A stretch of 59,267 bases of DNA from Bigelowiella natans CCMP2755 (lineage: Eukaryota; Protista; Cercozoa), in contig ADNK01002679.1 of assembly GCA_000320545.1 (NCBI GenBank), positions 1 to 59,267 of the forward strand, read 5' to 3'. Made by a program: the position numbers and the translations under genes. Positions 1 to 59,267 of this stretch are shown here, one piece after another. The notes beneath the pieces were generated by a model. It saw only the letters and a program-made list of their open reading frames with translations, was not told where the DNA came from and made no database searches. Position 1 is the first letter of the stretch. Each line of letters starts with the position of its first letter.

Positions 1-13734: not shown

Positions 13735-14793
13735 TGATAACCCATATTACCAAGATAAAAATTAAAAAACGATAAGAACGCGCAGGGAGAACTTGTTACA
13801 ATCTCGAATCGGGTAGATCCCCGCTGGGCAAAAGTCGGCGAGAAAACGCCCTGCAAAACGGACTGGCTATCTCACAAGGCGAAACATGTCCACGAGCCCA
13901 ATAACAACAAATAACATAAACCGAATATACACTGAAAGAGCATCGAAAAACGGAAAACATGAAAGATAATGCAAGTTATGCTAGAAGAGAAAGGTATCAT
14001 TTATTCAAGACCTCGCATGAGTAACGTGTAACCCAGGCAATCAAGTCGCACATGTTGGTCATCGCAAGCACGACGTGCATAAGAGCGGCCCATATCTGTT
14101 CAGAAAGAAGTATTGGAATCAGGTTGAAGAAGGTGGGAGAATTTGGTGGCAATGGAAACTCATGCAACCAAACAATCGCTCCCACAAGGTATGCGAATAA
14201 TGCCCCCAGAGAATTTTTTGAACAGATATCCAAGATAGAGCGCCTTGTTTTAATTTTCTATCTCTTCAGCACTGAAAGGTGACTGAAAGAACGCCGTTCG
14301 TCTCGCAACGCAGCAGTGTCGTAGAATGTACCAAAAAAATAAAACAAGCTGAGGTTCCATCTTCCCTCGCGTTTTTCAATGAAGACCCCGTTCGAGAATT
14401 AAAAACTGCGCATTTTGTGAGTGTCACCTGGGTCCATGCGTAGAAGGGAAGGAACTTTATCTGCAAATAAAAATAAAATTTCATATTTGGCATATGCCAC
14501 AGTTTCTTCGCTCGTCTACGCTTGAGTGGTTATCGCGCGTGTGTGGATGCAAATACACGTGCGGAATCGAACTGTGCTCCCGTATTAAACATATTGCAGC
14601 ACCAGCTGCTTTGTACGTAGTCTAGATTGGTGCTGTACCCCTAGTTGCTGGGTCACATTGAAGACTGCTATAGAAAAGATCGAAACTGGCCCCGTCACGC
14701 CTAAGGAATGAATCGCAGCACATGTAACACATACACACACACAGCTATATATATCAGTACACACACACCCACACACCCACACACACACACACA

Positions 14794-14828
<35 letters not shown>

Positions 14829-15328
14829 TTTATATTTATGACATACATATACAATTCTAGTGTCGCATGGAAAATGAGAGGAGAACGACGTACTTTTACA
14901 GTGAAACTAAAACGGACATATTTTTGGCAATTGATTGATACCGAGGATACAGAGTGGCTGCCCCCCAAAAATGGCAAATATGACTCCTGTTAGCGCGGTC
15001 GAGAATATCACCTACGAACGTGTATATAGCGTGAACGACAGGGCCCCCAATCACAGTTTTAACAACGGTGTGATTTATTTGCGTCACCTCGACAGCCCCG
15101 ATTTGAACAGAGCTATTTTCTTCCGTATTCGCCTCGAGGAGAACACTGAAAGTGATTGCTGGAGCTATGGAGGTAAAGAACATGAAGAATATCGACGCTG
15201 TTACCTGAATTTTAAAATTTCAGAGATTACACAACTACTATATACATAGACCCGCCCCATCAGCGGTTTTACCACAACAAATAGCTGCGAACAAGTATTA
15301 GCAGGCTATGTACTGATTCTTGCATGAG

Positions 15329-15374
<46 letters not shown>

Positions 15375-16103
15375 AATATATCGATCGTCTGCCTTACTTT
15401 GGCGGAGAAAATTCCTTCATTTGTCCAATCATCCCAATACCATCGAGATCGCCGTTTCAGATCTTCAATCATCCCACCGCAGAAGCCCTGTGAACACACA
15501 ATGAAATCATCCTCGTCTGCGCTGGAGCACCTAAAAAACATCCGCCTTCAACACCACCTTGCTACATATCGAGTTCAAAGTGACAGCTTCCATGCCGGGA
15601 CTCGCTCAAAAAGTTGTTTTCACCCCACTGGATTGCGCTTTGTTGTCGCAGAGTGAGTGAAAAGGTGTGGGGAGGGTGACTGGGAGCAACTCAACGCCGA
15701 ACTAGCCGGTAGATAACTTAAATTGTTCCAATTCTTTTTTCCTTAGCTCGGCCAGAACCCCACCTCTTCGAGAAGAAGAGAGAAAAGCAGACACTGTGTG
15801 ATGGAAGTGTTTAGTTGTTCCCGGGTTTAACTTTGGTCTTGGATGATCCAGACCGATGTCGTACCAGTCTCTGCAAATTGACAGACAACGCAACGGGCAA
15901 ACCGCCGTTTCAATGGTCAACAGTGTTTCTGACCACGTGGCATGATTGTGATGTCGCATATACAAAACCGCATGTATTTTATTTCTTCGGATTGTCATTT
16001 CAGTTGGTGAACTCGCACGGCCTTTCATGCACATTTCTCGAAATAAAGTTGTCGCACATGTACGAATAGGATCGAAATCATGGAAACGTTCAGACGTCAT
16101 CAC
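8106..16103 (-). CDS. SLC4/BOR1-type bicarbonate/borate transporter (about 25 small exons)
   Basis: Hand-spliced exons give family motifs in the expected order: FCGGMIEDLKRRSRWYWDDW; FMFFTSIAPAITF; FAIFGGQPLCIL|GVTGPVSIF; VTRYSCE|TFGCLIA; WRDLTSDYA; VLFFFDHN|VSSLLSQAPEFKLRK|GSAFHWDFF; GIPPTNGLIPQ|APLHTKSL; EQRVSNLLQ; LFLFMGAASFPGNQFAER; FTLIQ; AAMLFPL. Proposed stop TGA at 8106-8108. The 5' end is approximate. Confidence 0.92.
8535..15370. repeat. Dense intronic microsatellites: (GA)n, (TA)n, (CA)n, (GAT)n
   Basis: Examples: (GA)n at ~8550-8620, 9120-9180, 13410-13445 and 13680-13735; (TA)n at ~9890-9925, 10050-10080, 13495-13530 and 15330-15370. All lie between inferred transporter exons. 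Confidence 0.9.
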
Positions 16104-16354
16104 AACCTGAACCGAGGAGGAGGGCTCTACTCTTACTCGAGGAGCTCGGACCCTCCACGGCGGAGAGGTCAGTCAGTCAGTAGCGATCAAGGCTTGTTTC
16201 GTAAATTTGCTACGGGTGGATCTATATCTTACTGAGAGTTTTGGGCAGGTGGAAATTCGTGGATGGTGAATTCAGGATTCATACTGGCCATTCGTACCAT
16301 TTACTAACCGCAAAAAAACAGACAAGAGGGCTCTAAGGGAAGAAGGCGATTGCC

Positions 16355-17678
16355 ATGGGTAGTTTTTACCTGTGAGAAGAGTTTTCAGGGAATCTAGATG
16401 GAGATTATGAATATATAAAATCTGAAGAGCGAGATTATGACACGCAATCTCCTCGGGGGTTCTCAAAAACACATGAAATAATAACAGTGCATACTCAAAA
16501 CCTATCCTCAGGCTGCGGGGCAACCAAGAGCAATACACCCAAAGTGCAAGGGAAAATACCAACTGGAGTAGACTCACAAATCTTGCAAATTTTCGACTAT
16601 GAAGCTAAACGAACAGAGGAGATAAAAGGAGACAAAGAATTCATCAAGAAGGTGGTCCATACATGTAATGTTAAGATTTGATCGCCTGAAACTCAAACTT
16701 CGATTCCGCACAGGTTCTGGCCGCTCAGAAAAAAGCCTACGCTTCAGGCGATAAATCAGATCTTGAAAAGTTTAAAAATGACGAAAAGGAGAGGAAAATA
16801 ATATCAAATGCGATCGCGCTCGGTAAGTAGCACTTATTTTTAAAAGAAATACAACGATTGCCAACAATTGAGTGAATGTACACGCGTATAATCATTCACA
16901 GAAACCTTGTGGAAAAAGTTTGATATCGATGGTAATGAGAAAATTGATCACGAGGAACTGCTGGAACTGCTGAAGGTGCCATGAAAGGCCAAAATCAGGA
17001 TTTGCAGAACTTATCCATTTACTTCAGGTATATCTGCAAACGGCGGTGTACTGGCTAAAAAAGACAATTGTAGAGCAGGCTGTGAACCGTCTGAGGGCAG
17101 AGCTTGCTGAAAGGTAGACTAGACAAATCTAAATTCAACATAAATCCAACTCTAAAATTGCCGTTACCTCCATGCTTAGCGGAAGCAACATGACAGATTC
17201 TCAAAGGGATCACGTCATAACTGTGCTGAATAAACATGCAACAAATGTTCTTCAAGAATGGTCCGACTCAAAAGGTTTTCCAAAATTCATCTACATGGTA
17301 CATGTCTATTTGGCTCTGACAACAACATGCATGGTCACAGGGAGTCCCGAGACTGTAGGGAAGATGTTCCAAACGATGGATGAGAACAATGTCAGAAGAA
17401 GTGTCTCGTTCAGTACTTCTGATTTAGCATTTTTTGAAACTTCTAAAATTCTTGTATCATTCAGGATGGAGTTATTGAAAAAAAAGAGTTCCTGAAGCAT
17501 TTCATGGATTCGCTAGAAAACGATGTCTGTTGCTCAAGCAAATCGAGGGTCAGCATAAAATCAAAGAAACGTCGGCGGATTTGTGAATTGTTTTCATTCA
17601 CATTAGGTTATTGCTAAAAATGTGGCTAAGGCATCGAAAAGGGAAATTACCTGGATTTTTAAATCTAATGCAGTGTAG
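16355..17678 (+). CDS. EF-hand Ca2+-binding protein with N-terminal MGC dual-acylation motif (multi-exon)
   Basis: ATGG|intron 16359-16511|GC TGC gives MGCGATKS. EF loops LWKKFDIDGNEKIDHEEL (~16905-16965) and MFQTMDENN|DGVIEKKEF. Proposed stop TAG at 17676-17678. Confidence 0.75.
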
Positions 17679-19097
17679 TAATAGCGAAGAAGGATTTTGC
17701 CCTGAGTTCAGTGAGACAGCAATGTAAATAATCTTGACGAGTTGACATAAGATCCGCTACACAATAGACACATGATGAACTATTTCACCAACTATTCTAG
17801 ATGTGTCAGAGTGATCACACAGAGCTCCTTTACTTGTTTAGTGCGCGTACTATAAACATCTAGACTTGCATAAATTTTACCATCTGCATTTAGAATTTCA
17901 TGCAATGCTAGAATGCGCGCTAGCGCCGTGCAAACGGTCTATTTCGCATCGTAGCGTCTAGAGCGTGACGGGACATATCTACACATCTAGACATGCACGC
18001 AGAGATGCATGGGTGCAACTTATCTAGTTATGGGACGGATGTGATGAATGATTAAATATTTCCAATGCTAGAATACTAGAGAAGTCATCCTAGCATCGCA
18101 GATGCCTCTGCCTAGCTGCTGCAACCAGCAAGCTTTGCACTATTGGCCAAATCGAATTTTCGAAGTCAAACGCCGCCGGCCGCTACCGGCTGCGCTCGAA
18201 ATCTGAGGACCTTGCTAGCTTGTGAACGCTTGCAATTTTGATTTTCATGACGTGCGGTCTTCAGCATTGCACTTTGCATAGTCTCAGCTAGTTCCCTTTT
18301 AAAAATGGGAAAAATTGTTTTTTTCAAAAAAATCATTGAAATGAGCTATCTAGCTAGCTAGCCCCCATGTTTTCCTATTTCGCTGGAAGCTGAAGCATGG
18401 AAAAAATCAAAACTTTGATTTTTCAGAGTTGACCATCAAAGTTTCAATGGGAAACAGATCACGTCATCAGAAACACTGCATCAAAGCTAGCAAAGTTTTG
18501 TGTGCATTGGAGCATCAGTTTTTTTGAAAAAGTTGACAAAGTCGTTCCATCAATTCGCTAGTTTGCTAGTTTGGCCCAAAATCGTCATTTTTGTTTTGTC
18601 ACTTTGCACCCCTCTAGCGTTCCCAGGCTAGCAGGCAGCATTGTGATGCAAACCAAATGACAGACATGCAATGCTAGAATGTGACATGCAATAACACATG
18701 CAACACAACATGCTAGCATGTTACTGTTTCCATCATCCAACAATGAGCTCAGAATTTGTGAACATGTCTTAGTTGGTGACACCTAGACACCTCTTGGAAT
18801 GCGGTTTGAGCACTCTGGCACTGCTAGACTGGTTTGAGTTGTGCAAACAAAAAAATCCCTGCCAGTAGCGCAGCCGATGCGCTATGCATAGCAGAGCGCG
18901 CTAGCGCGCGGCCGGTCGCGAAACATCGAAATGATGATGTTTGTCCACACTGGCGCTGGTATCGTGTCTGTTTAGGCACAATGATTGGAGCAAGCTTCAG
19001 GCTAGCAAGGGTGGACAGATGCCGCGATGTGTGAGACGATGTATTCAAACACAGACATTTACATGCATGCACACTAGCATGCCGCAGCACATATCTC

Positions 19098-21844
19098 TTA
19101 AAAATTTTCCTTGTGTAGTTTGAAAAATTGTTTGTGCTCCACCGAACTGTATCGACCGCACATCTGCTTCAGATCCTTGCCAATGTATCGATTCCCACAA
19201 AACATGACACCAACATTTTTGTTAGGGTGCAAGTGAGCAACCCTCTCAAAAAGAGGACTCCAATCGGGTCGGCCTTTGATTACAGTGATGTCTCCAAATT
19301 GCTTCTTCTTTTCCTTAGGATTTAGCATGTATTTATAGAGCTGTTCTCTTCCAAATGTAGCCTTTTCTTGAATGACTTTCATATCGGCAACGCTTCTCCT
19401 TCCCCAGAAGTCTTTTCTTTTGATTCCGCTGAGAGCGTTTTTCACATCATCAGTTTTAATTACCTTTGGAACTGAAGTGATGTATATATTGAATTTCCAA
19501 GACTTTCCTTTCATACCGTCGCCTTTTTTGCGCATGTCAGTCAAGGCATTTTGACAATCACATACTTTGGCAGCAAACCATCTATATGCTTCAACATCGC
19601 GGTAACTCACAACCCAAAAAAAGTGACAATGTGCAGGGAATATTTTCCCTAACCCAAATTTCCATCGATGGTACACAATAGATTCAGCACAGGCGATAAC
19701 AGGTGTTAGTCCAATTCCAGCCCCTGCGATCATGGCAACTTCGTATTCAGTCATATGCTGTGTAGGTGCGGAATGAGGCCCGTCTATGAGTAGCATTTTC
19801 AGCCCGTTTGGGCCAAGAACACGTCCTTTAACCACCTTTCCAAGATTGTTTCTGTGCATGAGCTCATGATAGAACTTTCCACTTGGAGCCAAGGACATTA
19901 AGTAATCTCGAACACCCTCTGTCCAGCTCCCTGGCCCTTGGACCTGAATGTGGAGAGTCCACGTATCCTTTTGAGGAGGCGAGGATATCGTAAAAGGATG
20001 CCATTCAAATGGCTTTACGGAGGGACAATTCACGAACACATATTGACCCTCACGGTAGCCATCAGTACCAAAAGCAGATTTCTCCATTTCTATTGCAAGA
20101 AGATTCGGCTCCATAACCATGACTGAAACAATTGAGACATCTCGTTTGGATCGTATGTAACGACAGATACGCTCTATGATGTAAAGAATACCAGGAATGA
20201 TGAAATAGAACCAAAAATTTGGATTGAAGCCACCCGCCCCATGGGTGAGGGTGATAGCGAAGTAAAAGATAAAGAGATGATGAGAATACCAAAATATCTC
20301 AAATGTGGGCCTTTTTACATCCTCAAAAGCTCCCATGTATATAAGTTGACACATCACTAGAAGGATAACCCCAGAATAGAATGGCCAGAGACCGAAGAGA
20401 GCAACAGTTTGGTCCGGTCTAATGTTGTAATTTATAAAGTGAGCTACAGTATGAAAGATAACCCCAAACAATGATATTTTAGCTAGAGTTTTATGGAGAA
20501 GAAGTGCTTTATCTAAAGGTACGAAATCAAAGAATATTCGAATTGCCTTAGCACTACAAGTTTCTTGAGAAGTAGCTCTATTGTAAATGAAGCGAATAAT
20601 AGTGCGACAGACTGGTATCAGTAGCAGACTTGAATTTACATCAATAATCGCACCGAATGCCTTTGCCCACGGTGCCCACGGGGAAAGACGATCGTCCTCG
20701 TCTTGTGAATTTACAATATCTGTCCATATTACTGCAGTGTAGATTGCAAGGGCTACATTCCCACTTGCATATAGAGCGCAAAAAATCATACGCTGTAATT
20801 TATTTTCCTCGTGCTTGTGAACGATATAGCTAGTAACTTTATCGCAACAAGTTAAATTAGCATTTTCCTCTGCCAATTCCTTATCTCTTCTTGTTTTGCG
20901 TTTTTTTTTGGAAGGAATAAAAGGCTCATCCTTCAAGAAACCAATGACATCAATGAAAGCAGCAATTAATAAAAACAATCCTGCGGTCCAGAGTGGAAAT
21001 GATACGAAACAAATTCCACTCATCACAAGCCAGAGGAGAGCACGTAGTGGAAACATTTCTATAATGGGTTCGCCTTCGAATAAATATTCATAAACACCTA
21101 GTATTACTCCAACAAGTGTTGCAAGCATTCCTAGGCCAACATCCATAATTCCGGATCCATCAACCTTAAGAATGACACCACACACACATAAAAAGTTTAT
21201 CCCATATCAATGATTGATTCGAATTATTAATGTTCTAAAACCTTTTCTTCAGCTCCAAAGTGGACAGCTAGTAGACCAAATATAACCAGGGCAACAGAGC
21301 CTCCATAAAGCATTTGTTTATGAGCATAGACACGAAAAACCGTACGAGACGCATCCTTTTGGTTTCTTTTCTTGATATTCAGAACATGTTGCTTTTCTCC
21401 ATCAGAAACCTTCGAATCAACAATTAGCAACCCTTGTGTTGATTGGTCATAACTTCCAACTGAAAATGTGCTATCTTGTCGTAGTAAGGATCCCACTGGG
21501 TTGCAATAATTTGCAGGGAAAACACCATGCTTCACGTTTCCACTTGGAAGTCGGATTTCTCCCAAATACCAACCAGAAGGATCTTTTTTGAGAAGTTTGA
21601 TGCGATCTCCCTCTTTAAAAGAAAGCTGATCGGGATCTAGAACGTAAAGAGAAGAAATATTTCTTGAGATTTTTGTTGTGTATGTCAAATGTCACTCCCA
21701 TTAAAGAAAAACAAATGATTTGTAACATTCTAATAGCTCAACCATTGGCCGCGAAATCCCACTGAGCCTGAAATTAATCACCCGAAGCCATTAAACAACG
21801 AAACATCTTGGATCTAGATTAACGAAGACCTTGTAGATCGCCAT
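19098..21844 (-). CDS. NADPH oxidase (Nox/gp91phox-like) with N-terminal SH3 and p22phox-like 4-TM domain, copy 1
   Basis: Exons 21844-21830, 21767-21743, 21636-21242 and 21164-19098 splice in frame via GT-AG. SH3: AQWDFAANDPDQLSFKEGDRI...GWYLGE...GVFPANY. Heme His: LLHKTLAK..FHTVAH and FWYSHHLF..LTHG. FAD: EWHPFTISS. NADPH: IDGPHSAP, AGAGIGLTP, MFCG. C-terminal HKENF. Confidence 0.93.
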
Positions 21845-22450
21845 GTTGTGAGATGGTAGAATGAGCTGTTGCTCAAAAGGCAGCACGGTAAAGCGTTAAA
21901 TTCATTTTCAATTTTGTGAAGGAAACGAGTTTTTGACCACCGAGATCACTTGCAGCTTCTCAGTGCTCCCATTTAATATTACCCAATTGTGATTCCTGTG
22001 CTATGGATGTGTCTCTTCACGAATACTTCCTTCATTTGTACAAAACCGATGAACAAAAAGCTGCACACAGTGATGCAATATGCTGGAAGTCGGGGACTTT
22101 TGCACGTGGGGGAGTTTTTAGTGATATACAAAAGCGCGCACAATATTCAGAGGTATAAATTTATAATGCGACATCTTACTTTTTATGTCGCACTGCTTTT
22201 CTTAAATGCCATCCTTAGACATAATATAATTAGTCCAAATCTCTGGAGGAGTACACAATGTAAAAATCGGCTGTGATGCTAGTATACCAAATTGAATAAT
22301 GAATTAATGTCGCGTTCAATAAAAAAAACGCCTTCCACAAATAATTTGTTTGAGAAGCGCTTTCTAAAACTTAGATCTTTTCCCGAACCACAGATTTCTC
22401 TGTCATGAGTGCGGCATTCTGGATCTAACATTGATCACTTGCTCCTCGCG

Positions 22451-23518
22451 ATGGCAATGGCCGATGGCTTTGGGTTCGAAGAGAAGATCCCTGATATGTC
22501 TGCAACTTTATGTGGCAGCTACGGTCGTTACAACCATGAATTTCTATTATTTGGTACAACTAAAAAGTTGGACGACAATGATGAATTTGACCAACGCGAA
22601 CAATTTCAAGCGCCAAAAGCAATAGAAGGCGAAGAAAATACAAAACCAGTCTTAAGTGAAGTTGGTGGAAAATTTGATAAAGATGCTGATAACAATATCA
22701 ACTTGAATTGCCAAAGTTCAAAATATGATGAAAAGCTCTCAATACCATCAGGTTTGCGTTTCAATCAGATACTTACGTAGTATTGAACTTTAAATGTGCT
22801 TTGATATTCAGGAGATGATTTTCTTAATACAGAAAGTTGCTGTACAGAACAGCAACGAAATCGAAGTGAGGAAATCGACAGTAGCAGTGAGAGCGCCTCC
22901 GTGCAACAGCTTCAATTGGATAGCTCTCTTAGTGAGGATACCCATTTCAGATCAAAACCACAGATTGTCAAACACAAAGGTTTAGTCTATACTGGTCCAA
23001 CTAAGGGAAATCGTCCAAACTATAAGTTAAAGCAGGAATGGGAATGGAACATATATCCTCACGGAGTATCTAAACAAAATCATAAACTTAGGGTACAGAT
23101 CAAACAGAAGGGGGCAAATCCCACATACCCATCATTTCCATGTACTCTCTCTGGTTTGCTAGATGCTGCACTGTTTAGAGACCAGGAGTCATTTAAACTC
23201 TGGAAATCTGGTGTTCTAGCTCGAACTCCAAAGTTCAATTTCGAAGCATATAGCACGGCAACAGCTGATAATGATGTAGCTCAGTACAATGCAAGATCTA
23301 AAAATGCTGGAGCGAGAGCAAGTCATCGAAGGTTTAAGAAAGTCAATAAACGAAGAACAAATTATAAATCAAATAATATTAGAAAAAGCTTAAGAACGTC
23401 ATCATCTCGCTCACCGAAAGATTCTACAAAGCTACTCGATGCACAATCAGCTAAAGGACAAGATGACGTTCTCTGCAAGAGTCGCCGTCGTCGATGTCAG
23501 ACGAGAAAACTGAAATGA
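22451..23518 (+). CDS. Putative AP2-like DNA-binding protein (2 exons)
   Basis: Intron 22752-22811 joins ORFs 22409 and 22901 in frame. PHGVSKQNHKLRVQIKQKG..YPSF..TLSGLLDAALFRDQES..LW...PKFNF resembles the AP2/ERF pattern GV..I..F.T..AA..RD..NF. A basic C-terminal tail follows. Confidence 0.6.
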
Positions 23519-25018
23519 TATAATCCAATTGGAAAATAATGAAATGTCCATCTTCAACACCATTCGCACTCCAAGATCGTTTGGTAAAATTTTGTAAAAC
23601 TTTTAGCTTCAATCTTCTGTCATGCCTAGATGCACCTGTTATTTCAGGATGATGACCATCATGTTTGCAAGGAGCTCATTGTCGCGCACATCTAGATGAA
23701 CAAAGTCACACGCAGCAACGCCTTGGATGTGAATGCAACTGTTTCTTTGCAGTTCCGCTGCTTTCACTGTGGTGACCGCATGTCCAGCACTGGAATCGAG
23801 TGAATGCAAAACAACTCGCCTTGGCAATCAAAAACATTGATTTGTTCGAATCAGTGATCTAGCTAGCTAGGACTCTGACTAGCTGGGGCTGCACGTGTTG
23901 GTGCGATGAAAGCAGCCGGCTGAGATTGCTGTGGCACAGCGTGGGTGGCATGGACGGTGTCACCAAAGGAGCAAGTTGAAAGTTGAAGCCTTGCTAGCTG
24001 TGTGCTCATCAAGTTTTGTTGTGATGTGAGTGTCACGAGCTCTGTCAATCACCTTGGGCTGAGAGTTCCACTCCCCCACCTGCCCAAACATGCACGTGTT
24101 GTGAGCAGTCTTGCTCAAAGCAGTGTTTCCCAAAGTGTCACGATCACTCCAAGTTGACGAATGGAATGAATGAAGGGTTTGGATGCAATTGGAGCACTTG
24201 ACAGATCATCGGCTGCCACATTTTCAATCGAATGAAACGTTGCAGTGAAAATGTGTTGCGAGCACAATGTGCCCGTGGCAGATGATCGTGGAGCGCCATT
24301 CGTGGATTTGTGCGAAAATCATGTCCATTTTCAAGTCACACCATCACAACGGGATTCTGTCTTTGCTACAATCATGAGAAAACAACTTGCTGAACATTGG
24401 CAAAAAAGACAGGCTTCAAGTTTAATGCATGTTCGTTGTCTCTCAGAGCAGGTGCCCTGTTTTGTCAACCGACTTTCGAAAGTCGCGTGGCAAGCACGAG
24501 CGTACGCGCAAAGCTCCGACTCTGTGGCTTCAGTTCTTGGAAACTGGCTTGTTGTTGTTGTCGCACCATTAAAAATATGACCCGTTTCTTGTTTGTGATT
24601 GTGCATCTGAGGGAAGAAGACACTGTACCCATGTCGGCAGCCACGCGACAAGAGGGCACTATGTACCAAGCCCAAATTTTTAAACGGTAGAGCACCAGTT
24701 GGACCACGAACGCATTTAATTATATGTGTAAGACAATATTCGCAGTAATCATAAATAGTAAAAGGATCGCAATCTACTAGATCTACAGCACGAGTGAGGG
24801 AGAACTATTTAGATCTTACATCGGGTTTCAGATCCATCGGTTTTCCAGCCACTGAGCATGGAGTATGAAAACGCAAATGCGCCGTTAAAAACTAAGTCGC
24901 GATGTTGAAATAGACTGTCGTTTAATTTTGTTTGATTTATGTTTGTGCTGTACACGAACACAAACTCAAAGTGCCTTACCGTCTGAGTTGCAGAAACCAA
25001 ACTCAAGGCTGAGACGAC

Positions 25019-27706
25019 ATGGCGGTTTACCAGGTGTGCAGATAGTACATTCTACTTTTTCGTTATTGGTAGTTAATTTTGCTTGTTGGAATAGGCACAA
25101 TGGAATTTCCAAGCCACCGAGCAGGATCAATTATCCATGCAAAAAGGCGATCTGATCACTCTTTTGAGGAAAGATGAATCTGGCTGGTGGTTAGGTGAGA
25201 AGAAGCTTCCAAATGGGCAAGTTGTAGACGGGCTTTTTCCTGCAAACTACTGCAAGCCGGTGAATGGGTCCGTCTCTGGATCTTCTGGCGAATCTGTTAG
25301 CGATAAGATGGATAAGATGTACACCGGTCCATCTAGCAATTCGCTGTACAACAATCAAAACCAATCTGGTAGTGATCACATGCTTCTTGAAAAAAATGGC
25401 CACAAGACGTCTGATGTTGAACGAAGGCATATCAAGGAGCTGAAGGAGAAGAACCAAAAACCTATTTCAAGAACTGTATTCCGTGTGTACGCTCATAAAC
25501 AAATTAAGTATGGTGCTGCTGTTGCATTGGTATCTTTCGGTCTTCTTGGCGTTCACTTTGGCCTTGCCGCAAGGGTAGAAAAAGAAGTTTGGCATATGTT
25601 GAGAATCATATTTCAAACTATAATTTCCAATATTAGGTTGAAGGATCTGGATTCATGGATGTTATTCTGGGAATTGTTGCAGCAGGAGTTGGCATTCTTT
25701 TCTCCACTTGGGAGAGTATGCACCATGGTGCACCTTTGACGGATATGTTCCCTCTCCGTGCATTAATGTGGACCGTCATGGCTGGTGTTTGTTTTGTGTC
25801 TTTTCCCCTTTGGACAGCTGGATTATTTCTCCTCGTTGCCTCGATGATTGACGTTATTGGTTTTCTGAAGGAGGAACCCTATAATCCTCCGAAGCAGCGC
25901 CGTAAGACGCAAAAAGAAAGAGAGGTTGCCGAATATGCTGCACCCGAAAACTTCTGTGATTGGGTGAAGTCATTCTTTATCAGTAAGTACGAAGAGAACA
26001 AGCTTCAACGTATGATCTTCTGCGCAGTTTACATCGGTGCTAATATCGGTTTCGCTATTTATACATTTTTCCTTTGGTTGGGAATCGTGAACGCTATGCC
26101 AGAGGAAGATCGATTGACAATTTGGGTGGTATTCGCAAGACTTTTCGGAGCATTTATTAACTTAAACTCTCCTCTACTTCTCATCCCTGTTTGCCGTACG
26201 ATTATTCGGATCTTGTATAACATAGCAACTTCAGAGGAAACGCGTGGGGCTAAAGCTCTAAGAGTCTTTTTCGCTTTTGTCCCTCTCGACAAAGCAATCT
26301 TGTTGCATAGAACTGCTGCCAAAGTATCTCTTATGGGGGTCATCGGCCACACTATATTCCACTTCATCAATTACCAGGCTCGCCCAGATCAAACCGTACG
26401 AGCTGTTGGATTATGGCCATTTTACTCTGGAATCGTGTTGCTGATGATTTGCCAGATGCTTTATCATGGAGCATTTGAGGACGTCAAAAGACCTAACTTT
26501 GAAATATTTTGGTATTCACACCACCTTTTCATCCCATACTTTTTGCTTATCATTACTCACGGAGCCATGGGACTAAACCTGTTTTTCACTCTACTGTTGA
26601 CTGTCCCAGCGTTTTTGTACATCACTGAGCGTATTCTTAGAGAAGTACGTGCTAAACGCGAAGTTGCCGTGACCTCCGTCACTACTATGGAGCCAAATCT
26701 CTTGGCAATCGAATTTGATAAGGAATCTGCTTTCGGTCCAGCTGGTTACCGTGAAGGCCAGTATGTTTTCGTAAACTGTCCGAGTGTCAAGCCTTTGGAG
26801 TGGCATCCATTTACCATCTCATCCCCCCCCCAAAAGGATACATTTTCTCTTCATATTCAAGTTCAAGGGCCTGGCAGTTAGACTGAGGGTGTTAGAAATC
26901 ACCTTTGCAGCATGCGTCCCGAGGGTAAAACATTTCACGAATTTCATCGTAGAAATGCCGAAGGCCAGCTTGTCAAAGGGAGAATTTATGGCCCTAACGA
27001 AAAGCAAATTCTCCTCATTGATGGTCCACACTCTGCTCCTACACAGCATATGACTGAGTACGAGGTTGCCATTATTGCTGGAGCTGGTATTGGCCTTACT
27101 CCTGTTGTGGCGTGCACCGAGTCTATTGTATACCATCGATGGAAATATGGTCTTGGAAAGGTGTATCCAGCTCATACTCATTTCTTTTGGGTTGTTAGCT
27201 ACAGGGATATCGAGGCTTATCGTTGGTTTATCTCCAAAGTAACTGAATGTCAACGTGCAGTTTCTAATATGAGAAGCAAGGGTGATACGATGAAGGGAAA
27301 AACTTGGAATTTCCACATCTTTATTACGTCAGTTCCAAAGACGATCAACCAGACTCATGTGCAAGAAGCTATGATTGGTATTAAAAGAAATGATTTCTGG
27401 GGTAGGCAGAGTGTTCACGATATGAAGACTCTCCAGGAAAAGTCCTCCTTCGAAAAAAAAGAGCTCTTTGCTTACATGCTGAACCCCACAGAAACTGAGA
27501 AAAAGTTCAATGATGTACGAGTTGTGAAGGGAAGGCCAAAGTGGGATCCAATCTTCCAAAGTATTGCTAAGATGCATCCGAAGAAGAACGTGGGTGTTAT
27601 GTTCTGTGGAAATCCATTCATTGGAAAGGATTTGAAGAAGATGTGCATTCGGTACAGCTCCGTTGAGCGTGGCCAACTTTTCCGTCTTCATAAAGAAAAT
27701 TTTTAA
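25019..27706 (+). CDS. NADPH oxidase with N-terminal SH3 and p22phox-like domain, copy 2 (in-frame TAG at 26879-26881; possible pseudogene or recoded gene)
   Basis: Exons 25019-25033, 25095-25574 and 25637-27706. Collinear with copy 1 along its whole length. GPGS*TEGVR aligns with copy 1 GPGSWTEGVR, and ORFs 25655 and 26912 are in the same frame. Confidence 0.9.
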
Positions 27707-28326
27707 GGCGTGTTTGCACTGCGACATCGTGGTAATTTATAATCTTTAATTTTGAAAATGCCAATGACGTAAAGTTTTTTAATCATGATCAAATTCTGAA
27801 CAGTAATGTACTCAAAAACACGCTGTAAATTTCTCGCATCTCTCGTACTAGCGTAGCGAGTATCACGATGTGTGTGCCCAATTCTAGAATTGCGCATGCT
27901 AGCTAGCTAGTGCGTGTGCTAGTGTGTTGGGCTGCGTTGTTGCAATCTTCAGGTCCTACTTTTGTCACTGCTGCACTGATTGGCCATGCTAGCATGGCAG
28001 ACACCTAGCTAGCTAGATCTAGAGATGGAACGGCTGTGTCGGCACATTTAGACATGTCAAATGTGTGTTCTTGTGCATGTTGTGATGCAAGATACAAGCT
28101 AGCAAGTGACATTTGTCGCCAAAGCTGGAAAGCATTTCATCATTGTCATCTAGTCATTCTAGCATTGTCGTTGCGCAAACTCGCTAGCTCGCGCAGTTGC
28201 AACGCTCCAGCTAGCATAGCTTGCGCTCCATGCAGCTTTGCGATGCATTGCCATGATTGCACCAAACTAGAAAGCCAGCAGCCAGAAAGGCCATGCTAGC
28301 ATGATTTTGAGCGATGTGAATTGAAG

Positions 28327-28620
28327 CAACAATGAACAATGAACAATGAACAAAGCGTTGATCAAATCTACATGCGCCAGAACCACATGGAAGACAGGAA
28401 CAATGAACAATGAACAATGAACAAAGCGTTGATCAAAAACTACATGCGCCAGAACCACATGGGAGACAGGCATTTGCACGCAGCAGAGCCTCAACAACAC
28501 TCGTTGCAAGGACTTGTCAGCACCCTGTTGGTGAAGAGACACAAAAAATCAGCTGCAACCCATCAGAGGCACACTCCAAGGCTGCGTGAAGGGATGAGAA
28601 CACCATGGCCACTCATCTGA
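28327..28620. repeat. Dispersed repeat copy A with (AACAATG)n-headed ~70-bp subunits
   Basis: aacaatgaacaatgaacaaagcgttgatcaaa..catgcgccagaaccacatgggagacagg...cctcaacaacactcgttgcaaggacttgtcagcaccctgttggtga..agacacaaaaa recurs at ~55720-55950. Confidence 0.85.
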
Positions 28621-29655
28621 AATGCCGGAGACGGAACAAGGGATGAAATTGGCATGGATGCCGATTGATGGTGCCGTTGCAATGTGAATTGCTTGGAACT
28701 AAAGCTGGCATCTTGGATGCCGAACAGCAGCAAAATTGTCAAGCAGGACAATGGTTCGACGGAAAGCCCTGTCGATTTCTTTGTCAGTCGAAGGGACACC
28801 AGATGTGGCCCCCAAAGCAAGGCAGAACTTGTCAGGAAGCAACCAATCTAGCAGTCTAGCAGTGTGTGCATCAGTGGTGGAATCGGAATTTTCCAGCGAC
28901 AACAAAAAAGCTAGTCGCATTTGAAAAATCCCTTTCCATTGCACTACTAGTGCTGCCAGATCCGAAGCCGAAGCCCGAAGCCTGGCTGGCTTCCTGTTCA
29001 TTTCCTGAACACAGCAGTTTTCAATCATGCGACAATAAAAAATGCATTAATTAGTAGAAATCACAGGGGACATCTCTTCGAAGACTTTGGTGCGGCCCAG
29101 CTGTCCGCTTGTTCCGATCCGAAGATTCCCCTCAGGCACACAGAACACTCTTCCATTCGTTTGGGAGCGTGGAGAACTCACTTGGAAAAGTCGCCTGGGT
29201 AAGCTCATTCAAACATGGACAATGGCGTCTCACGGGCTTTCGTCATCTCGCTCTTTTCGGAAGTTCATCGTCCTCTTAATGTCTCTGGCCTCGGTGAGGC
29301 TCCTCGCTCCGAAAAACCTTAGGACCAAGCGGAGATTAGCAGAGTCGCTCAGCGGGGGAAATCAGGACCATCAAAGCCTTGTATCGCCTCCAGAATCGTC
29401 GATGTCGGCGTCATCGTCGCAGCCTGTTCCTCTTCATGGAAGATTTCCGACTGTACCAAGTTTGCCCCTTCAAACTACTCGCGGAGTAGTGGAGACTACC
29501 GCGAAACCCCCGAGCCCCACTGGACGCGTACTACCACAGCAATCTCAAAATGTACGATAAAGTGTTGGTTTTATCGAATTGTCGCGTTTTCCCACAAAAA
29601 CTTTTATACGATTCATTCTAAGTGCTTGTTGCCTCGCCCCCATCTTTCACAGGCT

Positions 29656-31882
29656 ATGAGCCGTGAAGCATTGCTTCCGTCACCAAACGTAGCCGCTCTC
29701 AATCTTGAAGACTTCAGGAGAAATATGGACAGGCATGGTGGCGCCCCCCCCCCCCCCCCTTCCCCTATTTTATCCCGCCTTTATCAACAAATATTTATTC
29801 GATATATTCCGATTTTCCATTCTTCTTCTTACGGCCTCCTCCCTAGGTTACCACGTAATTGACAACGCACTTCGGAAAAGCTGGTGTGACCAGGTATGAG
29901 TTGCGTTGATGATACCACAGATGCGACCGATGTGCATAGCATGCGTGCATGTGCTTCAGGTGGGGGGGGGGGGGAGGGGGCATAGGTGCGTACTTCGAAA
30001 GGCAAAGTACGTTCGTGATACTATGTTCCAAATGTGGGCAATGACGAACCAGGTATCTGAGGAATTGGAGAGGTTGAAGCCTGCAATGCGTCCGGAGAAG
30101 GTCTTTAGATACGTTCTTTTCTGTTAATAAACGGCGAAAGAGCTTAGGCTCCTTCAGCTTTCCTGCTACTCTGCGGTGACTACATTGTGCATTGTGGAAA
30201 CGTTAGTAGAACTACTCTGAGACCGCCTACTTGTAGTCGTATCAACGATGGTGTTGTTGCAAGGTCTTTCTACACGAGATTCAATCCGGGTCAAGCGTCA
30301 GTGATCTCAAATTAGGCACGGTTGCTGGTACACTGCAAGGTACGAGAGAGTACTGTGCTAACATCGAGACATTAGGCGATGATGGTGGCTTGTGAGACGT
30401 AAAACTCATTTCATCTGCAGATGTACGCACCTACACACAAGTGACTATGAGAGAGTGTGTAAGTGGGTATGAGTGTGCGCGCGTGTGTGTGTATGTGTGT
30501 GTGTCTCGCAATAAGAATGAAAATCGATGATGACGTTATTAAGGAATCGATTCCATTGATTTGGTGAGGAATCGGACATACCAGGACATCTCTGAGGTAG
30601 GTTTTATAATGCCATGCAGAAGTGGCAGCTAGCACACAATACAACGATGGTGATGATGATGATGCTCACAGTCGTTTTGTAGTGTAAGTGACAAAGATTG
30701 CCCAGTTTACAAAGCACCGATAAATCCTTATTTTCCTCCGTGCAAATGATAATGCTGACGTATTCCTCTCCCTTGCATCGATCGAGGCTATGTTAATCGT
30801 TGTTCTTCACCCGCCGATTGATACCATTATAATAATTATTGTCATCTATGTAGACGGCTCTTAACGGAGTCGAGATGTTGCTGGGAGAGAGAGAAATGAG
30901 GTAGTCGTGTTCAGGCAGTGCTGACAGCGGGGAGGAGAGGAAGAGAAGGGAGGAGGAGGAGGAGGAGGAGGAATCGAAGACGCCTCTAGTGCGTTAATAT
31001 CCAAAAACCGCTAAGTTATTTGACAAATACTCGTTTGATACCCACATCAATCTCGCATTAGATCTTTGGTCCTATCCTTGAATCACAAATTTCCTGAGGT
31101 AAGGATTTTAGAGTATATCCGTGTATGTTGCGCAAGGAAACGCTGAAGAAGAAGAAGAAGAAGAAGAAGAAGAAGAAGAGGACCCGTGGAGAGAAAGTAT
31201 ATGTATGTGCTGAGAAGCAAGAAACGTTGTGTTGATTCACACTATGCTGCGGCACCTCGTTGCTGCTTCGTAGCTGTGATAATTCAGAATCCCCCCCCCA
31301 AAAAAAAATCCCTTTTGCTTTCAATCGAAGCTTTTGCGGTTTTTGGCAGACAGTGAATCATAACGGTGTGTGCTGCATGGCCAGTAATCGTACCTATTTT
31401 CACCCACGCCAGTATTTTTGAGGGGGGGTTATCTATTTCGTGTGTGTATCTCGTCGTTTATATTCATAATCGTATCTGTCAATAGTACCGTCTCGAGGTA
31501 GGTGTGCTCGATGTCAAACTCCGCTATATAAATCCCGGTGAAGAGACATTGAGATTGAGAAGGGGGGGTTGGGCGGGGGGGGGGGGAATTTAGGAAAGAG
31601 AGATGTCCCTGGGATAAATGCCTCTTTTCAAGGAACATTCGTTAATTGTACACTCCTGATCCAATATTCTCACTTTATGACTGAAACCCCCCATAAATCT
31701 AGGAGAGAGCAAGGGCCAGCCGCTTCATTTCGATGTGGAGGAGAATCTGGGTAGGGGACTGGCCATATACCTTTGTCTCAGTAAGGTTGGAATGCGATTG
31801 ATGATGATGATGATGGTGGTGATAATGGTGATGAGACTCACAATTCGGGGATTTTTAGTAGAATTTTCTCACTTGCTCTTTC

Positions 31883-31922
<40 letters not shown>

Positions 31923-31934
31923 GATACGCATGTG

Positions 31935-31971
<37 letters not shown>

Positions 31972-31982
31972 CACTATATATT

Positions 31983-32020
<38 letters not shown>

Positions 32021-33000
32021 TACCCCTCCCCCTGAATTTCTGTAGGATTGGAGTGCAATGTACGACGGGCAGCTCAGAGTGCATCCATTCCCCTTCAAGC
32101 CAAAAGGTCCGCACAATGCAGCTAAACCGCCACTAATGCAGCAACAGCAGCACCCACAAAAACTGCTCTACTACTGCTACTGCTACTGCCATTTAACAAA
32201 GGATAACATCACAGCACCAAACTTTACCACCCCATCCTCTTGTAATTAAGAAAATAATTTCGGAACATTCTGAGAATCTACCACCTAGTAGAAGGACATA
32301 AAGCCCCTGATGAAGCCTCTGCTTCCGCCCCCTCGCTCCCCCCCTCCCACGTCCTCTTTGACACTCCTCGCGTTTAAACGATGATCCACTTGATGATGGC
32401 TTTTCTCGAATAGACGTCGCTCCAAGATACAACCGTATGGTTATATTTGACCCGACATTTCTTATGTCCCGCCTCATGCCTTCATCAAGCCCAAAGGAAG
32501 GATGGTGAGTTGCAAATACCGATGAGGATGACGATGACGATGACGATGACGATGATGATGATGATGATGATAATGAGGAGGAGGAGGAGGAGGAGAAGGA
32601 ATAGAAAGCTCTGCGATTTCCTAAAAGGACAAGAAAATACACACGTGTACATAGTAATAGACTCGTCAGCAAAACAAATTATTATTTATTTTTTATTTTT
32701 AAATTTGGGGTCTTCCTTGAGTTCTACTTTGATCGTCGTCGTAGGTGGTTGTGTATGTGGCTGAAAGGAGGACAGTTCCGCCCTCCTCAGAACATACCTT
32801 TGCCAGGTAGCACAGCAGCATTCTTCTTCTTCTTCCTCCTCCTCCTCCTCTCTCCTCTCTCCTTCTTCCCCTACTTTTTATTCATTACTTTTCTTCCTGG
32901 TTGTGGTGTTTATATAGCTGAGCTGAAGCAATCTTTGCGGTTTCTGTACGACGCACGGAAACGTGTTTACATTATGCGTGTTATCCTTCTCAGTGAGGTT

Positions 33001-33050
<50 letters not shown>

Positions 33051-33741
33051 CCCCCCCCCCCCTCCCCCTTCCCCTCTCCCTTTCTCTCTTCTTGATCATA
33101 GGTAGCTACCCCCTATCGCTGTTTTCTCGTCTATGAAGTGCATGTGCGTGGTTGAGGGCGGGGAGGCGTTGATCTAAACAATACCTCATAACAGTGCTTT
33201 CATCTTCTCTCACCTTTGCCTCCCCATAATAAACATCTCTTTCCTTATGATGCCGCACTCCAGAAAGAAGAGTCGGTACGGGAGTCTATACGCGGGTACT
33301 GTTATTCGTGTCTAGCTGATGTGTAGCTCAGCCCAAAGGGAATGAGCAGCTTTTCACGGCAAAACCTGATGGTTTCTGCTTATCCCTGTCGTTCCGCTGT
33401 GGGCTGCGTGAATAATCGCCGCTGATTGCATATCTATCATGGCTCCTTCCTACATCTTCATCTAGGCATAGCTCATGTTATTTTCTTTCGTCCTCCCCGC
33501 GTAGATTGTCCCCACGGACCATGGAAAATGTCGTGCGCGTATTCCACCAACAAGTAAGCGGATTCGTGCAATAATTCATCTATTATGAATACGAGTGCAT
33601 GTTGCCGGTTGTTCAAATCTTACCCCGTCTTCATCTTACTTCTCGGACGATCAGGCTCACCGCGTAGAGGCTGCATTTCCAACTGATTTCCTTCTACTTC
33701 TCAAAAAGCATTTGCCGCTGAACTACTTCCCCGGAGCTTGA
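29656..33741 (+). CDS. 2OG-Fe(II) oxygenase-like (prolyl-hydroxylase-like fold) multi-exon gene
   Basis: Exons read GYHVIDNALRKSWCDQ|VSEELERL, GQPLHFDVEENLGRGLAIYLCLSK|DWSAMYDGQLRVHPFP|DVAPRYNRMVIFDP..|WLCMWL, which is the usual double-stranded beta-helix motif order. Middle exons and ends are uncertain. Confidence 0.65.
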
Positions 33742-34752
33742 TAGATGCTTGTAAAGTGGCGAAGGATGCCAACCAATTGAACATGATCTCTTATGCATAA
33801 GTCATGTGTTACATCGGCTGGCATTGTTCGATCGTGCATAGGGTGCATGCAACTTCCTATGCATAGCCAACGTCTACTTGTCTGCGCCCTTGCACTGCAA
33901 AAGAAGCTTGTAACATTTAAAGCATGTGCATAGAGCGCTCGCCCAGAAAGTGTAATTCAAAATCGTAAAAGAAATAAAAGGCACGAATGTGGCATCGCAT
34001 GCGCATGCATGCTCTACTAGGGTGTAATCTGTAATCAGGCGGGCTGCTAGAGACACGTACAACAGAATACGCGTCTACCGGTGTGCACGGTTGTCGCATG
34101 TTAAGTAAAAAACAAATTTATCTAGCGGTAATCTACGATAGCGGACGTGCTCGCGCGTTTAATTGTGTTGTTCATGTTTCAATTACTAGATCACAGCATG
34201 CTAGCAAATTCATGAAGCATGTGCACGCATCGATCCTGCACATTGTGCGCATGTCTATCATCTGTCACGCACGATTGCCGCGTTTATTGCTGCAAGCCAC
34301 GTGCACATGACATCAATGTGCACCGAATAACCAGCTATTCGATTCTATCTAATGATTATTCTACACATCTATCTCACGCGTGCACACGCCTGAGATGCAC
34401 TACAATGCAACTGCCCAGCAGCAACGCATCGCATGCATGGCAGCATCGCAGATCGAGGGCACAATGCTGTGGCGCACGGTTGCACAGATTGCACAGGCAC
34501 ATTTCATTGACTATTGATGACAATGACAACGTTTCGTGTTAGTGTAGTGTAGCTTACCATATTTAGCGATGTATTTATCTTGTTTATCATAAATTTGTGC
34601 CTATAATTTACCCGCCAAATTTAAACGGTGCATGCTCGTATCAGCATGCTCATTTACTACATTTGGGGTGTCTATCCAATAGTTCAATCTTGTTTTCATT
34701 TCACAATTTCAAGTGCTCGAAAGTAGCAAATCATAACCGCTAAATACCATCG

Positions 34753-36340
34753 TCAATTCCGTTTATTGTCAAAATCATTTATGATCTGTTGATCATTGTC
34801 AGCAAATCGGCTCATGCTCTGGCTGCCCCGAAGCAATGGTTCCTGTTCTCTTTTTCCCGCAGCAGAAGAAGATTTTGCTGCCGATGATACAAGTTCATAG
34901 CTCTTAGGCCAGCCCTGATGATACTCGAAATGTAGATAAATAGGAAATATAACTATACATCCCTCGATGATGGTGAGGAAGAGGTTTGCGTTGAAGAAGC
35001 ACCCGTCGAAATATATCATGGTTACTTTAGTCAGGGGATAAATCGATGCAGCCGATATTCCACAGAGTAAGCTTACGGCACCAAAAAGGCGGCCATAATG
35101 GACAAGTTTGTATGGGGGCTGGTGGATAAACTCGGCGGCGGACGCCCACTTAAGCGGTTTCAGGATGAAGAATATCGTCATTGCTATCATTTGGCAAGTG
35201 AGAGATTCCTTTCCCCACGTGTTGAGGATGGCATGTGCCATGGTCATCATCCACAGCCAGAAGAACACAATGTCGTAGCGCTCCCGGTAACGACCGAGAA
35301 ATATGATGACGAAGGGCATTGCGATGAAGGGGGAGAGCGAGAAACCGACGTCGAAGAGGTAGTTCGAAAGCTTAGTTTCTTCCGGCGTTGAGAAGTACTC
35401 GATTTGATCGGAGAAAGTTGCTACATAGAACTGGCTCTTCGTATTCACAACCACCATAAAAATTGCCTGGAGGATATATCTGGGATGTGCTAGATGGTTG
35501 CGCAGCTCGGCTTCACTGTCCCCGGCCGCGTGGTCGCCATTTTCTCCTGAGGATGTCAAGCCATTGTACTCGTCGATTTCCCTTGCTTCCTTCTTCGTGA
35601 TGTGCGTGGTCGCCATAGCCCCGCTCAGAAAGGCCGTGACAACAGCAACACCTCCTGTCGCTATCACAAGACTAACGTAACTAGGAACGCATACTTGGAG
35701 GAGATAGATAACAAATGGAGAGACTTCATAGCAGAGGGAGACTGATGCACTAACATAGTGTGTATGCCTGACATCATGCAGCATCTTAGCGCTCCCAAGA
35801 CCAGCAACATATATAATCGCAGGAACCATTGCCAGTAGTACGAGGGCGGCCATGTAGATGTGTCCAATTTTCAGGAGTGACGCGAGCGATAGAGTGCCCC
35901 AGCCAACGAGATATAGGAGAGATGCAACCCAGCATGTACATCGAATCCCCAAGTAATCCATAAGCAGCCCCCCGGTGAGAAAGGAGGTGCTGCACACCAT
36001 GAAGCACATGGTGGCGATGAAATTTAGGGACAATCTACCCAAGCATATGAGATATAGGAAGTGAATAACCAATCGCACTCGTATATGGATACATAAAACG
36101 CATGTTTAGGACTGAACGATATCACTTTTGCTGTTCGCAGCCCGTTTTTGATCCCTCACAGAGCTCGGCATACGCCCCGTCTGTTATCAGGACAGGCCGG
36201 AGCGCGTTGTAACCGAAAACTGTGCCAGACCCTAGAACAAGCAGTCCCAGACCTACAAAAATGGTGGAAAATGCTCGCCAGGGAGCCACGGGGTGCTGCC
36301 TGTACAGGGGGGCGTGGACTGGCCATTGTGCCTTAGGCAT
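34753..36340 (-). CDS. MFS transporter, SLC43/LAT3/Fmp42-like
   Basis: GSGTVFGYNALRPVLITDGAYAELC...CEQQK, then an intron (~36035-36124), then LSLNFIAT..GGLLMDYLGIR. About 12 hydrophobic helices and a YGRLFG motif. Confidence 0.82.
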
Positions 36341-36562
36341 GGCGCCAAGCTGCTCTTCGTCAATTGTTTATCCGCACTAGCGAATCTTCGGGAGTCAAGA
36401 TTTTCCGGATACCAACGGAAACAGATGCGTTTTATCATCGCGACAACACATTATTTCTCATTCTAGTCTACTCGTAGTCTTGAATGTTGGTAATTCATGT
36501 CGCAGAGTCGTTTCATCGTTATCATCGTTACCCCTACATCTACGTACACTTAAGTAACGCGT

Positions 36563-38569
36563 GTGAGGAGGACTGACTCGGAAGAGGAAGAGACCTGCCA
36601 CTCGGCAGTGAACACTGCAGTAATGCTCGACGCCTCGCCGTATGGGAAGGCCTCACAGAGGCTGCGGACGTTCGTGAGAAAGAAAATAAAGCCGATAAAC
36701 ATAATCGCTCGTCTGTCGCAGGAAAAGGCTTTTAGAGAAATGACGACTTTCAAACGTGCAGTGAAGAAACACGAGTTGCATAGGACACTAATGCACATAC
36801 CTGTGGAAAAAGTACGGGTTCGTTGTCGAGAACAACAATTTGAGGTTAAACTACTCGAAGCCAAACAAACATTTCAATGGCTGGGGGCAGCCTCCACAGT
36901 TCGGTACGCCCGGCTTACTCGGCGGAGGGAGCACTACGACAAACCCGTGTGTGTTGATGTGCTTGACGAATATGGAGAATCTCTCCATCCCCGAAGCCGT
37001 ATCCGAGACAAGATAACTGTTGGGACGCAGGTAACAGTGGTTTTAGGTCGTAGTGGATTGGACGAAAAAAAAACAAGCTGGCAACTACTAGCAGAGACCC
37101 CTTTGAGTCAATATATGAAGGTCAAGATCGTGTATGACGGGCCAATGCCCGAAGATGGAGAACCGGTGCATCTGCTCAGCAACCACAGCGAATACACCTC
37201 TATCCCAATGCGTGCGCATAAAAACGAGATCTCAACCACAATCTTAGTACCTCCAGGCTGGGAACTAAATTTTTTCTTTGAGGTATCTCAAGGGAAGCGG
37301 CTGAGCCGACGATATGAAAAAGATAAAAGGAAGGTCAAATATGGAGTCAAGTTCGAGCAGAATATAAAGCAGTGCAACCCCCCTAAATTCCCGGAGGAAC
37401 CTGACCTTCTGCGCAAGCTGCAGAAAAGAGACTGGAAGATGGAGAGAGACAGCAATTGGGATAAGAATAACGCCATGGACACAGAAGATTCTGACATAGT
37501 ACCGAAAATAAAGAGACAGCCATGGGAATTCAGGTTACCGGGCGATATCAGAGATGACCACACCGATTGCAAAAATTTATGTAGGGAGTTGCAGCTTAAT
37601 GACGTGGTTCCCTCATTGGGAGACAGAAGAATGGTATACTCAGTGTTAGAAGACCATTGGAGCAGCCTGAATGGTATTTTTAAGGACTATTCTACCTCTC
37701 GATTGCCCATCTTATTTATGGGCCGAATAGATTTTATCAACCTTATTGGAAGACAAAAAATATATAACAAGTGGTTCAAGGCGAGTGCTTCTGAAGAGGT
37801 TTTCGATAGGGTCAATATCGAAGAAGATTATGGGGAGGATGACCACGAGAAGCTAGTAGATAAACCGAACTCAGCAGATAAAGGAAAGGACCTCGAAGAT
37901 GAAATGGAGGAGGACGAAGAAACGAAAAAGAAGGGAAAAGAAGAAGAAGGGTGCCCCACTGGCGGTTTTCACATCGTCGATGACGAGGACAATCCTGACA
38001 ATCTTTTCGTGAGATCTGAGTTTTTTGAGGCTCTCACGCGTGTTTCTCTTAGAAAATTTCCCAACCTGTCTCCGGGGGTCGCGCTAACCGAATTCTTGAC
38101 AAAGTATTTGTTGGCGAATGAAAAACACTGTCTGGAAAAAGAAGCATTGTTTCAGAACATAATGAAGAAACCCGAGACGAAAGCCGCTTTTATTCCATTT
38201 CTTCCGAAGCTGTATAAGCGTGTTTTTGTTAAGATATCTGGCCTCGACCATTTGGAAGCTGGCTCTGGCAGCAGCACAATAAATTGGACTGAGTTTATAT
38301 CATTCTTGAAGCATAAAAAACTTGTAGGTTCTGGCACCAATGTCGGTGCGGCACCATTAGGTCTGAGGGAGGCTTTCAAAGCCTTTGGGCGCTCAGTGGA
38401 GTTAAATAGCCGCTGCATGACATGGGAAGGCTTCTTAGAGGTCATAGTGCGACTTGCAGTCGCTATTTTCAATAGTGGTATGGACGAAAACAGAATGAGC
38501 GCAGCTATTACAAGAATGTGCAAAGAAGTGATATCGTTAAATACCGTGGGAATTCGGCTTGTTTCCTAG
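36563..38569 (+). CDS. Uncharacterised ~650-aa protein (possible CBM48/AMPK-beta-like domain and EF-hand-like C-terminal region), copy 1
   Basis: Long intronless ORF. VKIVYDG..VHLLSNHSEYTSIPM..TILVPPG..FFFEV resembles a glycogen-binding Ig fold, and RSEFFEALTRVS, INWTEFISFLK and MTWEGFLEVIVRLA are EF-like helices. Domain calls are inference. The true start is probably the ATG of MLDASPYGK. Confidence 0.75.
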   Translation: MRRTDSEEEETCHSAVNTAVMLDASPYGKASQRLRTFVRKKIKPINIIARLSQEKAFREMTTFKRAVKKHELHRTLMHIPVEKVRVRCREQQFEVKLLEAKQTFQWLGAASTVRYARLTRRREHYDKPVCVDVLDEYGESLHPRSRIRDKITVGTQVTVVLGRSGLDEKKTSWQLLAETPLSQYMKVKIVYDGPMPEDGEPVHLLSNHSEYTSIPMRAHKNEISTTILVPPGWELNFFFEVSQGKRLSRRYEKDKRKVKYGVKFEQNIKQCNPPKFPEEPDLLRKLQKRDWKMERDSNWDKNNAMDTEDSDIVPKIKRQPWEFRLPGDIRDDHTDCKNLCRELQLNDVVPSLGDRRMVYSVLEDHWSSLNGIFKDYSTSRLPILFMGRIDFINLIGRQKIYNKWFKASASEEVFDRVNIEEDYGEDDHEKLVDKPNSADKGKDLEDEMEEDEETKKKGKEEEGCPTGGFHIVDDEDNPDNLFVRSEFFEALTRVSLRKFPNLSPGVALTEFLTKYLLANEKHCLEKEALFQNIMKKPETKAAFIPFLPKLYKRVFVKISGLDHLEAGSGSSTINWTEFISFLKHKKLVGSGTNVGAAPLGLREAFKAFGRSVELNSRCMTWEGFLEVIVRLAVAIFNSGMDENRMSAAITRMCKEVISLNTVGIRLVS

Positions 38570-41131
38570 AAGTATATCTGATAGACATAATACATGTCCC
38601 ACCTTACACCTGTCCAGCCTAGCTAGCTAGGCACAAATGTGTTGCTAGCTTGTCATGTGAAATGATTTTCATTAAGTTCTGTCATTGGGCACGATGAGAA
38701 CATTTACAATGCGATGCATGGTGTGTAGCTAGGTAGCTCTGTGCGGCCTTGATAAGTGCATTTTTGTTCATTGAGCGCATGCTAGCATCTACAGCATTGC
38801 CCCCACTTTTCACTTTGTCATTGCTTGGCGCGTCCACGTGTTCCGCTGCATTTTTTGCTTGCATGTGACAGCCATCCATGCACAACTACAGCCATGCCAC
38901 TTTTAGCACAAGCCACATGATTGCAACATTGGTCCGATGACATGATCGACATTCGTTTTCGTGACGTGAAATTGGGCCAGATGAATGGGCCTTCCGCGCC
39001 TCTTGAATGTGCACCCGCCGTGGTGTCGAAACTGTTGGACAAAGAGGGAGTGGTGGAACTAATGCAGAATCAGAACGAAGTGGGCATCACGCAGCATTGC
39101 GTGGCCACTGTGATGCCAAGCTGCATGATGTCAATGCAAGCTAGCAAGCGCATGCAAATGCGATGAACAAACGCAGCAAACTCTAGAACTCTCAAACGTC
39201 AATGAGCATGGTCGAAGCTTTCAGCAGAATTCAACAAGATTCAAATCTGCGGAAACGCGTCTAACTAGCTAAGCAACGTCGCGCAACATGCCAGCATGAA
39301 ACACCAAAAACTTGCAATACAGTCCATTCCAGCATTGGCATCCAAGCAATTGGTTCCAGCTACGCTTGATGCAGGCTAGTGTGGTCTCCGTGCATCCATC
39401 TATATAACTGCCTAGACGGTGTTGAATCGGCTCTCTCCAAATGAGAATTGACGGAATCGAAACGTCAAATGATAATAGATATATATTGTATTACGTGTCT
39501 ATAATAATGTGAAATTGTGTTGATGTGAAAGAAGCTCGGTGTGCTCTGAACACTGCGCAGGTTCAGTGACGGTGTGCGGACTGAAAATCACCGCGCCCAC
39601 GTTCCCAATGATCGATCATGAGAGCATGATGACGCATGTACATGACGCATCACAAGATGCATGCATGGGCTGTGGCACGCCCGACCACACGGAGCTGCGC
39701 TAGCCACAGCTAGGTCTATCAATTACAAAGTCTCATTGTGTCAAGAGTAAGACACGACATCGCCAAGATGTTTGTGCGTAACATGATCGATGCACAACAG
39801 AAGAGTACATCAGACTTCTAGATTTTGTTGTCGTAGCTAGCTACGCTACGCTAGCAAGTCTTTCGTCTACTCATTACATGCTCCATCGACGGTGCACGCC
39901 TGTGGCGCTTGCTAGGTTGCAACACGAATGATGTTGCTGCAAACAGGATAATAGACACATGCGCATGGCAACACCCATGCTAGGTCCGTACATGTTTAGG
40001 CAGTACAAACAGATCGAAGACACATGTGCTTGTGCTCACTTTGCAAACATCATGACATAGTTCTCTTGTAGCTCTTCAAGGACAATATCTCCGGTGTAGG
40101 AAAAACCGGCGCCCTTTGTCTCTGATCGGAAGACACCTTTACCTTAGGCACAAACCAAACACGACACAAAATACGTTATTCGTCTATTCAAGTGTGTTCT
40201 TGCGTGCATGTGTGTGCGTGGGTGTGCGTGTTGTGCTAGACGAATATAGCACTATGAACTGTAAATTTATTAGCAATTTATTATGCACTTTCAGTCACGG
40301 AAATTCAAAGTTTTCAGGATCCGAAGCATGGTGGCCCGAATCTAGCAAAAATGAAATAAACTACTCCATTGTGTATTTGTTTTGTTTCGCTATTTGCAGT
40401 TCCATTCTTCTGTTAAATTATTGTCTTTCAGTTTTCTCCTAAAAACAGTATTCGATCATCGAGGACTAAGTGCTTGCTCGGATGTGGTCTCTCAGCTATT
40501 CCGGGGAGTGGTTCTTCGCTCTGCACACCACCAATGCACACGTCTTCATTTTAAAAAGTCCTACAACGACAAAGAATTGCAGGCAAGGCCACTTTCAGGT
40601 CCTTTGCGTTTTTGAAAATCAGTGATTGACGCCGTCAATATCATCATCAAAATCTGCGGCTATTCGATAAGATTGTGCAATCCACCGCATCGGATCGTTG
40701 TAGAATCCACGATTACCAATCTGCCGTCATCCTTTAAACTCCTGTTGACAGAACAACACACCACTTCTTCAAAATGATGTCAAACAAAATGCCGAGTTTC
40801 AAATGCAAGCTTTGTTCCGCATCATGGCGTTGGCCGTTCCAAGTCTTTTGCGGGCAGACGTCTTTGTGCGGTCTATTGACACGGCAGTGGTATGTTCCTG
40901 ACCGATTATTGTGACGATGTCCAGACATGCCACAGGATGATGGTTGTGGCGGAAATTGACTCGGGAACACAGATAGCATGATGTCTTCTAGTAGCTCTTG
41001 GAGGCATTCTTGGACCTTCCTGAGCGTATCAACGCACCATGGGGGCGTACATGCTTGTCGTGACATTGTAACAATGGCATCGTGTTGCTCCTCAATCTTC
41101 GCATCAGGCTTCGACTATGACTTCGCCTCAT

Positions 41132-41303
41132 CGTTTGACTGGGGGAGGTTTGGGAGACTTATACCTTTTGCGTCGGGTAGCCATCGGGCGACGTTTGACT
41201 GGGGGAGGCTTGGGTGACTTATACCTTGGGGCGGGTAGCCATCGGGCGACGTTTGACTGGGGGAGCTTGGGAGACTTACACCTTGGGGCGGGTAGCCATC
41301 GGG
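41132..41303. repeat. Minisatellite, three ~58-bp G-rich units
   Basis: cgtttgactgggggagg(t/c)ttggg(a/t)gacttatacctt...gggtagccatcggg repeated three times head-to-tail. Confidence 0.9.
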
Positions 41304-42001
41304 ATATCCGGTAAGCGAATTGGCGCGAAATAATTTTGAATTTTGAAAAAATCGGGAGCTCTTGAATGAGGTCATGCCATCATTAAGATCTATCGCGTTT
41401 TCAAACAAATTCACAGTTTCAAAATTCAGTTAGATCTAGTGAGCGTTCATTGAGACACAAATTTCACCTGTTTTGACGACGTGTGTCACAGCGGTGCATT
41501 CCATGCTTTTGATGCAAAATTGCAAAAAATGCAATGCACGTTTTGCAGAAATTGCCGGTTTTGAAAAGTATGGAAAACACCCTGATGCACATGAGCAGGG
41601 GGAAAAGTCACGATGGGCCAGAAGGAAAAAAAACATTCACAGACAAGCTCAGCAGATTCTTTGCCAGTTTCTTCATTTCTGAGGCGAATAAGCCGAAAAA
41701 GAGAGGACGTCCAAAGGGTTCCAAAATGAAGCGAAAAACCACTTGTGAAGGGGGAAAAAGAAAAAAAAGAAGAAGAAGAAGAAGAAAGGGATGTAATTAC
41801 ACCATGTGACAACGTATATCTAAGTCGCAGCAAGTAAATACCGAAATTTTCTTGGTATTTTCCCGTCGGTCTTAACATGGATCGCAAGTCGCAGAGTCGT
41901 TTTAATGTCCGCAAGTCGTCGTTACCCCTACATCTACGTACACTTAAGTAACGCGTGTAAGGAGGACTGACTCGGAAGAGGAAGAGACCTGCCACTCGGC
42001 A

Positions 42002-43963
42002 GTGAATACTACAGTAATGTTTAAGTTCTCGCCGTACGGGAAGGCCTCTCAGAGGCTGCGGACGTTCGTGAGAAAGAAAATAAAGCCGATAAACATAATC
42101 GCTCGTCTGTCGCAGGAAAAGGCTTTTAGAGAAATGACGACTTTCAAACGTGCAGTGAAGAAACACGAGTTGCAAAGAATACTACCGCACAAACCTGTGG
42201 AAAAAGTACGGGTTCGTTGTCGAGAACAACAATTTGAGGTTAAACTACTTGAAGCCAAACAAACATTTCAATGGCTGGGGGCAGCCTCCACAGTTCGGTA
42301 CGCCCGGCTTACTCGGCGGAGGGAGCACTACGACAAACCCGTGTGTGTTGATGTGCTTGACGAATATGGAGAATCTCTCCATCCCCGAAGCCGTATCCGA
42401 GACAAGATAACTGATGGGACGCAGGTAACAGTGGTTTTAGGTCGTAGTGGATTGGACGAAAAAAAAACAAGCTGGCAACTACTAGCAGAGACCCCTTTGA
42501 GTCAATATATGAAGGTCAAGATCGTGTATGACGGGCCAATGCCCGAAGATGGAGAACCGGTGCATCTGCTCAGCAACCACAGCGAATACACCTCTATCCC
42601 AATGCGTGCGCATAAAAACGAGATCTCAACCACAATCTTAGTACCTCCAGGCTGGGAACTAAATTTTTTCTTTGAGGTATCTCAAGGGAAGCGGCTGAGC
42701 CGACGATATGAAAAAGATAAAAGGAAGGTCAAATATGGAGTCAAGTTCGAGCAGAATATAAAGCAGTGCAACCCCCCTAAATTCCCGGAGGAACCTGACC
42801 TTCTGAGCAAGCTGCAGAAAAGAGACTGGAAGATGGAGAGAGGCAGCGATTGGGATAAGAATAATGCCATGGGTACAGAAGATTCTGACATAGTACCGAA
42901 AATAAAGAGACAGCCATGGGAATTCAGGTTACCGGGCGATATCAGAGATGACCACACCGATTGCAAAAATTTATGTAGGGAGTTGCAGCTTAATGACGTG
43001 GTTCCCTCATTGGGAGACAGAAGAATGGTATACTCAGTGTTAGAAGACCATTGGAGCAGCCTGAATGGTATTTTTAAGCACTATTCTACCTTTCGATTGC
43101 CCATCTTATTTATGGGCCGAATAGATTTTATCAACCTCATTGGAAGACAAAAAATATATAATAAGTGGTTCAAGGCGAGTGCTTCTGAAGAGGTTTTCGA
43201 TAGGGTCAATATCGAAGAAGATTATGGGGAGGATGACCACGAGAAGCTAGTAGATAAACCGAACTCAGCAGATAAAGGAAAGGACCTCGAAGATGAAATG
43301 GAGGAGGACGAAGAAACGAAAAAGAAGGGAAAAGAAGAAGAAGGGTGCCCCACTGGCGGTTTTCACATCGTCGATGACGAGGACAATCCTGACAATCTTT
43401 TCGTGAGATCTGAGTTTTTTGAGGCTCTCACGCGTGTTTCTCTTAGAAAATTTCCCAACCTGTCTCCGGGGGTCGCGCTAACCGAATTCTTGACAAAGTA
43501 TTTGTTGGCGAATGAAAAACACTGTCTGGAAAAAGAAGCATTGTTTCAGAACATAATGAAGAAACCCGAGACGAAAGCCGCTTTTATTCCATTTCTTCCG
43601 AAGCTGTATAAGCGTGTTTTTGTTAAGATATCTGGCCTCGACCATTTGGAAGCTGGCTCTGGCAGCAGCACCATAAATTGGACTGAGTTTATATCATTCT
43701 TGAAGCATAAAAACCTTGTAGGTTCTGGCACCAACGTTGGTGCAGCACCATTAAGTCTGAGGGAGGCTTTCAAAGCCTTTGGGCACTCAGTGGAGTTAAA
43801 TAGCCGCTGCATGACATGGGAAGGCTTCTTAGAGGTCATAGTGCGACTTGCAGTCGCTATTTTCAATAGTGGTATGGACGAAAACAGAATGAGCGCAGCT
43901 ATTACAAGAATGTGCAAAGAAGTGATATCGTTAAATACCGTGGGAATTCGGCTTGTTTCCTAG
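42002..43963 (+). CDS. Near-identical tandem paralog of 36563..38569, copy 2
   Basis: The protein differs from copy 1 at only a few residues. The duplication extends from ~41885 to ~44145 and includes the 3' flank. Confidence 0.8.
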   Translation: MNTTVMFKFSPYGKASQRLRTFVRKKIKPINIIARLSQEKAFREMTTFKRAVKKHELQRILPHKPVEKVRVRCREQQFEVKLLEAKQTFQWLGAASTVRYARLTRRREHYDKPVCVDVLDEYGESLHPRSRIRDKITDGTQVTVVLGRSGLDEKKTSWQLLAETPLSQYMKVKIVYDGPMPEDGEPVHLLSNHSEYTSIPMRAHKNEISTTILVPPGWELNFFFEVSQGKRLSRRYEKDKRKVKYGVKFEQNIKQCNPPKFPEEPDLLSKLQKRDWKMERGSDWDKNNAMGTEDSDIVPKIKRQPWEFRLPGDIRDDHTDCKNLCRELQLNDVVPSLGDRRMVYSVLEDHWSSLNGIFKHYSTFRLPILFMGRIDFINLIGRQKIYNKWFKASASEEVFDRVNIEEDYGEDDHEKLVDKPNSADKGKDLEDEMEEDEETKKKGKEEEGCPTGGFHIVDDEDNPDNLFVRSEFFEALTRVSLRKFPNLSPGVALTEFLTKYLLANEKHCLEKEALFQNIMKKPETKAAFIPFLPKLYKRVFVKISGLDHLEAGSGSSTINWTEFISFLKHKNLVGSGTNVGAAPLSLREAFKAFGHSVELNSRCMTWEGFLEVIVRLAVAIFNSGMDENRMSAAITRMCKEVISLNTVGIRLVS

Positions 43964-43999
43964 AAGCATATCTGATAGACATAATACATGTCCCACCTT

Positions 44000-46900
44000 A
44001 CACCTGTCCAGCCTAGCTAGCTAGGCACAAATGAGTTGCTAGCTTGTCATGTGAAATGATTTTCATTAAGTTCTGTCATTGGGCACGATGAGAACATTTA
44101 CAATGCGATGCATGGTGTGTAGCTAGGTAGCTCTGTGCGGCCTTGCCATTCATTTTTGTTCCTGCACTGTGCAATGGTTTTCGTTTTGTCATTGCCTGGC
44201 ACACATGACAAGTTCATGCAAACCAAAACAGCTTGCCTTTCATCCAGATTGTTAGAAATGTAGCTTGCTATGCTAGCTTGCATGCAACAGCGTCACAACT
44301 CGATCGCCAATCATGCAGATTGCCAAGTTCTAGACACGCATTGCTGCGCACCGCAGACGCTCCTAGATCTAGAGATGTGAGACCTTGATGCACAGTTCAT
44401 GATCGAATGCCAGAATGTTTCATGATTGACAAAGGCGGTGCATGCAAGTGCAAGCTGACAGAGCCCTTTGGGTTGTGCAGCCATGGGTGCGCGCACAGGG
44501 ACTTGAAGTCTCTACACGTGCACGCGCAAGGAACACATGTGCCCATGCACACCACGTGTGCCCAAAAAGCATGCATGCTCTGTTCACATCCACACATGCA
44601 CCAAACAAGCCACTGCACATGTGCCAAAAATTGCCAAGCGTGGCTGCAGTGCATGCAGTTCGCACGCAAAGGTGCGCAGTTGTGCAGCATGCACCACCAA
44701 TTGCATGGATGTTCGTCTTGGCTGTGGGATTTCAGTGCGTCCTCAGAACAGCAGTCTGGGCACCACCACTTGGTGCATGCGTCACAAGACAATTGAGAAT
44801 TCCACCCGTGATCATTCGGATTGGTTGCATCTTCAGGTGGCTCTGCGAATGCATGTTTTGGCATTTTGCATGTGTGACAAGACACACAATCCTGATCGAT
44901 GACTGACATCCGTCTGCAGCTCCTGTGGTGTTTGCGTTGAGACGTTCTGATCTCAACTGACTGTTCATCGGCTGCCTTCTTTGCATCCTCCTTTTCCTTT
45001 TTGTTTTTTTCTTGCTCCTTCTTGCCATCCAGGTGTGTTCTCCACTGCCTCCATCCGTCGTGTGTTGATGTGACTGATCTGTTGCTGCTCTCCTTCCGCT
45101 CGTGCACAACTTTCTTGTCAGGGTTGTGCAGCACGTCCACAGGCACGTGCTCAGCGTTGAACTCCGATTCTGTCATGCAGCCCTCAGAGTTCATTGACAT
45201 TGCGAAGTGTGGAATCAATTTTGTGGCCTTTGTTCGCCAATGTGGGAGCCGGATGAAGCCTTTGCAACGTTTGGACGTTTCATCTGGATTGAACGGATGC
45301 ACGCCCGTCGTCTCGAATTATTTTCTCGTTTTGTCAGGGGCACAACCCTTCACTGGCACCTCTGACATGCGTCCCAGAAAGCCAGGCAGAGAGGCCTTGA
45401 ACGCAGCAGGAACGTCCTGATTTCCTCCCAATGCTCTTTTCACTCTGTCTGACACCCTCTTGCGTTTGGTTGACGCGACGTGCTCTTCGCTGTCGTTTTT
45501 GTCGTCGGTCTTTTGTTTGCATTGATGATGAGCTGTGCTGTGAACCTGACCCACGTCCGCCGGCTGGTGGTCAGCGCTCGCCGAGGCAGGGGACTTTCCC
45601 ATCACGTGGTTGTGCAGTGCCAAGTGTCTGATGTCACGTTTCACGCACACCACTTGTTGGCTCTCCCCATCCCAGCGTTTTGCACTTCGAAGAATGGGAG
45701 ATCATCTTCCCCCGCCACCGCGCAGCACTTGTTGTTGAATGGAATGATCACCTCCTCCATCAATTTTTTGTGGACCTCATCACGTGAGGTCTCTTTCCCG
45801 GTCATCCACAAGTGACCTGGGCCACTCGTGTCCTTGGTTCCCAGCTCTGGCATCTCGACGAACAACGGAGATGTGGGCTTCCCAAAAGACTTCCAAAACA
45901 CAACGGGCCCTGAAGGTCCTGACGCGGTGAGTGGTGCAGTGTGCTCAATGCTTTGATCTGGTCTTTTGCCAGAACCTTCCCTTGGTGAACCCCTGGAGTC
46001 TTTCGCCCCTTTCTTGGAAACGTGCGGATCTGCAGACTTTGACACCTTGGCATGATCCTCATTGAATTTCTCACAGGTCCAACCTGCATTTCCCACACAT
46101 TCTCGGGGAAGAACGTGACGTGTCTTCCCCGTTTTGATGCACGCATCGGTGTCCAATGCGGTGCACACTGTGAGAGATGCGAAACTCAAAAAATTGCGAA
46201 TGCCGCCTCCTGCCATGCACCTTGCTCTGGTGCTTTCTTGTCCGCGTTTGGTTGAGTTTTCGATGGACGTGATGGCCTCCAACACGTGCTTCTTTGTCTT
46301 GGCAGTCAATGAGTCACGTTTCACATTCTCCTTGCCGAGCACTCTTGATCTGAAATTCGACTGCCTGGCCTGCTCAGACTTCAGCAAAGATTCGACCTCA
46401 CTCAACCTCATGGTGAGGTCGTTCTTGTGTGCCAGCTCCACTTGATCGAGAATCTTGCACACGCGATTGGGATGAAGGGCATGAGGGCGACCTGATGAGG
46501 GCAGCACTTCGTTCAGGCAGAAATCTTCGTCAGTGTCAACCCTTTTCAGTTTTCTTGACCAACGACACAGACTGGACCTGCTGATTCTCCCGCTCAACCT
46601 TCTGACGAGTGCAGGGATCATTGTGCCGAGTGTGCCCTTTGTCATCGCGTCCATCAACCGCTCCGCTGCGCACCTCCTTTCCTCCGTGCTGAGAGCGCCA
46701 ACGGACGACGAGGTGCTGCTACTGTTGGCCGATGAACATGACGCGTTGTCATCATCAAGTGCCACAGGAGGTGGGACAGCATGCAGCACGGGAAACACGG
46801 TGGAGGTGGACACGGTTGACACGGAATCGGACACAGAAGAGGACGAGGATGTGCGACGGCTAGCTCTGGAGTTCGACGCGTTGAGCATCACATGCTGCTC

Positions 46901-47250
46901 GTTTCTAGCCTTCTTCCAATGCCCTTCCGATGATGAAGTCTTTTTCTGCAGTTCAAACAAATTCTGCATGGCTCGCATGACATCAGTCTGGGCGTCCTCG
47001 ACAGAGGCGGTCGCCACGTTGTTGGTGGTGGAAGCTTTCCTCTTCTTTTTGCCCGATTTCCCCATCAGAGAGACCGCTCAACCTGATGTGGTGTCACACA
47101 TGTGTGTGTTTGATGCTTTGGTTGCGATGGATGCATGTGGAGTGTTTGTGCAGGGCCACACCAGCGCGTGCGAAGGGAGAGAAGGGAGACAGAAAGGACG
47201 AAGGCTCAGGCGTGCATCGGAAACAGGAGAACGCCCAACTAAAAAAAAAA
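44000..47250. other. Extreme TpA-depleted, TpG/CpA-rich tract (largest of about ten in the window)
   Basis: By eye only about 5 TA dinucleotides in 44400-47230 (tctac, aatta, gctac, ctag x2). Similar but less complete tracts at ~2780-3430, 7240-7900, 17800-19090, 23620-24660, 27850-29050, 33780-34550, 38600-40080, 49560-50820 and 55110-56000. Confidence 0.9.
44397..47065 (-). mobile_element. Decayed pogo/Fot1-like (Tc1/mariner superfamily) DDE transposase with C-terminal Cys-rich finger
   Basis: HTH-like ISRSSLCRWSRK and SSGRP; EEVIIPF; HQPADVG (cf. QPLDVG of pogo/Fot1); *FETTGVHPFNP (cf. F..TG.YP.NP); C-terminal CHTC...CDACTKWWCPDC. Broken into three ORFs by a frameshift and a stop. Confidence 0.7.
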
Positions 47251-48530
47251 GGAAGGTGCTGACGTCGTTTTTTTAACACAATGTGACCTAAAATGACCAA
47301 AAAAGTGACGAATTGGCTGGAAACACAAACGAAATGGCGTCCCGCATTTTCTGTTAGCGCATTTTTTGGTAAAAATGCCTAGAAAGAGTGCCAGTCTCAC
47401 ATTAATTCAAATCCCACATTATTTCCATCGCAGGATTTCTTCTCGGCAAATCTCAAACCCACTCCCGCGGACATTTCGTAATTCGAACCGAACACGCGCT
47501 GCTTCTATTCAGATGGACAGCAACGCACTCGCTAAAACTCAAAAATATACAGAGGATAGGTTTGCGAAGGCTATCGACCAAGCTGCATTCCATTCAAGCC
47601 AAATAGAGATCGCCAAAATAGTCCAAGAATACACGTTCCACTCACAGAATGGGATACTTCAAGTGGCGTTGGGGCAGTTATTCGACGGCGTCCTACAATT
47701 AGGACGTATATGTCTAAACCAGCATGCAAATGTGCTTCCAAACATACAATCAATCCAAGATTTGTATAGAGTCCGAGCAATGGGAGATATGAGGCCTTTG
47801 GCAATTCTATCCGGTCAAATGTACTCGCAATGGTAATGTCACAACGAAAGACGATATTCATGTTCAAAACCAACACTTTTTTTTTGTCGAAATGAGCTAA
47901 GCATGTGCAATTAGACTAAAATTCTGCTTACGTCGGCCAATTCCGACGAGTACTCTAGACATTTCCGACGAGTACTCTAGACTTGCAAAATATCGTATTC
48001 CCACGGCCTCCTTGTTGTATGGCATTTCCTCAAAGGTTCAATTATGCTGGTTTCGCAAATCCAGAATATCTAGGGGTATTTCATCAAGTTTACCTCACCT
48101 TCGAAAATGCACCAGAAATCCAAAAAAAAGAAGCTCCCAGAGTTGCGAAAGAAACAATCTGTTGGGGTCTCGAGAAATACCGTCGCTCAGGAAAATTTTT
48201 CGCGTGCGATAATTTTAACAGTACTTGCGCTGCCTTTTAAGAACGCTAATTTGGCCCAAATTGTGCATCCCGATGCTGTGTTTTGGGAACAATAACAGTA
48301 TGCACACCTCGCCAGTTTGATATTTCATTGAGAGAGCTGATTAGTGTCTTGAACCCTCCGGTAGGTACCGCCAGGAGAACGACGGATGCATTATGATTTC
48401 TGATGATTTTAAAGACGTGTACAAAGTTTTGGGAATTGGCCAACCGATTGGCGACATTGTGCGTAATGTACCGTGTTCGGTTATGATGACAATTCTTCCG
48501 TGGTGCAACGTCCTAACTTATGATGGTTGA

Positions 48531-49527
48531 ATGGCTCCAAACACTTCACGCATTTCGGAAAGTGTAAAGACAAAGCTCGATGCAACTTACCAGAGAGCTT
48601 TGGCAGAAGACAAAATCATCACAAGAATCTCCGTCGAGGATGGAGACTCTATCATCTTTCGAGAGCAATTTGCAATCATTGGATTCGGGGAGACAAAGAC
48701 AAAGACAATGGACGTTGGTGCTAAAGTCCGTATCTACGGACTCAAAAACTCTCCAAAATTCAATGGATCGATCGGGACAATAGTTGGTCCTTTGAAGGAG
48801 GGAAGGTAAATTTGAATCAAGCCAACTTGCAGTCAAATGTGTGCGCATTGTCACTTAACCTAAGATCGTCTACTTATACTCTAATGGTGTGCTCATCATA
48901 TTTAGGCATTTGGTTAAGATTGAAGGTCATAAGAAGGTGGTAAAAATTAGACCAGGAAATCTAAACATTTTGGATGATGAGGGAAGTGAGAGAAGCTGTA
49001 CTGGCAAAGAGGCCTTGAAGGAGAAGCAATTATCGAAAGAGATTCAAAAGGCACTTGACGCCATTGCGGCATCGGATAAGTACGATGATCTCTGGGTGTT
49101 CCGCCGATTCGGGTACATTGCAAACCCTGAGATTGCGGTGTTTTTTAAATTTCCACACTCATGTTCCACCAAAATTATCACATGCTATTGTGATGCGTTT
49201 TTACTTGTTAAAGCTGATGGCAGCACGTTGAGGATGTAATGTTCAAATAGATATTCCGAGAATGAGAACCCAAATCACATGGTCTGTGTGATGGAGAGCT
49301 CTGGAATAATGGCCAAGATGTTTCAGACGAAGAAGCTAGAACCTACCTTCGACGAAATTGTGTCTAACATAGCCAAATTATGCGAAGAGAAAAGGCGCAT
49401 TCCAAAAGCAATGTGCGTAGACTATCAGCCAATCGTCAAGAGATTGCAGAACGAGCTTCGGCACAGGGGATTGTTAATGTCATATTACCCGCCGCCAAGC
49501 AAATCTGAGCGGCAACTTTATTCCTAA
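48531..49527 (+). CDS. Hypothetical protein with an SH3/KOW-like module common in protists (multi-exon)
   Basis: MDVGAKVRIYGLKNSPKFNGSIGTIVGPLKEGR|HLVKIEGHKKVVKIRPGNL joined across a GT-AG intron, followed by ORF 49279-49527. The start is uncertain, and ORFs at 47366 and 47983 may or may not belong to it. Confidence 0.55.
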
Positions 49528-50244
49528 GCTACGATTACCTTTATCTCATCTATCGTCGCCATGTAAATCGATCACATTGCGTGCATCTGCTTCATTAATA
49601 AATGCTACAAACAAGCAATCATGCATTGACAATGCACACATGCACAGCAGGCTAGGGTGCGATCGCATGTCGCACTGTGCACATTCGCAGCGGTGTAGGC
49701 GTACGCACGTGCACGCACATGGGTATTAGACGCACACAGCAGCAGCTAGCTAGCTGACGACGAGCGCACGTGCAAATTTGTGCACGTGCGATCGATGTCG
49801 CGCGCATGCGCAGTCGTAGCCGCCACTCACTAGACTCATCATGTGCAGCACGCGCGCACGCACGTCGCTGTAGACGTCCTGACTACATGACAGCCGCATG
49901 CTAGCATCGCTAGCTAGATCGCAGCATGCACACGCGCGCGCACAGCGAGCATGCTAGCATGCAGTCAGATGTGCTGCACGTACATAGCTTCGATCACACA
50001 GTGCGTTGTGCATCGCATGCTAGCATGGCCGGAGCTAGATGCATGCATGATGCCACGCTAGCTAGCACGCTAGCTAGCGTGCTAGCTAGCACGCGTGCAC
50101 CGCAATGTGCGCGACTTGTACGTGCACAGTCATTGCAATGTGGCACGACGCATCAACAAGCCAATTGTACACACAGAGTACTCTCACAAGTAGCACGCGC
50201 GCACAGGGACTTGAAGTCCCTGTGCGCGCAACGAACACGTGCAA

Positions 50245-50282
<38 letters not shown>

Positions 50283-50887
50283 CACATATATATATATATA
50301 TATATATATATGTGTTCTCACCCACACATCTAGACATGTGCCAAATCAGTGCACGTGTTCCAAGCATTGTCCACAGTCTAGCAGTGCACATGAGCAACAC
50401 ACAAGCTAGCAAGTTCACATGAATGCAACACATGCACTAATGACACATGTCTAGACATGTTCCAAAGCACACATGATCTGCAATGCACGCAGACGTCCTA
50501 ACAGGGTGCACATGGCAGAGCCCTTCATTTGGGCTGCACCAACTGCTGGCATCGCATGGCCAACAGCATCGATCATGAATGCCATTTGATGCAAGATTGC
50601 TTGCATGGCATGGTGTGTAATGCGCGACGTTACAAAGCACAGTTCGTTTTTTGGACTTCATTTCATGTGCAGTGTGGACTGATCCATGGTCATCGGCGGA
50701 ACAAAACTAACTTTCACACGTTGCATTCTAGCATTGCGCATGCACACAATGGTGTTTGTGTGTGCGTGCTCCAACAATGGACAAATCGAGATGACACCCA
50801 TGATTGCTGCAACTGAACTTAAATCTCAAATGAATTCCATGCGCCCGCATTTCTAATTTTCTAATGGGAATGCGGATTTTGTCTGAA

Positions 50888-52619
50888 TTACAAGTCAACT
50901 TCACCATTTGACCTCTTTCGTATGATCTTTTTTTCTTCAGTATTCTTTTCAACAGGTAAATCTGGTAGTTTCTCTGAATCAATCCCCATTGCTTTAAATA
51001 CTTCGTCAGATAAAGGATTCTCAGATTCAGTGTCATAAGTTGACGATATTTCTTTCAGAGTTTTCGAATATTTTTTCTCCAAACGTGCTTTCTTCTTCAG
51101 AAGTTGCGCGTCTGCAAGATCCCGTAATTTTTCGATCTGTTTATGTGCTATACTATAAAATTGATCGACTACGATGAAAATAGAGAAATAGAGTTTGACT
51201 ATGAAAAAAATACCATATCAAATCGCATCAGTTCTCCCTTGTTCTTCAATTCATTGTCGAAGTTTACGCTGATATGAAGGGTAGAAAAAAGCCTCTTCTG
51301 AAGTCTTGGAACCTCCTTTTTGGAGATAGAGCGTGAACGATCTAAGTAAAGAATATAAGAATATCGTTCTTTGGTATTACTGACCGCCATACATCATTCT
51401 GCTACTGTGCATACTTAAATTGAAATTAATGAAAATATACTGGCAGTTCGCTCTAACCTGTATCTGCTTCATTGAACAAATCTCTGGCATAGTTTTTTAT
51501 TAATTCTGCCTGTCGCTTCTCTCTTGCTAGTCTCTGTTCAAAATCCAGTTTTGCCTCCTGTTTTGCAAGTTTTGCCCTCTCTCTAATCTGTCGTCGGCTA
51601 GTTTCCAAAAGCTCCTTATACTTATTTGTTACGAGCGAAAGACCGCCACCTTCCTCTACAGCACCCCCAAGAAAATCAACTGCTTTACTGAATTTCTCTG
51701 CGCTAGCTTTTATCTTCTCATTTGATGCCTTTAATTTGTAGATTCAGAATGAATTTCAACATAATCTTACGTTTACAAAAGTAATTTAAGACACATTGCT
51801 AGTTGCTAGTACTAACATCGAGTCTATCTCGTTCTTTCGTGGCCTTCTCGACATTCTGTTTGTAAATTTTATTCTGTTCCTCTGATTACGAATAGAAAAT
51901 TAACATCGCAGAAACTGCCAAAAATGCAATATTTTAAATTACCCAGCTCTTTAACTGTTGAACGAAGTTCTTCTGCTGATTGTCCTAGTGCAACCAAATA
52001 CGCTAATAGAAAATAAATACGATGATTTGATTTTAGGGGCCCAAAGTACTGCAGAAACAAACAACTTCTCACTGCTCACTCACCATAGTTCCACACCTGC
52101 ATAGCACAAATATAATTAAGTTCAACGGTTCATTAGAGGGAGGTTAATGGTGCGCACATGCCACATTCCGAAGAGCGCAACGACCAGATAAAATATTGCC
52201 CAAATTAGTGTATCCAGATCCTCATTTACTGTTAAACACAAAGTTTATTTGCAATCTGAATGATGTAGTAACTAAGCTATGATAATTGATAATGACTAAA
52301 CCGTTACCTGGATAAACTATGATGCCAATTATTGCTAGTACAAGTGAGATGTACCAGAAGATTTTGTCGTAGGACCAGTAGTTCGTGCTTTTCAACCTGT
52401 CTACGAGGTGTTCAGCCTTGCGCTTGACATCTTGCACACCTTTCCTCAAAGATGATATGCGTCTTTGTCTAGTCCTGTTAGATTTTGAACTTTGAGCCCT
52501 TTCTACTGACACGCTTCCACCGTCTTGCTTCTGCGAATACACAGCAATTAGGCATAAGAACAATGGCATCGGTCTCAGATGTACAAAGATACCAGCTCCA
52601 CCAAGTTCACTTCCTCCAT
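50888..52619 (-). CDS. Hypothetical membrane protein with coiled coil and EF-hand-like segment (multi-exon)
   Basis: Exons read KIFWYISLVLAIIGIIVYP, LDTLIWAIFYLVVALFGMW, AYLVALGQSAEELRSTVKEL, a charged coiled-coil stretch, and LFNEADT|DLDRSRSISKKEV. Confidence 0.55.
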
Positions 52620-53451
52620 TTTTGTTAGTTAAGTTCCTTTCTTGGAAAGATCTGTGTAGAGAATAACCACCGGTATTACTAGACTACCAGACAGTACCCG
52701 GAAAAACCCAACCAGGCCATGGAACATCGCAGGCCACTTTGTTCATCATTTGAACATCAGGAACAGTTCCGCGCATTTGTTGCCCCGAGGGTCGGGGATA
52801 GCTGAACATCACATCGGTAGTTCATCTGACGAAAAGCCGCCGTCTTCTGCAGCGCGGTCACATCCTCGCGACAGCTGCACCAGTCGACGCTTTCAGGTAA
52901 ATCGCTGCCAGAAGCCAGCTTGTGCGTTCAAGACCAGCGTTTGTAGAACACTGCGACACTCTGAAGGAAATTCTGGAACGGGGGGCAGCACAAGCCAATG
53001 GCTCTTTTTGTTGGAAATTTCTAGCACAAAGATTAGCAACGACATGCATGGGTATCCAGTTTTGACATGTGGGCCTTGGTTGAGGAAGCCAGCTTCTTCG
53101 TTCACTGCAATTTGTCAATTTGGGACTCAAAGCAGGGTGAATGACTTGCGGCAGACTGTTCGTTCGTGCGTCAGTGCGCCGCCACTACATGAGTGAGTCG
53201 TTCCTTTGTCCTTCGATTGGCGAAAAGTGTGCGTATGGTGCGTCAATCTTGCAAACACCATCTGTCATAATCCTGAGAACGAGAGCTCTCGTTAAATGTC
53301 GTAGGAGAGGAATTGGCTGCGTTTTTGCGGTTCCTGCTGCTCGCACATGCTCTCACACAGTAAGCGTAGATGAGAGATTTCAATCGCCTCTCTCAACATT
53401 GAGTCAGAAACGAAAAAGAGTAGGGAGCCGGACGTGTTTGCTATCTGACCG

Positions 53452-55107
53452 ATGATGAGCTCAACAACCACCATGGATACAGTTAAAGCATCTTGCATGC
53501 CGCCTCAAAGCCCGATCTCCCACTCAGCAAAGCCAGATGTTGCGTCGGATCTACGCACGAGAAAGTTTTGTTTTGATGACGATCAACTGCGAAGAAATTA
53601 CTGGAATAGCAACAGGAACACTGACAATATAGCATCGCGTCCCTTCCCTTTTTTGGGCAAAGGTACAACAATATAATACATTCTGGACATGCACGAAGGT
53701 GTAAGATGCAAATTGCAAATGCTAGGTAACCGATTAGATATTAGAGAAGACGGAAAACGTTCTTCTGGTCCCTCTACTCCAATATCTCAGTATTCGGATA
53801 ATGCTTCCTTTTCGTCGACTTCATATACTACGAAATCTCCAAGCCAAAAGTCTATCTTTAGCCCCAAGGAGGGCAAAGACGTTCAAGTTCAATTTGAAGA
53901 TTCTTTGAGAAACTATTATAAGCATGATAAACATTTCATTGACATGATGGAGGTAAATTCTCAGAAAAAACCCGATAACCCAAATCTGAAATAGTTTCTA
54001 TTAGAACGAAAAAATTCCAATGTTGCTAAGGAATCCTTCTCGAGGAAAGCTGCCGGCACCATCTGTAATCCCTCAACATGTCTCATCTCTTATGCACTAG
54101 CGAATGTTCTATGAGCGAAACCTCTTGATTGTTTTTCCGATAATTTTTTCCTCATTGTATACAAATTGAAGGGGTCGAAGTGGTGTCGCCATTTCTTGAA
54201 AATGGAAGTCTGCCCGTAAGATTAATTAACTTGAGTAATGTTCTGGTTGTAAAGAAAATCACAATCGTTAGATGGAGAGAAAAATGCGTCTTCGCACACC
54301 ATCCTACGGAATTTCATCCCATGGCTTGTGATGAGGACGAAGTCTGTAGAAACAGGTACTAAAAACTGAAACCTGAAGTATTTGTGATGCAAATTTCAAT
54401 GAGATCACAATAGGTGTTGCGAATACTTACACTCTGATGAGAGCAAAGAAGTAAGTAAATCTTACCGAACACATAGGATAATTATTAGAATTTGGTAACA
54501 AAGAAGCAAAACAGTGCTTGTAAGAAATACTTAATTAATTTCTTCAAAAATATTTTCCAGAAGGATGCTCTCTTTGTTCGGGTTCAATTAAGACAAATGT
54601 ATAACATTATCCGTGGAAGAAAGAAGTCTAAGTGTCATATCCGAAGGTAACTTTATACCCTAATCCTAATTTAGTACAAAGTCAGCGAATATATTGAGAA
54701 GATCTACCTGTACTATTGCCAATTGCCAATTATTGTCCCTAAGACGAAGATTTCAAGATTCCCCGCGAAGCGTTCGAGTGAATAAACCTACGACTGTGAA
54801 AAGGATAGCATTCAAAGCAAGAGGCAAAAAGCATATTACCTTTGTTCCTGAAGATACTGGATTCAGAAACGTAATGCATGGTCACAAGATTTTTGAAGGA
54901 CACAGGAATCACACAAAACGATCCAATCGACCTGGAAGGCGGCCAGCTCAGAAATTCTACAAGAATATCTCGAAGTCTGAGTGTCAATATCGTTCATATG
55001 TACAAAGTGGTCCCTTCTCTTTCTCACCCAGTTTGCGCCAATACAAATGTCAGCACGAGAGAGAATCTAGATCTAAATTCAGTCACTTTCATTGCGATTA
55101 TGAGTAA
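53452..55107 (+). CDS. Probable multi-exon hypothetical gene
   Basis: Successive plus-strand ORF segments bounded by GT/AG, with normal TpA content. No recognisable motif. Confidence 0.3.
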
Positions 55108-55499
55108 ATGTCATGGCACGTGTTAAGGATGATTTCATCAACGTTGTAGTTTCCATTAATGATTCTGAACTGCATTGATGACAAGTGAAAGTGAGAGTTG
55201 GCAAGAATTCCAGCAATGTGAACGTTGAATCGAACATTGAACTCTGGATTGTCATTGTTGTCACGTGCACAGCTTGGCATAGATCGAACATGCCAACCAT
55301 GCCAGAAGCAATGCGATTAACGACAACTGTTGCAAACAGACACTTGCCGCTTCCGCGATGCAAGAAATTGATCCAGTGCCAGAGTGGCTGGCGTGCTATC
55401 GTGTGAACAGTGAACAGGCGCAACGCGGACGAGAAGGGTGTCAAAAGTCATTGGGACAATCACGCTGACATCAAACGCATGAACAAGTGTTCTCATGGA

Positions 55500-55950
55500 A
55501 ACGTGAAACATGAAACAATGAACAATGAACAATGAACAATGAAGAAAGCGTTGATCAAAACATCATGAAACATGAAAGAAGCATTGATCAAAAATCACAT
55601 GCGCCAGAACCACATGGGAGACCGGCATTCACTCATGGGAAACGCAAGCGTTTGCATGCAGCCGAACATTGAATGGATGAATGACCATTGCAAGTTTGCC
55701 AGTGTGGTCGGTCCTTGGGGCACAATGAACAATGAACAATGAACAAAGCGTTGATCAAATCTGCGTGCGCCAGAACCACATGGGAGACAGGCGTTTGCAT
55801 GCAGCAGAGCTAGAGAGCCTCAACAACACTCGTTGCAAGGACTTGTCAGCACCCTGTTGGTGATGAGACACAAAAACCAGCTAACAACCCATCAGAGGCT
55901 CCAAAAAAGCCGCGTGAAGGGATGAAGTTGCCATGGCTACCCATCTGAAG
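55500..55950. repeat. Dispersed repeat copy B, related to 28327-28620
   Basis: Same (AACAATG)n subunits and the same downstream cctcaacaacactcgttgcaaggacttgtcagcaccctgttgg block. Confidence 0.85.
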
Positions 55951-56891
55951 GGCACACTTTTGTGCATCTTGTCATTGACATCTAGACATCCAGACATTTA
56001 GCGAGGCTAAAGATGTCGCAACATGATGCTCCCCTGCATTTTGTTGAGATCTTCTCCATTGCCGACTATGCTAGGGGCGAACAGGTGCAGTGTTGTCGCA
56101 CTCGTAGTTTCGCCTGTGGAATTCGTAAATTTCACGATTAAAAAAAAATCGCTGGTGTCGCATCTGGCTCCGGCTGCGAGCACGCGGAACGGAGATAGGA
56201 ACGCCACATCGAATCACCCCTCCATGTTTCGTGTGGTGCAAACAGAAAAAAAAGGAAAAGCTGCTGTTGCAGGTTCGGTGGCTTCATTCCGTTTGTTGTC
56301 ATTGAACAACGCAAAGACTGAAGCCGCTCGTTTGTGACTATTAGAAAAGAATCTGAAGAGGGGCACCTGGGTAGCAGGTTGTTTACTCCGGAGAGATACA
56401 AGATTATGAGACTTTTGATGCCCTCGTGGTGTACGTTTCACCGCATATATTCTTACTTATCCTATGAAGGAAGTATACCGTTGGCATTTACGGCCATCCA
56501 AAGTTCGAAAAAGCGATATTGCGCCTCATGCTCTCAAAGAATACCAGTAAGTCTTGAGATCTCATCAGCACAAACGCATTGAAGTGATGAAAAACTGACC
56601 TGGGTACTGAAGTAAGGATGCTTCGATGTCTCAGGCCGATTCGAAAACAACAACACACTGTCACGTCTGCTTCCAGGTATGAATCATTAAGAGATTATGC
56701 ACTCCCCATACAGCCACGATCAATCGCCATGCTCACAGGTCTGGTTTTGCTGTGACCACTGCGCCGAATTCGGAGGAATGGTAAGCAAACGTTTTGACTT
56801 TCATGGGCGGAAATTCTCGATATAATGGATGTTTGGCAAAGGAGATGGGCACTAAAGGGAATGGCTCGAGTCGCTTCACACACTCGCTCAT

Positions 56892-57280
56892 ATGCCCCGC
56901 GCTAAAGAAATTAAGGTAGTTTTGTTAGTCATTCTACGCAATCTTCACTTCAGAAGACAGAAGCTCTCTTTATTAACATCACCGGATTCATCAAAAATTA
57001 TTCGTCCATCGTTACAGATCGTCAAAGAGGAAGATAGACCCACACCTAAACTCTCTAATCCGTCTGGCATTGGAGTTTCTTCGGAGGGCATTCCACCTGC
57101 TCACTCCCCCTCAAAACGTAGACGATGGCCAAGATCAGGAGATACAGTTCCGCCCTCCTAAAGTCGGTTACAATCACTACTGTCTACCACAAGTCGAGAC
57201 ATCACAAAATCACATACACATACTGACACGCCTTTGCAAGAACGACGCCCATCCTGTCGCCATTGCAGACTAAAATTCGG

Positions 57281-57325
<45 letters not shown>

Positions 57326-58207
57326 CCCTCCCCCCCCCCTCCCTTTTTTTTCCCCGATTGGAAAGAGAAAGCGAATAGCCCCATCCAGAAATGTACCTAA
57401 ATCCGAGCCTCAAGAAGCTGTGGCGGGTGATAGCTCCCATTCAGACAAAGACGGCGGAGGCGGCAGGGAAGGAGTGGAGGGGGGGGGCGATAGTAAAACT
57501 TTCCTTGGCGAAGCAACTATTGGTGATGACGAGATAGATTCTAAGATTCAAATTATCGGTATCTTCTCTCTTGACAAGTTTTCCATATGAACATAAGTCT
57601 CCATCTTGCAATGGCCCCTCGTACTGCACCCGCTGACTCCGCTACCCCCCTCCCCCCCCCTCCCATCATAAATTTCCATGCGCGATCTGAGGTGACATAA
57701 TCATTTGACTGGCCCGAATACCATACCACCCAACAATACCTAACACAGCACCGTCAAAAGAAAAACTGAGAGAAATGGAAGCTAGTACGGAAGAACACGT
57801 CTTAAAGGTGAGCCCATGCTAAGAAGCCCAGATGTACACACACCACACACACACACGCGCGCGCGAACGATACAATAATACGCCACTTGTGTTTCACTGC
57901 CATAAAGGTGAGTGAGAAAGAGTACATTGTCGATCATTACACCGACTTTGCTGCTGACTACAACGACACCGTTTGCCGTGAGTACGGATATACGGCGCAC
58001 GAACGCATTCCGTGCAGGATAATAGAAGCACTGTTGTCATCGAGGAAGAGGAGGCGTATGTTTCAATTACCATTCATTCTCATTGACCTATTATTCAGCA
58101 TGAATCTCTTCTATTGCTATGCGTAGTAATTACGATACTGAGCATAAAAGACAAAGTCTAATGTGGGACGTTATTGACGACCTCACACACACCACACACA
58201 TAAATAC

Positions 58208-58251
<44 letters not shown>

Positions 58252-59267
58252 TATTTTAATATTAATATGCACGTCTCTGTATGTACAATACCAGACGAAT
58301 CTGTTGATATTCGTTTGATTTCTTTTCCGTGTTCACCCCAGCAACGAGTAGCGGAGGACGAGAATCAGCCTTCAAAGTGCTCGATCTTGGGTGTGGCACT
58401 GGACTTTCATCGTCGCCATTCTTTGCTGCTTCCTCCTCCTCCTCCTCCTCCTCCTCCTCCTCCTTCGCTCCATCATCATCATTATCATCATCAGCAGCAC
58501 CAACAACAGCAGCAGCAACAACAACAACAACCGCAACAACCTCTCGAGAGTCTTCTTCATCATCATCCTTGGCCTTTCATGTGTCCGGTGTGGATTTATC
58601 ACGTGAGATGCTAGCCGAGGCGGGAAAACTGCCATATCGAAGATTACATCAAATGTCTGTAGAGGTGGAAGAAAGAGCATTGCCTCGTCGCTACTATTCA
58701 TGTTGCTGTTTCTGCCGTTGTTGCGTTATTAACGGGAGGATAAGCGTGAGCATTGATTGAATTACTTTCGCAGCAGCCAGCCCTTTAACGACTGAAATTA
58801 ACAGGACGAGAATCTTGAGGCTGTGGTTGGTGATGAGGGGCCATTTGACGCCATTGTGATTTTAGGTGGTGATGATGACAACGATGATGGCGATGATGAT
58901 GGTGATGATGATGATGATGATGATGATCGGCGATGTGACGATTACTGTGTTTTCAATGGCGTCAAAGTCCTCGCATGAAGATTGAAAGCAAAATACTATT
59001 GCATATTCCTCGTCCGATGGGCCTATGCAGCGTGTTGATGGACGGCATACGAAATCATCAGGTGTATTCGAATTCATCCGCGAGCCTTTGCAGGTGCTTC
59101 AACGCTGTTTCCGCCTCCTGAAAGACGAAGAGGGATACCTTGGCATTGCAGTGCCAGTGAAGGTAAACAGACGACTACTCGTTCCATCCTCTCTTTTATC
59201 GCTCTGTGCATGAATCAACAACAAAAACAAGTGTCACTCAGCGCTTTAAAGCGTAGTATTAAGTTTT
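56892..59267 (+). CDS. Class I SAM-dependent methyltransferase (multi-exon, runs off right edge)
   Basis: HYTDFAADYNDTVCREYGYTAH; motif I KVLDLGCGTGLS; motif II VSGVDLSREMLAEA; GPFDAIVIL|GVFEFIREPLQVLQRCFRLLK..GYLGI. The N-terminal exons and start are uncertain. Confidence 0.8.

Follow-up and report, generated by a model that had tools for sequence, protein, structure and literature searches.

The window analysed here (the whole 59,267-nucleotide stretch of Bigelowiella natans CCMP2755 contig ADNK01002679.1) carries a four-exon gene on its minus strand that encodes a protein of 833 aa (P0001), the exons, introns and domains of which are collected in Table 1 together with a neighbouring paralog. 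Two public transcript contigs from two MMETSP-derived assemblies (L001 and L002) contain this protein as a single unbroken 833-aa open-reading frame with about 99.9% identity to the window, and spliced contigs (Logan; three runs, three studies) omit exactly the three introns, all GT..AG on the minus strand. A single residue differs, a Ser in the window (GGSVALV) being a Phe in L001, with the Logan contigs siding with the window. The L001 contig and the database protein P0001 were the queries for all full-length and domain analyses. The original prediction, made from the DNA alone, had joined an SH3 domain, four hydrophobic stretches and a NADPH oxidase (NOX) core by inferred splicing. The minus strand does contain the four stretches; the open-reading frame at 21227-21688 has the first, and that at 19098-21185 begins with the remaining three. 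The splicing is real, as transcripts unite all three parts between the same start and stop codons that had been proposed, and the junctions are spanned in contigs from three studies; the SH3 and four-helix exons and the NOX open-reading frame are joined in one mRNA. The JGI catalogue model at the locus (Bigna1/50376, P0269) covers 511 aa only, without the N-terminal part.

Table 1 Features of the oxidase gene, its protein domains and its paralog in the window
Feature	Coordinates	Strand	Evidence or remarks
Exon 1: 5' UTR and codons 1-5, ATG 21844-21842	21830..21909	minus	L001 start maps here; spliced contigs in three runs
Intron 1, 62 nt, GT..AG	21768..21829	minus	62-nt skip in runs X1, X10, X16
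Exon 2, 25 nt, SH3 domain start	21743..21767	minus	L001 mapping and spliced contigs
Intron 2, 106 nt, GT..AG	21637..21742	minus	106-nt skip in three runs
Exon 3: SH3 remainder, disordered linker, p22phox-like helix 1	21242..21636	minus	ORF, Pfam, L001 mapping, spliced contigs
Intron 3, 77 nt, GT..AG; interrupts p22phox-like domain after helix 1	21165..21241	minus	77-nt skip in three runs
Exon 4: p22phox-like helices 2-4, linker, NOX core, stop 19100-19098, 3' UTR	19021..21164	minus	ORF, Pfam, L001 mapping
SH3 domain, residues 1-61, over exons 1-3	21494..21844	minus	Pfam SH3_1, SH3_9, SH3_2; pLDDT 85-96
p22phox-like four-helix membrane domain, residues about 111-232	20904..21346	minus	Profile search, VIA-align, Foldseek, hhalign; pLDDT 87-98
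Basic two-helix cytosolic linker, p22-like helix 4 to NOX helix 1, residues 233-267	20799..20903	minus	Starts right after PFIPSK
NOX six-helix heme domain, residues 268-484	20148..20798	minus	Pfam Ferric_reduct; NOX2 is best PDB match
Dehydrogenase domain (FAD and NADPH binding), residues 485-833; HPFT, GAGIG..TP, C-terminal Phe	19101..20147	minus	Pfam FAD_binding_8, NAD_binding_6
Divergently oriented paralog, JGI model Bigna1/80967, SH3, p22-like and NOX plan	25019..27706	plus	Transcripts, genome search

Pfam places SH3 in the upstream open-reading frame and Ferric_reduct, FAD_binding_8 and NAD_binding_6 in the long one. The AlphaFold model of the full-length protein (pLDDT 89.6, pTM 0.81) has a disordered linker of ~50 residues between the SH3 and the p22-like domain, the latter being modelled at pLDDT 87-98 with helices at residues 114-142, 150-174, 185-197 and 201-222. 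It had been argued that an even number of helices would keep the SH3 and the linker cytosolic, which agrees with the four helices of p22phox and with the cytosolic N-terminus of NOX. The absence of EF-hands was likewise called correctly, as Pfam at E ≤ 10 matched no EF-hand family on either P0001 or the relatives. The paralog has the same set of SH3 and four helices, so that both copies keep them, as had been noted; its introns lie at 25034-25094 and about 25574-25636, and it is transcribed, carrying a TAG in frame at 26879-26881. The same plan recurs in Rhizaria, stramenopiles and other protists as the architecture of a large family; our family alignment holds 63 sequences, 37 SH3-bearing and 26 SH3-less. 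No published description of a p22phox-NOX fusion was found in the full-text literature outside subscription journals (including PMC3591440, PMC2121648 and PMC9421330).

That the four helices are a homolog of p22phox, normally a separate subunit, was the proposal of the original prediction, and profile searches bear it out. Against the PDB, a profile of the family (A1) matched p22phox chains at E 2.3e-9 over residues 3-141, and a 9-sequence profile of the four-helix domain only (A2) ranked human p22phox 1-3 (E 3.3e-10, residues 5-138), the next match standing at 0.12. The p22phox motifs cited in the original prediction (WA.., ..EY, R.., E..P) sit on aligned columns of the A2-p22phox alignment. 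Searched against 1.84 billion protein representatives, A2 recovered standalone proteins (P0232, P0238, P0231, P0229, P0227) which pass the Pfam p22phox model PF05038 with 79-159 bits, and two of these, from Sphaeroforma and Capsaspora, carry the name p22-phox (E about 1e-10). Alignment of A2 with a profile of standalone p22phox (A3) by hhalign gave 99.6% probability and E 3.8e-24, a score that is partly dependent because the A3 members were found via A2; the matches to human p22phox itself (PDB profile search, VIA-align) are independent. The relationship is visible to profiles only and not to single-sequence search: phmmer with a single domain sequence gave no match in the PDB. A word-indexed search gave no standalone relatives of 83-264 aa, which is uninformative as this search needs shared 5-mers. 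PF05038 had no match at E ≤ 10 on the P0001 domain; over nine domain sequences it was the most frequent of the weak Pfam matches (4/9), its best E of 1.3e-4 lying under the gathering score (25 bits), and with the domain alone and seven full-length relatives it was unusable, surfacing faintly in P0034 only (E 0.55). The model appears too narrow for this branch, and the domain appears to be a diverged homolog outside the family as Pfam defines it. The domain lacks annotation because the Pfam p22phox model misses it, and the architecture as a whole is invisible in current annotation because PF05038 misses the entire branch and the JGI model is without the N-terminal half.

The structural comparison gave the same answer. 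When the AlphaFold model of the domain was compared with 48,161 chains by VIA-align, p22phox (8gz3_A) came first, superposing with Z 13.1 and an rmsd of 2.3 Å over 110 residues at 21% identity, against Z 9.2 for the runner-up, and the top three Foldseek matches were all p22phox. The resemblance is far above chance, and both sequence and fold make the four-helix domain a homolog of p22phox. Human p22phox has a buried polar network of Asn11-Glu53-Arg90-His94-Tyr121 and interface residues Trp6 and Trp9 (PMC9711523), and the columns of the two tryptophans remain aromatic in the family. The equivalent of Glu53 is Glu in 63/63 family sequences and that of Arg90 is Arg in 35/37 SH3-bearing yet just 9/26 SH3-less members, with His/Ser in the Asn11 column, Tyr/Trp/His in that of His94 and Asn/Asp/Tyr/His in that of Tyr121, all three remaining polar or aromatic; by this pattern the family retains the buried network of p22phox. 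The buried Glu and Arg are hotspots of chronic granulomatous disease in human p22phox. Within the B. natans genome, each p22-like match is followed directly by NOX exons in the same orientation and the search found no standalone p22-like copy, whilst a six-frame scan with PF05038 returned two weak matches only, to poly-Pro and Arg-Glu low-complexity DNA.

The catalytic core carries the four heme histidines of a NOX as the pairs H369/H383 and H440/H453, spaced 13-14 residues in helices 3 and 5, and these are invariant in 63/63 sequences. The FAD motif HPFT (H534, P535, F536, T537), the glycine motif G626/G628/G630 and the C-terminal F833 are all conserved. In a profile search of the PDB, NOX2 scored 331 bits vs. 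292 for NOX5 and 220 for DUOX1, a structure search of the PDB found NOX2 closest (8wej_B, E 9e-28), and fungal NOX were the first matches outside the family in the protein search. We read the core as a calcium-independent NOX2-like NADPH oxidase with the full set of heme, FAD and NADPH motifs, for which oxidase activity is predicted.

At the other end of the chain, Pfam matched SH3_1, SH3_9 and SH3_2 on P0001 at E 1e-8 to 1e-10, and the pocket residues Trp36 and Pro54 are invariant in 37/37 SH3-bearing relatives. The best PDB matches of this SH3 are GRB2 and sorbin, ahead of p47phox (E 1e-13). In the p47phox and NOXO1 organisers oxidase assembly is also SH3-mediated, but these have a PX domain, tandem SH3 and an autoinhibitory region, all of which Pfam finds absent from P0001 with its one SH3. 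Judged by sequence, the single SH3 is generic, with no homology to p47phox in any specific sense. Of the three normally separate components that had been thought fused, homologs of p22phox and gp91phox are present, whereas the SH3 is not p47phox-like.

Several other readings of the locus were weighed. The SH3 and four-helix part and the NOX open-reading frame could be two adjacent genes run together by a faulty gene model, which the short JGI model might suggest, but full-length transcripts from the two MMETSP-derived assemblies and Logan contigs from the three studies cross all junctions in frame, and the same architecture recurs in other organisms, in dozens of transcript contigs free of introns; as the transcripts span the SH3, four-helix and NOX exons, we rejected this reading, which is practically inconceivable. 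Nor is the enzyme at all likely to be a ferric or metal reductase instead of a superoxide-producing oxidase. Its Pfam domains are common to ferric reductases, yet its nearest solved relatives are NOX2, NOX5 and DUOX, and a p22phox partner is, to our knowledge, known only with NOX enzymes. It also has the NOX-type extra histidine H387, four residues past H383 and equivalent to NOX2 His119, which is invariant in 63/63 sequences, and this additional TM3 histidine separates ROS-producing NOX from ferric reductases (PMC3591440, PMC9421330).

We consider it extremely improbable that the four helices are merely a generic four-helix module of the COPI_assoc, TVP18-Flower or DUF7727 kind, serving trafficking or membrane anchoring. 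The four-helix bundle is a common fold, weak Pfam matches to COPI_assoc (3/9, best 9.5e-4) and DUF7727 (2/9) occur beside those to PF05038, and the nearest ESM Atlas clusters are Flower/TVP18 (0.78, a score below the meaningful level), with COPI_assoc clusters likewise. However, when 20 short matches among the best 150 of the 1.84-billion search were scanned, only PF05038 passed the cut-off and none passed as COPI_assoc or Cg6151-P. Human p22phox is moreover the sole significant sequence match in the PDB and stands ~4 Z units over every other fold, the buried Glu and Arg specific to p22 are kept, and a NOX2-like core is attached to the domain in every case. Given that the weak COPI_assoc and DUF7727 matches are of similar size to those of PF05038 and that the Atlas points weakly to Flower/TVP18, p22phox may itself be part of a wider four-helix superfamily. 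The original prediction further held that the SH3 might bind a PxxPxK motif just after the p22-like domain of the same chain, giving an autoinhibited or self-activated oxidase with no need of a partner. The PFIPSK of P0001 and the PYNPPK of the paralog do match the consensus of class II SH3 ligands, the binding pocket of the SH3 is intact and the ~50-residue disordered linker would give enough reach, but PxxPxK occurs in the p22-NOX linker of only 4/37 SH3-bearing relatives and is missing in the closest (P0002, P0003, P0004), and no other conserved proline motif was found among the 37. The PFIPSK segment also lines up with p22phox residues 130-136, a stretch that in the human protein is tucked back into a crevice of the same subunit (PMC9711523). 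We rejected an SH3 ligand within the chain on conservation grounds and regard it as unlikely.

The domain-by-domain comparison with human cytochrome b558 (NOX2/gp91phox and p22phox; PDB 8GZ3, 7U8G, 8WEJ) is close, as both parts have homologs in the B. natans protein: p22phox residues 3-141 are matched by the four-helix domain, the core is best matched by NOX2, and the buried Glu/Arg, the heme histidines, His119 and the FAD and NADPH motifs are conserved in the family. Human b558 is two polypeptides, p22phox being a separate subunit that forms a heterodimer with NOX1-4, whereas in B. natans the two are covalently joined in one open-reading frame. Between p22 helices 2 and 3 the cytosolic loop is ~22 residues shorter than in human p22phox, and the human C-terminal proline-rich region, which docks the tandem SH3 of p47phox/NOXO1, is absent, this end of the domain running instead through a basic linker of ~35 residues into NOX helix 1. 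The B. natans chain has an extra N-terminal SH3, and no partner of the p47phox, p67phox or p40phox type, known for human b558, was found for it. The fungal NoxA/NoxB with NoxD (a p22phox homolog) and NoxR are also calcium-independent NOX with a p22phox-type membrane partner, but their oxidase has no SH3 and, as relayed by PMC9421330 from Lacaze et al. 2015, NoxD is a separate protein. NOX5, DUOX and plant RBOH likewise hold an N-terminal regulatory module in one chain with the NOX core, a calcium-binding EF-hand in their case (the plant RBOH matches in our protein search do have EF-hands), where B. natans has a membrane subunit and an SH3. An SH3 on the oxidase chain, implying a proline-rich partner, is also found in the NOX of Naegleria gruberi, but there it lies as a C-terminal insert inside the NADPH-binding domain and a p22phox-like domain is not reported (PMC3591440).

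Taken with its predicted steps, the explanation that we consider very likely is that the locus encodes a single-chain cytochrome b558 core, in which a cytosolic SH3 and a disordered linker are followed by the p22phox-homologous four-helix domain, the ~35-residue basic linker and a complete NOX2-like oxidase. The p22-like domain would pack sideways on the NOX membrane domain, like p22phox on NOX2, where helices 1 and 4 of p22phox touch NOX helices 3-5, and this packing would serve the maturation and stability of the heme domain, whilst the fusion would make the 1:1 partnership of p22 and NOX obligatory. Electrons of NADPH in the cytosol are predicted to cross the membrane by way of FAD and two hemes and to reach O2 on its other side. 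In animals the C-terminal tail of p22phox bears the proline-rich docking site. Because the fusion uses up this tail, regulator docking would be shifted to the N-terminal tail of the B. natans chain, where the SH3 with its intact ligand pocket most likely recruits a putative proline-rich cytosolic activator in trans. With the SH3 on the oxidase, such a contact would have reversed polarity vs. that between the animal p22phox proline-rich region and the SH3 of p47phox.

The two subunits of animal cytochrome b558 are thus one chain in B. natans, and p22phox exists far beyond animals and fungi. We suggest tentatively, as a possibility somewhat short of probable, that the p22phox-NOX partnership is no opisthokont invention, being older than the split of Amorphea from SAR/Diaphoretickes or having moved between them very early, and that it survives as a covalent fusion in many protists. 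The N-terminal tail may then be an interchangeable docking platform (with an SH3 in this protein and, in relatives that lack the SH3, a WW-like module or proline-rich motifs) which replaces the C-terminal tail of animal p22phox with polarity reversed or retained. If so, these proteins would be cytochrome b558 enzymes that occur naturally as one chain and recruit their regulators in a new way. A p22phox domain on NOX2-like cores in protists bears on which came first, subunit-dependent or calcium-dependent regulation, and the natural fusion is genetic evidence for 1:1 p22phox-NOX pairing as the functional unit. The human two-subunit complex requires chaperones such as EROS, and a single-chain b558 could be easier than that complex for expression, structure determination and inhibitor work.

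The oxidase gene on the minus strand of this stretch, whose source Bigelowiella natans is a chlorarachniophyte alga, is spliced into a single coding message. Its 833-residue MMETSP/JGI transcript product (P0001, used for residue numbering) was found by protein search, matches the long ORF at 100% identity and has SH3 and NOX domains, whilst two public transcript contigs (L001 and L002) each carry one uninterrupted ORF and align to the window in four blocks at ~99.9% identity. Logan contigs from runs of three different studies exactly lack three GT..AG segments, giving a coding length of 2502 bases (833 codons plus stop) and confirming the predicted splicing of the SH3 and four-helix exons to the NOX ORF. 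All full-length and cross-exon queries were run with the public records P0001 and L001. The single coding difference from the MMETSP transcript L001 is at residue 127 (window 21300 region), Ser (GGSVALV) in the window and in Logan contigs vs. Phe in L001, probably a strain or allele difference.

Features of the oxidase locus and its divergent neighbour
Feature	Position	Strand	Remark
Gene	19021-21909	minus	
Upstream ORF	21227-21688	minus	SH3 domain inside (Pfam)
Long ORF, 695 codons	19098-21185	minus	Ferric_reduct, FAD_binding_8, NAD_binding_6 (Pfam)
Exons of gene	21909-21830, 21767-21743, 21636-21242, 21164-19021	minus	Logan contigs read against sequence
Introns of gene		minus	62, 106, 77 nt; GT..AG
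Start and stop of gene	ATG 21844; stop 19100-19098	minus	
Paralog	25019-27706	plus	JGI model Bigna1/80967 (P0005)
Paralog second exon	25095-25580	plus	Identical to P0005
In-frame TAG of paralog	26879-26881	plus	Replaces Trp of GSWT motif, FAD-binding domain
Intergenic spliced transcript	22402-23635	plus	Intron 22748-22807, GT..AG
Basic ORF, 205 codons	22901-23518		

The four-helix domain between the SH3 and the NOX core was found by local HMM iteration in 77 of 120 listed NOX relatives, including ~1000-residue forms without an SH3. Single-sequence tests of it for p22phox similarity were blank. We built profiles from 63 aligned full-length proteins (A1) and from nine domains cut from intron-free transcript contigs and then aligned (A2); both contain two invariant glutamates, E171 and E225. 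Against the PDB, A1 matched the cytochrome b-245 light chain (E 2.3e-9; profile 153-278 to p22phox 3-141), whilst three p22phox chains took ranks 1-3 with A2 (E 3.3e-10 to 1.7e-9; next match E 0.12), aligned end to end through all four helices (p22phox 5-138). A search of 1.84 billion representatives with A2 gave 355 matches, some of them short standalone proteins starting with the domain. When 20 short matches were scanned with Pfam, five hit PF05038 strongly (79-159 bits), one more passed modestly and no other membrane family passed; two of the passing proteins, from Capsaspora owczarzaki and Sphaeroforma arctica, are named p22-phox. An hhalign comparison of A2 with four such proteins (A3) gave 99.6% probability (E 3.8e-24), although A3 was picked using A2 and this comparison is not fully independent. 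The p22phox reading of the original prediction is thus upheld at profile level. Weak Pfam matches to COPI_assoc, Cg6151-P (TVP18/Flower) and DUF7727 occur in the standalone bona fide or near p22phox proteins P0185, P0230, P0227 and P0238, a hint that p22phox is one branch of a broader superfamily made up of small membrane proteins with four helices.

Structure gave the same answer, the domain superposing on p22phox as predicted. With an AlphaFold model of residues 90-262 (pLDDT 76), Foldseek placed three p22phox chains on top (E 0.04-0.07, probability 1.0), and unfiltered VIA-align against 48,161 chains ranked p22phox first, with Z 13.1 over 110 residues (21% identity, rmsd 2.3 A), ahead of the next fold at Z 9.2 and 5% identity. 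In p22phox, Asn11, Glu53, Arg90, His94 and Tyr121 form a buried polar network, E53V, R90Q/W and H94R cause chronic granulomatous disease, and helices 1 and 4 meet NOX2 helices 3-5 at an interface to which Trp6 and Trp9 belong (Liu et al., PMC9711523). In the register of the A2-p22phox alignment, Glu53 corresponds to E171 (63/63), Glu129 to the invariant E225, and Arg90 to Arg in 35 of 37 SH3-bearing members; Asn11 is replaced by His or Ser, the His94 position holds Tyr, Trp or His, the Tyr121 position Asn, Asp, Tyr or His, and Trp6 and Trp9 become Phe/Tyr and Trp/Tyr. We infer that the domain packs on the NOX helices. Unlike human p22phox, it has a helix 2-3 loop ~22 residues shorter and no free C-terminal tail. 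In the SH3-less clade (L010:524-1150, L011:492-1166) the helix 1-2 loop is ~40-50 residues longer with four conserved cysteines, presumably disulfide-bonded and extracytosolic, and Ile or Leu frequently stands at the Arg90 position.

The gene product is predicted to be an active oxidase. All 63 sequences share the heme histidines H369, H383, H440 and H453 as well as H387, the additional histidine specific to NOX enzymes (NOX2 His119), and conservation extends to the HPFT, glycine-rich and C-terminal Phe motifs. Among solved relatives the profile scores NOX2 highest (331 bits vs. 292 for NOX5 and 220 for DUOX1), the best structural match is 8wej_B (E 9e-28, TM 0.72), and Pfam shows no EF-hands, as had been proposed. 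The full-length model (pLDDT 89.6, pTM 0.81) is confident in the p22-like domain (pLDDT 87-98) and SH3 (85-96), with residues 63-88 disordered.

The SH3 is under selection as a binder, because 37/37 SH3-bearing members keep Trp36 and Pro54 of the ligand pocket and most also keep Tyr57. The proposed fusion of three oxidase components stands for the p22phox homolog and the NOX2-like core but not for the SH3, which is generic and single: GRB2 and sorbin rank above p47phox among its PDB profile matches, and Pfam finds neither a PX domain nor a second SH3. A PxxPxK motif after helix 4 had been put forward as an intramolecular SH3 ligand, yet only 4 of the 37 SH3-bearing members carry it (among near relatives, only the two B. 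natans genes of the window), and the segment is aligned with p22phox 130-136, a stretch seen in the human structure to lie packed against p22phox (PMC9711523). Since the motif is rare and aligned to a self-packing segment, we favour a partner in trans. Among the SH3-less relatives, p22-NOX fusions of the stramenopile type (P0073-P0110, e.g. L010 and L011), 16/26 have a class II proline motif (e.g. PPPPPR, PPVPPR, PAPPPR) in the 130-residue N-terminal tail; P0043 has a WW-like segment in its place, whilst P0042 carries an insert-containing SH3 that precomputed Pfam annotation missed. This pattern suggests that the tail may be a movable regulator-docking platform across the family.

The p22-like domain occurs with an SH3 in the chlorarachniophytes Bigelowiella and Amorphochlora and in Leptophrys vorax (Vampyrellida), and without one in the stramenopiles Chlorochromonas (Ochromonas) danica and Mucochytrium quahogii. 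It is also present on a truncated Ploeotia vitrea transcript and many metatranscriptome contigs; the family also includes the Picozoa NOX P0089, and the domain is present in P0079, a relative close to P0089 in length. Within the 91.4 Mb B. natans assembly it matches twice in the window, once in each oxidase gene as predicted, and on contigs C2351 and C776, in every case followed on the same strand by NOX exons; this genome yielded no standalone p22phox. Its only PF05038 matches (C1578:39541-39759 and C3082:16316-16549, G000) were rejected as false positives, being poly-Pro and Arg-Glu low-complexity repeats matching the p22phox tail region. The earliest p22phox has been placed in choanoflagellates (PMC2121648), p22phox, p47phox and p67phox are said to be restricted to opisthokonts, and activation of EF-hand-free algal NOX has been called unknown (both PMC9421330). 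The only SH3 recorded in PMC3591440 lies within the NADPH domain of Naegleria NOX, whereas that of B. natans is N-terminal. Full-text searches gave no description of a p22phox–NOX fusion.

The residue lost to the in-frame TAG of the paralog is Trp in every relative. Transcript contigs from four runs of four studies cover the TAG at high depth, match the genome and show no intron there, so a premature stop is present in the expressed paralog, which might represent a pseudogene that is still expressed, a nonsense allele peculiar to the strain, or a site of readthrough. The 804-residue model P0005 treats the HPFT region as intron, seemingly to get around the TAG, a splice that no contig supports. 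For the gene itself, JGI model Bigna1/50376 (P0269), a member of the P0001 cluster, has only 511 residues, the SH3 and p22-like part being absent; the catalogue models of both genes look wrong. Between the two divergent oxidase genes lies a further spliced transcript, which overlaps the basic ORF.
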